Shown: in pieces, positions 1-64,000 of the stretch
Layout of the letters: each line of letters begins with the position of its first letter
Numbering within the stretch: position 1 is the first letter of the stretch
Assembly: GCA_965208675.1 (NCBI GenBank)
Contig: OZ242351.1
Location: forward strand, 576,001-640,000
Direction of reading: 5' to 3'
From: Candidatus Poribacteria bacterium
GTDB taxonomy: Bacteria > Poribacteria > WGA-4E > PCPOR2b
Length of the DNA: 64,000 nucleotides
The notes under the pieces: model-generated
The model's database searches: none
What the model was told of the DNA's origin: nothing
What the model saw: the letters and a program-made list of their open reading frames with translations, nothing else
Made by a program: the position numbers and the translations under genes

Positions 1-1833
1 GCCTGCGAAGAACGGTAGCGCACGACGATACGCCCGCAGTCCGCCATACCTGAGAATAGCGAATTTCAGACACCAGCTTATCAACACGGGCACCCAAATA
101 TAAACCATTTCTGCCGGACTAACTCCCAACACGTATCCGACCGGATGGAATGGCCACCAGAGAAACCGCATTTTCATCGCCAACAAAAATCCCGTGATTG
201 CAACCCCTGCACCCATGAAGCCCGTGGTCACATAATCGGGTCCTGTTGGGAAAGTCAACCACTGTTGCAGACGCCTGGAAAAACTTTCGCTCCCGATGTA
301 AACGAGCCATGGTGCCATGTTATCCGCGCCATGCTTGTACAAGATAGTAAGAAATATCAAAAACGTCACCGGTATGGCGAGAATCAGCGTGATTAACATT
401 GCCCACACGAGTTTTCTTGTATTAATGTTGGATTGCTCACCGATTCGAAAGACTTCAAATTGATTCGGCATTGGATGGGCGGCTTGGTCTCGATTCAAGA
501 AATAAAGGAAACTGAGAATCGTCAGGTTACGTGGACCGTAGGCACGTGATCCCACCGATGTTACCATCGTCCGTGCTGGGTCTACCCACAACAGTTCGTG
601 CACAGGCAATCCAAGCCCGCTCCGCATCTTGGTCACGCCAATGGCGCTGCAACAGAACAAACCCAAAAAGAGTAGAAGTACCCAGGCAGAGAATCCGGCT
701 TTGTAAGCGAACCACAGAAGGAAAAGTACGCCCGCGGCGATGCCCAAAATCGCTGTGCGGTACGACATCGGTTCCTTCGACTCATCAATGCTGCCCTTTC
801 CCTTGAACGCCTGCACAAATACGCGCTTGAAATGTCTGCGTCCAACCCATAGCGCCAAGGCGCCCAAAGCAATCCACGCCCCTTGCGCCTGCTCGTCAAA
901 ATAGAGGTTTCGCCAACCCATGGTGACTCCCAATGACAGTTGCGTCAACTTCTTCAGAAAGTAGAAGAACCACGCGGAAAAGGCGAGGTCTAGCGGCATG
1001 AAATAGGCGAGCCCAATGACGAACGGTTGAAACGAGACACGTGTGTAGACCATGTAACTCCACGGCTTCTCGTCGAAGGTGAACCGTGTCCAGCCGACGG
1101 GAATGTTTGGAAAGAATGGGAATTGAAAACTCAAGCCGTTCAGCAAATTAATTGCCGCAGCAATGCCGAATCCTATCCACATCAATCGATTTCGCAAAAA
1201 ACCGACTGGGTCACGGCCCAATTCAAGCGGCATCCAAGTAATTGGATAAGTGAGACGTTCGTGCTCCGTTAACTGCTTGCGAATGATTGCATTGATGCAG
1301 ATAAGCACAAAAAAAAGTACGATAAGGAAGGCGGACCAATAGAGCACAGGGCCCAGCCAAGCCATGAGATTGACACGCGTGAAGAAGGATGTTTCTCCGA
1401 GGAAAAATCCGCTCAAGGCAGTTTCGTCCCTGACAGTGAACCATTCCGGGATATATCGCCAAAACAGATTGCGCCAATCGTTCTCCGGTGTCGCGAACCA
1501 AAACGGCTGCACTAGCATAGAAAGTACACGGTTCATCCGGTGCCCCGCAACCGTAGATGCCGTGACGATCATAATATAGATGACCAGAATATCAGGGTTC
1601 CTCAATGTGAATCTTGGGACATACCGTTTAAAAAGCAGATTCAGCAAAATCAGCACGAAGAGCGTAAATACGGCATTGCTGAACAATGACATATAGGTGT
1701 GCGTCACTGCTTTCTGGAGGTCATTGACGGATATCCAGTAAGCGTTAGCAAGCGCCAAGATGAGCCCGATGCCGAACACTCTCAAACGGATCCCATCGGG
1801 CTGGTTGCCTTTTAGTGTAGAAATTTTTTCCAC
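1..1833 (-). CDS. DUF6785/DUF6784-type polytopic membrane protein (putative transporter), 3' end runs off the window; absent from the ORF track
   Basis: Manual translation from GTG at 1833 (GAGG RBS upstream) is open to base 1: MEKISTLKGNQPDGIRLRVFGIGLILALANAYW...ERLTYPI...WWPFHPVGY...LRYGGLRAYRRALPFFAG. Many TM segments and motifs typical of this family. Confidence 0.85.
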   Translation of the reverse strand, partial: MEKISTLKGNQPDGIRLRVFGIGLILALANAYWISVNDLQKAVTHTYMSLFSNAVFTLFVLILLNLLFKRYVPRFTLRNPDILVIYIMIVTASTVAGHRMNRVLSMLVQPFWFATPENDWRNLFWRYIPEWFTVRDETALSGFFLGETSFFTRVNLMAWLGPVLYWSAFLIVLFFVLICINAIIRKQLTEHERLTYPITWMPLELGRDPVGFLRNRLMWIGFGIAAAINLLNGLSFQFPFFPNIPVGWTRFTFDEKPWSYMVYTRVSFQPFVIGLAYFMPLDLAFSAWFFYFLKKLTQLSLGVTMGWRNLYFDEQAQGAWIALGALALWVGRRHFKRVFVQAFKGKGSIDESKEPMSYRTAILGIAAGVLFLLWFAYKAGFSAWVLLLFLGLFCCSAIGVTKMRSGLGLPVHELLWVDPARTMVTSVGSRAYGPRNLTILSFLYFLNRDQAAHPMPNQFEVFRIGEQSNINTRKLVWAMLITLILAIPVTFLIFLTILYKHGADNMAPWLVYIGSESFSRRLQQWLTFPTGPDYVTTGFMGAGVAITGFLLAMKMRFLWWPFHPVGYVLGVSPAEMVYIWVPVLISWCLKFAILRYGGLRAYRRALPFFAG

Positions 1834-2141
1834 TCTTTACCTCATCTTGCGGGAAAATGATACTTAACGGGGCGTGCACTGCAATAATTTAATGGGCGGG
1901 ACGTTTTCAGAATTGCCTAGCGATTTAATCGCGCAAGTGTAGCAGTATTTCCAACCTACGTCAACCGTAAAGTCCGCTGTTACCCAATGCGTAACTTCAT
2001 TCACCTTGTTGAAACTATCCGATCTAAACGTTGTATGTGGTAATTATTTCCTTGGCTTTGCTAACCGGCGCGTTGTGGTATAATTGACAAGCGCACGCTG
2101 CGCGATTTTCGCTGAAAGGTTGCAATTGTCGGAGGTACAAC

Positions 2142-2963
2142 GTGAAGATTATCCTGAGCCGAAAAGGGTTTGACAGTAGAAATGGAGGGTATCCGAGTCC
2201 AGTTTTACCAGACGGGAAAATGCTAAGTCTCCCAATCCCGATTGAAGGAGAAAGTTTGTCATATGACGCAATAAGCGCTCCCGAGGAGAAATCCTATGCC
2301 AAAATTATTGAGGAATTAGGAGCGGGCGTCAACGTCGGAAATAGAGGAGCGCACCTAGATCCAGATTTAATGGCGAATGTGCGAGGACGGATGGCGGGCT
2401 GGCGTCCGGCGTTCGGACAGTGTGGAGCTGCCGGAAGCCATCTTGATAATTGCGGCGTTTCTGAAGGTGATGTGTTTCTTTTTTTCGGTTGGTTTCAACA
2501 TACCGAAACCGTTGCCGGGCGCTTGTCGTATTGCAGTGGCATAAACGGTTTCCATGTTATATTCGGCTATATGGAGATAGGCGCAATCGTTCGTTCAAAT
2601 GCGGAAGGCAAGGAAAAAGTGTGGTTACTCAATCATCCTCATGCCAAACTGGAATGAGCAAACGATAGGATTTATGTTGCGGCGCCGAACCTAAGTTTTC
2701 ACCCAGCATTACCCGGCGGCGGTGTCTTTGAATTTGACGAGCGGCTCCGCTTAACAAAGAAAGAGGAGTCCAGGCGAAGTCGCTGGAATCTCGATCCAAG
2801 AGTATTCCGCAACGTAGAAATATCATACCATTCTCAGGCATCATGGAAGGATGGACATTTTCAGTCTGCGGGTCGGGGACAAGAATTTGTCATCAATGCT
2901 AATGAGGGCGTTATTCAGTGGGCATCTGATCTCATCAAAAACTCTTGCCTTTGGTCAAATTGA
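2142..2963 (+). pseudogene. Nmad3 (nucleotide modification associated domain 3) family gene interrupted by one in-frame TGA at 2655-2657
   Basis: N-terminus MKIILSRKGFDS..GGYPSP.LPDG..LSLPIP, then HLDPDL and GDVFLFFGWF. The same frame continues past the TGA through ...ISYH...GRGQEFV to a TGA at 2961-2963. Confidence 0.8.
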
Positions 2964-3247
2964 TTAATCAGGTCCTCTCGGTTATCAAGGTGAGAGGGCG
3001 TTGAGCCATCAGGGCAACGGCGAGGGTTGTGCCTACAGGAATTGGCTTTGCGTAGAGGCAGGTGTCCAATGCCTGCCCACAACATTTTGTCAACCGAAGC
3101 AAACTGTGTTATAATTTGTGTACTTGATGGTGTCGACCGGGTATGTCCTCCTTTGCAGTTACTGATTCCCACCGCGGCGTTGCGCTGAAGGCGTTCATCA
3201 CTTATATCTTAGGAAAACCGGCAGTCATTAAGCGCGCAGAAACCGTA

Positions 3248-4015
3248 ATGACACAATCCGATTTCAAGTTTCTCGGCTTTCACCACATCATAGTTTTAAT
3301 GTTAACGGTTGTAATTCCCCTTGCGCTTTCCGCGTTGGTCCGGCGGGTAAATTCGCACAATCTCACGCGAACTGTCCGCTATACACTGGGGGTTATTTTA
3401 CTCGGAAATGACATCGTGCATTTGGGTTATCGATTCATCAGGGGTGAGTTTAACCTGTTTCTGCGATACTTCCTCCCGCTCCACGTCTGTGGGCTTGCAA
3501 CATTCGCAACCGCCGCTACGCTCGTTTTTCAAATTCAGACGCTCTACGAGTTCGCCTATTTTTGGGGTCTGGTGGGCACATTCAACGCTGTACTCACGCC
3601 CCAACTTGAAGTCGGTTTCCCAAAATATCGGGCATTTCAGTATTTTATAGCGCACAGCGGCATCGTTATCGGCGTTCTGTTTTCAACGCTGGGGCTTCAA
3701 ATGCGGCCAACGCTCAGGTCCTTATTCCGTTCATTTGCAGTCATAAACCTTCTTGCACTCGTTATCGGCGGCTTTAATTATTTGGCGTCAGCTAACTACA
3801 TGTTCCTTTGCGAACCGCCAAAGACGAAATTTCCGGTGTTTAATCCGGAATCTCCGCTCTTTATACCTTGGCCGTTGTACATTCCGATATTGGATGGTCT
3901 CGCCCTGATACTATTCTTCGTAGTGTACTCGCCCTTCCTGATCAGAGATTGGCGGAGGCGTACCGCGGGAAACGCAGGTTTCGGCGATAGCACCAGGAAT
4001 TGCAGCAATCACTAG
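3248..4015 (+). CDS. TIGR02206/YwaF-family integral membrane protein
   Basis: Motifs LPLHVC, YFW, LTP, YFIAH, ANYMFL. Start placed at ATG 3248; the ORF is open from 3143. Confidence 0.8.
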   Translation: MTQSDFKFLGFHHIIVLMLTVVIPLALSALVRRVNSHNLTRTVRYTLGVILLGNDIVHLGYRFIRGEFNLFLRYFLPLHVCGLATFATAATLVFQIQTLYEFAYFWGLVGTFNAVLTPQLEVGFPKYRAFQYFIAHSGIVIGVLFSTLGLQMRPTLRSLFRSFAVINLLALVIGGFNYLASANYMFLCEPPKTKFPVFNPESPLFIPWPLYIPILDGLALILFFVVYSPFLIRDWRRRTAGNAGFGDSTRNCSNH

Positions 4016-4142
4016 AGCGAATTGCGAAGGTACAAGGCAACAAACATTGAGTACGGTAGTCTTCAATAGTTTTGTAGGTCGAGGACGATTTTCTGGCGCA
4101 TATTTGCGTAAATTTAGCTGTTATTGACTACTGAACAACGCT

Positions 4143-5513
4143 ATGGTTAAGAACGACAAAAAGACTATATTCGGCTGGTGCATGTACGACTGGGCGAATT
4201 CCGCCTATGTTACCACAGTAGTCGCGGCGCTTTTACCAAATTACTTCGCGCGCGTTATCGTCGGCGAAAAGGGCGTCCAAATCGGAAACACAACGGTCAG
4301 CGCCACTGCTTTGTGGGGCGCGATGGCAAGCGTCGCCGCGTTCTTTGTATTTCTGTGCGCCCCCGTATTAGGCGCGATATCGGACTTTTCTTCCGCGAAG
4401 AAAAAGTTCCTGATATCCTTCGCATACACAGGTAGCGTCGCCGCGATTTTTCTTTATTTCTGTGGGTCCGGAGATGTCTGGATGACCGTGCTTTTCTTTC
4501 TAATCTCGCGCATTGGGTTTGTGGGGGCTAACGTGTTCTATGATGGATTCTTGCCCCAAATTGCTTCTGAAGATAAGATGGATTGGGTATCGGGCAAAGG
4601 GTTTTCTTACGGGTACGTCGGCGGAGGACTCCAATTCGCAATGGCGCTGGGGCTAGTCGCTGGCCATGGCGCGATCGGCATCAGTACATCTCTTGCTGCC
4701 CGTATCGGAATCGCTATGGCAGGGGTTTGGTGGGCGGGTTTCACTCTGCTAACGTTGAAGCATTTGAATGAGAGCGGCGCCTCAGAGGAGATTCCGAAAC
4801 AGTATCAATCCACGTCTAAGTTTTTTGCCTATGCCTGTATCGGCGTCACCAGAATCCAGAGGACGTTGAGAAAAGTTCGGCGGTTCAAGCATCTGTTGCT
4901 ATTCTTGATAGCCTTCATGATTTATAACGACGGCATCCAGACGGTCATTAGCATGGCGACGATTTACGGAACCGAGGAGTTGGGCTTGTCAGCGACCGTT
5001 TTGATGTTGACCCTGTTGGTAACCCAAATTATCGCCGCAGGAGGCGCATTGTTATTTGGCAGATTGGCTGATAAAATTGGGACAAAGAACGCCGTAATGC
5101 TGTCCCTAGTTTTCTGGAGTTGTGCGGTAACTTACGGTTACTTTTTACGCACAGCATCAGAATATTTTATCCTCGGCGCATCGGCAGGAATCTTTATGGG
5201 TGGTTCCCAAGCACTCAGCCGTTCGCTTTACGGTTCAATGATTCCAGAGCATTCTAGCGCCGAGTTTTATGGCTTCTACTCCGTGTTTAGTAAATTCTCC
5301 GCAATTTGGGGACCTTTGGCATTTAGCGCCATTCGGCAATTTACCGGAACAGCGAGATTATCTATCCTTTCATTGATGGTTTTCTTTATTGTCGGTCTGA
5401 TTCTGCTCTGGTTCGTCGATGTGGAAAAAGCCCAAGCAGCGCGACGTACAAAAGAACTTAGCGGCGCAATCAATTTGGTGAAATCGCCGTTAGTTAAGAA
5501 AGCTGGAAATTAA
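4143..5513 (+). CDS. MFS transporter, UMF1/ATG22-like family
   Basis: WCMYDWANSAY, PVLGAISD, YNDGIQT, GGSQALSRS, EFYGFY; about 12 TM helices. Confidence 0.9.
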   Translation: MVKNDKKTIFGWCMYDWANSAYVTTVVAALLPNYFARVIVGEKGVQIGNTTVSATALWGAMASVAAFFVFLCAPVLGAISDFSSAKKKFLISFAYTGSVAAIFLYFCGSGDVWMTVLFFLISRIGFVGANVFYDGFLPQIASEDKMDWVSGKGFSYGYVGGGLQFAMALGLVAGHGAIGISTSLAARIGIAMAGVWWAGFTLLTLKHLNESGASEEIPKQYQSTSKFFAYACIGVTRIQRTLRKVRRFKHLLLFLIAFMIYNDGIQTVISMATIYGTEELGLSATVLMLTLLVTQIIAAGGALLFGRLADKIGTKNAVMLSLVFWSCAVTYGYFLRTASEYFILGASAGIFMGGSQALSRSLYGSMIPEHSSAEFYGFYSVFSKFSAIWGPLAFSAIRQFTGTARLSILSLMVFFIVGLILLWFVDVEKAQAARRTKELSGAINLVKSPLVKKAGN

Positions 5514-5650
5514 CACAGTGCAAACCGACTCACAAATTCGAACGCGTTCCAGGATTCGGCTAAACTTAGGACAATGAGACACCGCTGTGAGCAAGGTAAG
5601 ATTAAACGGTCAAATAAACAGTTTTGCACGTTAATCTAATTAAAATTTAC

Positions 5651-5690
5651 TGTAAAATATGTTAAATTTTGTAAACTTTTGTAAACTTCA
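5651..5690 (+). promoter_or_regulatory. 10-bp-period direct repeats (GTAAA-N5-GTAAA), candidate OmpR/CpxR-type binding site
   Basis: tgtaaaatat gttaaatttt gtaaactttt gtaaacttca in an AT-rich intergenic region. Confidence 0.35.
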
Positions 5691-5872
5691 GAATAATTTT
5701 GTCGACCTGAACAATAGGGAGCGTACTGATCCAAGAGTTCAAATCTGCGGCGTGAAATCTCGTTTCAATACTTCTAGTAGTTGCTAGAATTGGACAAATA
5801 GCTAGGAATATGAGTTCAAAGCAACAATCTCATCTAAAATTAAGTGCGGCAACTGAGTTCGTAAGGGGAATT

Positions 5873-6820
5873 ATGAAATATTCTAATGGAAAATTATTGG
5901 CGGTTGGGACAATGTGTCTTGCATGGTTATGGATGGGCTGTCAGGGAGCAACGCTTAATATTCCAGATGTTGGCACTAGTGAAAATCCGCTAAAAAAATC
6001 AGGGCAGTTGTCCAAGAGCGAAGTCTGGGCGGGCAAAATCTTGATTACTGGTGATGTTGTCGTTCCTGAAGGAACGACGTTAACGATTCAACCCAATTCG
6101 ATCGTCGGTTTCGACCCCGCTAACGGCGTCCACCAATTGATTGTGTACGGTACGCTGTTTGCTGAGGGTGAGCCGGAGCGTTTCATTACCTTTGGTTCAC
6201 TTGGCACGGCTGAAAATCCCCCAACTGCGGGGGACTGGTTTGGCATCTTTCTGGGAGAAACGAGCGTTAATTCACGTTTGGTGAACTGCCGAATTCGACA
6301 CGCGGATACCGGCGTTGCCTGCCGATCCGATTCATCGCAGGTCGAAAATTGTCTGATGACCGATAACGAAGTGGCAATTCTTTGCGACGATACAATGCCA
6401 TTGATTTCCCATAACGAGATTAACAAAAACGGTACCGCCATAAAGTGTGTTAACGATGCGGCCCCGGAAATCAACAGGAACACAATTCAAGCCAATGAGT
6501 ACGGTATTGTTTGCGATGACGATTCCAGAGCAACCATTAATAACAACGAACTTTCCAGCAACTATCAGCATGCCATCGTCTGTTTCGCGTTGTCCTCGCC
6601 CGAAATTGTCTCAAACAATATTTTCCTAAACGGCGGTTGGGCAGTGTACGATGGCGGTCGATTGCGTGACAATTTCATTCGAGGAAATAATGAACGAGGT
6701 TCGGACGTCATTGAACACGGCACCGGACGAGACGGCGGACAATTCTACGGCGTGGACGAAGTCTTAGACCCCCGTGTATCGCCCGTTGTTGACGCAGGGG
6801 TGCAGCGGGAACGGTTCTAA
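5873..6820 (+). CDS. Right-handed parallel beta-helix (NosD/pectin-lyase-like) lipoprotein
   Basis: Lipobox-like WMGC; GDVVVPEGTTLTIQP and GDWFGI motifs; repeated I.C....P.I..N.I..N units. RBS AAGGGG precedes ATG 5873. Confidence 0.8.
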   Translation: MKYSNGKLLAVGTMCLAWLWMGCQGATLNIPDVGTSENPLKKSGQLSKSEVWAGKILITGDVVVPEGTTLTIQPNSIVGFDPANGVHQLIVYGTLFAEGEPERFITFGSLGTAENPPTAGDWFGIFLGETSVNSRLVNCRIRHADTGVACRSDSSQVENCLMTDNEVAILCDDTMPLISHNEINKNGTAIKCVNDAAPEINRNTIQANEYGIVCDDDSRATINNNELSSNYQHAIVCFALSSPEIVSNNIFLNGGWAVYDGGRLRDNFIRGNNERGSDVIEHGTGRDGGQFYGVDEVLDPRVSPVVDAGVQRERF

Positions 6821-6903
6821 CGGGAATAGGCATGAACAAATGGCGCGGTTAACTTATGCCGGTCTATGTTTAACTAGTTAAAAACGCAAGAACATGAGGG
6901 AAA

Positions 6904-7683
6904 ATGAAACCCAGAGTTCTCATTCTTCGCACGGCAGGCACAAACTGCGATTATGAAACAAACTACGCTTTTCAGCTAGCAGGCGCAAAAACAGACTTGA
7001 TCCACATCGACAAACTTATTGCTGGTCAAACAGAGATTATGAACTACCAAATTTTGGCAATCCCTGGTGGATTTTCTTATGGCGACGACATTGCGGCAGG
7101 CATTTTACTCGCAAACCAAATCAAGTACAAACTCGCGGATCAACTAGTAGAATTCGTCGAGTCAGGCAGGTTAATACTCGGCATCTGCAACGGGTTTCAG
7201 GTGCTCATAAAAGCCGGATTGTTGCCGCGCCTTGACAGGGGAATCCGGCAACAGGCAACGCTAGCGATGAATGGCTCTGCAAAATTTGAGTGCCGTTGGG
7301 TACATCTGCAGGTTCAAAAAAGTCCATGTGTCTTTACGAAAGGCCTAAATCCCCAGATTTATCTTCCAGTAGCTCACGCAGAAGGTCGTTTCACCGCACC
7401 CAACGCTATACTCAATCAGATTGAATCAAATCAGCAGATAGTCTTTCTTTACATGTCACCCTACGGAAGTGCGCCGGAATATCCCGCTAATCCAAATGGT
7501 GCCGACCGTCATATCGCTGGGATTTGCGACTCAACGGGCAGAATCTTAGGTATGATGCCTCATCCCGAACGCTTCCTCACCCGGTTCAATCATCCGCGAT
7601 GGACACGAGAGAGATTACCTAAAGACGGAGACGGACTGGCAGTCTTTCGGAACGCAGTGGATTATGCGAAGGCGAACTTGTGA
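6904..7683 (+). CDS. purQ: Phosphoribosylformylglycinamidine synthase subunit I (glutaminase)
   Basis: GTNCD, PGGFSYGD, GICNGFQ, AHAEG, NPNG, MMPHPER. Confidence 0.96.
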   Translation: MKPRVLILRTAGTNCDYETNYAFQLAGAKTDLIHIDKLIAGQTEIMNYQILAIPGGFSYGDDIAAGILLANQIKYKLADQLVEFVESGRLILGICNGFQVLIKAGLLPRLDRGIRQQATLAMNGSAKFECRWVHLQVQKSPCVFTKGLNPQIYLPVAHAEGRFTAPNAILNQIESNQQIVFLYMSPYGSAPEYPANPNGADRHIAGICDSTGRILGMMPHPERFLTRFNHPRWTRERLPKDGDGLAVFRNAVDYAKANL

Positions 7684-7788
7684 ATACAGGTATTGCGGAT
7701 GACCTTCTTTTTTCCCATCGAGTTTTCTCTTGGATTTACAATGAATCAATCGCAAATTTTAATTAGAAAAATAAAGCGAGTACAATGA

Positions 7789-8865
7789 ATGAATATTCGT
7801 CAATTCCTAAGGCCGGATCTCTCTAATCTAAATCCCTATCACGTCGAACAGCCGCCCCACCGAATCAAGCTCGATGCAAATGAGTCCCCCTTTGACCTAC
7901 CACCAGAACTTCGAGCAGCTATTGCAAACGAGATGAAAAATCTCCAATTTCAACGCTACCCGGATCCGAATTCAGATGAATTGAGAACAAAACTTTCTGA
8001 ATTTTTGGGTGTTGATAAAGGGCACATTGTTGTAGGCAATGGATCCGACGAACTAATCGGTTATTTCGTACTTGCCTTTGGGCGGACAGATGCTTGTGTC
8101 TCCTTCCCAACCCCGACGTTCGCAATGTATCACATCTTAGCTCGAATTGCAGGGTTAAAGGCGGTTGGATTGCCGCTGGACGAACACTTTACTCTAAATG
8201 ATGACGCGTGGCAAGCACATTTGGATGCCAACAGACTGAATTTAGCATTTATCTCATACCCGAACAACCCTACGAGCAACACTTTTTCCGCTGAAGTTAT
8301 CCGCAAGACGCTCGCCCGGTCCGATGCACTTGTTGTTCTCGATGAGGCGTACTATGAGTTTTCCGGGAAGACATTTTTCGGCGTATTAAATCGGCACCCC
8401 AATTTGGTTATTGCACGCACTTTTTCAAAGGCCTACGGACTTGCTGGGTTGCGCATCGGTTACTTGATTGCTCACCCGGAGATTATCAATGAAATCAACA
8501 AAGTTCGGCTGCCCTACAATCTAAACCGCTTTTCGCAATTGGCTGCGATGCTTTTATTGAAACAACACGTACGGCAGGCGCAGAAATCTCAATTTTCATC
8601 ACAAATCCAATCGATTATCAAGGAGCGCGATCGCGTTTATGCGGCGTTGCAAGTTTTGGATGGCATTTATCCGTTCCCCACGGATGCTAACTTTATTCTC
8701 TTTCGGACGGAATCGGACGCCGATAAATGGTTCCAGCACCTGCTGGATTGCGGAATTCTCGTCCGCAACCTCAGTCGTCCGGGGCCGCTTCAAAACTGTT
8801 TACGCGTTACAATCGGCACACCCGCGGCGAACACCCAGTTTCTGGACGCATTGGCTTCCTATTGA
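7789..8865 (+). CDS. hisC: Histidinol-phosphate aminotransferase
   Basis: LDANESP, RYPD, GNGSDE, PNNPT, DEAY, RTFSKAYGLAGLRIG, LRVTIG. Confidence 0.93.
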   Translation: MNIRQFLRPDLSNLNPYHVEQPPHRIKLDANESPFDLPPELRAAIANEMKNLQFQRYPDPNSDELRTKLSEFLGVDKGHIVVGNGSDELIGYFVLAFGRTDACVSFPTPTFAMYHILARIAGLKAVGLPLDEHFTLNDDAWQAHLDANRLNLAFISYPNNPTSNTFSAEVIRKTLARSDALVVLDEAYYEFSGKTFFGVLNRHPNLVIARTFSKAYGLAGLRIGYLIAHPEIINEINKVRLPYNLNRFSQLAAMLLLKQHVRQAQKSQFSSQIQSIIKERDRVYAALQVLDGIYPFPTDANFILFRTESDADKWFQHLLDCGILVRNLSRPGPLQNCLRVTIGTPAANTQFLDALASY

Positions 8866-8878
8866 AAGGCGGTTTCTC

Positions 8879-9349
8879 GTGAAAATAAACCTCAGAAATG
8901 AGTCGGAACATTCCAATGAAAAGATTCATCGGAGACTGTTGCCCTTCTATATGAGACCAACCGTCTTGGTTGTATTTGTGTTAATTTCCGTGGTTGGACA
9001 GGTTCTGTGGATAGCTGGCATCACGATTGTCGGCGAAGTCCATTTGTGGGGGTGCAGTTTCGCGTTCGCATTTGGAATTATCCTCGGCTATATCCACGGG
9101 AAATGGATGGCACGGATGTGGGCTCGCGATTATTTGCGTGTGATAAATCGAGAGATTTCGTTTTGGCAGGCGAAAGGCGGAAAGGGAACTTCTATATTTG
9201 TGGTGCTTGCGCTAGGCATTCCCATTTTATGTGTGGCATTCACACGGCTGTCGTTCGACGCATTGGCTGCGGTACAATCATACATTTTCGGTTTTATCGG
9301 CGGGACGAATTTCGCGGTTTGTTCGTGGGTGCGAACCTTGCCGAAATAG
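8879..9349 (+). CDS. Hypothetical membrane protein with about 4 TM helices
   Basis: Hydrophobic C-terminal part of the 8639-9349 ORF; GTG 8879 follows the hisC stop. Confidence 0.65.
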   Translation: MKINLRNESEHSNEKIHRRLLPFYMRPTVLVVFVLISVVGQVLWIAGITIVGEVHLWGCSFAFAFGIILGYIHGKWMARMWARDYLRVINREISFWQAKGGKGTSIFVVLALGIPILCVAFTRLSFDALAAVQSYIFGFIGGTNFAVCSWVRTLPK

Positions 9350-9561
9350 GATTGGTGAATTAAGTGATTTCACGCCGCAATTGTTGTTCGCACTCTGAAA
9401 ATTGGACTTAAGCAGTTGATGGATTGGGTGTCGAAATTCGAAACTCCGTCACGGATGCGGTGCAAGATAACCCGTCCAAAATGGGCGCAAAGTCTGACAA
9501 TGCCCTTCGACGAATTATGAATCGGGCAACTTCAATCTAAAGGGCGAAAGACTTGATTATG

Positions 9562-11118
9562 TTAAGAATCTGACGGTCGGCGGCATTGCCTTTCCGCTAT
9601 CCATAACGTCACGAATGAGAGAAGCGTCGAGATCAAAACCAAGCGATACGCGCTTGCCTCCCAACCGATTGTAAAATAGTTGAATATCGCCAAGGACAAG
9701 GTCTGCGTTTTTCCTGGAATGTTCCCGGCTACCATCATAGTCGCACCGAACTCGCCGAGACTCTTAGAAAAAGCGAGTATTCCGCCACCCACAATACCGC
9801 GATAGGACAAAGGTAGAGTCACGGTGAAAAACACTTTCAATGGGTGCGCACCGAGAGTCCGCGCAGCGCTTTCTAACTTCGGACTCACTCCTTCCATAGC
9901 CGTCACAGCACTTCGGACAAATAGTGGAAATGAAATCACGGAAATCGCGAGTACAACCGCGGCCCACGAGAAGACAACCTCTTTGCCCAATAGTCGGTAT
10001 AAAATGCTTCCAACCGGTCCCGCCCTGCTAAATAGCATCAATAGAAAATACCCGCTTACTACCGGCGGCAGTATTAGGGGCAACATCACAATCGTATTGA
10101 GGAGCGATTTTCCTCGAAACGAGTTTTTCGCCAAAACCCAACTGACGAAAAGTCCGGGCGGGAGAATGAAAATGAGACTGATAATAGCTACTTTGACCGA
10201 TAGAATCAAGGCCTCAACTTCAGCTCTTTTAACGGTCAATAGAAGGTCGGAAGTGCTTACCTCTACGCCTTTATGCACACCATTCGGTACACGCTGGACA
10301 GATTGCGCGATTGAAAAACCATACCTTTCAAATATTTCAGTGGCTTCTGATGTATTTAAGTATGCTAGGAATACCTGCGCCAGTGCTTTATGGTTGGTAG
10401 TTTTCATGATTGCGGCGGGATACACAATTGGACTGTGGCTCGAACTGGGAAATTGATAAATCTCCTTGACCAATTCGCTGATCGCTGCCTCGGTCTTATA
10501 GACTATCCCCAAATCTACTTCACCAGATTCTACATACGCCAATGTAGACCGAACATCTGTACCGATAATTAACTTGGTCTGAACAGATTCCCAAATTCCT
10601 AAACGCGACAAAGCTTCTCTGCCATATATGCCTGCAGGCACCGAATGCGGTTCGCCTATAGCAATACGTTCAATTGGCGGTGCAGCAAGCATCCGTGCAT
10701 CGGAGGCGGAAGTCATGCCGTTCAAAGGGGCAATCAATACAAGACTATTGGTCAAGAGATTTCGGCGTGTATCCTCGTGAACGCGCTTTTCTGTTTGAAG
10801 GGAATCCATTTGCTTGGGGCTGGCGCAAATAAAAATATCTGTGTATGCGCCTTTTTCAATCTGCTGCTGCAAGGTCGATGAACCCGCGAAACTGCAATAT
10901 ATTCGAATTCCAGTCTCCGATTGAAAGCGCTTACTGATTTCAGATAGCGCATCTGTCAAGCTAATTGCTGCAAATACGACTAACTCTCCTTGCCGGGTTG
11001 GCTTTTGTGCCGCCCCACTATCATGTTCGAATTCAAAATGGCTATCGGCTCTGCAACCGGGCGGGAAAAGCCAAAGAAGATTAAGAATTATGAAGACTAC
11101 AACGAGGCGCGAATTCAT
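9562..11118 (-). CDS. modAB: Fused molybdate ABC transporter substrate-binding protein and permease (ModA-ModB)
   Basis: Signal peptide; ModA motifs FAAISL, FAGSSTL, VPAGIYG, DVR, IVYP; then ModB motifs LPLILPPVVSG, ESAARTLGA (EAA loop), LGEFGAT, NIPGKTQT, all in one frame. Confidence 0.92.
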   Translation of the reverse strand: MNSRLVVVFIILNLLWLFPPGCRADSHFEFEHDSGAAQKPTRQGELVVFAAISLTDALSEISKRFQSETGIRIYCSFAGSSTLQQQIEKGAYTDIFICASPKQMDSLQTEKRVHEDTRRNLLTNSLVLIAPLNGMTSASDARMLAAPPIERIAIGEPHSVPAGIYGREALSRLGIWESVQTKLIIGTDVRSTLAYVESGEVDLGIVYKTEAAISELVKEIYQFPSSSHSPIVYPAAIMKTTNHKALAQVFLAYLNTSEATEIFERYGFSIAQSVQRVPNGVHKGVEVSTSDLLLTVKRAEVEALILSVKVAIISLIFILPPGLFVSWVLAKNSFRGKSLLNTIVMLPLILPPVVSGYFLLMLFSRAGPVGSILYRLLGKEVVFSWAAVVLAISVISFPLFVRSAVTAMEGVSPKLESAARTLGAHPLKVFFTVTLPLSYRGIVGGGILAFSKSLGEFGATMMVAGNIPGKTQTLSLAIFNYFTIGWEASAYRLVLISTLLSFVTLWIAERQCRRPSDS

Positions 11119-11195
11119 AGTGTTTTGTCCGCTTGCAGGATACTAGTAGTAACCACCTAGTTAGCTTTTTATGCCTAAAAACTGGCATGTTTCAG

Positions 11196-11224
11196 AGCAT
11201 ACAAAAAAAATAGCGCCCTGTCAA
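11196..11224 (-). promoter_or_regulatory. Sigma70-type promoter for modAB
   Basis: Minus strand TTGACA-17 nt-TATGCT. Confidence 0.6.
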
Positions 11225-11426
11225 TTTAGAAAAATTCATGATTGCATGAGTTGCAAGCGTATTACATGATTTTTACATCGCAATTTAAAGTCGGGCAGGG
11301 GAGTGCTGATTCTATTTTGCTTGCAACCTACCTCGTGCTCTGCTAAACTTGCTTTATCCGTTGACGAGAGTAACAAGAAGGTGTGCCAATCACCAATTAA
11401 ATCAGTACTGATATAATGCAGATGCA

Positions 11427-13100
11427 ATGAAACAGATAATCTTATCCACTGCACTTATCCTTGAGTTTATAATTTTTGACGCCTCGTCATTGCGAGCGCA
11501 ACCTAGGGACACTTCGGCGTGGTGGCTGGTCGTCAGTCCCACTACCGACTATCGTACTCAAAGTTACCTTGATGCACTCGTGGACTTGCTGAAGGAACGG
11601 GGTAAAGTGCCGACCGGACAGGTTTCCCGCCTCGAAGGAGAAAAATGTACGCGCGGAGGCGTGCGGACAGCAATTGCAAATATGGCCAGAAAAATGCAAA
11701 AAGGAGACCGTCTAATTTTTTTATATCGGGGATTTGTTACAAAACCGCACCGATTAAATGCAATCTACTTTTTGACACATGGAGCGACATCCGATAATTA
11801 CAAAAGTGGATTTGAAATTCGGCAATTGAATGATTGGATGCACAAATTGACGGACGCCTCAATGTTAGTCATTATTGACGGTTTTACCAACGATCGAAAC
11901 TTGATGGCGTTTTACGCCAACCGCGAGGCACCTGGAGATGCAGCTTACGTGTCGATTCAGCCGGCAGCGAAAAACGCTGCTCACGAATTTACGAAATATT
12001 TGCTGGTATTCCTTCAAAATGACACAGCGGACCTGGATGAGAATCGGCGAATCTCAATTGGAGAACTCCACGAATATATCACAACCCACGCGCCGCCTCA
12101 ACCAGGAATCCTGGCGCCAACAGGAAACATTGAGGCAACCATCTTGAAATTGAGTCCTATGCTCAGCATCGTTACTATCCCTGACGGCGCGTCAATCCTT
12201 CTCAACGGAATACAATCTGGACCAACGCCTTATCACCTTGTTGACAACCTCAAGGGTGGAATCTATGAAGTCGAAGTACGGAAAGCGGGTTATATAATCC
12301 CTCCTCCTCAATCTACCGAAGTTAAATTGGTTCAAGGTCAGGCAACTCGTCTGTCGTGGGATTTTGAATCAATCGCAGTTTTTGGCGATGTCAAGGCTTC
12401 TGACGGCACTGCCCTTGAGGAAATTAGCGTGTGGATTGACGAGACAGAATACGAGCGAAAGAAGCAAATTATCGGAGAGAATCAACGTTACCGGCTATTT
12501 GCAAACGTCACCAATGTGTCTAGTGATAAGCGGGTTGACACGCAAATACTGGAACCGAACCGGACATATTCCTTGCGTGCCGAGAGTGGTAGTTTCTACC
12601 ACGTAGAAAAGGCCTTCACGCTACCAAGGTATGAATCCACTCGGCAAGATTTAACTCTAGAAAAAATGACTTGGTTTGAGGTTGCCCAGATGCGGTTTAA
12701 TCGTGAGGAATTTGAGGAGTCCGTCGCTGCGTTTCAAAACGGTGTTGAGGAAACAACTGAATTTCCAGCAATTACCCCGGCGTTCACACAGATGCTTTTT
12801 GAATGGTTCTCGTCAGCGGTTGACAGACAAACTGATGAAATTAACGCCGCACACGTACTTGCGGCGGCAAAGTTGGCGGATCGACTTAACCTCCGCGAAC
12901 ATTCCAAGATTTACTGGACGCACGTAAAGTCAATCACCGTGAAAGGAAGCCAGGATTACATTCGTGCAACCGAGCGATTAAGAAATCTGAATATGTCGCG
13001 GTATCTGATTAATATTAGCATCATATTTGTGTTGCTCGTTGTTTTGATATCCGGGGTTTTTACGTTTAGTAGGCATCGCCGTAAAGCCCGTAATGGATAA
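11427..13100 (+). CDS. Exported caspase-like (C14 fold, degenerate) plus PEGA-domain protein with C-terminal membrane anchor
   Basis: Signal peptide; GDRLIFLYRG, VIIDGF, ADLDENRRISIGELHEYI; PEGA-like TIPDGASILLNG..GPTP...YEVEVRKAGY; C-terminal TM followed by RHRRK. Confidence 0.7.
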   Translation: MKQIILSTALILEFIIFDASSLRAQPRDTSAWWLVVSPTTDYRTQSYLDALVDLLKERGKVPTGQVSRLEGEKCTRGGVRTAIANMARKMQKGDRLIFLYRGFVTKPHRLNAIYFLTHGATSDNYKSGFEIRQLNDWMHKLTDASMLVIIDGFTNDRNLMAFYANREAPGDAAYVSIQPAAKNAAHEFTKYLLVFLQNDTADLDENRRISIGELHEYITTHAPPQPGILAPTGNIEATILKLSPMLSIVTIPDGASILLNGIQSGPTPYHLVDNLKGGIYEVEVRKAGYIIPPPQSTEVKLVQGQATRLSWDFESIAVFGDVKASDGTALEEISVWIDETEYERKKQIIGENQRYRLFANVTNVSSDKRVDTQILEPNRTYSLRAESGSFYHVEKAFTLPRYESTRQDLTLEKMTWFEVAQMRFNREEFEESVAAFQNGVEETTEFPAITPAFTQMLFEWFSSAVDRQTDEINAAHVLAAAKLADRLNLREHSKIYWTHVKSITVKGSQDYIRATERLRNLNMSRYLINISIIFVLLVVLISGVFTFSRHRRKARNG

Positions 13101-13203
13101 TGTTGTTTATGTTCAAATTCTCTTCCTACTCCCTGTTTCCCATGGTCAGGCCATGCCTCTCATTCCTTTACCGGTAGTACGTCGCGGGGGTACCAAATAA
13201 TGC

Positions 13204-13232
13204 TTGAAAACAGTATGAGGCAATGATATAAT
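13204..13232 (+). promoter_or_regulatory. Sigma70-type promoter for the TPR/barrel/ExbB/TonB genes
   Basis: TTGAAA-17 nt-TATAAT with TG at the extended -10 position. Confidence 0.6.
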
Positions 13233-13262
13233 AGCCTCTGTATTAAGACTGCGGGCTCATGT

Positions 13263-16200
13263 TTGGGGAGCAAAAGAATTGTGTGTTGGTTTAGTAAATT
13301 CCTCACGATTGCCTTTATATTCACGTGGATAGTTTTCCCCGCGAACGCCGGAGAACGCGAGGAATATTCTTTCGCTTACAGTTTCTTTGAAAAGCAGGCT
13401 TACGGCATTGCAAAAGATCGGTTCAAATCCTTCCTTCGGGAATATCCAAATAGTGAAAACGCCGACCATGCTCGCTTTCTAATGGCTGAATGCGCGCTGC
13501 AGCTCAAGGGATATGACGAAGCGATCCAATATTATAAACAGCTTCAAATTGACCATCCGGCTAGTCCACTGCGTATAGATGCAGCGTTTGGCGTAGCGAC
13601 TGCTTGGTTTCGGCAAGGCAAATTTGAAGAAGCCATTAAAGCCTTCGAAAAAGTTATCGAAGAATCACCTGATGAACAACAGATTTCCCAATGTCTTTAT
13701 CTCATTGGAGAGGCTTACGATAATTTAGGTCTTTACCAGAAAGCGGGTGAATTTTACAACCGTATCCTTACAAAATTTCCTAAGTCGTCAAAAGTCAAAG
13801 ATGCACTTTATTCAATGGCCTGGAGTCTTTACCGCCTTAAGAAATATCAAGCCGCCTATGACGTGTTTACACGTTTCATCAACACTTATTCCAATCACTA
13901 CGCTGTTGTAGAGGCCACCTACCGCGCTGCGGAATCGCTTTTCAATTTGGGAGTTTGGGCAGATGCCCAAACCGCATACCAGGATTTTCTCAACACCTAC
14001 GGTAAAGATGACCAACACCGGCAATTCACTATAATTGCTAGGTTTAAGTTGGGTGAGTGCTACTTTCAACAACAGTTGATGAACGAAGCCAAGGAGACGT
14101 TTCAACTTCTTCTACAGGAGCATGGAACATCGCCCATTGCCGTAGAAGCGCAATACTGGATCGCAGAAATACTGTTGGAGCGGGAAAAGTACGCTGAAGC
14201 CATTTATGAATATGGGAAAATTATCAACCTTCATCCTAAGAGCCATGTTGTTGACGACGCCCAGTTTGGGATTGCCATGGCCCATTTTCGCCAAGGGGAC
14301 TATGTCAAAGCGCGGACGCAGTTTAAGGTTGTCGCAGATAATCTACGATCCGATCTCGCGGATGCCGCGCGGTTTCGAATCGGGGAGTGCTTCCGGTTAC
14401 AGCGTGAATTTAATTCTGCAATCCTCAACTATAAGAAAGTGCGCCCCGGATCGTCATATACGCCGGATGCACTTTACGCATTAGGCACAAGCGCGTTTGA
14501 ACTGCGGGATTATTCACAAGCCGCCCTTACTTTCGATGAACTGCTTCAATCTTATGATGCTAACCCGCTTAAACCGTACGCGCTTTACCACTTGGGTTTT
14601 ACCTATTTTTATCAGGAGGAATACCAGCAAAGTGTAGTAGCTTTCGATCGTTTTTTCGGGGAGGCAGGCAGCGTTGAGTTCGAAACTGCCCCACATGATG
14701 AAGCGCTATTCTGGAAAGCCCGAGCACAATATGAACTTGGGAACTATTCGGAAGCAACTCAAACCTTTGAACGGTTGCTTCAAGAGTTTCCAAACTCACG
14801 ACAATCTGAAGCAGAACTTTATATCGCCGAAAGCATCTTTTGGAATCAGCAAAACCAAAGCGGTTTTCAATCTGCACGGGAAAAATACCAGAACCTTCTA
14901 GATAAACACCCGGAGGAGCAATGGGCGGAGAAAAGTCAATATGGAATTGGATGGACCCATTTCTCTCAAGCAACCCTGTCAGTGGAAGAAGCAACGGCTG
15001 CAAAACATTACCATTCAGCTATTGATGCATGGGAGAAAGTTGTCAAAAATCACCCGACCGGTCAATTCGCCGACCAAGCGCAGTACCATATCGGGGTTGC
15101 CCATATTAATCTTAAGCAATACAATGACGCAATTGACGCCTTCCATCTGCTCATTGCGGATTATCCAGGAAGCAACTGGCGCGATGATGCTCGCTATCAC
15201 ACCGGGCAATCGCTGTATAAACAAGAAAAATACGAAAACGCTATCATCGCTTTTGAAAAAATGCTCGAAAGGCATTCAGGATCTCAGTTCGTTCCTAAAG
15301 CGGTTTTTGGTATCGCCAATTCCTATTTTAAGCAGGGGATATTTACGAAAGCTATCGAAAATTACGAACGGGTCGTCAATGAATTTCCAAATCCCATTCC
15401 TGAGCCAGGTACGGAGCAAATAATCGATCTCCGTCCCGAAGCACAATACTACATCGCGGAAAGCTATCTGAGCCTTCGGGATAACTCGGAGGCGATAAAC
15501 GCATACGGTAAGGTGATTCAGCATTTTCCAGGGAGCGAGTGGGCAGATGATGCACAATATGGGGTCGCGTTGGCATTCGAAAACCTAGGGCAGAAAGAGA
15601 AAGCCATACAAGCTTATCGGACACTCATAAAGAGGTACGCAAGCGGCGATCTTGCTCCGGACGCACAAATTAAAATTGCCGGCTTCTACTACCAAGATAA
15701 AGATTATACCCGCGCCATAGCCGAGTATCAAGAAGCAATAAACCGGTATCCGAATACACAAGAATCATGGCTGGCTCAATACAACATTGGAAAATCATAC
15801 ATCGCACTATCGTCTTATCGACAGGCTATAAAGGCTTTTGAACGAGTAGATCCTAGAAGTGATATTGCTGCTACGGCAGCGTACGAAATTGGCTTCGCCT
15901 GGTATGACAAAAAGAACCCAGGGAGGAACCTTGGAAATGCTGCCAATGCGCTGCGCAAGGTTGCTCAAGAATTTCCTAACAACCCTGACGCGCCGCGCGC
16001 TCTATCACTCGCCGGTAAGTGTTATCAGGAGATAGCGGAATGGGACAAGGCGGTTAGCGTGTTTCAGCAGATTATAGACATCTATCCACGTTCGGAGGAT
16101 GCGAATCGGGCACAACTTGAATTAGGAAATACCTATTTCACGCAGGGGAAATACCAAAACGCAGTTGCAGCGTATGATGTTATCCGCAAGAAGGGGACGG

Positions 16201-16547
16201 ACGAATTCCCGATTGATATCGTCATCGACGCTGTGTTGAGACTAGCGGAATCGCAGTTAAGCCTGGGCAATCATAAGGATGGTGCAATTACTTATCTTCG
16301 TATCTCTTTGCTGTACAAGCATTACGATCCCCTCATTACGCTAAATGCAACTGTTCGTGCAGCTAACGCTTTTACGGCTGCCGGCGAGGATTATGTGGCC
16401 AAGGACACCTATGAAGATGCCATTAAATTTTATGAGGCGAATGCTTCAACGATACAGGACTCCAAAACTAGGGACGATTGGGAAAAGTTATACGACACTG
16501 CAATGAAAAAACTAGACCAAATTATCCGTCAAATTGAGCAAGAATGA
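13263..16547 (+). CDS. Large periplasmic tetratricopeptide-repeat protein (CpoB/BamD-like repeats)
   Basis: Signal peptide, then more than 20 repeats of the type YP.S..A.DA.Y.IG..YF....Y..A...F. Confidence 0.9.
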   Translation: MGSKRIVCWFSKFLTIAFIFTWIVFPANAGEREEYSFAYSFFEKQAYGIAKDRFKSFLREYPNSENADHARFLMAECALQLKGYDEAIQYYKQLQIDHPASPLRIDAAFGVATAWFRQGKFEEAIKAFEKVIEESPDEQQISQCLYLIGEAYDNLGLYQKAGEFYNRILTKFPKSSKVKDALYSMAWSLYRLKKYQAAYDVFTRFINTYSNHYAVVEATYRAAESLFNLGVWADAQTAYQDFLNTYGKDDQHRQFTIIARFKLGECYFQQQLMNEAKETFQLLLQEHGTSPIAVEAQYWIAEILLEREKYAEAIYEYGKIINLHPKSHVVDDAQFGIAMAHFRQGDYVKARTQFKVVADNLRSDLADAARFRIGECFRLQREFNSAILNYKKVRPGSSYTPDALYALGTSAFELRDYSQAALTFDELLQSYDANPLKPYALYHLGFTYFYQEEYQQSVVAFDRFFGEAGSVEFETAPHDEALFWKARAQYELGNYSEATQTFERLLQEFPNSRQSEAELYIAESIFWNQQNQSGFQSAREKYQNLLDKHPEEQWAEKSQYGIGWTHFSQATLSVEEATAAKHYHSAIDAWEKVVKNHPTGQFADQAQYHIGVAHINLKQYNDAIDAFHLLIADYPGSNWRDDARYHTGQSLYKQEKYENAIIAFEKMLERHSGSQFVPKAVFGIANSYFKQGIFTKAIENYERVVNEFPNPIPEPGTEQIIDLRPEAQYYIAESYLSLRDNSEAINAYGKVIQHFPGSEWADDAQYGVALAFENLGQKEKAIQAYRTLIKRYASGDLAPDAQIKIAGFYYQDKDYTRAIAEYQEAINRYPNTQESWLAQYNIGKSYIALSSYRQAIKAFERVDPRSDIAATAAYEIGFAWYDKKNPGRNLGNAANALRKVAQEFPNNPDAPRALSLAGKCYQEIAEWDKAVSVFQQIIDIYPRSEDANRAQLELGNTYFTQGKYQNAVAAYDVIRKKGTDEFPIDIVIDAVLRLAESQLSLGNHKDGAITYLRISLLYKHYDPLITLNATVRAANAFTAAGEDYVAKDTYEDAIKFYEANASTIQDSKTRDDWEKLYDTAMKKLDQIIRQIEQE

Positions 16548-16591
16548 GTAAAAACCGCGATCCCAAGACCAAGTCGATATGAGACAAACCT

Positions 16592-18310
16592 ATGCCCCGA
16601 TTGTTATTCACAATATTCTGGGTTAGCCTGTTCGTGGTCGGGATATCGTTTCTTTACGCTGAGGAGCCGGAAAAAAACCAAGACGTGGATGTGGACGCGA
16701 CGGAAGATCAATTGGAAGCAGATTTGCCAGAGGTCATTCGTGCGAAAATGATTGACACGACACGCATCCTACTTGAGCCGCGCAGTCGCTTTAGCGACCC
16801 TTTAAAGCCGAAATTAATTAGCGCTAAGGGAATATACGCGAAGGAACGCCTATGGAATTTATCTCCGACTTCGATACCGCAAAAAGCAGTTGCTCCGCAG
16901 GCCGCACAACCAAAAACCCACGTAGTAAATTTCACGGCGTATCCAAGTTTACCTGATTCGCTCTATTACCATGCACTTTTTGGAGCACACAACAACCGAT
17001 CGCGGGGATTCCTTTACCTAGATGGTAAACAGCTTGGTGACAAGCGTACAAAGCAAAAGGGGGACTATAACTTCAATAGTGTTCGAGGCGAGTTGAGTTA
17101 TCAGCATCAAGATTGGCGCGAAATTTCTCTTGATGTTGGTCTCGACCTCAAAGGCCTGAATTGGCTACCAGCACCTAACTCTCAAGAACAAGAAAAATTG
17201 CGGAAGGATTTTAGATTACTTAGATCCGCGATAAACTGGAAACAACAGATTGCAGCATCGGCATGGACGACGCTTACGCTTGGCGCAGAATCAATGAGTC
17301 TGACGCATGACGCATCAGATCAACAGGGTGAGGGCACCGATCTTCGTTTCAATTTCGACGCAACGGTTCTGCTGCCTTTTCAGAATCCGTTTCATGCAGG
17401 TGACACGGTAGATGTGAATCCAATTCACGTTGGAAGCGGCATTGAATACTATTCCATAAATGACAGCGGGAAACCCGATTACTGGGCGGCAATCATACGT
17501 TTATATGTGCGGGATGAGTTTACGCTTTTTGGACCGTTAGCGTTAAGCATGGGAGCGGAGGGGGTCAATTTTCGTGAACGGAATGAAAGTGGTGAAGATC
17601 TGACGAGATTACAATTTAATCCGAACCTTGCAGTTACGACCAAACTAGGTAGACGGTGGATTTTTCGTATGCATGGTATGCGGACGACACACCAACCCAA
17701 ATTGTCGTCACTTTATTTCGAAACGGATTATATCAGCTTTAATCCTTTCCTCGGGCCGGAAGAGACTTGGGACGGACGAGTGCTGTTGAAATACCATCAA
17801 GGCAGAATGTTAGAAATCAATCTTACAGGTTTTGCAAAGCACATTGATGATTTAGTTGTTTTTGAAAAAGAAACTGATAACCCGAACGCGCTAACGTGGA
17901 TGCCGACGAACATTGACGCACGAATTTATGGCGGACAACTCGATTTCTCAGCGCAAGTCACCAATCAGCTCGAGCTACAGTTGCAATACATCCATGAATT
18001 TCACCGCCCAAAGCAAGCAGAAAACATAAATTACAGACCCGAAGATTTAGTGAATTTAGGGGTTGATTTTTATTTTTCAGGCGATTTTCGATTTGAACTA
18101 GATGGAGTATTTAGTGGTCCTCGTTATGCAAAAACAGATGAAACTTTGGAACGCTATTTCCGGTTCAAGCCAAGGCTGAGCAAAACCATAGGGACATACA
18201 TAGATGCGTTCATCGGCTGCACATTCGCCATTGGTGAGTATGCCGTGCTTCATCAAGACCTTACATTTTCACAGAACAACTTTGATTTTGGCGTAGAATT
18301 AAGATTCTAA
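16592..18310 (+). CDS. Outer-membrane beta-barrel, TonB-dependent-receptor-like
   Basis: Signal peptide, amphipathic beta strands, C-terminal FDFGVELRF; lies next to exbB/tonB-like genes. Confidence 0.7.
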   Translation: MPRLLFTIFWVSLFVVGISFLYAEEPEKNQDVDVDATEDQLEADLPEVIRAKMIDTTRILLEPRSRFSDPLKPKLISAKGIYAKERLWNLSPTSIPQKAVAPQAAQPKTHVVNFTAYPSLPDSLYYHALFGAHNNRSRGFLYLDGKQLGDKRTKQKGDYNFNSVRGELSYQHQDWREISLDVGLDLKGLNWLPAPNSQEQEKLRKDFRLLRSAINWKQQIAASAWTTLTLGAESMSLTHDASDQQGEGTDLRFNFDATVLLPFQNPFHAGDTVDVNPIHVGSGIEYYSINDSGKPDYWAAIIRLYVRDEFTLFGPLALSMGAEGVNFRERNESGEDLTRLQFNPNLAVTTKLGRRWIFRMHGMRTTHQPKLSSLYFETDYISFNPFLGPEETWDGRVLLKYHQGRMLEINLTGFAKHIDDLVVFEKETDNPNALTWMPTNIDARIYGGQLDFSAQVTNQLELQLQYIHEFHRPKQAENINYRPEDLVNLGVDFYFSGDFRFELDGVFSGPRYAKTDETLERYFRFKPRLSKTIGTYIDAFIGCTFAIGEYAVLHQDLTFSQNNFDFGVELRF

Positions 18311-18616
18311 CGAGTAATGTGATTATTGCCGCGAGAGCCTCCACGGTTTATTTGAAAACAGATGGAATTGGGCCGATAAGGTAGATTATAATTCGGGCGT
18401 TATTCCGCAATATGATTTGCTCATGATAAAGTGGGGTGCAGATTAATTGATTTATCATAAAAGCGGAACTTTAACAGCTGTGAAGGGATGTAAGATGGCA
18501 GAAATTTTTGTATGAAACGGAAGACGTGACTGTTCACGCAGTTGGGTTTTTGGTTTTCACAGAAATTACGTGAACCGTCGCCGCGCCGTATTTCATTTAA
18601 TCGCTTCAATTTGTCT

Positions 18617-19300
18617 ATGGGTCAGCTTGTTCATATTATTCTTTCGGGGTTAGGGCAATTAAGCGAAGGGGGCCTAATTTTAATTCCACTAGTTGCCTTT
18701 TCGCTTTGTTCGCACACAATTATTTTGGAGCGCGCGTATCACCTTCGTCGCAGACGGATAATTCCTTCACACTTTGTAACGCGCAGCATTTACAACGAGT
18801 TAGTCCAAGGCAATCCAAAAATAGCCGTTAAGATGTGTGAGAAAAAACCGGGGCCCTTGACAAACATTCTTCGAGCAGGTATTGAACATCGGGATTCAGG
18901 GGAAGATACAATTAAACGGGCAATTCGAATCGCAATAAATACGGAAAAGCGTATTTTAACAAGATACCTTAACTTTTTGGGTCTGCTGGCTTCGGTGTCT
19001 CTTTATACTGGTTTACTTGGCACGGTCGTCGGCATGATACACTCGTTCGGCGCATTATACGTTGGGAAACCAACTGATATTGCTGTTGGTATTTCACAAG
19101 CTCTACTAACCACCGCAGCAGGGCTGATTGTCGCATTGCCCGCTTATGTGGCGAATGATTATTTTCGAAGCAAGTCCCAAAACTTCGTGATAGCGCTCGA
19201 AAGGCACGGGATGTCGCTGGTTCGATTTCTTACTACCGAGGAACACAAAATATTCCAGGGCGAGTTTGAAGACATTCGAGTAATCAAGGAGAATGGTTGA
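18617..19300 (+). CDS. MotA/TolQ/ExbB proton channel family protein
   Basis: IILER, GLLGTVVGMI, GISQALLTTAAGLIVALPA. Confidence 0.92.
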   Translation: MGQLVHIILSGLGQLSEGGLILIPLVAFSLCSHTIILERAYHLRRRRIIPSHFVTRSIYNELVQGNPKIAVKMCEKKPGPLTNILRAGIEHRDSGEDTIKRAIRIAINTEKRILTRYLNFLGLLASVSLYTGLLGTVVGMIHSFGALYVGKPTDIAVGISQALLTTAAGLIVALPAYVANDYFRSKSQNFVIALERHGMSLVRFLTTEEHKIFQGEFEDIRVIKENG

Positions 19301-20199
19301 TGACCAAGAGGCGAAGCGAAGTTCGGATGGCAGTATTTTTGGCGATTGCCATTGTTGAGCATGTGATATTTATTCTTGTTTTGGCGACAGTAGTTTATAC
19401 TGAACCAGTGCCAAAACCTGATCGCCCAATAACAGTGGACATTGTGCCCAATGTGCTACCGCAGGAAAAGCGAATTTTGGATGATAAACCCGTTGCATCC
19501 ATGCCCGTGCAACCTCTGGTGCAAGATGATTTACCCCCGCTTCGCTTTACACATAACCGCCAAGAGTATCTAATTCCTTCGGACCTCAATGATAGGTTGC
19601 CGGAAACGCACCAAAAACGGTTAGCCAATCCGAAATCCGATCGATTTTCTTTGGAGATTGCACGCCCTCAAGGCAACAAGCGAGATTTAGTTGATAATTC
19701 TCCAAACACTATTGTTCGAGCGAAGCCGCTTGTTAAAACGCCCGGATTTCATGGACCGGAACCCCGAAAACTACCAAAAGCAGATGGGGGGAAATTCACA
19801 CGAGGAGCAAGAGAACAAAATTCCATAGGGAGACTCCCAGCAAAGAGTTCGATAGACACCCGAATCAGTCGGATCGAGGGCAGCGGAGGAGACGGAAATA
19901 TCCGTATCTCTGGCGAAGTAGGCGGGAGAAAGTATCGACTGCCGTCCGCTATTCAAACAGAAGGCAAACAAGGTGGAAGTATTCAACTCAGTTTCAAGGT
20001 GAAGCCCGATGGAACTGTTGATAACAACAGCGTACGAATCGAATTCGGTCCGAAAACGACAGTCGGAGAAGTCCGCTTAAAAAGAAAAGCAATACGATAT
20101 CTCGTAGGAATTCGATTTGCAGCCCTTCCCAAAAACGTAGCGCAAGTTAATCAATCTGGTGAGATATTCATCGAATTTTCAACACAATCAAGCCAATAG
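19297..20199 (+). CDS. TonB/TolA-like energy transducer
   Basis: N-terminal TM with His (AIVEHVIF), Pro-rich linker, C-terminal GSIQLSFKVKPDGTV...RFAALP; overlaps the exbB-like stop. Confidence 0.7.
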   Translation: MMTKRRSEVRMAVFLAIAIVEHVIFILVLATVVYTEPVPKPDRPITVDIVPNVLPQEKRILDDKPVASMPVQPLVQDDLPPLRFTHNRQEYLIPSDLNDRLPETHQKRLANPKSDRFSLEIARPQGNKRDLVDNSPNTIVRAKPLVKTPGFHGPEPRKLPKADGGKFTRGAREQNSIGRLPAKSSIDTRISRIEGSGGDGNIRISGEVGGRKYRLPSAIQTEGKQGGSIQLSFKVKPDGTVDNNSVRIEFGPKTTVGEVRLKRKAIRYLVGIRFAALPKNVAQVNQSGEIFIEFSTQSSQ

Positions 20200-20676
20200 G
20201 ATTCTCGGTAAGTCATGTCATTCCCAGAGTTGGCGGGAGATTGACAGCGCTTTATTACGAAAATTTTGAATCGTTGCGCGTGCTGACGGGCTTTTTGACA
20301 ATTTGTGTACGTTTTGAATGGCACATTAATGTTACAATCTACATTCCGATGCACGGTTCAAACCATCTTAATCGAATTTGTTAATCAATCGGGGTAATTT
20401 CGCATTATAAACCTACGAAGAATGGGAGATTGTCCTATACAATCCTGACCCATTGGATTGTCATTTACAAGTTGAAAAACCATGCCGCAATTTTTTCAAT
20501 GAAATACCCTGCCTCAACACTTTTTTAAATGATGAAGATCGAGCAAGAGTTTAGCGAGTGCGAATATTTTTCGTCTTTGGAACGCCTTCGCCTTCGTTAT
20601 TCACTCTGTTGATTGCAAAGCGTCTAGAGTCTTAATTCCTCAATTTGTCAACTTTACAATAAAAAGGAGAAACAAA

Positions 20677-22059
20677 ATGAATCGCTTGAAATCCCTTTGC
20701 CCATACCTTGCACTCGCTAGCTTGGCTGCAATCGTTGTTGGGTGCGCCGGCGGAATGAGCGGTATTGTACCCCTGAGTGCGAAAATACAAAACGCCGACC
20801 GCAAACTTGCGGAGGCGGAGCAAGTTCAAATTAAAGGTGACACCAAAGAAGAAAAAGCAATAATTGAAGCAGAAAAGAACGAGCTCTACGATGATGCGCT
20901 TCGGCGATACTTGGAAATTATCGAGGCAGCGCCTCAAGGAAAATATGCACAGCGAGCGCATTTCCAAGTGGCTGAAATTTACAAAAAACGTTATGATTGG
21001 GATAGTTCAGTACAGCATTTTCAAGCAATCGTAGATCTGTCCCCAACGGGTTATTATGCTAGCCGGGCGAAGAGTGGGATTGCTGACATTCGCAAGAACC
21101 GTCGAATCATTCAAGAAAAACGGCGAATCTATCAAAACCGCCGCCTTCTCGAAGACGACGAAAGCCAGACTTTAGCTGCGAAAGCACTGTATGATGTCGC
21201 GAAGGCTTATGAAACGATTGGCAACTATCCGGAGGCGGTCGACAATTATGAGAAACTAATCGCTGAATTCCCAGGATATAAGTTGACGCCGCAAGTGCAG
21301 TTCCAAATTGGCAACATCTATTTTTATAGGCTGCACGATTATTCAAACTCTGGAGGTTGGGGCGCATTTGTGAACGTTATCGAAGCCTATCCCGAGTCAT
21401 TCGAGGCGCGTGAAGCAGAGACTCTTTTGAAGAAGTCTAGCCGAACCCTTACCCAGATAGCCCAAGAAATGGAGCTCATCGAATCCTATAAAAATAAGAA
21501 GGCGTTTGACTATCGTGACACAGGCCGATATGTACCATCTACTGAATTATGGAAGATGGGTTACTCCGACCATGCTGTCCAGGCGTATCAGGAAGTCGCC
21601 CGCGGCTGGGAAAAAATGAGGAACTATACATTTGCAATCGCCGCTTACGACAAACTGGTAGAGTATATATCTCACAGAAAGTTTGCGGTCGCTGATGCAT
21701 TATTTCAAACGGGGGTTTTGTACCAGAAAAACGGAGAACTCGAACGGGCAATTGATGCATACCACCGGTTATTTGAAAAAGCACCGGAATCAACCTGGCG
21801 TGCTGAAGCGGTATATAACCAAGCCGTCTGTTTTCAGTCCATCCGTGAGTTCAACGAAGCGTATAGGGGGTTCAAGGCTTACATGAGCCTCGGCGATGAT
21901 GGTAAGTATTACCGTGAAGCGGAACAGCGAGTTCGTCAGTTTGAACTTGATCAGGATGGCGATGGATATAAGTTTTACAAAGAGCAGGAAGCTGGAACAT
22001 CCGATCAAAACGCGGACGATTTTCCTGGGGCACAGCAGCCCGCGGCGAGCGGCATGTAA
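20677..22059 (+). CDS. TPR-repeat lipoprotein with C-terminal DxDGDG calcium-binding-type motif
   Basis: Lipobox VVGC, TPR repeats, DQDGDG...EAGTSDQNADDFP; strong RBS AAGGAG. Confidence 0.85.
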   Translation: MNRLKSLCPYLALASLAAIVVGCAGGMSGIVPLSAKIQNADRKLAEAEQVQIKGDTKEEKAIIEAEKNELYDDALRRYLEIIEAAPQGKYAQRAHFQVAEIYKKRYDWDSSVQHFQAIVDLSPTGYYASRAKSGIADIRKNRRIIQEKRRIYQNRRLLEDDESQTLAAKALYDVAKAYETIGNYPEAVDNYEKLIAEFPGYKLTPQVQFQIGNIYFYRLHDYSNSGGWGAFVNVIEAYPESFEAREAETLLKKSSRTLTQIAQEMELIESYKNKKAFDYRDTGRYVPSTELWKMGYSDHAVQAYQEVARGWEKMRNYTFAIAAYDKLVEYISHRKFAVADALFQTGVLYQKNGELERAIDAYHRLFEKAPESTWRAEAVYNQAVCFQSIREFNEAYRGFKAYMSLGDDGKYYREAEQRVRQFELDQDGDGYKFYKEQEAGTSDQNADDFPGAQQPAASGM

Positions 22060-22163
22060 CGCACATATTTACATTCTCACCTCGAACAACATGGTAGAGC
22101 GGGACGGTTCGACGCCGCTTAATCTAACGCCTTCCTTAGAATTGCAGCATCAATGAAAGCATT

Positions 22164-22985
22164 TCAGATTAATAAATGCACCCGTGACCGATTCGCGGGT
22201 TGCAATTCCGCATTGATCAGCTTTCGGACGTGTTCTGAGGTATAACGCCTCGAAAAATGTGTCAAGATAATGTGTTCACTTTCAATTGACTGTAACAATT
22301 TAGGCAAGGAGTCGAGATGAAAGTGCATTGTTTTCTTTGCATGTTCTCGATGTTCTGGCATCAGAAAGGTACATTCACAGATTAAAACTGGACACCGGCG
22401 AAGCAGGGGGTGGGAGGCATGTGGAATGCTTTGTGTATCCCCCAAGTAAGCGACTAGAGGTAATTCAATCCTATTCGAAACCTCTATGCCTGCTCTGCGC
22501 AACCGAGCAATCTCAATTCCCGGTAAACTTATAAATTCTGGCTTCAGCTTCTGTCGTGTTTCACAAATCAGGTACCCTACGGCTGGAACGCCGTGATCTG
22601 CCGGCAAGACATGAGCCACTAGGTTTCGGCGAAAAGGAATTATATCACCAACCTGCACCGCGGTAAGATGATAATCCCATTCCATTCCACAATCTAACAC
22701 AGCAATCTCATCTAAAATTCGCCTAAGCTGATCAATTCCCTCCGTCGGGACACAAATCTTGCCGGGCGGAATGCCGGCTAACCACCGTTGGCTGACGTAT
22801 ATGGGCAGACCGAAATAGTGGTCAAGATGAAAATGTGAAATAAATACATGACCGGTACCGATAAAATTCATCGGGCAGCGTCCCAGGTCAAAGATTAAAT
22901 CTAGCTCTCGTATTCGGAGATAAGTTGCGATAGCCGAACTTGATTCGCCTTCAATCGTAATATTCCCGCACCGCAATAATGCCAT
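22164..22985 (-). CDS. rnz: Metallo-beta-lactamase-fold ribonuclease Z (short Thermotoga/plant-type)
   Basis: HFHLDH, DLG, H.VP..GY, KLKPEF arm, YLGDT, ECTF, HFH, THFSRRY. Confidence 0.75.
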   Translation of the reverse strand: MALLRCGNITIEGESSSAIATYLRIRELDLIFDLGRCPMNFIGTGHVFISHFHLDHYFGLPIYVSQRWLAGIPPGKICVPTEGIDQLRRILDEIAVLDCGMEWDYHLTAVQVGDIIPFRRNLVAHVLPADHGVPAVGYLICETRQKLKPEFISLPGIEIARLRRAGIEVSNRIELPLVAYLGDTQSIPHASHPLLRRCPVLICECTFLMPEHREHAKKTMHFHLDSLPKLLQSIESEHIILTHFSRRYTSEHVRKLINAELQPANRSRVHLLI

Positions 22986-23046
22986 CCGATGAAAATTTTC
23001 CTTGACTGTTTGTTATCCATTCAAACGGACAAAATTCTACGTAGCC

Positions 23047-24000
23047 TCAAGCTAAGGCACCGCCGCACGACGATCCAGAACCGGCCGTGCATCCGAAACA
23101 GTGTGACCCGGTCATAATTCTCCGGTGAGCGAATAGTGAAGGTTTAAAATCGCTAATATTTTGGGGGTAAACTCTCTCTACTGGAAGTTTTAGCGCTAAG
23201 TTAAAATCACAATCGTATAATCGCCCATCCCAGCCAATACTAATCTGCCGCCGACACATTAGTCCGTCTATGGTAGCCAAGTTGATGCTATCTCGCAGCA
23301 GTTGATTGTAAGCTTCAATCTTATTTTCCCGTGTCAAATCGCTGCGAAAGCGGCCTATTGGCATGTTAGCTATTGTCAGTAGGTTGGAAAATTCAATCCC
23401 ATATTCTGATTTCAAATGCTGTTTATAATCAAATTCTAGTTCAGATTGCTGCGGCGGAAGCGTCGGACCTACCGGGTTATAGACAAGATTCAAAGTTAGG
23501 TGCGATTCCACCCCGTAACCTAACTTATTGAGGAGTTGTAGCGCTTGGATACTGTCATCAAAAACACCAGTCCCCCGCTGCTGATCGACGTTTTCTTCTA
23601 TGTAACAAGGTAAAGACGCGCAAAGTTGCACCTCGTGCTCTCGAAAAAAGTCTGGCACCGTCTCAAAACCGGGCTGAAGCAAAATCGTGAGGTTCGTTCG
23701 CACCAATACGGGAAACCCTTTTCCCCGCAATTCCTTCACAAATCGGCGAAAGTGCGGGTGCATCTCTGGCGCCCCGCCAGTGATATCCACGAGTTTTGCG
23801 TGCGATTCCTCTGCAGCAGTTATCACGCATTTCATCGTCTCCCAATTCATCATCTCTTTCCGGCGTGGTGAAGACACTACGTGACAGTGCGCGCATTCCA
23901 GATTGCACTTGAGTCCAATATTCACCTGTATAGTCTCGACACACAAACTTGTCAGTCCGTCTCCATTGTAGCTCGAGATTGCCTTGTCAAACGTATTCAT
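23047..24000 (-). CDS. arsS: Radical SAM protein, ArsS (arsenosugar biosynthesis)/DUF3641 family
   Basis: CNLECAHCHV, DITGGAPE, ASLPCY, LVYNP, LMCR, YDCDFN, HCFGCTAGSGSSCGG. Confidence 0.88.
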   Translation of the reverse strand: MNTFDKAISSYNGDGLTSLCVETIQVNIGLKCNLECAHCHVVSSPRRKEMMNWETMKCVITAAEESHAKLVDITGGAPEMHPHFRRFVKELRGKGFPVLVRTNLTILLQPGFETVPDFFREHEVQLCASLPCYIEENVDQQRGTGVFDDSIQALQLLNKLGYGVESHLTLNLVYNPVGPTLPPQQSELEFDYKQHLKSEYGIEFSNLLTIANMPIGRFRSDLTRENKIEAYNQLLRDSINLATIDGLMCRRQISIGWDGRLYDCDFNLALKLPVERVYPQNISDFKPSLFAHRRIMTGSHCFGCTAGSGSSCGGALA

Positions 24001-24250
24001 CGTTTTTTCCTTCCCGATAATTTGAAATCCATTTGATAATACGTTAACGATTTGTTAGAATACTCTCCCCGCCACGGCAAGCATTTAAATTTTTTTTCAA
24101 GTGGCTGGCATTCTTGCCTGCAAAGAACATAAAGCAAACTTGGGAAATCAATCGAATCACATGATATACTTAATACCGTTTACATTCCTCATGATTAGTG
24201 CCATCGAATAATTCCAAACTGAATCAAGGCTTCATAAAATTGGAGGGCTC

Positions 24251-25114
24251 ATGAACGTTAAAATTGGAATAATTGGCGGTTCAGGATTTTATCAGATGGA
24301 GGGTTTAACAGGCATTGAAAAAATTGACGTGGATACACCATTTGGACAACCCAGCGATGTGTTGACCGTGGGCGAAATTGAAGGAAAACGCGTCGTTTTT
24401 CTGCCCCGTCACGGTGTGGGACATCGGCTTCTCCCATCCGAGATAAATGTACGCGCAAACATCTACGCTTTAAAGAGTTTAGGAGTGGAGTGGATTATCT
24501 CGGTGAGCGCAGTAGGTAGCCTCAAGGCTGAAATTGAGCCACGCCACTTTGTTATTCCTGACCAACTTTATGATCACACAAAAAATCGAGTTAACACCTT
24601 CTTTGGTGAAGGTATTTCCGCCCACGTCAGTCTTGCCCAACCATTTTGCGACATCTGCAGCGAAATCCTGTACCAGAGCGCAACAGAAATCAATGCAACT
24701 GTTCACATGGGCGGCACGTATATCTGCATGGAAGGGCCAGCCTTTTCGACACTGGCCGAATCGAATGTCTATAGACGTCTTGGATTCGACGTAATCGGTA
24801 TGACGGCGGCTCCTGAAGCCAAACTTGCCCGCGAAGCAGAAATTTGTTATGCACTTCTTGCTTGTTCAACTGACTACGACTGTTGGCACACAGAACACGA
24901 ATTCGTCACCGCAGATATGATCTTTGAGAATCTAGCCGCGAATGTAGAGGTTGCGAAGCGCGTTGTCAAAACCATAATCCCCAAGATTCCAAACAAACGC
25001 GAAGAGTGTACTTGCTCAAACGCTATTGAAAAATCGATTGCGACGAACCCATCAGTTATGCCGGAAGCAACCAAGCGGAAACTCCGCCTGCTGGTCGGCA
25101 AATATCTGAAGTGA
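24251..25114 (+). CDS. mtnP: S-methyl-5'-thioadenosine phosphorylase
   Basis: IGIIGGSG, TPFG.PS, RHG.GH, SAVGSL, MEGPAFST.AES, IGMT..PEAKLAREAE, TDYDCW. Confidence 0.95.
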   Translation: MNVKIGIIGGSGFYQMEGLTGIEKIDVDTPFGQPSDVLTVGEIEGKRVVFLPRHGVGHRLLPSEINVRANIYALKSLGVEWIISVSAVGSLKAEIEPRHFVIPDQLYDHTKNRVNTFFGEGISAHVSLAQPFCDICSEILYQSATEINATVHMGGTYICMEGPAFSTLAESNVYRRLGFDVIGMTAAPEAKLAREAEICYALLACSTDYDCWHTEHEFVTADMIFENLAANVEVAKRVVKTIIPKIPNKREECTCSNAIEKSIATNPSVMPEATKRKLRLLVGKYLK

Positions 25115-25286
25115 TATGCTTCCAATTTGCAAGATTAAATGTTACAAGGGAGCAACCAAACTACATGTACTTCAAACGGCAAATTTTTTCCCCTCTTGCC
25201 AACATATACCGCATTTTGAAATGGACAACTCTATTTCCAAGTCCCCGTCTAGAAATTCGTTCAAATGCGTGTTGCGCCTTCTATTC

Positions 25287-26966
25287 CTACTCCCGAGTCA
25301 AAATAATCGTATCAATCCGACGGTTTTTGTCTCTGCCAGCTTTATTTTCGTTGCTCTGAATTGGAAATTCTTCGCCTAAACCAATAGATGTTATTCGTTC
25401 ACTAGGCACCCCACCATCTTCCGATAGATATTTGGCAAAGGTTTTCGCTCGGTTCTCCGTCAACCTGAGATTGGTGTCGGTTTTTCCAACGTCGTCGCTG
25501 TGTGCTTCTACATGGACAGGGAACTGGGCAAATGTATGAAGAATCTCAGCCAGTTTAAGAAGCATTGGGAAATATTTTGGATTAATTTCCGTGCTTCCCA
25601 TCTCGAAGATATTCCCGCTTAAACGCACAAGCACACCTTTTTCCGTTTTTTGGGAATCTGCCGCGGAAATTTCATTTGTTGCGTTAAGAATGTTTGTTTC
25701 AACGGCTTCAATCTGCTTGGCTTTTTCGATGGCATTGGTTAACGTCTCTAGGCTTTGATTTCCTAAGGAAATGGCGCGTACATAATTAGCGTTAGACAAA
25801 GCGGATTTGGCTTGTGCAATCAGTTCAATCGCCTTCTCGTACGATTCGGATGCAAGGTTTGGAGTCTCCGTTACCCTTGTTTGGTTAATGCTTTCCTCCG
25901 CCTTAAATATTGTGTCTTTGGCTTTGGCAATTTTTTCTTCCATCGCTTCTTTAGCAGATTGCGCGCGATCTATAGCTTCGGCGGCAGTATACGCTTCATG
26001 CCCAACACTTTCAGCCTGTGCAGCCAACTGCAACGCCGCCTTATACTCTTCCGTTTTCAATGCTAGATTCGCTCGTTCAAGCGTTGTTTTCGCTCGATTA
26101 AAAAGCGTCTGAGCGTGTGCAAACGCATTGACACTTTCTGCCCTATCTATCTCAATTTGTGCACGAGTTATAGCGACTTTTGCGTCTGCGTAATCTTCAA
26201 GCTTCATTAATCCTGCGGCCTGTGCTCCCACGCGCGCAGCAGTTCGAGAATCTTTTGCATGCTCCTCTGCTTTTACAGCCGCTGCTTTGGCTTCATCGAA
26301 CTTCTCTTGTACCAACAAGGAATGTGCTTGTTTGATGAGGTTCTCAGCCGCTTGAAAACTATCACCATCAAAGTTAAGCGCTCCTTCAGTCCTAGCGGCA
26401 TCAATAACAAGCTGTGCTTTTCCAATCGCCAATTGCGTTTGTGCGTTGAGTCGGGCGTTCTTCGCGTCCCGCCTCGCTGTGCCGGCTTCAGCTTGGGCGA
26501 TTGCCATGCGTTGTTCGGCATTCTCCGCTCTGGATAAGGCACGCCTCTCACGTCCTTCCGCCATTGTCCGCAGAGTTTGTGCCGTCTGAACTTTGTACTC
26601 CAATTCTTGAGCTAATGCCTTCAACATATCCTCGCGAACCTGACTTATTCGCTTTTGCGCAATTTTCTGGCGTGTTACCGCGCCAGCTACCCGCGCTTCT
26701 GTCTGAGCTTGAAATGCTAATTCTAAACTTTGTACACTGTTGCCTTCCTGCCGAGCCTGCTTCGAATCCTCAAATAATTTTACCGCATTAGCAAACTTTT
26801 CGCGTGCATATTCTTCAGCTCCCAAATGTCGCGTGTTAGAAATGAAACTCTGCGCATCATTTAAACTCATGTCTAGCAGGGCCGGATCGATTTTTTCCGC
26901 ACAGCCGATTCCGCCTCCAAAAATTGTGATAAAACTGTGCAACCATAATATTCCTTTCGATTGCAT
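25287..26966 (-). CDS. OmpA-family peptidoglycan-binding protein with repeated DUF4398-like helical domains
   Basis: N-terminal GIGC lipobox-like sequence, long Ala/Glu/Lys-rich helical region, C-terminal OmpA domain (AHSD, NLRLTENRA, GLGE..PI, NRRID). Confidence 0.88.
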   Translation of the reverse strand: MQSKGILWLHSFITIFGGGIGCAEKIDPALLDMSLNDAQSFISNTRHLGAEEYAREKFANAVKLFEDSKQARQEGNSVQSLELAFQAQTEARVAGAVTRQKIAQKRISQVREDMLKALAQELEYKVQTAQTLRTMAEGRERRALSRAENAEQRMAIAQAEAGTARRDAKNARLNAQTQLAIGKAQLVIDAARTEGALNFDGDSFQAAENLIKQAHSLLVQEKFDEAKAAAVKAEEHAKDSRTAARVGAQAAGLMKLEDYADAKVAITRAQIEIDRAESVNAFAHAQTLFNRAKTTLERANLALKTEEYKAALQLAAQAESVGHEAYTAAEAIDRAQSAKEAMEEKIAKAKDTIFKAEESINQTRVTETPNLASESYEKAIELIAQAKSALSNANYVRAISLGNQSLETLTNAIEKAKQIEAVETNILNATNEISAADSQKTEKGVLVRLSGNIFEMGSTEINPKYFPMLLKLAEILHTFAQFPVHVEAHSDDVGKTDTNLRLTENRAKTFAKYLSEDGGVPSERITSIGLGEEFPIQSNENKAGRDKNRRIDTIILTRE

Positions 26967-27038
26967 GTATACTACGCCTCCAAAATCAGGATTCCTAAGC
27001 TCAAGAGTGCGCGGATTTCACCCTTACATTTTCGTGTT

Positions 27039-27464
27039 TCAATTTTCAGGTGTTGTATTAAAGCGTTCTAGTTCCATATTCGCCTGCTCTAACTCGCGCT
27101 TTGCCTTTTCCGTAGCCTGTATATTCAATTCCAATCTTTTTTCCATATTACGGGCTTTCTCTTCGATCGTTTGTGCTATGGATATTGATTCCGCTAATTT
27201 GCCTGTGAGATGTGCACGCCTTCCTAACCTATATGCTTCTTCCGTGTTTCCGTTGTGCAATGCCGATTCTGCTTCAGTGAGCATCTGAGCGGCTTTTCCG
27301 TACGTTTCCGCAGCTAGATTTTGTGCATCAGTTGCTTGTGCAGCGAGAATCTGCGCTTTTGCATCCTGAATAACGCTCTCCGCGTAGCCGCTCGCCATAC
27401 CGCACCCAACACTCACCACAATGACAACCCAACTGAAACCTGCCATTGCTAACCGCTGAATCAT
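27039..27464 (-). CDS. DUF4398-like lipoprotein
   Basis: Lipobox SVGC, A..A.A...A..LA..Y..A pattern, directly upstream of the OmpA gene. Start uncertain (ORF open from 27602). Confidence 0.75.
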   Translation of the reverse strand: MIQRLAMAGFSWVVIVVSVGCGMASGYAESVIQDAKAQILAAQATDAQNLAAETYGKAAQMLTEAESALHNGNTEEAYRLGRRAHLTGKLAESISIAQTIEEKARNMEKRLELNIQATEKAKRELEQANMELERFNTTPEN

Positions 27465-28024
27465 ATAATTTCGCGCCGTGACAATTAAGTGCATTATGTT
27501 TTTACGAAGCATGCCCATTAAGTGTAGTAGTTGTATGGCAAGCGCGCCGTACAAATTATTTGATACTAGACCGTAACTATTCAATTTCGCCCATTCAGCC
27601 ATTTCCTTGAGTGCTCGCTGAATAACTTCTCAAGATGGTACATATTTTTCTTGAAAAGAATTGTTTCTTCCCAACCAATAATGACCGGCACCCAAGCTAT
27701 TCCTACGGAGATAACGAGCATCAATCCGGCGGGCAAGAATATGAAATGTGTTCAGAACGGTAACCCGATATACGTCATTTTTTGGTAAACGGTATGGCTC
27801 TAGCCGACTAAGAAAATCGTTGTGCTGACACTACTTGCATCTGTCACGGCATTAGCTATCTCAAAGCATCTAATTTGTATTTTGCCTAAACTGCGCGATT
27901 GAATTAGATTGTCGGTGATGAGTATGGAATACATTCGCGCCACGTTGTATTATAGCATGCCGATCAAAAACAGATCAAGCGGGAAAACTAAACTATCGCT
28001 ATGGCTTATCCGGTTGCTTTTCGA

Positions 28025-28053
28025 TTGACACCTGTTCTCTTTTTTGATAATCT
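28025..28053 (+). promoter_or_regulatory. Candidate sigma70 promoter upstream of the PhyH-family gene
   Basis: TTGACA-17 nt-TAATCT with TG at the extended -10 position. Confidence 0.4.
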
Positions 28054-28263
28054 GGCAAGACCAGAAATACAAATTTCAGAGCAAATTTAATATCTAGTAT
28101 GCGATACTGGACGGCAAATAAATGAGATACAACTCCATGACTCTATCCTCCAATCACGAAGTACATTTCGAGGTCAATATCATGTGCCATGTCAGGCGGG
28201 AATATCTTTATCGCCCGGCCAATCAATGTGAATAGACCCTTTCAAAATCTTGGGAGTTTCATT

Positions 28264-29049
28264 ATGTCTGACTTCAAACTCACGCAGCAGCAACTGAATT
28301 TTATGGAAACCTTTGGATATCTGTGCTTTCCCAGCCTGCTCAACGACCGAATTGACCAGATTATCGAAGCTTTTGAACAGGTTTGGGTGGACTTGAATGT
28401 AGAACACCCTGAAACACAGCGTACTTACATTGTACCGTTTATCGGACAAAGCGAATATCTCAGTTCACTGCTTGACGACGATCGCATTGATGGAATTTTC
28501 AGCAGCCTTTTGGGAGAAGATTACGTTTACTTGGGTAGCGACGGCAATTTCTACAGCGGCGATTCCGGCTGGCACTCAGATGGCGGTTGGCCGCGCCGAA
28601 TTCGTCACTGCAAGATGGCGTTCTACCTCGACCCGTTGACCGAAAAAACAGGCGCTTTGCGATTCATCCCCGGCAGCCACAGATATGGGGAAGCGTATGC
28701 CGAGACCATACAGCAAGGCGTTGCGACGTTGGGGGAGACCTATGGAATTGACGCTACCGATGTGCCGGCCGCGGTAATGGAGACACAACCCGGTGACGTT
28801 GTGGTTTTTAACCAAGGCTTGAAACACGGTTCATGGGGCGGTAGCACGCAACGCCGTATGTTTACGATTAACTGTAGTTATCGGTATAAAGAAGATCAGA
28901 TGGATCTTCTCCAGAAGGAAGTAGGGATGACAATAGGTCATGAAGGCAAAATTTACGGAGAAAAAATGCTTGCGACAGCGGGGCCGCGCAGACTCGTGCA
29001 TCTTGAACAGCCGTTATCAATTGCTCCGGGTGGCGTGCCTTTGAAATAG
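28264..29049 (+). CDS. Phytanoyl-CoA dioxygenase (PhyH) family Fe(II)/2-oxoglutarate dioxygenase
   Basis: F...GYL, WHSD, GALRFIPGSH, PGDVVVF...KHGS, RR; HxD...H triad intact. Confidence 0.9.
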   Translation: MSDFKLTQQQLNFMETFGYLCFPSLLNDRIDQIIEAFEQVWVDLNVEHPETQRTYIVPFIGQSEYLSSLLDDDRIDGIFSSLLGEDYVYLGSDGNFYSGDSGWHSDGGWPRRIRHCKMAFYLDPLTEKTGALRFIPGSHRYGEAYAETIQQGVATLGETYGIDATDVPAAVMETQPGDVVVFNQGLKHGSWGGSTQRRMFTINCSYRYKEDQMDLLQKEVGMTIGHEGKIYGEKMLATAGPRRLVHLEQPLSIAPGGVPLK

Positions 29050-29292
29050 AGCAGTTCAACCTTTCCACGGCCTTCAACGATTACATTAAGAATTGCGAAC
29101 GATTGGGCGTCCTGCCAACGATAACTGAGGTTGATACATCAAAAAATCAATAATTGGGCGTTACAGATTACTAATTTTTCCGCCAATGTCTTTCTCGCTT
29201 AGTTCAAACCCGTCAAGAATTTTATTGAATGACTCTTGCTGTTAATGTAGGCGTAATTGAATTCCATATGGTAGAAGGAAGGTTGGAATGAA

Positions 29293-30435
29293 TTGAAAAG
29301 CACATTCTTAAAAGACATGGCATTCCGCAAAGCCCGCATTGCAATGACTGCAATCGCTATCACTGTATTGATTGCACTAATTCTGATGTTGGGCGGAATT
29401 ATGAACGGCATGCGTATACAAGCACAGCAGTACGTCAAATCTACGGGGGCGGATATTTGGATTTCCGCGGAAGGCTCCGGTGGCGCGTTCGTTGGCTTTT
29501 CAATGCTCAACCCGGAGTATCTTGCCTATCTCAATAATGCCAAAGATCTGAAACCCGAATCTACATCACAACTCGTTTTTGCACAAGCGCGGCCTGTAAT
29601 CAGAGGTAAGACCGGCAAAGCCATTGTCGTAGGATATCAAAACGGAAAACTCGGCGGGCCCGTACGTTTAGTTGAAGGACGTTTGTTCACGCCGAGTCAA
29701 TACGAGGATTATCGGCCGGAAGATATCCCGTCACCAGAGGTTGTCATTGATGAAAAAATGGACCTCGAAATAGGCGAACGCCTATCGATCGGCGGCAGCA
29801 AACTTAAAGTCGTCGGCAAAGCCAAAAGCCTGATGTTTGTACTTGACACCCCGCTGTTATTTATGGATATCCGCACCGCGCAAAATGTGATGCTAGACAA
29901 CATACTGTATGTCAATATGATCATTTCAAAAGCCGCGGTTGGACGTCCGTCCGACGAAGTTGTGGGAGCCTTAAATCGATCGGATGCAGAATCGAAAATG
30001 ATTGAAGTTTATACGCTTAAGCAGACTATCGGGGACATACTTGAGACCTACGTAGATGAACCAATGAAGGCGGTTCAGTTCTTGCGCGCAATGCTGTGGT
30101 TAGCCACCGGAATTATCGTTGCCATGATAACTTACGTCACGACACTTGAAAAGACGCAGGAGTTTGGTACATTGAAAGCCATCGGCGCGTCAAATTCCTA
30201 TGTGATATCCCTGATTCTAAAGCAAGTCGCTTTAACTTCGCTGATTGGGATAATTTTTGGGCTTCTCTTATCGTTTATCTTTGCTGCTGCGGCTCCAATC
30301 TTTGTTTCAATCAACCCAGTCGAAGCGGTTATCGTGACGATTATCAGCTTCATTGTCTGCTGTAGCGGCGGTTACCTCGCTGGGCGAAAAGCAATTACTG
30401 TCGATCCGATGGTCGCATTCAGAGGAGAGGTTTAA
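29293..30435 (+). CDS. ABC transporter permease, MacB/FtsX type
   Basis: TM, periplasmic loop, 3 TM; EFGTLKAIGAS and DPMVAFR. Confidence 0.88.
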   Translation: MKSTFLKDMAFRKARIAMTAIAITVLIALILMLGGIMNGMRIQAQQYVKSTGADIWISAEGSGGAFVGFSMLNPEYLAYLNNAKDLKPESTSQLVFAQARPVIRGKTGKAIVVGYQNGKLGGPVRLVEGRLFTPSQYEDYRPEDIPSPEVVIDEKMDLEIGERLSIGGSKLKVVGKAKSLMFVLDTPLLFMDIRTAQNVMLDNILYVNMIISKAAVGRPSDEVVGALNRSDAESKMIEVYTLKQTIGDILETYVDEPMKAVQFLRAMLWLATGIIVAMITYVTTLEKTQEFGTLKAIGASNSYVISLILKQVALTSLIGIIFGLLLSFIFAAAAPIFVSINPVEAVIVTIISFIVCCSGGYLAGRKAITVDPMVAFRGEV

Positions 30436-31109
30436 TGGGAACAATTGTAGAGGGGAAAGGTTTAACGAAACACTTTGGGGAAGGCGATGCAACTGTCGTC
30501 GCTGTTGACCAAGTTGATATAGCCATTGAGACGGGTGAGTTGGTCATGATTATGGGTGATAGCGGTTGTGGCAAAACGACGTTAATCAGCCTTCTCGGCT
30601 GCATTCTCACACCCAGCGAAGGGGACATCCGCATAGATGGGAAGCCAATTGAATATGAACATCAAAATCTTTCTGTCATTCGTCGCGAGAGAATTGGTTT
30701 TGTGTTCCAGTTGTTTAATCTGATCCCTTACCTGACCGCAATTGAAAATGTAATCGTCGCCATGAACATCGCCGGAGTCAAAGGCTACAGCGCTGAGACA
30801 CGGGCGAGGGAGTTGCTCACTCGAGTCGGGTTGGAACAGCGCTTATTTCATCGTCCAGCACAGCTTTCGGGGGGTGAAAAACAGCGCGTTTCCTTTGCAC
30901 GGGCACTTGCCAACAGCCCCAAAATCATCTTTGCTGATGAACCTACAGCGAACCTTGATAGCCGTCAGAGTACAAATTTAATGAATCTTATCCGCGAACT
31001 ACGTCAAGAACACCAAACAACGATTGCGATTGTGACTCATCATGAAGGGCTGAAGCAGGATGCAGACCGTGTCATCCAGATGAAGGATGGACGAGTCGTA
31101 TCGAGTTAA
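30435..31109 (+). CDS. ABC transporter ATP-binding protein, LolD/MacB type
   Basis: GDSGCGKT, IGFVFQ.FNL, LSGGEKQR, ADEPTANLD, VTH. Confidence 0.93.
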   Translation: MGTIVEGKGLTKHFGEGDATVVAVDQVDIAIETGELVMIMGDSGCGKTTLISLLGCILTPSEGDIRIDGKPIEYEHQNLSVIRRERIGFVFQLFNLIPYLTAIENVIVAMNIAGVKGYSAETRARELLTRVGLEQRLFHRPAQLSGGEKQRVSFARALANSPKIIFADEPTANLDSRQSTNLMNLIRELRQEHQTTIAIVTHHEGLKQDADRVIQMKDGRVVSS

Positions 31110-31193
31110 AAAAATCGTGCGCCGAGTGAATTTGCTTACCGTGTAGGGATTCGGTTAGATTAGTCGATGCGATTTCAGGCATGAGCATAAGTT

Positions 31194-32609
31194 ATGAGTC
31201 GAAACGACTTTATCGTGTTTTGGGTCGTTAATTTGCTACTTCCTTGTACCATTCAGGTTTTTGGGCAAGTAGGGTCAAGCGAAGTCCCGCAAGCCGAGAA
31301 TGAGTCCGCATTATACGAGTCGCCGCCAGGATTGGAAGAGGCAACCCTCCAGCAAACTAACCTTTCCGGAGTTGGATTAACCGTCATCAACGAAGATCCG
31401 TTCTTCCGAATGCAGTTGCAACCGGAGGTCAACCTTGGCAAAATTGGGTTTGGGTTGGGTATCGTGGTTTTGTACAATCCAAGCGCAGAAAAGGACGAGG
31501 ATAAAGTCTTTACTGAGGATGCTGAGAACTGGGACAATCCCAGTTCCTATCTGCGAACCGTCCGGTATGTGCGCTATGGACACCTCGGCGATTCGTTCTA
31601 CACCCGATTCGGTGAATTGGACTACGTCACTATTGCGTATGGATTCATCATGTCCGGATATTCCAACCACGATCGGCGTGGATTGCGCCTGAACCTAAGC
31701 AATGACACTAAGAAATACGGTGTAGAGACTGTCATAAACAACGTCCAAAATCCGACAGTGTTCGGTGGGAGGACATACATTCGTCCACTGCAGAAAGAGC
31801 ATGAGTCGGCAATCCTCAACCGTCTGGAATTCGGGGGTACTTATCTGACTGATATTGACCCATCATGGGGCAATCAGAATGAAGATCCGCTCGTGGCGTT
31901 AGGTGTGGATGTCGGACTCCCGATAATTCACAACAGGCTGATGCGGGTAAACTTGTACGATGAAGTTGCCTTCCTCAATACGAAACCGACTTCAGATTCA
32001 TCCGGCATGATTGAACTCGCAAGGGGAAACGCCATCGGGATCGGTTTATCTATTTTTCAAGCCTTGTTCAAAGTGGAGTATCGGACGTTTGGCGAGGCAT
32101 TCCGTCCTACCATTTTTGACTACACCTATGATGCGGCTAAGGCAAATGTAGAAGACTTTCTAGGGAAGGATCCAAACACCCAAATTGACGGGCCAGGACG
32201 CGGATTCTTCTCACTGCTAGCCTGGCGGCCGACTCCAATGGTACATCTGCTAGGCACATTTGAAGATTACAATACGACCGAGCCGAAGTTATACATCGGC
32301 GTTACTGAATCTGGCCTGGTAGATAAGATGTCGTTCAGAGCGTTTTATGTCAAGCGTAACATCGGCGGACCGGATACGGGATACCCGGATGGCATCGGTA
32401 GCAAAGACCCATTATTCTTCGAAGATCTGTTCCGTCTTGATGAAAAATCCGCGTTCACCGTGCGGATTGGGTATGAAGCGTATGCACCCATTGAGGTGGC
32501 AGTTATCCGAGAGTTTCGGTTCCGGCAGGTGGAAAAACCGGATAAGAGTTTTGGCTTCGAGCCAATTCGGAAAACCACAGTCGAGGTAGGAGTGAATCTC
32601 AAGTTCTAA
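31194..32609 (+). CDS. Hypothetical exported protein, probable outer-membrane beta-barrel
   Basis: Signal peptide, Gly/aromatic beta strands, terminal VEVGVNLKF. Confidence 0.7.
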   Translation: MSRNDFIVFWVVNLLLPCTIQVFGQVGSSEVPQAENESALYESPPGLEEATLQQTNLSGVGLTVINEDPFFRMQLQPEVNLGKIGFGLGIVVLYNPSAEKDEDKVFTEDAENWDNPSSYLRTVRYVRYGHLGDSFYTRFGELDYVTIAYGFIMSGYSNHDRRGLRLNLSNDTKKYGVETVINNVQNPTVFGGRTYIRPLQKEHESAILNRLEFGGTYLTDIDPSWGNQNEDPLVALGVDVGLPIIHNRLMRVNLYDEVAFLNTKPTSDSSGMIELARGNAIGIGLSIFQALFKVEYRTFGEAFRPTIFDYTYDAAKANVEDFLGKDPNTQIDGPGRGFFSLLAWRPTPMVHLLGTFEDYNTTEPKLYIGVTESGLVDKMSFRAFYVKRNIGGPDTGYPDGIGSKDPLFFEDLFRLDEKSAFTVRIGYEAYAPIEVAVIREFRFRQVEKPDKSFGFEPIRKTTVEVGVNLKF

Positions 32610-32656
32610 GCCGGAAGCGGGGGACAATTTGAAAGAAGGATTTACCCCTTATCAAA

Positions 32657-33442
32657 GTGCATTCATCGCTGCTGGAGAAATGGACCGAAACACAAATACG
32701 CGTGATGAATAGATGGTTAGAAAGCCTAATCACGTTTATCTACCCCGCAAAATGTCGATGCTGCGAAATGCCTATGGGCGTCGGTGGCGTCCACTACATC
32801 TGCGACAGCTGTTGGGAAAAAATTGAGTTTCTGTCAACACCGTGGTGCGGAATCTGCGGTACACCGATCAACGCTAGTGCATCATATAATAACGATGTAT
32901 GTGCAGATTGCCGAAAGCAGCCGCCGTGGTATGGCAAACGCCGTGCCATCGCATATTATGAACCCACTGTGCGTGGGGCTATCCATCTCTTTAAGTACGA
33001 AAAAAAGCGAATTCTGGCAAAACACCTGAATCAGTTAATTCAAGCGCATCTTCCCACGGATCTCTACGCCGCCGACTATGATTTTTTAATCCCAATCCCG
33101 CTTCATACTCGTCGGCAACGCGATAGAGGATTTAACCAATCTGAACAGATTGCCCAGAGTATTGCGGAGATCTGGCACGTGCCAGTCCGGATGGATATCC
33201 TTTTTCGCATTAAAGACACTGCGCCGCAAAGCAGCATGAATTCTCGCGAGGAACGTATTGAAAACATCGCTGACGCCTTTGAAGTCCGCTCGATAGAAAC
33301 CATTACCAATCAACGAATATTGCTAGTCGATGACATCTATACAACAGGTACAACCGTAGACGAAGCGTCAAGGGTTCTCCTGACCGGGAACCCTACTGAA
33401 GTCGATATATTGACGCTTGCCCGAACGAGACCGGCCAGATAA
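32657..33442 (+). CDS. comF: ComF family protein (double zinc ribbon plus phosphoribosyltransferase domain)
   Basis: Four CxxC pairs, PIPLH...RGFNQS, LLVDDIYTTGTT. Start may be 32705. Confidence 0.9.
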   Translation: MHSSLLEKWTETQIRVMNRWLESLITFIYPAKCRCCEMPMGVGGVHYICDSCWEKIEFLSTPWCGICGTPINASASYNNDVCADCRKQPPWYGKRRAIAYYEPTVRGAIHLFKYEKKRILAKHLNQLIQAHLPTDLYAADYDFLIPIPLHTRRQRDRGFNQSEQIAQSIAEIWHVPVRMDILFRIKDTAPQSSMNSREERIENIADAFEVRSIETITNQRILLVDDIYTTGTTVDEASRVLLTGNPTEVDILTLARTRPAR

Positions 33443-33461
33443 TAATTTTGGAGATTTCAAG

Positions 33462-34169
33462 ATGAAACTTCTAATCACTTCTGCAGCTTCTGATTTAGGT
33501 CAAACATTAGCGGCAACTTTCTCCAGTAAATATCAGGTTCGCTTGACAGACCTGGTTGATGTCGAAACCGATCTCGAGTTCGTCCGCAGCGATCTCGGTC
33601 ATGGTGAGGCGACTAACGAGCTAGTGCGGGGAATAGATACCATAATCCATCTAGCGGCGTTGCCCCCCGTCCTGCTTTCAGAATCATGCGATGCAGCAAA
33701 TTTGGAAATCGACTTTTTAACGCGGTGCACCTACAACTTGCTGTTAGCTTCCGCTGCCGAGAATGTATCGCATGTCATCTACGCGAGTACACTAGGCCTA
33801 ATGGAGCAGTATGATGAAGATTGGACTGTCACTGAATGCTGGCGTCCGCTGCCCACAACAGACGCTTGCACGCTCTCTAAGCACCTCGGCGAATTCGTGT
33901 GCCGCGAATTTGCCCGCGAAGGATTGATCAACATCACTTGTCTTAGATTAGGTGCACTAGTCACCGAAGCCAAAGTCTCAAACCAACCATTTGACGCGGC
34001 ATGGCTTGAACTGAAAGACGCAGTCCACGTATTTGAGTGTGCGCTAAACGCGCCTGCCGCAAAGTGGGAAATATTCCACGTCCAATCGGAATATCCAGAT
34101 TCACGCTTTTCCATCCTCAAGGCGAAGGATTCCCTAAAATTCAATCCGCAGTTTTCTTTTGAAAGGTGA
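33462..34169 (+). CDS. NAD-dependent epimerase/dehydratase family protein (degenerate motifs)
   Basis: MKLLITSAASDLG, IIHLAA, YAST, LSKHLGE, CLRLG. Confidence 0.8.
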   Translation: MKLLITSAASDLGQTLAATFSSKYQVRLTDLVDVETDLEFVRSDLGHGEATNELVRGIDTIIHLAALPPVLLSESCDAANLEIDFLTRCTYNLLLASAAENVSHVIYASTLGLMEQYDEDWTVTECWRPLPTTDACTLSKHLGEFVCREFAREGLINITCLRLGALVTEAKVSNQPFDAAWLELKDAVHVFECALNAPAAKWEIFHVQSEYPDSRFSILKAKDSLKFNPQFSFER

Positions 34170-34172
34170 ACA

Positions 34173-34904
34173 ATGAAAGTACTGATTTTGGGCGGACACG
34201 GTTTTTTGGGCCCACATCTCGTGACGGCATTAGAGCCATATCATCATCTGCGCATCACAGATATCAAACCGATTGAGACCGAACATGAATCAATGCACGT
34301 TGACGTTGGATCGCTGGATGAAGTTTTGAAAGCTGCGGAGGGGATGGACGCTATCATCAACTGTTCGGTTTTGCGTGAGGATCGCCAACTCGCGTTTGAT
34401 GTGAACACACGCGGCTGCTACAACACCATGTGCGCCGCAGTAAAACACGGAATTCAGAGAGTGATTAACACCGGTCCGCATTTTACGATCCAAGGAAGTT
34501 CTTACACGGACTTCGACTACGAAATCAATCCGGATGTGCCTCCGCATCCGGGCACACTCCTTTATGCAATCTCAAAAGGACTCGGGCAGGAAATTTGTAA
34601 AGTTTTCACGGAGAATCATGACATTTATGTGCTCTGTTTTCTCTTTCTAGCGTTCCATTCCCATGATGTTGTGGGTGAAGGCACAGATATCAATTCGTTC
34701 TCTGTCTCGTGGCGAGATGCGGCAGAGGTATTCAGGTTGGGATTGGAGATTGACCTTGCCGAGCTTCCGTCGCGGTGCGAGGTTTTTAATATCTTTTCCA
34801 ATCTTCCGCATCGGCAATTCTCTAACGACAAAGCAAAACGGATTCTCGGTTTCAACCCGCAAGACAACTTTGAAAAGAGGTGGCAAAAAAAGCGGGAATC
34901 GTAA
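34173..34904 (+). CDS. NAD(P)-dependent oxidoreductase, extended SDR (uronate-dehydrogenase-like)
   Basis: GGHGFLG Rossmann motif, VNTRG.YN, catalytic YAISK. Confidence 0.87.
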   Translation: MKVLILGGHGFLGPHLVTALEPYHHLRITDIKPIETEHESMHVDVGSLDEVLKAAEGMDAIINCSVLREDRQLAFDVNTRGCYNTMCAAVKHGIQRVINTGPHFTIQGSSYTDFDYEINPDVPPHPGTLLYAISKGLGQEICKVFTENHDIYVLCFLFLAFHSHDVVGEGTDINSFSVSWRDAAEVFRLGLEIDLAELPSRCEVFNIFSNLPHRQFSNDKAKRILGFNPQDNFEKRWQKKRES

Positions 34905-35111
34905 CATCTGAAAATACGATTTTCACATCATCAGTTGATTTTCAACGGTTTTATCATCAAATAGCGTGTCTAGGTCAATTACCATTAAAATTAAGCCGAT
35001 TGGAATCGATACGATTATTAGGAAAGCCCTGAGAATAACCCTGAATACATCTTGAGTTTGTCGATGGGAACGACCACACTAACATAAAATCTTCCTATTC
35101 TACGCGGATTG

Positions 35112-35693
35112 TCATGGCCTTATTATCCGCTCTTTTCCATTTTTGCTTAATAGCCCGACTTCACCGTCGCCATATTCATTTATGATTAAGGCAGCTGCAG
35201 GTACCCCATCTTTACCTAAGACGGCTACAGCCCCGTTGCCATGTTGATTAACGCCTATGCCAGCTGCAACCTTACCATCGTTACCGTTGACCTCGACAAC
35301 CCCGTCACCATGTTCACCAACGCCCAAGGTAACTCTACGATTCCTATCGTTACCTAAGACACCTACAATCCCATCGCCATTTTCATCAACGCTTACCGCA
35401 ACTCTAGGCTTGCTATCGTAACCGTTGACGAGTACAGCACCGCTGCCAATGTGGTTAATGCCTATGAGCACTTTAACCGCATCATCCTTACCTAAGACGG
35501 CTACGGCCCCACCACCAGTTTCACCAGGACCTAACCACGCCTTTACTTCGCCGTTGACGTCGACTACCTTCAACTTTGTACACTCAATTTCCCCGAATTT
35601 ATCTTTTTGCGCATTGAGCGGCGAAATTATCATGCCTAATGCAACTAACGCACCGCCGATGGCGATGTAAGCGACTTTATGGATCGTATTCAT
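35112..35693 (-). CDS. Exported hypothetical protein built from about six 23-aa Gly/Val-rich repeats
   Basis: GGAGG RBS before ATG 35693; signal/TM; FGEIECTKLKVVD..G followed by G.G.V.V.G.D repeats. Confidence 0.8.
   Translation of the reverse strand: MNTIHKVAYIAIGGALVALGMIISPLNAQKDKFGEIECTKLKVVDVNGEVKAWLGPGETGGGAVAVLGKDDAVKVLIGINHIGSGAVLVNGYDSKPRVAVSVDENGDGIVGVLGNDRNRRVTLGVGEHGDGVVEVNGNDGKVAAGIGVNQHGNGAVAVLGKDGVPAAALIINEYGDGEVGLLSKNGKERIIRP
35143..35510. repeat. 69-bp tandem coding repeats (about 6 units)
   Basis: Related motifs start at 35143, 35212, 35281, 35350, 35419 and 35488; TTACCTAAGACGGCTAC(A/G)GCCCC occurs at 35212 and 35488. Confidence 0.85.
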
Positions 35694-36064
35694 TGCGAAC
35701 CTCCGTAGTAAGTTGTATTTAAGATAAAATGGACGAGTTTTCATCGCGGATTGTTAATTCTTTTGCGAATCAACATGATGGTTAAACAGACGATGATTGG
35801 ATTGAGGCTTACGAGGGCGACGCCGACAGCACCGAGCAAGACACTAACAATGCCAATTCAACTCCGCGGCCCGGTACTTTTTGTACTCGTCAATATTAAC
35901 GCCGCAAAAATTGCTACCCACTATCGTAGTTGGGTTTGCCTGAGAGTAGGATCTTCGCAGGGTTGTAAGCGTCGTAAAGACAAAGGGACACAATGGTCCA
36001 GATTCAACTTAAAAGTATGACGGCGATGATGCCGCATAATATGCTCGTCAGCAACTGCACAATT

Positions 36065-36502
36065 CTATTCATATTTCAGATGGTGTGTCAATAAACGTAC
36101 TGACACTCCATCCTTATTTTTACTAAAATGAGAAATAAGCTCTACCATTTTGCCTATTATTTCAGCGGCAGATGTGGTCTTGCACACGCTTATGCGACAG
36201 TATTTCATCCTTTGCCAAGCATCAGGTGTTTCTTGGTGCTGTGGCGACATGTCAGACAAATACGAAAATTTGCCAGATTTGGCTTCGTTTACGAATAGGT
36301 CGCCATGGTTTTCAAATAATTCTTCGCACAACAGAGGTAACATCTCATTCCAATTATACACTTCAAAGGCCCGATCAAGTTCACGTTTGCTGTTGTTATA
36401 AGTAACACCTAGGGCTATTGGCTTGTATTCGCCAAGTTTAATTTCTTCCCTGCGTATGGTTAAGCTATTAATGTGTTTGCTTTTCTCCCCGGTTGTTTTC
36501 AT
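36065..36502 (-). CDS. Hypothetical protein (AT-rich), possibly a restriction-system accessory domain
   Basis: 145-aa ORF with AAGAAGG RBS directly after a decayed HNH gene. Confidence 0.55.
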   Translation of the reverse strand: MKTTGEKSKHINSLTIRREEIKLGEYKPIALGVTYNNSKRELDRAFEVYNWNEMLPLLCEELFENHGDLFVNEAKSGKFSYLSDMSPQHQETPDAWQRMKYCRISVCKTTSAAEIIGKMVELISHFSKNKDGVSVRLLTHHLKYE

Positions 36503-36512
36503 GTTAACCTTC

Positions 36513-36803
36513 TTAAACTGATGTTGGTCGTGATTTAAGGTACTTCATGTCGCGGTCAATTTTGATGACGTTGTCAGCACCGCAGAAGAACTGTAGGTTG
36601 CCCTATGTATCCTGTCATCCTCTGGATTTGGGCAGGATGCTGTTTACGTGGAAGTGGCAGAACACAAAGTAAAAATTGCAGCCGTTGCGTTCGTCCTCCT
36701 ATAGCTCGTGGAGTTTGTATTTGAAGTCTCTCGATCTTACGATGTTCCCAGTTCAATTCGGGAGATTAGACCGATGGATTATCTCATAGATGCGGGTGCT
36801 CAT
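36513..36803 (-). pseudogene. Decayed HNH endonuclease domain
   Basis: Single frame: MSTRIYEIIHRSNLPN*TGNIVRSRDFKYKLHEL*EDERNGCNFYFVFCHFHVNSILPKSRG*QDT*GNLQFFCGADNVIKIDRDMKYLKSRPTSV*, matching the HNH pattern (C..C...DHI.P.S.GG.D...NLQ..C..CN..K) with four internal stops. Confidence 0.75.
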
Positions 36804-36854
36804 GTCGGAGAGCAGGTTTGTGAACTCGCGTTAGGAGTGAATCTTATGCGCAAA

Positions 36855-37847
36855 TCACACTGGAAACAACAATTGCTGATCGAAGAAAACCTTGCTGACA
36901 GAACGATGTTGGTGAATCCTCAAGATGGCTTCAGCGACCAGCGGCGCGATCGAAAGCACCTTAATTTTTCCGTTTAATTGTTTTTCAGCGGGAACAGGAA
37001 TCGTATTGGTGACGACCACCTCTTGGATGCCGGGGTGACTTAGCCGTTCAATTGCAGAACCGACGAGTACGGGATGGGTAACGCTTATATATGAGGGATT
37101 AGCGCCCGCTTTGGATAGTGCTTCGACCTGTTTGTAAATCGTACCGCCAGTCGCAATTTCATCGTCAATAATTATGGGGGTTTTGCCCGCGACATCACCG
37201 ACGAGTTCAACGAACTCAACCTGCTGACCGCCCACGCCGCTGCGCCGTTTGTGCATTAAGGCCAACGGTAGTTCGAGCATATCCATGTACTTTTCTGCTA
37301 ACTTTGCGCGTCCAACGTCAGGGGAGGCAATAACTCCATTTTCGATATGCTTCTCTCTGAAATAGTTCACCAATGTTGCGACAGCAGTTAAATGATCCAT
37401 AGGAATATCGAAGAAACCTTGAATCTGCGATGCGTGTAGGTCCAGTGCCACGACACGATTCGCGCCGGCGGTGGTCAATAGATCTGCAACCAACTTTGCG
37501 CTAATCGGTTCCCGTCCAGTGGTTTTGTGGTCCTGGCGGGCGTAACCAAAGTACGGAATAACAGCGGTAATCTGTCTTGCAGATGCACGTTTCATTGCGT
37601 CGATGGTAAGGAGTAATTCCATCAAGTGGTCGTTAGCTGGTTCGCACGTTGGTTGAATGACATAAATATCCGTACCGCGAATACTTTCTTCAATTTGGAC
37701 GCTGGTCTCGCTGTTTGGGAATGGACGGATTGAAATCCTGCCAAGCTCAACGTCCAGAATGGCAGCGACCTCCTTTGAAAACTCCGGATTCGCACGCCCT
37801 GAGAATAATCTGAAATCGCTGCCAACCCTTTCCATTTTCATGGACAT
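36855..37847 (-). CDS. prs: Ribose-phosphate pyrophosphokinase
   Basis: FSGRANP, PYFGYARQD, DLHASQIQGFF, SPDVG, IIDDEIATGGT, VTNTIP. Confidence 0.96.
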   Translation of the reverse strand: MSMKMERVGSDFRLFSGRANPEFSKEVAAILDVELGRISIRPFPNSETSVQIEESIRGTDIYVIQPTCEPANDHLMELLLTIDAMKRASARQITAVIPYFGYARQDHKTTGREPISAKLVADLLTTAGANRVVALDLHASQIQGFFDIPMDHLTAVATLVNYFREKHIENGVIASPDVGRAKLAEKYMDMLELPLALMHKRRSGVGGQQVEFVELVGDVAGKTPIIIDDEIATGGTIYKQVEALSKAGANPSYISVTHPVLVGSAIERLSHPGIQEVVVTNTIPVPAEKQLNGKIKVLSIAPLVAEAILRIHQHRSVSKVFFDQQLLFPV

Positions 37848-37910
37848 ATTACTATAACCTCCGTGATTTTTTCGTGCTTATCGCATTGGAATGAGGCACA
37901 CACCCAATGC

Positions 37911-38429
37911 CTAACCAATGTTCATTCTATGCGGTAATCCCCACTGAAAAACAATTTCAGGCGGGAAAACACATGATTCAATTTCGGAAATCAGATTTTG
38001 TAGCATATTCCTTGCCTTCTCTGCTACATCGCCCCGTATCCAATTGTGCAAAATCGCGTTCTCAAATTCATCTTCATCATGAAGTTGATATCTTCCATCC
38101 GGCGAAACCCACAAATCCAAAAATAAATCTGTAATTTCGAAATGCGTTTTTGTTCGATTCATCGGCATAATTATGTCACAGTAATAGCCCGTGAGTTTAT
38201 TGTTAAGATCATAAATCTTGCCAATGTCATACCATCGGTTGGCGAAGACAAACCAAATGGCGGTAAAGTTATCCCCAAGCACAGTTACTCCGTCAATCAC
38301 GATTGGCTTTGAAGGCTTGACCTGCTGAAGGGTTACGATTAAGTCCTTGTCTTCATAAAGCAAGTCCTGTTGAAAATGGCTAACGCGATCCGGTAAACGT
38401 CTGTAGATTAGTTCGATAGTCTGCGTCAT
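37911..38429 (-). CDS. DUF402 domain protein
   Basis: WYDIG, GYYCDI, TDLFLDLWV.PDG...HDEDEF..A. Confidence 0.85.
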   Translation of the reverse strand: MTQTIELIYRRLPDRVSHFQQDLLYEDKDLIVTLQQVKPSKPIVIDGVTVLGDNFTAIWFVFANRWYDIGKIYDLNNKLTGYYCDIIMPMNRTKTHFEITDLFLDLWVSPDGRYQLHDEDEFENAILHNWIRGDVAEKARNMLQNLISEIESCVFPPEIVFQWGLPHRMNIG

Positions 38430-39047
38430 TTAAACTGTTGTTGCTCTCACGGCGTCAATAAATGCCTTGATTTTGGCAGGATCTTTACGGCCCGGGCTTA
38501 TTTCAACGCCGCTGCTGACATCAACACCATACGGACGCACCTGCAGAATCGCTGACGCAATGTTTTCGGGATTTAGCCCCCCAGCCAAAATGATTCGACC
38601 ATATTGTCTTGCCTTTACTGCTAGGTTCCAATCGAAAACTCTACCTGTGCCGCCCATTGCCCCTCTGACATAAGCATCCAATAAATACGCGCTGACGCGA
38701 AAATCGCCCAAACGAGACAGGTTCGATTCGTCTTTAACACGGAATGCTTTGACAACTTTTCGTTTCAATGATAAGCATAATTCCGGCGGCTCTTCACCGT
38801 GTAATTGTATCGCATCTAAAGAACAGTCGTTTGCAACCTTATTAATTTCGCTCAGTTCGGCGTTAACGAACAGTCCGACGGTTGTAATGAAGGGAGGTAA
38901 ATCTTCGATAATTTTTGCGGCTTCATCGGGATGGAGATATCGGGGTGTGTTTGGGACAAAAATAAAACCGAGCGCATCTGCACCTGCCTCCACCGCAATC
39001 AATGCATCGACAAGGTTCGTTATTCCACATATTTTGATGCGAGTCAA
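38430..39047 (-). CDS. trpF: Phosphoribosylanthranilate isomerase
   Basis: KICGIT, GADALGF, QLHG.E, GGTG..FDW, LAGGL, GVDVSSGVE. Confidence 0.96.
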   Translation of the reverse strand: MTRIKICGITNLVDALIAVEAGADALGFIFVPNTPRYLHPDEAAKIIEDLPPFITTVGLFVNAELSEINKVANDCSLDAIQLHGEEPPELCLSLKRKVVKAFRVKDESNLSRLGDFRVSAYLLDAYVRGAMGGTGRVFDWNLAVKARQYGRIILAGGLNPENIASAILQVRPYGVDVSSGVEISPGRKDPAKIKAFIDAVRATTV

Positions 39048-39254
39048 CGTGCAATCCTCGGTTCTTATCGGTTTTCCTTTGTAATCTTATTGTAACAAAT
39101 TGTCAAAGTATAGATCAAGCCATAAGTCATTCAAAGATTCAAACTTTCATTTAAAAAAATCTGACATTTTTCTCGTTTGAATTGACTCCCCATTTCTAAA
39201 CTCGTTAAAATTCTCAAGCTCATCTCAGTTGAATCTAACTAAATAAACTGTCAA

Positions 39255-40040
39255 CTACGAATGCGTTGAATTCGTTGTACCCTTTCTATGTTCAAAGTGT
39301 GTTTGTAGAGCGACGCTGCTAGACAAGATATGTTGAGTCATTGCTTGCTGTGCCTCTTCAGCATCCCTTTTCTGGAGCGTTAGGAGAATTTTCTGGTGCT
39401 CTCGAACCGACAAAATTGCGCGTCTTTCCGCTTTAGGTATTGGGGGTTCGGCTAGACTCCCTTTAATCCACGTTTGCAGGTAATTGCGTGTCATGTTTAA
39501 TAGGTTATAAAGTATCGAATTTTGTGTGGCTTGAGCAACCGTAAGGTGGAACTGCACATCGAATTCTAAATATTTCTCGGGCTGCTGAATTGATGCTTCC
39601 ATTCCCTTAAGCGTTCGCTCGATTTCGTCTATGTTCTCGGACGAAGCCCTTTGTGCAGCTAGAAATGCGGTTTGGGATTCCAACATCAGCCGAGTTTCAA
39701 TCAAATCTTGGATTTTTTTTCGGTCGAGCAACAAACTCCACTGCAGGGCTTTTTCTAAATACCGCTCGTTGTCGTTGGAGACAAAAGTGCCGTCACCCAC
39801 TCGCCCGTCTAGTATTCCCATTACGGTAAGAGAACGCAGCGCTTCTCTTAACGAACTGCGTCCTACACCAAATTGTCTACATAGCTCACGTTCAGAGGGA
39901 AGCCGTTCTCCGGGTTTAAGCACATCTCTCGAAATCAGGTCGACAATTTGAGATACAATTTCATCGCTCAGAGACGTACGCGCAATAGGACGCATCTCTT
40001 CCATGGCTGAGTTGATCGTGTTATGGTGTCTCATAGTCAT
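39255..40040 (-). CDS. GntR family transcriptional regulator, FadR subfamily (FCD domain)
   Basis: PGERLPSERELC..FGVGRSSLREAL, GDGTFV, FDVQFH, EHQKI, AMTQHI. Confidence 0.94.
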   Translation of the reverse strand: MTMRHHNTINSAMEEMRPIARTSLSDEIVSQIVDLISRDVLKPGERLPSERELCRQFGVGRSSLREALRSLTVMGILDGRVGDGTFVSNDNERYLEKALQWSLLLDRKKIQDLIETRLMLESQTAFLAAQRASSENIDEIERTLKGMEASIQQPEKYLEFDVQFHLTVAQATQNSILYNLLNMTRNYLQTWIKGSLAEPPIPKAERRAILSVREHQKILLTLQKRDAEEAQQAMTQHILSSSVALQTHFEHRKGTTNSTHS

Positions 40041-40121
40041 CCACGCTGCCTCGTGTTTTCCATTTCACAATTCAATAATACCGTGCATGCAACCATAGTC
40101 AAATTGCACGAAAAAATTTTC

Positions 40122-40167
40122 TTTACAATTCTATGATTTTGCGATAAAATTACTAAAGGTCAGACCA
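40122..40167 (+). promoter_or_regulatory. Sigma70 promoter with adjacent FadR-type operator for the methyltransferase operon
   Basis: TTTACA(40122)-17 nt-TAAAAT(40145), then palindromic GGTCAGACC (40158-40166), resembling the FadR-subfamily consensus TGGT-N3-ACCA. Confidence 0.75.
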
Positions 40168-40267
40168 TCAGTTATTATGCTTCTAACTTTCTCTGTTGTC
40201 AAGTAAATTACATTGTGAACGAACAGCCGAGAATGCGATTAATTCATTACCCGAGAGGATTTAAATT

Positions 40268-40903
40268 ATGGGTGAGACGATCGATATTGGAAGGCGGATT
40301 GAATTGGTTCCGATGGATTCCCATTTTCAAGACATTACTATTGGCTTGTACAGCCAGGAACAGGATGAGGGTCCCGCTTTTTTGGTTCATACGTATAGTC
40401 GCCTTGACGGCACCGAGCAGCGCATTGCATTTGTGCGAAGGGCGATGAAAATTTTGGGAGGCATGGAATTTACTCCCGATGGGTTGCTACGGTTTACTTG
40501 TAAGACAAAACATGAACTTGCTTGTAAACGCATTTTTCTGGAAGCCTGCAAGCTCGACCCAGCTAAGCAGATCGAACCGCGCCCTCTAAATACTCTCGAC
40601 AGGAAGTCCGGTTTTACTATCACAGTCCTCAGTCTCGGAAACGGGGTTTATCAAATCACGGCCGACGGCGAGGGGCGCCACAGAGAAAAGCGCATTTCGG
40701 CTATAGGCGGAGGTTTAATTAAACTCGGGCAGATGGATGAAACAGGTGAAGATGCAGATCGAGTGGCTTTTTCTTGTGGACACGTCCACGATGCCATGGT
40801 TGGACTATTACTGGTTCGTGCGCCGAATGTACGCGCCGTAATGCGGGAACAGCAGGCGGTTACATCACGAGGGACGCTGTCAGCACCCAGCCAACAGGAA
40901 TAG
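40268..40903 (+). CDS. Hypothetical protein, first gene of the corrinoid operon
   Basis: 211-aa ORF with GAGGA RBS; Cys/His clusters (C...HELAC, CGHVHD); no family recognised. Confidence 0.75.
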   Translation: MGETIDIGRRIELVPMDSHFQDITIGLYSQEQDEGPAFLVHTYSRLDGTEQRIAFVRRAMKILGGMEFTPDGLLRFTCKTKHELACKRIFLEACKLDPAKQIEPRPLNTLDRKSGFTITVLSLGNGVYQITADGEGRHREKRISAIGGGLIKLGQMDETGEDADRVAFSCGHVHDAMVGLLLVRAPNVRAVMREQQAVTSRGTLSAPSQQE

Positions 40904-40952
40904 TCTGAACGCAAGTAATGACTGGTCCTTTTTACGTTAGGAGAAAAACGAG

Positions 40953-41987
40953 ATGCAAACTCAATCGATGACGAGTCGCCAACGTGTCCTTGCAGCGTTG
41001 CAAAGAGCACCGGTGGATCGGACGCCCATTTGCAATCCGACATCTGTGGCCACGGTGGAATTGATGGACTTGGTGGATGCGCCGTTCCCTGAGGCAAACC
41101 GGCAGCCGGACCTGATGGCACGGCTAGCAGCGACTGGTTATACTGAGTTAGGATTCGACACGATTATGCCGGTTTTCACTATTATTCAAGAGTCTTCCGC
41201 ACTCGGTTGCAAGATTCAATGGGAACAAAAGGATAACTGGCCCACTGTGAAAATGCGAGAACCGATTTGGGAAGACGTTGAGGACATCATAATTCCGCCC
41301 AATCTCTTAACTCACCAAGATACTCGCTGCGTGACCGATGCGATCCAAATCCTCAAAAAGGAGTACGGAGAAGAAGTCGCTGTGATTGGCAAGACGATGG
41401 GGCCCTGGTCACTCGGATACCACTGTTTCGGAGTCGAGCCTTTTCTGCTGCTGTCCTTAGACGATCCGGAAAAAACGAAACTCGCGCTGGATAAGATGAA
41501 AGAAATCACGATAGCGTTTGGGTTAGCACAGATTGAAGCCGGGGCGGATGCGCTAACCTTGCCCGATCACGCAACTGGGGATTTGGTCAGCGGCGAGTAT
41601 TATCAGCGGTACTTGCGGGATCTTCACATTGAGTTCGCCGAACGCCTTCCAATCCCGCTTATTCTACATATTTGCGGGCGCACGGTCGACCGTATGGAGT
41701 ACATCGCACAAACTGGTTTCGCAGCCTTCCATTACGACTCCAAGAATGCCCCGGATGAGTCTATGGCAGTGATGCAGAAGCGAATTGCCCTAGTCGGAAA
41801 TATCAACAATCCCGAAACGTTGTTTGCAAAGGGTCCTGAGGAAGTGCGCCAGGAAGTCTACAAAAATCTTGATGCAGGCGTCGAACTTGTAGGTCCTGAA
41901 TGTGCGATTCCGCTGCAAACTTCGATTGAAAACCTAAAAGAGATTCCCGCCGCCGTCAATGATTGGCACCATCAAAATGCGAGTTAG
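40953..41987 (+). CDS. MtaA/CmuA family corrinoid methyltransferase (URO-D fold)
   Basis: MTSRQRVLAAL..DRTP, GPWSL, AQIEAGAD, Zn motif LHICG...GPEC, LVGNIN. Confidence 0.9.
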   Translation: MQTQSMTSRQRVLAALQRAPVDRTPICNPTSVATVELMDLVDAPFPEANRQPDLMARLAATGYTELGFDTIMPVFTIIQESSALGCKIQWEQKDNWPTVKMREPIWEDVEDIIIPPNLLTHQDTRCVTDAIQILKKEYGEEVAVIGKTMGPWSLGYHCFGVEPFLLLSLDDPEKTKLALDKMKEITIAFGLAQIEAGADALTLPDHATGDLVSGEYYQRYLRDLHIEFAERLPIPLILHICGRTVDRMEYIAQTGFAAFHYDSKNAPDESMAVMQKRIALVGNINNPETLFAKGPEEVRQEVYKNLDAGVELVGPECAIPLQTSIENLKEIPAAVNDWHHQNAS

Positions 41988-42026
41988 ATTTAAGAAGAAT
42001 AAATTTGAAACTTAAAGAGACACACT

Positions 42027-42791
42027 ATGCCTGAAATTACCGACATCGTAAATGAGTTCATTAGGGATGAAATCGAAGAATACATTGAGCGTGCCGATGA
42101 ACGCACGCGCACTATCGCAATATTTGCCCAAGCAAGTACCGCGATGCAAGCGATTGCTGCCGCACTTGTTGACGGTGACCACCATACCGTGGATCAATTA
42201 ACAAAAGAGGCTTTGGACGCGGGTACCGAGGCTTTGGAGATTATGGACGATGGCCTCATCGCTGGGATGGGCATTGTTGGAATAAAATTTCGAGAAAATT
42301 TCATTTTCGTCCCGGAGGTCCTCGCTTGTGCACGTGCCATGAAGGCAGGTATGGCGTATATTGAACCGATTCTGTCCGCGTCGGGGATTGAGCCTATTGG
42401 TACCGTTATCATGGGGACAGTGAAAGGAGATCTTCACGATATTGGCAAGAATCTATGCATCATGATGCTTCGCGGCGCAGGATTCGTTGTACACGATTTG
42501 GGCGTCGATACTTCAGACGACGAGTTTATTGATGCCGTGGAAGAACACGGTGCGCCGGTGCTAGGAATGTCGGCACTTTTGACGACGACGATGCCCAACA
42601 TGGGTAAGACGATTGAAGCTTTCATTGATGAAGATCTCCGCGAAGATGTCAAAATTATGGTAGGTGGTGCACCGGTGACCCAGGAGTTTGCCGATGATAT
42701 GGGAGCAGACGGATATGGGAAGGACGCACTTGCGTGTGTGGCGTTGGCGAAGCAACTATTTGTAGAACTTAGAGACGAAGGAAGGTTATAG
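42027..42791 (+). CDS. Cobalamin-binding corrinoid protein (MtaC/MttC/MetH cap plus B12 domain)
   Basis: FVPEVL, GTVKGDLHDIGKNL, SALLTTT, GGAPVT, GADGY. Confidence 0.95.
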   Translation: MPEITDIVNEFIRDEIEEYIERADERTRTIAIFAQASTAMQAIAAALVDGDHHTVDQLTKEALDAGTEALEIMDDGLIAGMGIVGIKFRENFIFVPEVLACARAMKAGMAYIEPILSASGIEPIGTVIMGTVKGDLHDIGKNLCIMMLRGAGFVVHDLGVDTSDDEFIDAVEEHGAPVLGMSALLTTTMPNMGKTIEAFIDEDLREDVKIMVGGAPVTQEFADDMGADGYGKDALACVALAKQLFVELRDEGRL

Positions 42792-42980
42792 TTGATCCTA
42801 CACCAGTTTTGCTTAATGCTCCCACCTCGCTATTCTGATGAAGCAACTATGCAAAGATTGGCCAAGCAAATGAATTAGCGCATACTTGGACTTAATCGCT
42901 TATCGGCGAAGTTGTCTAGCTCGGTTTTAGTCACTGCCAAAATTCAAGTCTGTGCGTTGAATTTGCGGATAAGACTCATT

Positions 42981-44894
42981 ATGCTGAAAATCCCCAAGGA
43001 AGAATACCGGAAACGGTTGGACAAAATTACGGAATTGTTCGCTAGCATCGTGGGGCACGCCGATGAACAAGCCGCATATAGGTGTCCTTACAAAAACCGG
43101 TTCGATCAATGTACCGCCAAATTCGGCTGTAGAAATCAGCGTAAACCTCGTGAAAAAGGGAAGTCATTGATGTGCGGCGGCGACGATAAGCTAGACTATC
43201 GCGGTGCTTGGGATACTGAGGCCGATGTAGGGGTTTTTATTGAGAGAGATGGCGATTACGGAAAGGGTACCATAACGCATGATGACACAAAGCGTAAACT
43301 TATGGCCGGCAAAACGGTTTTCGACTATGCTGACGAATTGGCGGTACAGGTGCCGACCTCCTGTTTGCGTACGGGGCAATGTCACGAGTGTATAGTTGAG
43401 ATAAAGCAAGGCATAGAGGCATTACGTCCGCGCAACGAAGCTGAGTCGTTTCTACGGGAAAATTACCGCCTTGCTTGTCAGGCAGTTGTCGAGAACCCTG
43501 ATGTCGATGTACAGTTTTCGCCGCTGCGCAGAAAGCCCAGGATTCTCACACTTACCCAAGAAAAGCCCGTTGAGCTCAAACCGATGGTCACCCGTCAGGG
43601 CGATACAGTCTACTACGATAGGGAAGCTATCGACACATACCGCGGGCACCTTTACGGTCTTGCCATAGATTTGGGTACCACAACCGTCGTAATGGATTTG
43701 GTAAATCTTGAGACCGGCGAAAGCGTAAGCGTCAACTCCTTTGAAAATCCTCAGCGGTTCGGCGGCAGCGATGTGATGCATCGTATTTCATATGATGGCG
43801 TGTTTGCCGGTGAGTTACGCAAGGCGGTTACCAATGGTCTGAATCACGAAATCGCCGAGATGGGAAAACGGTTGGGCTTCGTCCGTCAGGAAATCTACGA
43901 GATTGTTGTTGCGGGCAACTCGACTATGCGCGATATTTTCTTCAAGCTGGATGTGCAGAGCATCGGCCAAAAGCCCTACAAGTCCGTGATTGAACATGCG
44001 TACATCGCAGAGGAACTCAACACGACTTCGCTTGTTGAGAAAACGCGGCGATTAGGGCTTCGGGCGAATCCAAGAGCCCGAGTTTATGGGTTGCCGTTGA
44101 TTGCAAGCCATGTGGGTGCCGATGTTGCAGCCGATTTGGTTGCCATTGACATGGCATCGCAGAAAAAAGCCGTCATGCTGGTAGATGTTGGTACTAACAC
44201 TGAAGTCGTTGTGGGACACGCAGGAAGGCTGATAACAGCGTCTTGTCCGGCAGGTCCCGCGTTTGAAGGAGGCGGAATTAAATTCGGTATGCCAGGGTAC
44301 GAAGGAGCCATCGAGTCTATTCGGTGGGGTGACGGTCATATCAACTATGACACTATTGGCGGTATTGCACCACAAGGAATCTGTGGATCGGGATTAATCG
44401 ACCTGTTGGCAGAACTTCGCCGCCATAATCAGATGACAGCAAAAGGTGTTTTTGCTGATAGAAAACAGTATGACATGACCGTTGTGCCTGAACATGGCAT
44501 TACGCTTTCCCGGGAAGACATTAGCAACTTGGCTCAAGCCAAGGCAGCCAATTACTGCGGACAATTTATTGTCTTGCGAAAGTTCGGTATCGACCCAACG
44601 GAAATCAATCGGCTCTATTTGGCCGGTGGATTCGCAAATTATGTGGATGTTCACAATGCCGTCGAAATCGGTTTTCTTGCGCCAGTGCGCGGCGATAGAA
44701 TCGTCAAAGTTGGAAACGCGGCGGTGCAGGGCGCGCGGGAAGTTCTCCTATCACGGAAAAAGCGTGACGCTATTGAGCATCTGGTTAAAGGAATCGAACA
44801 TGTCGAACTAGAGACAACGCCCGATTTCTTCGAGGTGTTCGTGGAAGGGTGCCAGTTTAAACCCATGCCGAAGGAGTTAGCTGACATATCATGA
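42981..44894 (+). CDS. ATP-dependent reductive activator of corrinoid proteins (RACo/RamA-like, ASKHA, DUF4445) with 2Fe-2S domain
   Basis: SCLRTGQCHEC...RLAC, DLGTTT, NPQ..GGSDV, GNSTM, DVGTNTE, AGPAFEG, GICGSG, LAGGF, GNAA. Confidence 0.93.
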   Translation: MLKIPKEEYRKRLDKITELFASIVGHADEQAAYRCPYKNRFDQCTAKFGCRNQRKPREKGKSLMCGGDDKLDYRGAWDTEADVGVFIERDGDYGKGTITHDDTKRKLMAGKTVFDYADELAVQVPTSCLRTGQCHECIVEIKQGIEALRPRNEAESFLRENYRLACQAVVENPDVDVQFSPLRRKPRILTLTQEKPVELKPMVTRQGDTVYYDREAIDTYRGHLYGLAIDLGTTTVVMDLVNLETGESVSVNSFENPQRFGGSDVMHRISYDGVFAGELRKAVTNGLNHEIAEMGKRLGFVRQEIYEIVVAGNSTMRDIFFKLDVQSIGQKPYKSVIEHAYIAEELNTTSLVEKTRRLGLRANPRARVYGLPLIASHVGADVAADLVAIDMASQKKAVMLVDVGTNTEVVVGHAGRLITASCPAGPAFEGGGIKFGMPGYEGAIESIRWGDGHINYDTIGGIAPQGICGSGLIDLLAELRRHNQMTAKGVFADRKQYDMTVVPEHGITLSREDISNLAQAKAANYCGQFIVLRKFGIDPTEINRLYLAGGFANYVDVHNAVEIGFLAPVRGDRIVKVGNAAVQGAREVLLSRKKRDAIEHLVKGIEHVELETTPDFFEVFVEGCQFKPMPKELADIS

Positions 44895-44973
44895 CTTTAG
44901 AAAGTGTTGGGCAGCTCACGTACCAGATAAGAAGCCTACAGGAAAGCTGACCACATATCTTTAGGAGACGAAG

Positions 44974-46011
44974 ATGAAGCTTAACGGTCTAGAATTCATA
45001 ATTATTGGTGAAAATGTCCACACTACTCGTGTGGTGCGTCGAAAAGGGAAGCTCGTTACGAATAACGCTGACGGCGTCGAATCCATTCGCTATCTAGATA
45101 AAAACAAAAAACGCCGGTATCTCGTCATCCCCGATAGCATCAGGAAAACTCAGGACTACGAGGAAGGGCGCATTAAACACGTCAAGATCGCCATTCAGGC
45201 AGCCATGACCGAAAAAAATCCTCATGCCGGTGAAGGGCTCGAGTACCTGATGCGACTAGTGCAACGTCAGTTAGACGCCGGAGCCGATTACTTAGACTTG
45301 AATGTAGACGAAGTCTCACTGCATCTTGAGGAACAAAAGGCTGCCATGAGATGGCTTGTGCAGACCGTGCAGGAGATGTATTCTATTCCATTGTCGGTGG
45401 ATTCATCCAATACGGAAATCATACAAGCGGGACTTGAGGCTGCTGATGGCAAAGATGCCCAAACTATGCTAAATTCAGCAGCACCGGAACGCCTTGAAAC
45501 CTTAGATCTTGCGAAACAGTATCATACGAGGGTCATTGTTCAAGCAGCGAGCGTAAACGGTATGCCAGAAAACGCAGAAGAACGGGTGTCCAATGCCTCT
45601 TTCATGGTGGAAAAAGCCTTAGATAAAGGGATTGCGATTCATGATATTTTCATTGACCCCGTAATCTTTCCAATCTCGGTCGACAGCCAATACGGCAATC
45701 ACTGCTTCGATGCGATACGGCAAATCCGCGAGAAATATGGTCCCAATCTCCATATTAGCGGTGGTTTCAGCAACGCCTCATTCGGTTTGCCATGCCGCCG
45801 CCTCATTAACGATGTATTTATGATGTTAGCCATTGAAGCAGGTGCTGACAGTGGGATCATCGATCCTGTCACGAGTGACCCTCGAAAGATTATGGAAATG
45901 GATCGACAGTCAATGCCCTACAAACTCGCTGAAGATATGCTTCTGGGTAGGGACGAATATTGCGCTAATTTTATTAAAGCATATCGAAAAGGGGAATTGG
46001 AGCTCCGCTAA
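44974..46011 (+). CDS. Methyltetrahydrofolate:corrinoid methyltransferase (MeTr/AcsE, pterin-binding domain)
   Basis: IIGEN, Q..AGADYLDLN, LSVDSS, LNS, IDP, GFSNASFGLP, IIDP. Confidence 0.9.
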   Translation: MKLNGLEFIIIGENVHTTRVVRRKGKLVTNNADGVESIRYLDKNKKRRYLVIPDSIRKTQDYEEGRIKHVKIAIQAAMTEKNPHAGEGLEYLMRLVQRQLDAGADYLDLNVDEVSLHLEEQKAAMRWLVQTVQEMYSIPLSVDSSNTEIIQAGLEAADGKDAQTMLNSAAPERLETLDLAKQYHTRVIVQAASVNGMPENAEERVSNASFMVEKALDKGIAIHDIFIDPVIFPISVDSQYGNHCFDAIRQIREKYGPNLHISGGFSNASFGLPCRRLINDVFMMLAIEAGADSGIIDPVTSDPRKIMEMDRQSMPYKLAEDMLLGRDEYCANFIKAYRKGELELR

Positions 46012-46014
46012 ACC

Positions 46015-46293
46015 GTGGCTGAATATCAAATATTGTACTGGAAAGGCATTCCAGCCCAGGTGAGAGTTTTTGAGGGAAAGAAAACAATCTCGCGAGAGAT
46101 GCCCGCTCGTTTCCAAGCTGACATCGATCGAATCGCAATGCAAGAAGGTTTGTACGGAAGTGACAACTATCTTGACCAATGGGAATGGACCGAGAAACGC
46201 CAGCGGACCGGCGATGCCAAACTAGTATTAGATTCGCTTTTACGTGAACTCGAAACCGATTACGACGATAAATTTAGAAAACCGAAAAATTAA
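46015..46293 (+). CDS. PF13769 (Virulence_fact) family small protein
   Basis: YQILYWKGIPAQV...RFQADID.IAM..G..GSD.YLDQW. Confidence 0.8.
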   Translation: MAEYQILYWKGIPAQVRVFEGKKTISREMPARFQADIDRIAMQEGLYGSDNYLDQWEWTEKRQRTGDAKLVLDSLLRELETDYDDKFRKPKN

Positions 46294-46301
46294 TTCCAAT
46301 A

Positions 46302-47348
46302 ATGCCCAAATTCTCACCTGAGACGCTTCGTCAAATCGGGTACCAGCTTTTTGAAGCCGCGGGGTGTAAACCCGAAGATGCGCACGTAGTGGTTAATCAC
46401 CTGATCGAATCCAATCTCTTTGGTCATGATTCTCACGGCGCAATTCGGTTTGGCGAATACCTGCGCGCTATTCGAGAAGGCCGGTTCCAACCTCGTGAAA
46501 CACCTGAGACTGTAAGCGAAAACCCATGCACTGCGGTCGTTGACGCCCACGGCGCGCTAGGGCAAATCGGCGCGTCCTATGCGATGAACTTGGCAATTGA
46601 AAAGGCTGGCCGCCACGGTGTTGGCACGGTGACCTTACGGAATACAAGCCATGTTGGGCGCGTGGGCGCCTATCCCTTAATGGCCGCTCAGACAGAGATG
46701 ATTGGTCTTGCCTTTGTCAATGCGGGCCGGCTCGGTTACCAAATAGTTCCCTTTGGAGGCATCGACGGCCGCCTAAGTACCAACCCGATTGCATTTGCCG
46801 CCCCGCGCCGGGAAGCCCCGCCTATTTTTGTTGATATGACTACCTCGGTATCTGCTGAAGGTAAAATTCGGGTTGCTATCAACCAAGGGAAGCAGGTTCC
46901 GGAGGGTTGGATCATCGATGCTCAAGGCAATCCCACCACGGATCCAAAAAAATTTACAGGTCCTCCGCCCGGAGCCATCCTCCCATTAGGCGGAGTAGTA
47001 GCACACAAGGGTTACGGTTTGAGTATTGTAGTAGAACTCTTGGGCGGTGCCTTGAGCGGTCAGGGTTGTGCCGCTGGTGAACGTTCAATGGCAAGCAATG
47101 GCGTGTTATTTACCGTATACCACATTGAGCATTTCACCACTCTTGATGCTTTCTATAACGAAGTGGAATCACTGCTTCATTACGTCAAATCGAGCCGACT
47201 AGCCCCCGGGTTTGTGGAAATCTTAGCGCCTGGTGAACCTGAATTTCGTAACGCTCAACGGAAGACGGTCGAAGGAATTGATATTGATGAGACAACTTGG
47301 AATAATATCTGCCTAGAAGCTCTCGCCTTCGGGATTAATCTAGAATAA
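46302..47348 (+). CDS. Ldh_2 family (malate/L-lactate/sulfolactate-type) dehydrogenase
   Basis: GHDSHG, SHVG, TNPIAFAAP, DMTTS, G.PTTDP, HKGYGL, PGEPE. Confidence 0.93.
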   Translation: MPKFSPETLRQIGYQLFEAAGCKPEDAHVVVNHLIESNLFGHDSHGAIRFGEYLRAIREGRFQPRETPETVSENPCTAVVDAHGALGQIGASYAMNLAIEKAGRHGVGTVTLRNTSHVGRVGAYPLMAAQTEMIGLAFVNAGRLGYQIVPFGGIDGRLSTNPIAFAAPRREAPPIFVDMTTSVSAEGKIRVAINQGKQVPEGWIIDAQGNPTTDPKKFTGPPPGAILPLGGVVAHKGYGLSIVVELLGGALSGQGCAAGERSMASNGVLFTVYHIEHFTTLDAFYNEVESLLHYVKSSRLAPGFVEILAPGEPEFRNAQRKTVEGIDIDETTWNNICLEALAFGINLE

Positions 47349-47400
47349 TGGTGTACCAAAGCAATGTAATGGTCGAAAATTTAAAATTAGAGCGCTTCAA

Positions 47401-48402
47401 ATGAGGACGTTTCTTGAGAGGTTAGCCGACCCAAGCCCTATGATTTACGACGGCGGATTTGGCTCAGAATTGTTCGCCAGGGGGATAGAGCTGACGAATA
47501 GCGCACTTGCAAACGAACTGCATGCAGACGCGGTAATGGATATTCATTCTGATTATATTGAAGCAGGTGTTAATGCCCTAGGAACAAACACATTTGTAGC
47601 TTCGAGGCTGCATCTTGAAATGGCAGGAATAGAGGGACATGCGGCGGATGAAATCGCCCAGTTGGCGGTAGAACATGCCAAGGTAGCGGTTGAAAAAGGT
47701 GGCAAGGAGATATATATCGCAGGATCGATTGGGCCTTCGCCCGGCGCAATTGAAGCCGATAGCGGCGACATAGATTTTGGAATCCCGAACGCTGTTGTCA
47801 GGGATGTTTACGAGAGGCTGGCGAACATTCTGGCAGATGGCGGCGTTGACTTTTTCTGTATAGAAACTATGTTTTCCGCGAAGGAAGCCGCAATAGCAGT
47901 CGATGTTACCAGAAAATACGGGCTTCCTATCGCCGTAAACTTGACATATAAGCACACGAAGGACCGCGCTAGCGGCAATGTCGTCTACCGTACAGATTGG
48001 GGGCATTCGGCGGCGGATTTGTTAGGTATCTTGTCAAGCGGGGAGTTCTCCAATGGTGATAATCTCTTGGATTATGTCCACATATTAGGTCTAAATTGTG
48101 GCGCGGAGGTCAAGCATGAGCAACACACTGGGATGCCCTATGCGATAAATGGAATACAACAGTTGAAAGACGCATTGGCGATGAACAATGTTCAACCGAA
48201 ACGGTTGATGGCTTATCCAAATGCAGGTATGGCACGCCTGGACGAGAATCAGCGTACATATTATTCGCAATCCGCAGAAGAAATGGTGATTTACTTACCA
48301 ACTCTTCTCCAAGCAGGTGCATATTTTGTCGGTGGATGCTGCGGCACTGGATTTTCGCACATTAAAGCCTTTCGTGAAATTATCTCCCCGATAAACAATT
48401 GA
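47401..48402 (+). CDS. Homocysteine S-methyltransferase family protein (stand-alone MetH Hcy domain/BHMT-like)
   Basis: DGGFGSEL, H..YI.AG, TNTF, AGSIGP, IETM, GLNC, YPNAG, GGCCGT (three Zn-binding Cys). Confidence 0.92.
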   Translation: MRTFLERLADPSPMIYDGGFGSELFARGIELTNSALANELHADAVMDIHSDYIEAGVNALGTNTFVASRLHLEMAGIEGHAADEIAQLAVEHAKVAVEKGGKEIYIAGSIGPSPGAIEADSGDIDFGIPNAVVRDVYERLANILADGGVDFFCIETMFSAKEAAIAVDVTRKYGLPIAVNLTYKHTKDRASGNVVYRTDWGHSAADLLGILSSGEFSNGDNLLDYVHILGLNCGAEVKHEQHTGMPYAINGIQQLKDALAMNNVQPKRLMAYPNAGMARLDENQRTYYSQSAEEMVIYLPTLLQAGAYFVGGCCGTGFSHIKAFREIISPINN

Positions 48403-48450
48403 CGTAATGCCGCTCCAATCCAGATAGCCAGCGGTACGTAGCAGTTTTGA

Positions 48451-48479
48451 TTGACAATCTCCCACTAGAGTCGTATACT
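48451..48479 (+). promoter_or_regulatory. Near-consensus sigma70 promoter for the tandem FBP aldolase/phosphatase gene
   Basis: TTGACA-17 nt-TATACT. Confidence 0.7.
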
Positions 48480-48674
48480 AACAATTTATAAAAATGCTGT
48501 TGCCTACCTTCTTTAGGCTTTTGTTTTTCCCGTCTTAATACATGTCTCAAGTGAACACTTGCCTAACTTCAGTATGTATAGTTTAGTCTAATAAACGGCG
48601 ATTCCGAATTCATCCGCGGTTTTGAAAATGGTAAGATGTATAAGGGGGGTGACAGCAACTTTGGAGGTGAATGA

Positions 48675-51212
48675 ATGTCCGATTCCTTTGATAAATCTAG
48701 AGAAAATCGTCCACACGGACAATCTAATGTCACCATTGTTACTCTCGATTTGGGGCGTTGGATTCATGGTGAATTGCCCAATCAGATTGTAGAATTGGCA
48801 CGCAATGAACTTCAAGGCGGACTATTAGAGAACCGGTTGCGAGGTGCGTGGGTACGAGGATTTGCGCAGGATTTGCATCTGCACATAACAACCTACAACG
48901 AAGATTTCATCGTAAACGGCGCGTATACGAATCATCCCATTGAGGCCGCGGTGCGAGCCGCTGTCAATGCGGGTCTCATTGCGCTGGAACAAGCCGTTAA
49001 AATGCAACGCTGTACTGACGCGGCGAAGGAAGTCCTGACACTTGATACCGAACAGCAAGCCGAGGCGTTGGGGCCGTATTACCTAAACTTCCCCTTTACC
49101 GAGAGAGGCGCCGAACCCATATTTGCTGCGAAGGCTATCAACGGAAGCTGGGGATTCTTCAACCGCGCCGTTTTTAATCTGTTTTTCAACCCGGATAAAG
49201 GTTCCGGGAGGCGCATTGAGGGAAATGAATTTTTAGGTGTAGTTGAATCAATTGCGGATCTCAAGAACGGCGTGGATAATGTACGAACCTATGAGTTTGG
49301 CCCTGGAAACCTTAACGAAATGGTCGCGTTAATTGCCGACGCCGATGAATGGCGTCTCAGCCGCGTTTACGCAGTCCGTGGTAAGTTCGGTGAAAGTGAA
49401 CTGCGCGGAGAACCCGCCCTTGTGGTCGAAGGTGCCAAAAACCCAGTTTTGGTAGGTCGCTCTCAGTCAGGTCTTCCCGCTGTCGGTGAATTCACTCAAG
49501 CCGTTGGAGAATTCTGCTTTGGACCGGGAGGCGGCGCAGGCAAATACCGGGTTGGACTCATACCCGTTAATTTTGAGGAGGCGCGCTGCTATTCCATTCC
49601 TCAAGGTACAGCGAAAGTAGTCGCCTATGCCTATCAGTCCTACGGCTACGGAAAGATTCCGAGTGATTCGGATGTGGTTGACGTTTTTGACCAAAACCGC
49701 CCTGAGACTAGGCGTTTACAGCGAGATGCAGCAGACCTAATAGGGAAAATGGTCAGTCACGGGGAGTTTGAGCCTTACGTGAACCCAATGGCCGCAGAAG
49801 ATACCGCCTCACAGGAAGCGCAACATTTGGAGGCGCGATTTGAATCCATTCCTGAAATTTCCGACCCCTTGTTAGAAGCCGCCAACAAAAAGGCTAAATT
49901 CACACTTTCAGATATCAAAGCCGACAGCGGCGGCAAAGTCGGACATACCACACCGCCTCACCTGTTCCGATATGTCGCGGAAGCTAGCCTGCAAGAAGGG
50001 AAAGATGCAGGGCTAATTTTTGAATCGTCCGAAATCATAGAAGTCGGGGACGACGGACATCTGTTGATGAGTCATAACCGCGGCACCGATAGCAATGATA
50101 TTCATCTTTTCGCTTACCGTACTTTTTTCCGGCAAGTGTGGGTAGCGGAGGTGTTAGGACATAAGTGGTATGGTTTGGGGCAGGATTTGGTCGGCGAAAC
50201 TACGGCTGGACACCCTACCGAAGAATTGGCAAACCTTAACGATGCTTTCCTCAAATTATTGCCCAAATTCCTTCCTACTGTGGAACGTGCGCATATACGT
50301 CGGCTAGAAAATGCCTATAACGTGTGGAAGACTGGTGAAGGACAAGGGCATAAAGTACTTCACGTTTTCTCAGGAAACATCTCGGGACAAGGTCCCGGCT
50401 TTGCGGAACTCCCGTTGGTTCGCCCTGGCAGAATTGGGTTGCTGGCAATTGACAAAACAGGTCCCTCAGCTTTTAATTTGCCAATATGGTGGAGTCTAAA
50501 TCAAGCATCAGCATCGGGCGCCCTCACTTCCTATCTCAACCGAACCGGGGGAGTAGGCTGCGTACTGGAGATTTGGGATGTGGAACATCATCGTCGAATT
50601 TTCTTAGATTTCAAGAGTGAAGCAGAAATTGCACAGCATTTACTTGGCGCGGTCGAAAGGTTTAACATCAAGCGAATATGGAGCCGTCGAGGAAAAAACT
50701 GGAACGCAGAAAGCCCATCGGACGGACTGGGTGAGGTGCTTTTGGCGGCCTCCACAGAAAAGCTCGCGGTCATTACCGGCGGAGAATACCGAGGGAAAGA
50801 TGACCCTGTTTTGCTTGCAGTGGAGCCTTTGGCGGACGCGCTCAACCTATTCATGCGCGACTGCTTTTATATGACCCAGGGAGATGGCCGAGGTTCTCAT
50901 TTCATGTTCCCGACGCCGCTTCCCTTCCAAGATGCTATTGCGACGGTCAACAGCCGCGCCGTGGCGGTGTCCGCTTGGGTAAGTATAAATTCTGACGGTC
51001 AGATTTGTGGGTTGCAAGACGTTTTTTCGGATGCAATCTACGAAACTGCACGGGATCGAGCTTACCGGTTCAATAAAGCAATCTGGGATGCTCAAGGTGG
51101 CAACTTTATTCCCGTCGGTGTAGGTTCAGCCAAGGTAGAACAATCCTATCCTCTGGCAAAAACGCTGGACCGCATCACCGCCTCAAATTCCGAGTTTGCG
51201 TCCAAGCACTAG
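48675..51212 (+). CDS. Tandem-duplicated class V fructose-1,6-bisphosphate aldolase/phosphatase-like protein
   Basis: C-half (from about 49899): TLSDIKADSGG.VGH, VGDD, YGLGQD, FSGN..GQGPG.AE, DKT.P.AFNLP, STEKL, EYRGKDDPV, RGSH. N-half: FTERGAEP, FN..FNP, PVLVGRSQSGLPAVGE, HGEFEP. GGAGG RBS. Confidence 0.88.
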   Translation: MSDSFDKSRENRPHGQSNVTIVTLDLGRWIHGELPNQIVELARNELQGGLLENRLRGAWVRGFAQDLHLHITTYNEDFIVNGAYTNHPIEAAVRAAVNAGLIALEQAVKMQRCTDAAKEVLTLDTEQQAEALGPYYLNFPFTERGAEPIFAAKAINGSWGFFNRAVFNLFFNPDKGSGRRIEGNEFLGVVESIADLKNGVDNVRTYEFGPGNLNEMVALIADADEWRLSRVYAVRGKFGESELRGEPALVVEGAKNPVLVGRSQSGLPAVGEFTQAVGEFCFGPGGGAGKYRVGLIPVNFEEARCYSIPQGTAKVVAYAYQSYGYGKIPSDSDVVDVFDQNRPETRRLQRDAADLIGKMVSHGEFEPYVNPMAAEDTASQEAQHLEARFESIPEISDPLLEAANKKAKFTLSDIKADSGGKVGHTTPPHLFRYVAEASLQEGKDAGLIFESSEIIEVGDDGHLLMSHNRGTDSNDIHLFAYRTFFRQVWVAEVLGHKWYGLGQDLVGETTAGHPTEELANLNDAFLKLLPKFLPTVERAHIRRLENAYNVWKTGEGQGHKVLHVFSGNISGQGPGFAELPLVRPGRIGLLAIDKTGPSAFNLPIWWSLNQASASGALTSYLNRTGGVGCVLEIWDVEHHRRIFLDFKSEAEIAQHLLGAVERFNIKRIWSRRGKNWNAESPSDGLGEVLLAASTEKLAVITGGEYRGKDDPVLLAVEPLADALNLFMRDCFYMTQGDGRGSHFMFPTPLPFQDAIATVNSRAVAVSAWVSINSDGQICGLQDVFSDAIYETARDRAYRFNKAIWDAQGGNFIPVGVGSAKVEQSYPLAKTLDRITASNSEFASKH

Positions 51213-51593
51213 CACGGGTTTCAGGAAAGAAAAAACAACTCGAAACTACCAGGCCACGCCTCTTTGGTTTTAACCCTGCCAAGTTTGCACAAACTGCGAT
51301 TTCAAAAACGTTTACTACGCAGCAAAGTCATTCATTGCCAAGGGTTTTGGAATAGAATGACTGTGCGTGCTGAACCTACCAATGCAGGACGCTTTAAATA
51401 GATATGGTACTGTGAAACCAAACCTATACGCCACACAGTTTCGCATTGGGTTTACATATCTCTTCAACTCCAAATGTGAATATCCCGTGTTGGAATAGCA
51501 ATTGAAGCATTGCTGACCAACCCCGTACTATCTGATGCATGTTCCTCGCAAGCGTTGTCCTATGGGGACAGAAAAAACAATTGAACAAAATTA

Positions 51594-51635
51594 TTGACAA
51601 AGCGGAAGTCATCTGATATACTTAACGGCGTTAAG
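51594..51635 (+). promoter_or_regulatory. Sigma70 promoter of the tetR gene overlapped by a palindromic operator
   Basis: TTGACA(51594)-17 nt-TATACT(51617); CTTAAC-GGC-GTTAAG at 51621-51635. Confidence 0.8.
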
Positions 51636-51666
51636 TTAAATTACGATGTAAATTAATGGTTATGTA

Positions 51667-52272
51667 ATGGGCGTTAAAGAACGCAGAAAAAGGGAAAAAG
51701 AGCAGTTACGGCGTCAGATTCTTGCTGCCGCGCGAGAGTTGTTCGTCAATGAAGGCTACGAAAACGTCTCTATGCGAAAGATTGCCGATAAGATTGAGTA
51801 TTCGCCGACGATGATTTACCTATACTTCAATGGAAAGGCAGATCTTTTGGATTCCGTTTGCCAAGAAACTCTCCTGAACTTATTGAATACATTTGAACTA
51901 CTGAAAAAGGATAAAAGCGACCCCGTTGAGAACCTGAGAAAAAGTGGTAAAGCCTATGTCGAATTCGGTCTAAAGTACCCGCAGGATTATAAGCTGACAT
52001 TTGTCGTCCGTCCTCAGTACCAGAAGGGTTTAGGTCTGCCAGAAGGATCGATTGGCGAAAGAGTGTTTAATTACCTGAGTGCAATGGTCTCCGAATGTGT
52101 TCGACAGAAGACCTTCCGCCAAGTGGATGTCGAAATCACCGGTCAAGCGCTGTGGTCAGCAGTTCACGGAGTTACCATGCTCCTGATTGATTTCCCCGAT
52201 TTCCCCTGGACAGCCAAAGATAAATTGATTGACACGGTGATACACACGATGATCGGAGGTTTGAAGGCGTAG
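51667..52272 (+). CDS. TetR/AcrR family regulator (WHG-type C-terminal domain)
   Basis: ILAAARELF...GYENVSMRKIA..IEYSP.MIYLYF..K; WSAVHG. Confidence 0.94.
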   Translation: MGVKERRKREKEQLRRQILAAARELFVNEGYENVSMRKIADKIEYSPTMIYLYFNGKADLLDSVCQETLLNLLNTFELLKKDKSDPVENLRKSGKAYVEFGLKYPQDYKLTFVVRPQYQKGLGLPEGSIGERVFNYLSAMVSECVRQKTFRQVDVEITGQALWSAVHGVTMLLIDFPDFPWTAKDKLIDTVIHTMIGGLKA

Positions 52273-52318
52273 ATATTGAATTATTGGGCGAGGTTTTATA
52301 TATTTTTTTGGCGTTTTG

Positions 52319-52331
52319 TTAACACTGTTAA
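52319..52331 (+). promoter_or_regulatory. Second TetR-type operator copy
   Basis: TTAAC-ACT-GTTAA, same arms and spacing as 51622-51634. Confidence 0.7.
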
Positions 52332-52478
52332 TTTAATTATCTATGTTAATAGATGAAATCTAATGAAAGGTAAACAAAAATTAATAAGCATATCCAATCC
52401 TACAAACACTGTCTTTATGCAATTCTTAACTCGCCAAGCAATCAGGCGGACTGCTGCCGACGGAGTCTGCTTTCCATA

Positions 52479-54041
52479 GTGGTGCTTGGAGTGTTCTTAT
52501 CGGGATGCACGACGCTGTTCGGGAAAGAGGTTAATCCGATACCCCTTGCCTCCGAGGAATTTTCTTTCAAGCAGTACGAAATCGTCACGGGCACAGCAAA
52601 ACACCAAACCGTTTTGACAGGATTTCTTCTTGGCGGTATTAGCGCGGAAATTGTAGTGGTGAGCATCGACACGGCGCATAATCGCCGGTTATTTCTGTAC
52701 GAATTTAACAGCGAGAGTTGGGCAATAAAGCTCGACGCAACGCTGCGTCCGGAAGTGCTATTCGTCGACGTGGTTAACATCAAAGGACGCGACCGATTGA
52801 TTACATATGAGCACGGTCGCATAAATTGGTTCGAGCCCGAAGCATCAATCGAGCACTTGCTGGTCGAGGTTAGTACTAATATCCCGCCTCCCGAAATTGA
52901 TGTCCCCCATGTTGATATTACGCGGGACCTCAATGGTGATGATCGAGACGATATAGTCTTGCCGGATGCCGACGGCTTCTGGGTGTTCATCCAGATGAAC
53001 GATGGTGCATTCGCCGATCCGATAAAGATTGGTCCCTCGTTTAAGATGGGTGAAATCTACACGGCTGACGGGTACCGATTCATCCCATGGAATGAAAGCC
53101 GCATCCACGAAGTGGACTATAACCGAGATGGGCGCATTGACCTCGTCTTCTGGCGTGAGGACCACTTCGTAGTTCATCCTCAAGATGAGCATGGGCTGTT
53201 TTCTCCAGATACGGAGACCTTCTGTACGGAAGTGAGATTCGATTCGGACGACCTCTCATCGCTTGTCGCGCCCGAAGGGGTACGCGGCAGGCGTTTTGAT
53301 CACGGTGCACCTGGAGTCATGACGGGAAGAGTGTTGCACGAATTGACCGATATGAACCATGACGGTGTCGCCGACCTGGCGGTATTTTCCTTGCAGGCGG
53401 GGAGTGGCCGCCTATTCGGTCAGACATCCAAGTTGTGGGGTATGCGCTCCACCTACGAGGTGCACTTTGGGGTGCCGGCGCCGGGCGCCACTGAATTCGG
53501 ATTAGAGGTTGGCACCATGATTCGGGCAGACGGAATCCCGTTCGAGATAGCCACGCGCGACTTCGACCACGATGGTCATGTCGATGTGATGTTCACGGTC
53601 ATTAATCCGGGTGTCTTCAAAATCATCGGTATGTTGGTAAGGGGGATGGCCACGGATTCCGCGTTGCTAGATCTCAATCTCTACCGCTTGACAGACAACA
53701 CGTATCCCGACGACCCCAACACTTCTCGTAAAATCAAAGCGTATACTCCTGGAGATTCAGGGGAGAAAGCCATGCACTTTCCGGCGCTGCTCTACGGGGA
53801 CGTATCCGGCGACGGACTCTCGGACCTTTTGGTACAGAATGGACTGAAAGAACTTTACGTCTTCATCGGCGAGCGCGGCCCGAATATGTTCGCCCGGAAG
53901 CCTCAAAAGGTAGCAATCAACATGCCGTACGAGGAATACACCCAGTTGATAGATCTTAACGGAGACGGCTTATATGATGTCCTCATGCATCACCCGTCCA
54001 TCGCAGAGCCGCATCGGGTGACTATGCTTATTGCTCAATGA
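52479..54041 (+). CDS. FG-GAP/VCBS-repeat lipoprotein (beta-propeller); true start may be ATT at 52380
   Basis: Lipobox LSGC; six D.N/D.DG..D repeats (DLNGDDRDD, DYNRDGRID, DMNHDGVAD, DFDHDGHVD, DVSGDGLSD, DLNGDGLYD). Confidence 0.88.
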   Translation: MVLGVFLSGCTTLFGKEVNPIPLASEEFSFKQYEIVTGTAKHQTVLTGFLLGGISAEIVVVSIDTAHNRRLFLYEFNSESWAIKLDATLRPEVLFVDVVNIKGRDRLITYEHGRINWFEPEASIEHLLVEVSTNIPPPEIDVPHVDITRDLNGDDRDDIVLPDADGFWVFIQMNDGAFADPIKIGPSFKMGEIYTADGYRFIPWNESRIHEVDYNRDGRIDLVFWREDHFVVHPQDEHGLFSPDTETFCTEVRFDSDDLSSLVAPEGVRGRRFDHGAPGVMTGRVLHELTDMNHDGVADLAVFSLQAGSGRLFGQTSKLWGMRSTYEVHFGVPAPGATEFGLEVGTMIRADGIPFEIATRDFDHDGHVDVMFTVINPGVFKIIGMLVRGMATDSALLDLNLYRLTDNTYPDDPNTSRKIKAYTPGDSGEKAMHFPALLYGDVSGDGLSDLLVQNGLKELYVFIGERGPNMFARKPQKVAINMPYEEYTQLIDLNGDGLYDVLMHHPSIAEPHRVTMLIAQ

Positions 54042-54079
54042 CCAAAAAATCGAAAATAGATTGATAGGAGAAATTTACT

Positions 54080-54646
54080 ATGAGAATCACAGGGAAACAC
54101 GATTCAAACCGAAAATCAGCGGCAATATTAATTGCAACAATGACTTGTGTATGTTTGGGGTTAATTGTCAGTTTTTCGAATCAAGCACACGCATCTGATC
54201 TCACCAAAAAATTCGGTATTGGACTCCAGGGAGCCACACCCGCATTTGGCGGAATTAGTTTTCGTTACAACGGGCTTGCGCCCGTCTATCTTCAAACCGT
54301 TGGACGTTTTATTCTCAATAATCAGGATAGCGACCATATGTTAGGCGCAAGCGTTTCATATGCCATTTTCGAGCATAATGGCAGGCGGAACTTAGCCCGG
54401 CTGTATTTTAGTTTAGAAGGTGGCTGGCGGTATGAAGAAGCGCAGGAGCATGGCAGATCAAAGGTGGAAACCACGACGCTAGCGGCAGGAATCGCTTTTG
54501 GAGGCGAACTGGTGTTTTCATTTGGAGGGATTCCGCTCGGCTTAAACGCGGAAGTAGGTCAAGGGTTTGGCAGGGAAAAAGACACGTCTCAATCCAACGG
54601 TATTGCCGGCGTTTACGTAGGAACGGGCATACATGCCTATTTTTGA
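54080..54646 (+). CDS. Small outer-membrane beta-barrel-like hypothetical protein
   Basis: AHA signal peptidase site, FGIGLQG and Gly/aromatic strands, terminal GIHAYF; AGGAG RBS. Confidence 0.7.
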   Translation: MRITGKHDSNRKSAAILIATMTCVCLGLIVSFSNQAHASDLTKKFGIGLQGATPAFGGISFRYNGLAPVYLQTVGRFILNNQDSDHMLGASVSYAIFEHNGRRNLARLYFSLEGGWRYEEAQEHGRSKVETTTLAAGIAFGGELVFSFGGIPLGLNAEVGQGFGREKDTSQSNGIAGVYVGTGIHAYF

Positions 54647-54766
54647 ATCTCTATAAGCATTGCGCAGTTCATCGCTTAATAGCCTCGAGTTGTTAATTTA
54701 AACCTTGTAATCAGTGGTGTTTTGCCGGACGCAACCCGACGTCATCACCAATTCCAAACACATTTG

Positions 54767-56062
54767 TTATGTCAAATAAGGTTGAATGTGAGCAAGTGTC
54801 CGTTGGGTAGCTCCCAAGTTTTCCTCAATGGTTTCCATCGCAATTTTCCCCATCCGATCGCACAGGCCTGGGTTGGAAAGCAGCAATTTAAGAACAGTCG
54901 CCATCTCTTGAACAGAATTGACCAAACGTGCCGCGCCCCGGTCCTTCAGTAGGTATGCTTCATGTGCATTATGGATGGTAGGACCGAATAGAATAGGTTT
55001 TGCCATTGCGGCTGGCTCCATCACGTTGTGCACGCTTCCGTTAAAGCTCCCGCCGACAAACGCTAAATCTCCTAGCCGATAGAGTTTTGCGAGCATACCC
55101 ACAATGTCAATTACGATTGCATCAATTTTGCTTAAGTCGTCCACTGCTTTCAGCTGCGAAAAACACGTGTGTGTAAATCCTTGCCGATCCAATTGAGTCC
55201 GAATTTCTGAGATTCGTTCGGCTGTAGGCTCGTGGGGGACCAGGACTAAACTCGGCATGTCCTGCGGCGAATCTCGGCGAAGGAGATGGCATGCTTCAAA
55301 CAGAACTCGTTCATCTTTCGAGTAAGTGCTTCCCGCTATTAAGATGGGATGCTTTAAGGTAGATTGCCCCGGGAAGAATTGAGCGTCGGCATCAATCGCG
55401 GCCGCATGTTGAAAAACCCGATCAAAACGAGTATCCCCCGTGACTTGGATTTGAGCGTTTATCGGGCAAATACGTCGAAACCGTTGTGCGTCTAGGTTTG
55501 ATATAACGCAGTGCACCGAAATGTGATGATGGACGCACTTGAAAAAAGACCGGGCAAAGGGGGTCAATCGTTTGGATTTTGCATGCAGCGATCCAGCGAT
55601 GAGGATGATCGGTATCCTACTTTTGGATGCGCACCAGACTAGGTTGGGCCAAATGTCGAACTTGGAAAAGATTAGGACGGACGGCTTGATAAGTTGAATG
55701 AGCCATTTAGTGTTACGAATGGTGTCAAGAGGAAGATAGGAGGCTGCATCGCAATGCGGATATTTTGCAATGTTGGGATGTACCGAAGGGGAGAAGTAAG
55801 TTAGGACGATTCGTGTGTCATCTTTAACGGCTTCGATTAGCGGTTTGGCTTGCTCGAATTCGCCAACGGAGGTGAAATGAAACCAAACCGTTCGGTCGAT
55901 TTCTCGTGAGGATTCCAACTGGCTTTTCAGATTCGTAAAAACGTTTCGTCTGCCGGTTATCCCCTCACGAGTCTTTGCGTTAAACCTTGCACCTATGTGG
56001 AATCCGACGAACAGTGCGGGAACTACGATTGTGTTATAGAACGCTCTCCAAATTATATCCAT
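54767..56062 (-). CDS. waaA: 3-deoxy-D-manno-octulosonic acid (Kdo) transferase
   Basis: WFHFTSVGEFEQ, YLPLD, DIWPN, GDTRFD, AGST, VPHE, AFVGGS, HNVMEPA..FGP. Confidence 0.92.
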   Translation of the reverse strand: MDIIWRAFYNTIVVPALFVGFHIGARFNAKTREGITGRRNVFTNLKSQLESSREIDRTVWFHFTSVGEFEQAKPLIEAVKDDTRIVLTYFSPSVHPNIAKYPHCDAASYLPLDTIRNTKWLIQLIKPSVLIFSKFDIWPNLVWCASKSRIPIILIAGSLHAKSKRLTPFARSFFKCVHHHISVHCVISNLDAQRFRRICPINAQIQVTGDTRFDRVFQHAAAIDADAQFFPGQSTLKHPILIAGSTYSKDERVLFEACHLLRRDSPQDMPSLVLVPHEPTAERISEIRTQLDRQGFTHTCFSQLKAVDDLSKIDAIVIDIVGMLAKLYRLGDLAFVGGSFNGSVHNVMEPAAMAKPILFGPTIHNAHEAYLLKDRGAARLVNSVQEMATVLKLLLSNPGLCDRMGKIAMETIEENLGATQRTLAHIQPYLT

Positions 56063-56159
56063 CGAATATGCGTTCCTTCACAATTGAACGAATGGACCGG
56101 CGCAAAACGCATAAAAGTTCCGTTTTGCGCATTGTGGCATCTGTTTCGGTATCCATTTT

Positions 56160-56486
56160 CTACAACGCGGAGAGTATCTTTTCCTTCAGGGCGCCTTTTG
56201 GTAATGCACCGACTATCTGCCCTTTAACCTCCCCATCGCCAAACACTAGCAGCGTGGGGATGCTGAGGACGCGGTATTTCATTGCAGTGTCACGATTGTC
56301 ATCAACGTTGAGCTTGCCGACTTTGAACTGGGCGGTATGTTCGTCGGCGAGTTCTTCCAAGATTGGGGCAATCATCTTACACGGTCCGCACCATTCCGCC
56401 CAAAAATCAACAACAATCGGCATATCCGAATTTAATACAGTTTCCTCAAATGTGTCGTCAGTTATTTCTAGAACGTTTTTAGCCAT
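56160..56486 (-). CDS. trxA: Thioredoxin
   Basis: VDFWAEWCGPCKM, SIPTL. Confidence 0.97.
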   Translation of the reverse strand: MAKNVLEITDDTFEETVLNSDMPIVVDFWAEWCGPCKMIAPILEELADEHTAQFKVGKLNVDDNRDTAMKYRVLSIPTLLVFGDGEVKGQIVGALPKGALKEKILSAL

Positions 56487-56774
56487 TTAGTTTTCTCCTA
56501 AACAATTCCTTCAATCGCAAAAAATGCCGAGGTGTTCACCACGCTGTGAACTTCAGCATTTACGCTGAAATGGTCAAACTCAAATTTGTATCAATTATTG
56601 CCAACAGATCTCTAATATGATACCCTAAAAATATGTGGAATTGACGTTCAACACCCGATCTTGCGTCTGGGACGAGGACGAAACGCCCAAGTTGTCTACC
56701 TTTAATAAAAGAGAAAAACACTGACGGAGTACAACCCTAAATTTTGGGTCTATACACCGCAGCCGAGTAATTTT

Positions 56775-57587
56775 ATGCTAATTCGTTCTACTTCAAACCC
56801 ACACATCAAATACATTCGGACCTTGTGCGAAAAACGGAAGGCGCGGAATATCCGCCATGAGTTTTTCGTAGAAGGAGTCCGCGCAGTCTCTGAAGCATTC
56901 AGTCACGGTTGGAATGTGAAAAAACTGATTTACTGTCCGTCATTGGTTCGATCCGATTGGGCGAAGAAGATTGTTGCGGAATCCGATCCGTTTATTCACC
57001 TTCAAATTTCAGAAAATCTGCATAATAAACTGTGCGACCGCAACGATTTAGAATTGATGGCAATCATTTCACAGGTCGGGGACGATTTTGACCGCATCCC
57101 GATTCGATCGAATCTTCTTGCCATCGCAGCGGAAAATCCGCAGAATCGAGGGAATTTGGGGACAATCATCCGATCCGCCGACGCTATGGGTGCACACGGA
57201 GTATTGATAATTGAGCCCGCTGTCGATCTCTACGATCCCAAAACGGTTCGGGCCACAATGGGATCTTTGTTTGCATTGCCTGTAATTCGGATTGAAAGCC
57301 ACGCACTGTTCCGGAGTTGGCATGAAAAAGTTTGTGCGGTTCTCGGGGTGCTACAGGTCGTTGGCACAAGCCCACATGCGTCAACGACAATCGACAAGGT
57401 CAACTTTATGGCCCCAACGCTGCTGGTTGTTGGTAATGAACAAGCCGGAATCAGCAAACAGCTTGAAACAATGTGTGATGCGTTGATTTCTATCCCAATG
57501 TCAGGATCGGCGGATTCTCTGAACAGCGCAATCGCCGCGTCAGTCGCCCTTTATGAAGCCAATCGTCAACGATTTTCGAGCAAGTGA
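56775..57587 (+). CDS. TrmH/SpoU family RNA 2'-O-methyltransferase
   Basis: NP.IK, VEG, N.GNLGTIIRSADA.G, RATMGS, VGNE..G, IPM.G...SLN. Confidence 0.93.
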   Translation: MLIRSTSNPHIKYIRTLCEKRKARNIRHEFFVEGVRAVSEAFSHGWNVKKLIYCPSLVRSDWAKKIVAESDPFIHLQISENLHNKLCDRNDLELMAIISQVGDDFDRIPIRSNLLAIAAENPQNRGNLGTIIRSADAMGAHGVLIIEPAVDLYDPKTVRATMGSLFALPVIRIESHALFRSWHEKVCAVLGVLQVVGTSPHASTTIDKVNFMAPTLLVVGNEQAGISKQLETMCDALISIPMSGSADSLNSAIAASVALYEANRQRFSSK

Positions 57588-57650
57588 ATTAATCGTGCCT
57601 GCTATTGTCCAGTCAGTCCAATCACCGCGTAAAACCGCCACATTTAACAC

Positions 57651-57755
57651 TTACGTCGTCTTTTTTACCGTCTGTTTTATTCTTTTGAGGCGGCGTTTTT
57701 GACGGTGATGAATGAGTGTCCTTCGTCGAACTCGTCCACTCTTGCTACGCGCCAT
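57651..57755 (-). CDS. 34-aa Arg/Lys-rich small protein (not in the ORF track)
   Basis: TAAGGAGGTG-attgg-ATG; MARSKSGRVRRRTLIHHRQKRRLKRIKQTVKKTT*. Confidence 0.75.
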   Translation of the reverse strand: MARSKSGRVRRRTLIHHRQKRRLKRIKQTVKKTT

Positions 57756-57773
57756 CCAATCACCTCCTTACTA

Positions 57774-58817
57774 CTATTCATCCAAAACCTTCGCAAGATA
57801 AAACACAGATTTACCACAGAGTGTCTCTATCTCTTGCATGGCATCGTTTAATTGTGCCTTTCGTGGACATTGGAGCAGGAGTCTATCCGTTGTAAGGGTG
57901 ACATATCGGTGCTGTGTTTTGTGTGTATATTGAGCTTGCTGTTCCCCATCTGTGGTTAGTCGGTATCCATCTCCCAATTCAAACGTCTGACGCACTTTCT
58001 CCCAGTCCAAGTTTTTGTACAACGCTTTTGCAGGCAACTCCCTCGGTGTAGGCGTCTGAGATTTTTGAGTGGGTTCATCTTCATCCACAAAATAGTCTGT
58101 TATATCGCTCGATTTCTGAAAGCCATTGTCTAAGCCGTCAGAAACCTGTTCATCTATTGTGTGTATCTGCTGATCTTGAATGTTCTCACCTTGACCGAAC
58201 GCTAGCAAATCGTAAATGACCCATTGTATCGCTTCGTGCTCATCCCGTCCAAGTTGAGATTGAGTAGACATGGTTTCAAGCGTACGAACACAAATGTTCA
58301 ATATGAGTGGATGGAGATTAAGCGATGCTGGTTCAGCAAGATCAAAAAACATTCGCGTAACTACTGCAATCTCAGCTTTTTCCCTAGCGCCAATACGTTT
58401 TAGCCGTGTTTCGCAGGCTTTAAGCGACTGGCTGATTAGTTGGAGGAAGTTGGGTGTAATCAGGCAGGGCAGCGTTTCGTTGCGGAATTTTTCAGAAATA
58501 GCTTCCAAACAATCCTCGCCTGGTGGCAATTCGTCATGGTCTTCGGCTCGCACATAGTTTAGAGGGGAGAGGCGGAGCAATTCACGTATTTCCTGATGGA
58601 GACGCTCTGTATCAAATCTGATTTTCTCTAGTTCAGGTTCATTAACTAGCAACCCGCTTTTCATGATTCTGTCTTGTAATTGCTCTCCATCTGATTTTGC
58701 ACTCTCCAGCATCCGCTGTTTTCTGAACGCCATCTGCCGCTGGCGGGATTTTCCAACCTGATTCCGTTTAGCACGTTTATTTGCAATGTTAAGTTGCCGA
58801 TTCTTTTTTCTCGCCAT
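57774..58817 (-). CDS. Hypothetical protein with strongly basic N-terminus
   Basis: Long ORF (open from 58856); start placed at MARKKNRQ; no family recognised. Confidence 0.7.
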   Translation of the reverse strand: MARKKNRQLNIANKRAKRNQVGKSRQRQMAFRKQRMLESAKSDGEQLQDRIMKSGLLVNEPELEKIRFDTERLHQEIRELLRLSPLNYVRAEDHDELPPGEDCLEAISEKFRNETLPCLITPNFLQLISQSLKACETRLKRIGAREKAEIAVVTRMFFDLAEPASLNLHPLILNICVRTLETMSTQSQLGRDEHEAIQWVIYDLLAFGQGENIQDQQIHTIDEQVSDGLDNGFQKSSDITDYFVDEDEPTQKSQTPTPRELPAKALYKNLDWEKVRQTFELGDGYRLTTDGEQQAQYTHKTQHRYVTLTTDRLLLQCPRKAQLNDAMQEIETLCGKSVFYLAKVLDE

Positions 58818-59108
58818 TTTTACCGGATGCCGCGGTGTAAGTGAGCGTTGCTCCAATTTGTTGCATCGAACGTAGGAAAGTATACAGAATGAGCACTAAA
58901 TTGTCAACACGGGAATTTTGGGGTTATGACATGAAACCTCAAGCATAAATTGTAGCCCGAGAGGATTCTGAATCCCAATCAATTCGAATAATCACACCCT
59001 CATCTTTCCTACAACGATCCTGTGCGGAACCGATTTTATTTCACGCTGATTGGGGTGGGAAGGTTTAAATTCTGTTCGAATAATCGTGCCATCCACACGC
59101 ACGCTATT

Positions 59109-61484
59109 CTAATGTCTTGGACTAAGCGCTTTTGCAAAGACCTGGTCAACCCGGTCTACAAACACGAAATCAAGCCCCTCTTTTGCATCGTCGGGAATTT
59201 CTGCGAGATCTTTTTCATTTCGCTTCGGAATAATAAAGGTTTTGATTCCCGCCTGTTTAGCCGCGAGGATTTTTTCCTTTACGCCTCCAATTGGTAGTAC
59301 ACGTCCTCTCAATGTAATTTCTCCTGTCATGGCAATTTCAGGATTAACGCTTTGCCCAGTGGCAAGCGAAGTGAGCGCCGTCGCTATTGTGATTCCAGCA
59401 GAAGGTCCATCTTTCGGTATGGCGCCCGCTGGCACGTGTACGTGAATGTCATTCTTCATGAAGAAATCCGGGTTAAATCCTAATTCTCCGGCTTTAGACT
59501 TGACGTAACTCAAAGCTGCCTGAGCAGATTCCTGCATCACTTCACTAAGATGGCCAGTCAGGACGAGTTTACTTTCACCACTCATGCTTGTCGCTTCAAC
59601 GAATAAAATTTCCCCGCCGAATGCAGTGACCGACATACCTGTTGCGACGCCTACCTCTTCCTCTTGTTCGGCAACTTCAGAATGGAATTTGATTGGGCCG
59701 AGGAAAACCGAAATCCCGCTAGGGGTCACATGTGTAAATTGGGCCCCGCCTTCGGCAATCTTGCGGGCGGCTTTTCGGCAAATTGCTCCCAACTCACGTT
59801 CAAGGTTTCGGACGCCTGCCTCACGTGTATACGCTTCAATCACCGTACGAATCGCGTCGTCCGATATTGAGAGCAACTCGTTACTGATTCCATGAGCTTC
59901 CAATTGTCGTGGAATAAGATACTGTTTGGCAATTCCCGTTTTTTCATTTGTGGTATAACCGGGCAGCTCCAGAACTTCCATACGATCTCGTAGGGGGGAA
60001 GGGATAGTGTGAAGCTGGTTGGCGGTTGTAATAAACATCACTCTCGACAGGTCAAACGGGGTGTCAATGTAGTTATCCACAAACGTATTGTTTTGCTCTG
60101 GATCAAGTACTTCAAGCAACGCCGCCGCGGGATCGCCTCTAAAATCCGATCCGAGCTTATCGATTTCGTCTAACATAAAAACCGGATTATTGGATTCTGC
60201 CTGGCGCAATCCCTTTATAATTCGCCCCGGCATCGAGCCGATATATGTTCTCCGATGTCCTCGAATCTCCGCTTCATCGTGTAGCCCGCCTAAAGAGATA
60301 CGGACGAAATTTCTTCCCATGGTTCTCGCAATGGATTTCCCTAATGAAGTCTTTCCGACCCCAGGAGGACCTACGAAGCAGAGAATTGGCCCTTTCATAT
60401 CTTGCTTGAGCATGCGTACAGCGAGATATTCCAGAATTCGGTCTTTGACTTTTTCCAGATCGTAGTGATCTTCGTCAAGAACCTGCTGTGCATGAGAGAT
60501 ATTAAGTTCATCTTCAGCGCTGACTGCCCATGGCAGATTGACGAGCCAATCCAGATAATTCCGGGAAACTGCCGATTCTGGAGAGGAGGCGTGCATTTTG
60601 GACAAGCGATTGAGCTCCTTTTCTGCAACTTTGCGCGCCTTTTCGGGCATTTTTGCGGCTTCAATTTCCTGCCGAATCTCTTCCACCTCCAGTAATAAAT
60701 CATCAGCCTCGCCCAACTCCGTCTGAATGGCCTTTAATTGTTCCCGAAGGAAATATTCACGTTGTCCCTTATTTATCACTGCTTCCGCATCCGACTGAAT
60801 CTTGCTCTCTAGTTCGGTGAGATCTAACTCCTTGGTTAGTATTACAATGAGCTGATTTAACCGGTTTTTGATAGGAATGGTTTCCAACAACAACTGTTTA
60901 TCGTCTGGTTTGAGATCAAGCACAGCGGTGATATAATCCGCAAGCCGTTCTAAATCATCTAAATTTTCAGCGATTATACCTAGCTCTTCCTGGTATCTTG
61001 ACGATAGCTTGACGATTTTTTGAAACAGTTCAACTGCAGTTCGCTTGAGGGCTTCAATCTCAATGGTGGTTTCCTCTTTTTCATCTAGCTCAACAATTCG
61101 AACCTGCACTTTTACAAACGGTTCTGTTTGAATAATATCTTCGATTTGAACCCTTGCGCGTCCTTGCGCGAGAATCAACACATTTTCATCATCCGTTCGG
61201 TACTTTATAATATGGACTAACGCCCCAACCGGAGCAAAATCATCTATCGTCGGCGAATCTGTTTCCTTCAATCGCTTAAAAACACAAATACTTCTAGAAG
61301 TGTTGATCATCGCGTCATCGACAGCGGCAGTGACTGTCTTCCCGGATAACGCGAGATGATGCGGGGAAAACGGCGGAACTGGAGGCATGTGAGGGAAAAT
61401 GACGAGATCGTTCACAATCAGAACCGGAAGTTCTTTCGGAATCTCCAAATCCTTTTTTGGTTCATTCACGAATTCATCCACCAT
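59109..61484 (-). CDS. lon: ATP-dependent protease La
   Basis: Lon N domain, [41 protein letters not shown]. Confidence 0.97.
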
Positions 61485-61971
61485 GATTCGCCTCCTTTAG
61501 CGGCTGCTCGTTTTCAGTCTCTTCTTCATTCTGGCGGCCAATCTTTTCCGATTGTTCAACTTTGACTTTGGGAATATCAATCTCAAGGAAACCGCCGACG
61601 TATCTGGCTTGAGGCTTTACAGCATCTGAGAGAACGTCTGGCAGCGCGATAGACCGTTCAAACGGTCCATAATTTATCTCGGCCTGATGATAATGTTGCT
61701 TTTTCAATGCGGTCCGATCTTGTCGATTTCCGTTGATTGTCAAGACATTTCCATCTAGACGAATTTGAATGTCCTCTTCCGGCTTTAGGCCAGCAACTTC
61801 AATCTTGATAACGAAGCTTTCAACCGTTTCGTAAATATCCATAGGCGGCTGCCACAGTGCGGTTTCTGGTGTCAATTTTTGAGGAGGCCGCGTAAAGGAG
61901 TCAAAATGGATTTCAAGCTCCTCTTGCATCTCAAAAAACCCCGTGATCAATTCACTGGGATTTGATTTCAC
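61474..61971 (-). CDS. Hsp20/alpha-crystallin small heat-shock protein
   Basis: WQPPMDIYET, LTING.R, EINYGPFERSI.LP, Y.GG.LEI.IPK; overlaps the lon start. Confidence 0.92.
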   Translation of the reverse strand: MKSNPSELITGFFEMQEELEIHFDSFTRPPQKLTPETALWQPPMDIYETVESFVIKIEVAGLKPEEDIQIRLDGNVLTINGNRQDRTALKKQHYHQAEINYGPFERSIALPDVLSDAVKPQARYVGGFLEIDIPKVKVEQSEKIGRQNEEETENEQPLKEANHGG

Positions 61972-62135
61972 TTTCTTACTCTCCTTTGGCGAAATGATTT
62001 TCTATTAGCGTTTATCGGCGGAAAATCTAGGCGGGGTTATCGAGAAATATTCAATGCAACCTGCGTTACTTGACGTACGGGGTTCGACAGTGGAATTAGA
62101 GCGGATTCACTGCTGCAAATTGAACCAACGAAGTG

Positions 62136-62759
62136 CTAATCAGCCAATTCCGTTTCGTTCAAACCTTCCCCTTCCTTAAATTTCATTCCGAGAGCGATCA
62201 GATCATTCGCCAATGTAAAACGGCTAATTTTATTGTCATCCAACGCGTCCGTCTCAGTAATTAACTCATGCCTCAGTGTGTCGGAGTTTCGTCGCATTTG
62301 GTCGCGCAACTCAGCTATTTGAACGGTTATTGAATTACTTAGTTTGTCAATTTTTTCTTGCACTTCCTGTACCAATGTGTCTGCCACTATGGAAATTTTG
62401 CGAGCATCTGCGATTACTTCGCCAATTACTTGGTTAATCTGTTCATTGATTCTGTTTTCAAACTCTCTTAACTCATTGTGTAAATCCACAGTCAATTCGT
62501 CAATTTTATTATCCAATTTTGTGTCGACATCTTGGGAGAGTGCATTAAACAATTGTTGGAGGTTTTCTAACTCTCTTTCTATTACACGGAATCGGTTTTC
62601 ATCCTCACGAAGCTTAGGCCCAAGAATTACTTCGCGGATAGTATCTGCTGTTTCTGCAGAAGGTGCTGATTCACCGGTTGGCGAGGGGGCAATGGTTGTT
62701 TTTTCATCTTCATGCTCACCAGAGTCGAGCGTCGGATGGGCAGGGTCAATTATACTCAT
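62136..62759 (-). CDS. Acidic coiled-coil hypothetical protein
   Basis: AAGGAG RBS before ATG 62759; IREVILGP..RE.E.RF followed by heptad repeats. Confidence 0.7.
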   Translation of the reverse strand: MSIIDPAHPTLDSGEHEDEKTTIAPSPTGESAPSAETADTIREVILGPKLREDENRFRVIERELENLQQLFNALSQDVDTKLDNKIDELTVDLHNELREFENRINEQINQVIGEVIADARKISIVADTLVQEVQEKIDKLSNSITVQIAELRDQMRRNSDTLRHELITETDALDDNKISRFTLANDLIALGMKFKEGEGLNETELAD

Positions 62760-62894
62760 CAAATTCTCCTTATCGGGACGGTTTATCGGACTAGCGGTCG
62801 GCACAGCAGTTAACAAGCATATTTTATCAAAGGCTTTTAACCAATGTCAAAGAAATCAGGTTGGGTATGGCACGCTCGCGTGAGTCAATGGTGA

Positions 62895-64000
62895 TTAAGG
62901 ATAATTATACAAGTTCTCATCGTCATTGTGATGCTCTTGTGGAGTGGATTGGTTCTGCTGAAATTCACGGAGAATGCAATCGATAATTTCTTTGTTGTAG
63001 GCTTGAGCATTGATTCGTTTCTGATTGGCTTCCCACGCCATTTGCGCGGCAGCTTCAAAATATTCCGCATGCTTATACGCATCAAGAATGTCTGTACCTC
63101 GTGAGAAAGTACCATGTCCAACCCAACATAGTATATGACGCATTTCGTGACGCTGATTCGACGGTAGGTCTTCTTTTTTGAAGAGGCGCAGATTCTCATA
63201 AGAAAGCTCAGGTATACCTGGCGCTTTCTCTTGGACGAATCCGATGCCGCCGGATTTTTCATAAGTGATTGGCGTTTCTGGTTCGTAACCCTTTAAGAAA
63301 TCGTAGAATTGTGATGGACTCCCATACTCACTCCGAGAAATAAGGTTCAAAAACTTCGGCTGCAAATGGACAAGCGCCTTGAAGCCGTGATTTTCGAGCT
63401 GGTCAAAAATCAAGAGGTAGTGGAATAGTTCGCTGGTCGGTTTTGGCGGTGTAATCTGTCCTTGTTCCAATACGGACTCTGACGGCGTGCCATATCTCAT
63501 TCGGTAATGGCGTCCATCGTCTTCGACTTCAACAATTGTTAAATTCAGCGCTGGATGTTCCACTGCAATTGCGTCTAATCTTGAACCGGACTTGGTAATT
63601 AACACCTGTCGCCCCGCTAGCTGTTTTACAGTAATTGCTGCCGGCAAGGAGTAACGAGGGGATTGATTGCGTGGCACCAGACACCGTACATCAATTGTTT
63701 CAGAGAGCAATGCCCCCATGTTGCCGGCTGTTCCCCACAGATAACCGCGCGCATGCGCTTGGCTTCCCAGCCACCCCATTTGTCCAACGAGAACTCCCAT
63801 TTCGCTATCGGACGACAATGGTTGAAGGGCAGCTTGATATCCGCGTGCTTGCCACTGCCGGCAGCGGAAACTCCTCGGCGGAGGTGGAAGTAAATCTTTG
63901 GTGAGATAAGGATTTGATGGCGTTATTCCGCGCACGGTTTTACCCCTTGTAACATGAATTTTGTGTCCCGTCTCGAAAGAAGAATATATCACGCTTGTAC
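62895..64000 (-). CDS. Class II aldolase (rhamnulose-1-phosphate aldolase-like) with N-terminal extension, 5' end outside the window
   Basis: G...GTAGN, LITKSGS, PTSEL, HLQP, PG..EL, W.GHG..S.G....AY...EYFE.AA; frame is open to the window edge. Confidence 0.78.
   Translation of the reverse strand, partial: TSVIYSSFETGHKIHVTRGKTVRGITPSNPYLTKDLLPPPPRSFRCRQWQARGYQAALQPLSSDSEMGVLVGQMGWLGSQAHARGYLWGTAGNMGALLSETIDVRCLVPRNQSPRYSLPAAITVKQLAGRQVLITKSGSRLDAIAVEHPALNLTIVEVEDDGRHYRMRYGTPSESVLEQGQITPPKPTSELFHYLLIFDQLENHGFKALVHLQPKFLNLISRSEYGSPSQFYDFLKGYEPETPITYEKSGGIGFVQEKAPGIPELSYENLRLFKKEDLPSNQRHEMRHILCWVGHGTFSRGTDILDAYKHAEYFEAAAQMAWEANQKRINAQAYNKEIIDCILREFQQNQSTPQEHHNDDENLYNYP

Follow-up and report, generated by a model that had tools for sequence, protein, structure and literature searches.

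The window analysed here, a stretch of 64,000 nucleotides, encodes at 48675..51212 (+) an 845-residue ORF with an ATG start, in which two FBPase_3 domains are fused: an N-type domain that appears catalytically dead and a C-type domain that appears live, as indicated by Pfam, the ORF call and orthologous ORFs. We infer that its two halves probably form an obligate pseudo-heterodimer sharing a single composite active site, with residues donated in trans, and that the chain works as a gluconeogenic FBP aldolase/phosphatase. Canonical FBP aldolase/phosphatase, which may be an ancestral enzyme of gluconeogenesis according to some discussions, is a textbook example of how a single active site can remodel itself for two reactions. 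In the archaeal enzyme, a homo-octamer, the Gln242/Ser243 segment would be given by the neighbouring subunit at the dimer interface to bind the 6-phosphate of the substrate.

Two FBPase_3 domains in a single chain

The whole protein matches the Pfam profile PF01950 (FBPase_3; length 361, gathering cut-off 25 bits) with 245.7 bits in three stretches. The two matches anticipated by the original prediction were obtained when the halves were searched separately: the N-half (aa 1-400) alone scores 65.3 bits (E = 7.5e-18, profile positions 81-360 of 361) and the C-half alone 185.9 bits (E = 1.6e-54), and PDB entry 3t2b matches the C-type domain with E = 1e-26. A direct BLASTP comparison of the N-half with the C-half gave only E = 0.006 (26% over 146 aa) and thus pairwise sequence alone is insufficient to establish homology. 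Nonetheless, the kinship of the N-half with the class V enzyme, as first proposed, is upheld by its own Pfam match and by its fold: the AlphaFold2 (AF2) model of the N-half alone (pLDDT 88.3) resembles 3r1m in Foldseek (E = 7.5e-22, TM 0.70/0.78). The full-length AF2 model (pLDDT 84.7, pTM 0.85) matches FBPA/P entries only in a structure search (TM by target 0.73-0.82), its low-confidence parts being confined to residues 1-10, the QSG loop of the N-half and the active-site loops of the C-half. Against the NCBIfam equivalog model NF041126 (FBP_aldo_phos), a score of 233.1 bits was obtained, below the curated cut-off of 520. Under NCBI's rule, the protein therefore does not count as an equivalog of the canonical enzyme, and a low score is expected since each half matches only part of that model.

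Upstream of the ORF, a sigma-70-like promoter match (TTGACA-17-TATACT, 11/12; a consensus match only) lies at 48451..48479 (+), about 195 nt 5' of the ATG, and a GGAGG ribosome-binding site, likewise a consensus match, at 48663..48667 (+), with the ATG 7 nt further on. Both sequences had been put forward as an argument for expression; they are present as described, as consensus matches only. The five promoter-like sites of the region do not exceed the count in shuffles (mean 3.8, sd 1.8). Positions 48400-48700 gave no Rfam match to a leader RNA at E up to 1. Neighbourhood comparison revealed no conserved operon partner among the loci compared: the clusters common to many loci are the gene itself and spurious overlapping ORFs, while true neighbour genes are common to close relatives only.

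Conserved residues are partitioned between the two domains

The C-type domain (aa 405-845; 49887..51209, +) was aligned to the enzyme of T. neutrophilus (Tn), whose equivalent residues are given in brackets. All of its motifs lie on the + strand: K415-A-D417...G423-H424 at 49917..49946 (D11, H18), G458-D459-D460 at 50046..50054 (D52, D53), G502-Q503-D504 at 50178..50186 (Q95, D96), D593-K594 at 50451..50456 (D132, K133), the Schiff-base loop Y705-R-G-K708-D-D-P-V712 at 50787..50810 (Y229, K232, D233, D234) and R739-G-S-H742 at 50889..50900 (R266-H269). The metal and phosphate ligands (Tn D11, H18, D52, D53, Q95, D132, K133, D233 and D234) are thus all found in this half, and are invariant. Near the C-terminus, E822-Q-S-Y825-P826 (51138..51152, +) forms a lid in which Y825 is the likely equivalent of Tn Tyr348 and S. 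tokodaii (St) Tyr347, an equivalence that is not certain given an alignment shift of 1-2 residues.

Directly after the Schiff-base loop, where canonical enzymes carry R-x-Q-S-G-x-P-A-x-G-E, the C-half has a degenerate remnant five residues shorter, L713-L-A-V-E-P-L-A-D721 (50811..50837, +), so that this segment does not lie in the same half as the catalytic residues. The original prediction, that the C-half keeps its metal and catalytic motifs and has lost this segment, is thereby confirmed, and its coordinates are exact (the Lys708 codon starts at 50796, that of Arg262 at 49458). The canonical ERxxEP segment is also lost from the C-half, which reads VRPGRIG at this position. After GQDL comes a family-specific helical insertion (aa 508-563, about 55 residues; 50196..50363, +), seen in the alignment and in the AF2 model, which the first reading of the sequence had not mentioned.

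The N-type domain (aa 12-395; 48708..49859, +) has the full FBPA/P fold without the catalytic residues (Pfam, AF2, Foldseek). By alignment it lacks the K-A-D..G-H, GDD, GQD, DK, YxGKDD and RGSH motifs; the first five had been reported as lost, which holds apart from D66, the second Asp of GDD (Tn D53) and the sole surviving metal/phosphate ligand there. Ala254 occupies the position of the Schiff-base Lys, and Y291 stands in for the His of RGSH. What the N-half does keep, and the C-half does not, is R262-S-Q-S-G-L-P-A-V-G-E272 (49458..49490, +; Tn R240-E250), whose retention had been correctly spotted, and E143-R-G-A-E-P148 (49101..49118, +). The latter segment had escaped the first reading of the sequence.

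Reference positions were taken from five canonical enzymes, among which 70 are invariant. Thirty-six of them are found in the C-half only (metal, phosphate and loop residues), 13 in the N-half only (those of ERGxEP and RxQSGxPAxGE and one Gln, Gln321), eight in both and 13 in neither. Conservation was then scored in 123 short members of 700-900 aa and 42 divergent long forms. In the N-half, R262, Q264, S265 and G266 are each present in 123/123 short forms; R144 is found in 122/123 short and 39/42 long forms, and Q264 in 41/42 long forms. All 123 short forms share the C-half residues K415, D417, H424, D459, D460, Q503, D504, D593, K594, Y705, K708, D709, D710, S741 and H742, and the catalytic residues of this half are present in 40-42 of the 42 long forms (41 for the K-A-D...G-H motif, 42 for D593-K594, and 41 for the Schiff-base Lys and proton-shuttle Tyr, K708 and Y705). 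Y825 is kept in 122/123 short and 38/42 long forms; R739 is replaced by Asn in 23/42 long forms. Being conserved family-wide, in short and long forms, the complementary pattern is far beyond chance, and the complementary motif loss first described in this one protein stands.

Distribution and origin of the fused family

Of 46 genome loci under about ten phylum-level labels, 37 contain a complete fused ORF; seven of the other loci run off their contig and two are broken. An assembly artefact or frameshift fusion is thus rejected. Forty-two longer proteins (936-4971 aa) contain the same N-C module; P0187 and P0201 among them have signal-peptide-like N-termini, and P0181 contains two N-C modules. 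Hence, the architecture is not unique but that of a large family, already auto-annotated "fructose 1,6-bisphosphatase". In the paper texts searched, we found no description of a doubled FBPase_3 protein and none of the role of Gln242/Ser243. The accessible part of a review (PMC12525153) lists bacterial phyla with the bifunctional enzyme and mentions neither Acidobacteria nor a doubled form.

Searches for short N-half-like (58 matches) or C-half-like (109 matches) proteins did not find a stand-alone half: the matches are fragments only, mostly from short contigs. P0145, P0156 and P0157, candidates for a split-gene form, were rejected as truncated calls of a fused clade rather than stand-alone N-type proteins; in this clade P0182 has 894 aa, and loci L001-L006 and L042 have N and C in one frame.

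In a tree of individual domains, 23 N domains group together (SH-aLRT 100), as do 23 C domains (99); the subclades of the two groups match, and the N and C domains of ten long forms fall inside their respective groups. This points to a single duplication and fusion, after which the N and C domains diverged together; the origin by duplication and fusion proposed at the outset fits the tree as a single event.

FBPase complement of genomes carrying the fused gene

Searches of the window's genome and of five other complete gene-bearing genomes were negative for FBPase of classes I and II and for class II aldolase; class III FBPase was covered in the window's genome only, and the control of the class I aldolase search was silent. 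In the same six genomes every PF01950 match lies inside the fused ORF. Within one family (f1), the fused gene is present in 4/4 genomes of one genus (g1), where class I FBPase is found in 0/4, and in 0/8 genomes of its sister genus (g2), where class I FBPase is found in 6/8. Across the phylum, 68 of 81 sampled genomes (families f2-f8) are without class I, II and V FBPase, so another route exists, and the argument that the fused protein must be the only FBPase is weak in this phylum. The window's genome also encodes a phosphofructokinase (399 aa), which might run in reverse if it depends on PPi.

Predicted N-C interface

The N-half and C-half were modelled as a complex, the interface concerned being the intrachain N-C pair only. 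Three runs gave ipSAE values of 0.58, 0.62 and 0.64 (best of three controls 0.00; partner pLDDT at least 85), values which may reflect the model's memory of solved archaeal oligomers. Between the three runs, the overlap of contacts drops to 0% in the worst case, and the interface residues given here are those of the best run only. In that run, the top-ranked contacts are helix-helix packing between N340-348 and C790-797, and equivalent residues are in mutual contact (C793 with N347), a signature of a two-fold axis. N263-264 and N269-271 contact C420-426, the loop holding His424, and the N-half loop comes near the start of the lid (C808-811). ERGAEP residues 145-146 and 148-150 and residue 536 of the insertion also lie within the predicted interface. 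N-half invariants are enriched at this interface (14 against 6.0 expected, p = 8e-4); C-half invariants are not (11 against 9.4 expected, p = 0.32). As to the earlier proposal that the QS loop completes the C-half site, it is matched by the contacts of Q264 and A269-G271 with G420-T426 in the best of the three runs, but contact agreement between runs falls to 0%; R262-E272 has pLDDT <50 in the full-length model.

A probable composite active site and alternative explanations

In the mechanism we favour, tandem duplication and fusion of an ancestral gene would have placed the two subunits of a two-fold dimer in one chain, and one of the two active sites would then have been abandoned. Whatever serves the surviving site would have been retained. 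The C-half would hold the catalytic and metal residues in cis, and the N-half would contribute only those segments that extend across the interface (ERGxEP, RxQSGxPAxGE and Gln321), while the mirror-image residues for the lost site decayed. The outcome would be one composite active site per 845 residues, in an obligate pseudo-heterodimer to whose C-half site, we infer, the N-half loops are donated in trans. Most likely, triose phosphates would be condensed to FBP through a Schiff base on Lys708, and FBP then hydrolysed to fructose 6-phosphate for gluconeogenesis.

The N-half might instead be a structural partner only, its segments conserved as interface and catalysis occurring wholly in cis in the C-half. 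The enrichment of N-half invariants at the predicted interface would suit this reading, as would the top-ranked contacts, which are helix packing and not loop-to-site. We consider it unlikely, however, because the exact canonical R-x-Q-S-G-x-P-A-x-G-E is kept directly after the Schiff-base-loop position, Q264 persists in the long forms although most other N-half positions drift, and the C-half has deleted precisely this segment yet keeps every neighbouring catalytic residue; the predicted contacts of the loop with the His424 loop and near the lid start argue the same way. Just as unlikely, though compatible with a composite site, is that the degenerate N-half pocket serves as an effector site for allosteric control, for which the class V family is not known. 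Polar N-half residues away from the predicted interface are nearly invariant in short forms (of 123: D66 121, H68 119, H70 121, K153 121, N163 122, R164 122, Y291 120 and H362 123), among them the surviving GDD Asp and the Tyr in place of the RGSH His. In long forms most of them are not (of 42: D66 21, H68 5, H70 19, K153 16, R164 7, Y291 17 and H362 27, with N163, at 39, the exception), so any effector site would be clade-specific. The same residues could equally be fold-stabilising, and no regulatory gene occurs among the neighbours compared.

A changed substrate or activity (e.g. another sugar bisphosphate, aldolase activity only, or a phosphoprotein) seems the least probable of the alternatives. 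It would account for the NF041126 score far under the cut-off, for an insertion beside the active site, for signal-peptide-like N-termini on long relatives, which are odd for a cytoplasmic gluconeogenic enzyme, and for a phylum most of which manages without FBPase classes I, II and V; Coxiella CinF, as described in its report (PMC8740755), offers a precedent. Against it, invariance extends to every residue tested for both canonical activities, among them the Schiff-base Lys, Tyr705, the Asp pair and the likely lid Tyr; the fused gene and class I FBPase are distributed in a complementary manner between sister genera; and a low equivalog score is what one would predict when each half of a protein matches part of the model only. 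A broader scheme, slightly more credible than a changed activity and still improbable, would combine a cis/trans dissection, the 13 N-only residues being on loan to the neighbour's site, with a pocket rebuilt as effector site in the 700-900-aa clade (D66/H68/H70/K153/R164/Y291/H362) and later recruitment of the module into exported giants for chemistry outside the cytoplasm. If true, this would be the first class V FBP aldolase/phosphatase with allosteric control.

Discussion

As far as the alignments tell, a design with one live and one dead half is conserved across many bacterial groups. If the fused form indeed has one site, it identifies, without mutagenesis, the residues that act across the subunit interface, and such an asymmetric single-site version may ease mechanistic study of the enzyme. 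Such a form would also correct the annotation of 830-900-aa proteins now labelled plain "fructose 1,6-bisphosphatase" and supply an evolutionary link to the dead-plus-live modules of exported giant proteins. It is further relevant to how pathways are reconstructed in Acidobacteriota, Poribacteria-labelled genomes, Latescibacterota and others, where the six complete genomes searched yielded no other FBPase of the classes covered.

Each half shares the fold of the archaeal class V enzyme (1UMG and 3R1M from S. tokodaii; 3T2B-3T2G from T. neutrophilus), a four-layer alpha-beta-beta-alpha sandwich, and the C-half has the T. neutrophilus equivalents listed above, from D11 to R266-H269. Unlike the archaeal enzyme of ~360-390 aa, the ~845-aa protein has two domains on a single chain and just one full set of residues, its RxQSG and ERxxEP segments sit in the catalytically dead domain, and its live domain bears the 55-residue insertion. 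A precedent for repurposing within the same Pfam family is CinF of Coxiella burnetii: this FBPase_3 homologue with conserved residues no longer acts as an FBPase but as a protein phosphatase, and needs the lid Tyr for activity (PMC8740755). CinF, however, is a single-domain secreted effector of 382 aa (PMC8740755), whereas nothing ties the window protein to a host. Closer at hand, the long forms P0187, P0201 and P0181 repeat the order of N-type and C-type domains and the complementary residue pattern, with extra flanking regions; the window protein, in contrast, is the bare module without flanking regions or a signal-peptide-like N-terminus. In mammalian hexokinase I and eukaryotic phosphofructokinase, likewise products of tandem duplication, one half is catalytic and the other degenerate, the dead half being chiefly regulatory. 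The fused protein is like them in its duplication and fusion and in having kept a half that is catalytically lost; the folds are unrelated, and here the kept residues reach the partner's active site in the model.

Both halves of the protein are FBPase_3 domains

The open reading frame at positions 48675-51212 (+) of the window encodes 845 residues, for which the original prediction expected two FBPase_3 domains (Pfam PF01950, the class V FBPase or FBP aldolase/phosphatase, FBPA/P) in one chain. Against the whole protein, the Pfam profile matched in three stretches (245.7 bits). Scanned alone, each half matched it separately: residues 1-400 (N-half) scored 65.3 bits over profile positions 81-360 of 361 (E 7.5e-18), while residues 401-845 (C-half) reached an E-value of 1.6e-54. 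A pairwise BLASTP comparison of the halves was weak (26% over 146 residues, E 0.006), and the homology of the N-half is therefore based on profile and fold. An AlphaFold model of the N-half only (22-row alignment; pLDDT 88.3, pTM 0.88) matched the seven FBPA/P entries in the PDB, with the S. tokodaii (St) entry 3r1m at E 7.5e-22 (TM 0.70 when normalised by query, 0.78 by target). Beyond these seven, no PDB match with real fold likeness was obtained, the next being at E 8.7e-3 and TM 0.14. Both halves, the N-half included as had been proposed, belong to FBPase_3 by Pfam and by fold.

Reciprocal loss of canonical residues

To place residues on crystal numbering, both halves were aligned to a canonical 379-aa enzyme, P0178, itself near-gapless against the T. 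neutrophilus (Tn) and St chains. By this alignment, C-half residues D417 and H424 correspond to Tn D11 and H18, D459 and D460 to D52 and D53, Q503 and D504 to Q95 and D96, D593 and K594 to D132 and K133, Y705, K708, D709 and D710 to Y229, K232, D233 and D234, and R739 to H742 to R266 to H269; Tyr825 in the C-terminal lid is also conserved. A helical insertion of ~55 residues (aa 508-563) follows G-Q-D-L in this half. Right after K-D-D-P-V-L-L, the C-half reads A-V-E-P-L-A-D, five residues being missing versus the canonical R-x-Q-S-G-L-P-A-V-G-E, while R262-S-Q-S-G-L-P-A-V-G-E272 of the N-half is the canonical segment letter for letter. The canonical E-R-x-x-E-P segment is present in the N-half (E143 to P148), with V-R-P-G-R-I-G instead in the C-half. 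The C-half thus has the metal and catalytic motifs without the R.QSG.PA.GE segment, as first read from the sequence, and the positions assigned to Lys708 (50796) and Arg262 (49458) are exact. The N-half, described as having lost its motifs, does keep RSQSGLPAVGE and has no KAD, GQD, DK or YxGKDD, but the loss of GDD is incomplete, D66 (= Tn D53) remaining as the sole surviving catalytic residue.

Complementarity was scored over 70 alignment positions invariant in five canonical single-domain sequences, a position counting as kept in a half if ≥90% of the 26 family members compared have the same residue there. The C-half alone retains 36 of these positions and the N-half alone 13; a further 8 are retained by both halves (six Gly or Pro, two Asp) and 13 by neither, which upholds the proposed complementary motif loss. 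The N-only set (P0178 numbering) is V49, E121, R122, P126, A132, P151, G156, P185, R241, P247, A248, E251 and Q299. Because one of the five canonical references, P0256, has an aberrant C-terminus without the Schiff-base Lys and Tyr, these two positions fall outside the 70, making the count conservative.

Conservation was tabulated from 165 proteins of at least 700 aa aligned to the family HMM. N-half R262, Q264, S265, G266, A269 and G271 are each found in 123/123 short forms (700-900 aa), as are all fifteen C-half catalytic positions (K415, D417, H424, D459, D460, Q503, D504, D593, K594, Y705, K708, D709, D710, S741 and H742), these 123 including close relatives and not being independent. The 42 long forms (936-4971 aa) are far more divergent. 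Their C-type catalytic residues are present in 40-42 of 42, and in their N-type domain Q264 is kept in 41, G266, R144 and N163 in 39 each, R262 in 37, and S265 and E143 in 35 each. D66, H68, H70, K153, R164, D174, K175 and Y291 of the N-half, invariant in short forms, drift in long forms. Thus, the N-half is not decaying, and the residues that last longest in it are precisely the canonical segments absent from the C-half.

Modelling of the interface between the halves

The archaeal Gln-Ser segment presumably binds the 6-phosphate of the neighbouring subunit's substrate, and a composite active site had been proposed on that basis. The full-length model (pLDDT 84.7, pTM 0.85) is of low confidence only at residues 1-10, N-half loop 265-272 and C-half segments 565-571, 704-707, 737-741 and 811-819; other than residues 1-10, these are the counterparts of mobile active-site loops. 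Folded as separate chains, the two halves gave ipSAE values of 0.58, 0.62 and 0.64, versus 0.00 in the best of three controls, against a mark reached by 58/80 solved complexes and 2/110 mismatched pairs that is only rough here, a custom alignment having been used. Partner pLDDT was at least 85. This pass may be due to resemblance to archaeal oligomers of known structure.

In the best run, the N-half interface comprises residues 145-146 and 148-150 (ERGAEP), 173-176, 180-183, 263-264 and 269-271 (QSG loop), 319-321 and 329-348, and that of the C-half residues 420-426 (His424 loop), 495-499, 747-760, 790-797 and 808-811 (lid start). Contact pairs include C423-N270, C422-N321 and C497-N321. The top-ranked pairs of this run, C793-N347 and C797-N344, join equivalent helix positions and therefore indicate a two-fold axis, since a residue touching its own counterpart marks one. 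This interface holds more invariant residues of the N-half than expected (14 versus 6.0, Fisher p = 8e-4), but no such enrichment is seen for those of the C-half (11 versus 9.4). The models thus support, without proving, a C-half site lined by the retained N-half segments from the other side of a pseudo-two-fold interface. The proposed composite site is supported insofar as the QSG loop touches the His424 loop in the best run, but contacts agree by as little as 0% between runs.

The fused protein defines a family

A word-indexed search found 233 proteins at E ≤1e-3 among 8000 candidates scored. Among the 120 matches listed, lengths are 747-875 aa, identities 58-95% over near-full length and names, where given, 'fructose 1,6-bisphosphatase' or 'FBP aldolase/phosphatase'. 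A scan with one genome per species gave 46 loci, most labelled Acidobacteriota, the others Candidatus Poribacteria, Latescibacterota, Gemmataceae, Elusimicrobia, Nitrospinota, Anaerolineae, Dehalococcoidia, Binatia and Thermodesulfobacteriota-like bins. The ORF is complete at 37 loci (841-904 aa, one of 1725 aa), runs off the contig end at 7 and is broken at 2, by frame changes in L020 and by a stop close to the contig end in L033. At L015 (Candidatus Poribacteria), the halves are 96% and 95% identical to those of the window protein. No stand-alone N-type or C-type gene was found, short matches to either half being fragments; three seemingly complete N-type proteins were rejected as stand-alone genes, the full form of their clade being fused (P0182; L001-L006, L042). 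Fused FBPase_3 is a family and not a one-off. In L020 (6013-8526, labelled Acidobacteriota), the C-type part lies over three reading frames, reflecting a decaying gene or assembly errors.

The N-type plus C-type module also occurs within much larger proteins (42 representatives of 936-4971 aa, including P0181, P0187 and P0201), which the domain tree links to the family of the window protein. P0181 (3495 aa) carries two complete N-C modules in tandem, and P0187 and P0201 have signal-peptide-like N-terminal segments. In the 7 long forms scanned, no Pfam domain other than FBPase_3 was found. The 1725-aa ORF at L007:4033-9210 (labelled Elusimicrobia), with ~650 extra residues before the module and ~220 after, represents a form in between the lone module and the giant proteins.

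In an unrooted domain tree with long branches, built by a quick search from 23 N-type domains, 23 C-type domains and only 5 canonical ones, all N domains lie to one side of a branch (SH-aLRT 100) and all C domains to one side of another (SH-aLRT 99), with the canonical enzymes adjoining the C group. The two subtrees mirror the same subclades, and N branches are longer than C branches. This is the pattern that one duplication and fusion followed by co-divergence would predict, in line with the origin first suggested. P0259 (377 aa), a live single-domain FBPA/P with KAD, GDD, GQD, DK, YxGKDD and RGSH all present, also has an N-half-like FNRA...NPD..SG motif and could be near the ancestor of the duplicated family.

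Genomic context and metabolic role

The fused gene is solitary, flanked by a corrinoid methyltransferase cluster and a TetR gene, and no neighbour conserved across lineages was seen around the fused gene loci. The upstream same-strand row (40953-48402) encodes a URO-D-like methyltransferase, a corrinoid (B12-binding) protein, a RACo-type reductive activator with a 2Fe-2S domain, a pterin-binding protein, an Ldh_2-family dehydrogenase and a homocysteine S-methyltransferase-like protein, and looks like a corrinoid-dependent methyl-transfer (demethylation) system. A promoter-like site (TTGACA-17-TATACT, 48451-48479) lies ~195 nt 5' of the ATG of the fused gene, and in the stretch between them (48486-48674) a hairpin with a T-run (48502-48518 plus tail) lies ~25 nt past the -10 box. 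The hairpin is possibly part of an attenuator-type leader, or else it just terminates the gene upstream; the leader region gave no match in Rfam. A further TTGACA-17-TATACT match, identical in both hexamers and with a TG preceding the -10 box, lies at 51594-51622, directly upstream of the TetR-family gene (51667-52272).

The window comes from a genome of one 4.89-Mb contig (96.4% complete), in which the fused gene is the only PF01950 match and no class I, II or III FBPase or class II aldolase was found. For class I aldolase, the search control was silent; NCBIfam assigns the best DeoC-family match to the LsrF-type thiolases (316.5 bits, cut-off 297). There is one phosphofructokinase (399 aa). 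Five further complete genomes that carry the fused gene, under five different phylum labels, gave 0/5 for class I FBPase, for class II FBPase and for class II aldolase, and all 16 of their PF01950 matches lie within fused ORFs.

Of 81 genomes sampled in the window's phylum, all 4 of the window's genus carry the fused gene and none of the 77 others does. This confinement points to lateral acquisition; the nearest relatives are labelled Acidobacteria. Within family f1, the distributions of the fused gene and class I FBPase are complementary: the window's genus has the fused gene in 4/4 and class I in 0/4, and the sister genus in 0/8 and 6/8, respectively. No class I, II or V FBPase was found in the 68 genomes of families f2-f8 (81 sampled, including G006-G085). 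Another route to fructose 6-phosphate must therefore operate in the phylum, a reversible PPi-dependent phosphofructokinase being one candidate in f2-f8, and the fact that no other FBPase is recognised carries limited weight here, since most of the phylum lacks classes I, II and V.

Comparison with known enzymes

No description of a doubled FBPase_3 was found in the openly searchable literature, and the part of a 2025 review that enumerates bacterial phyla with the bifunctional enzyme leaves a doubled form unmentioned (PMC12525153). Overall, the two-domain architecture with complementary loss is confirmed and its interpretation supported in part only. The NCBI equivalog model places the window protein outside the canonical FBP aldolase/phosphatases, at 233 bits against a cut-off of 520. 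In canonical FBPA/P the RxQSG segment lies within the catalytic subunit, whereas the catalytic half of the window protein is without it. The fused protein probably acts as the canonical enzyme does, except that the dimer is built into one chain and only one of its two sites has been retained. Enzymes are known to evolve by duplication and fusion in which one half loses its activity, as in hexokinase I and eukaryotic PFK. Fused FBPase_3 is alike in its route; what is peculiar to it is the reciprocal complementarity at residue level.
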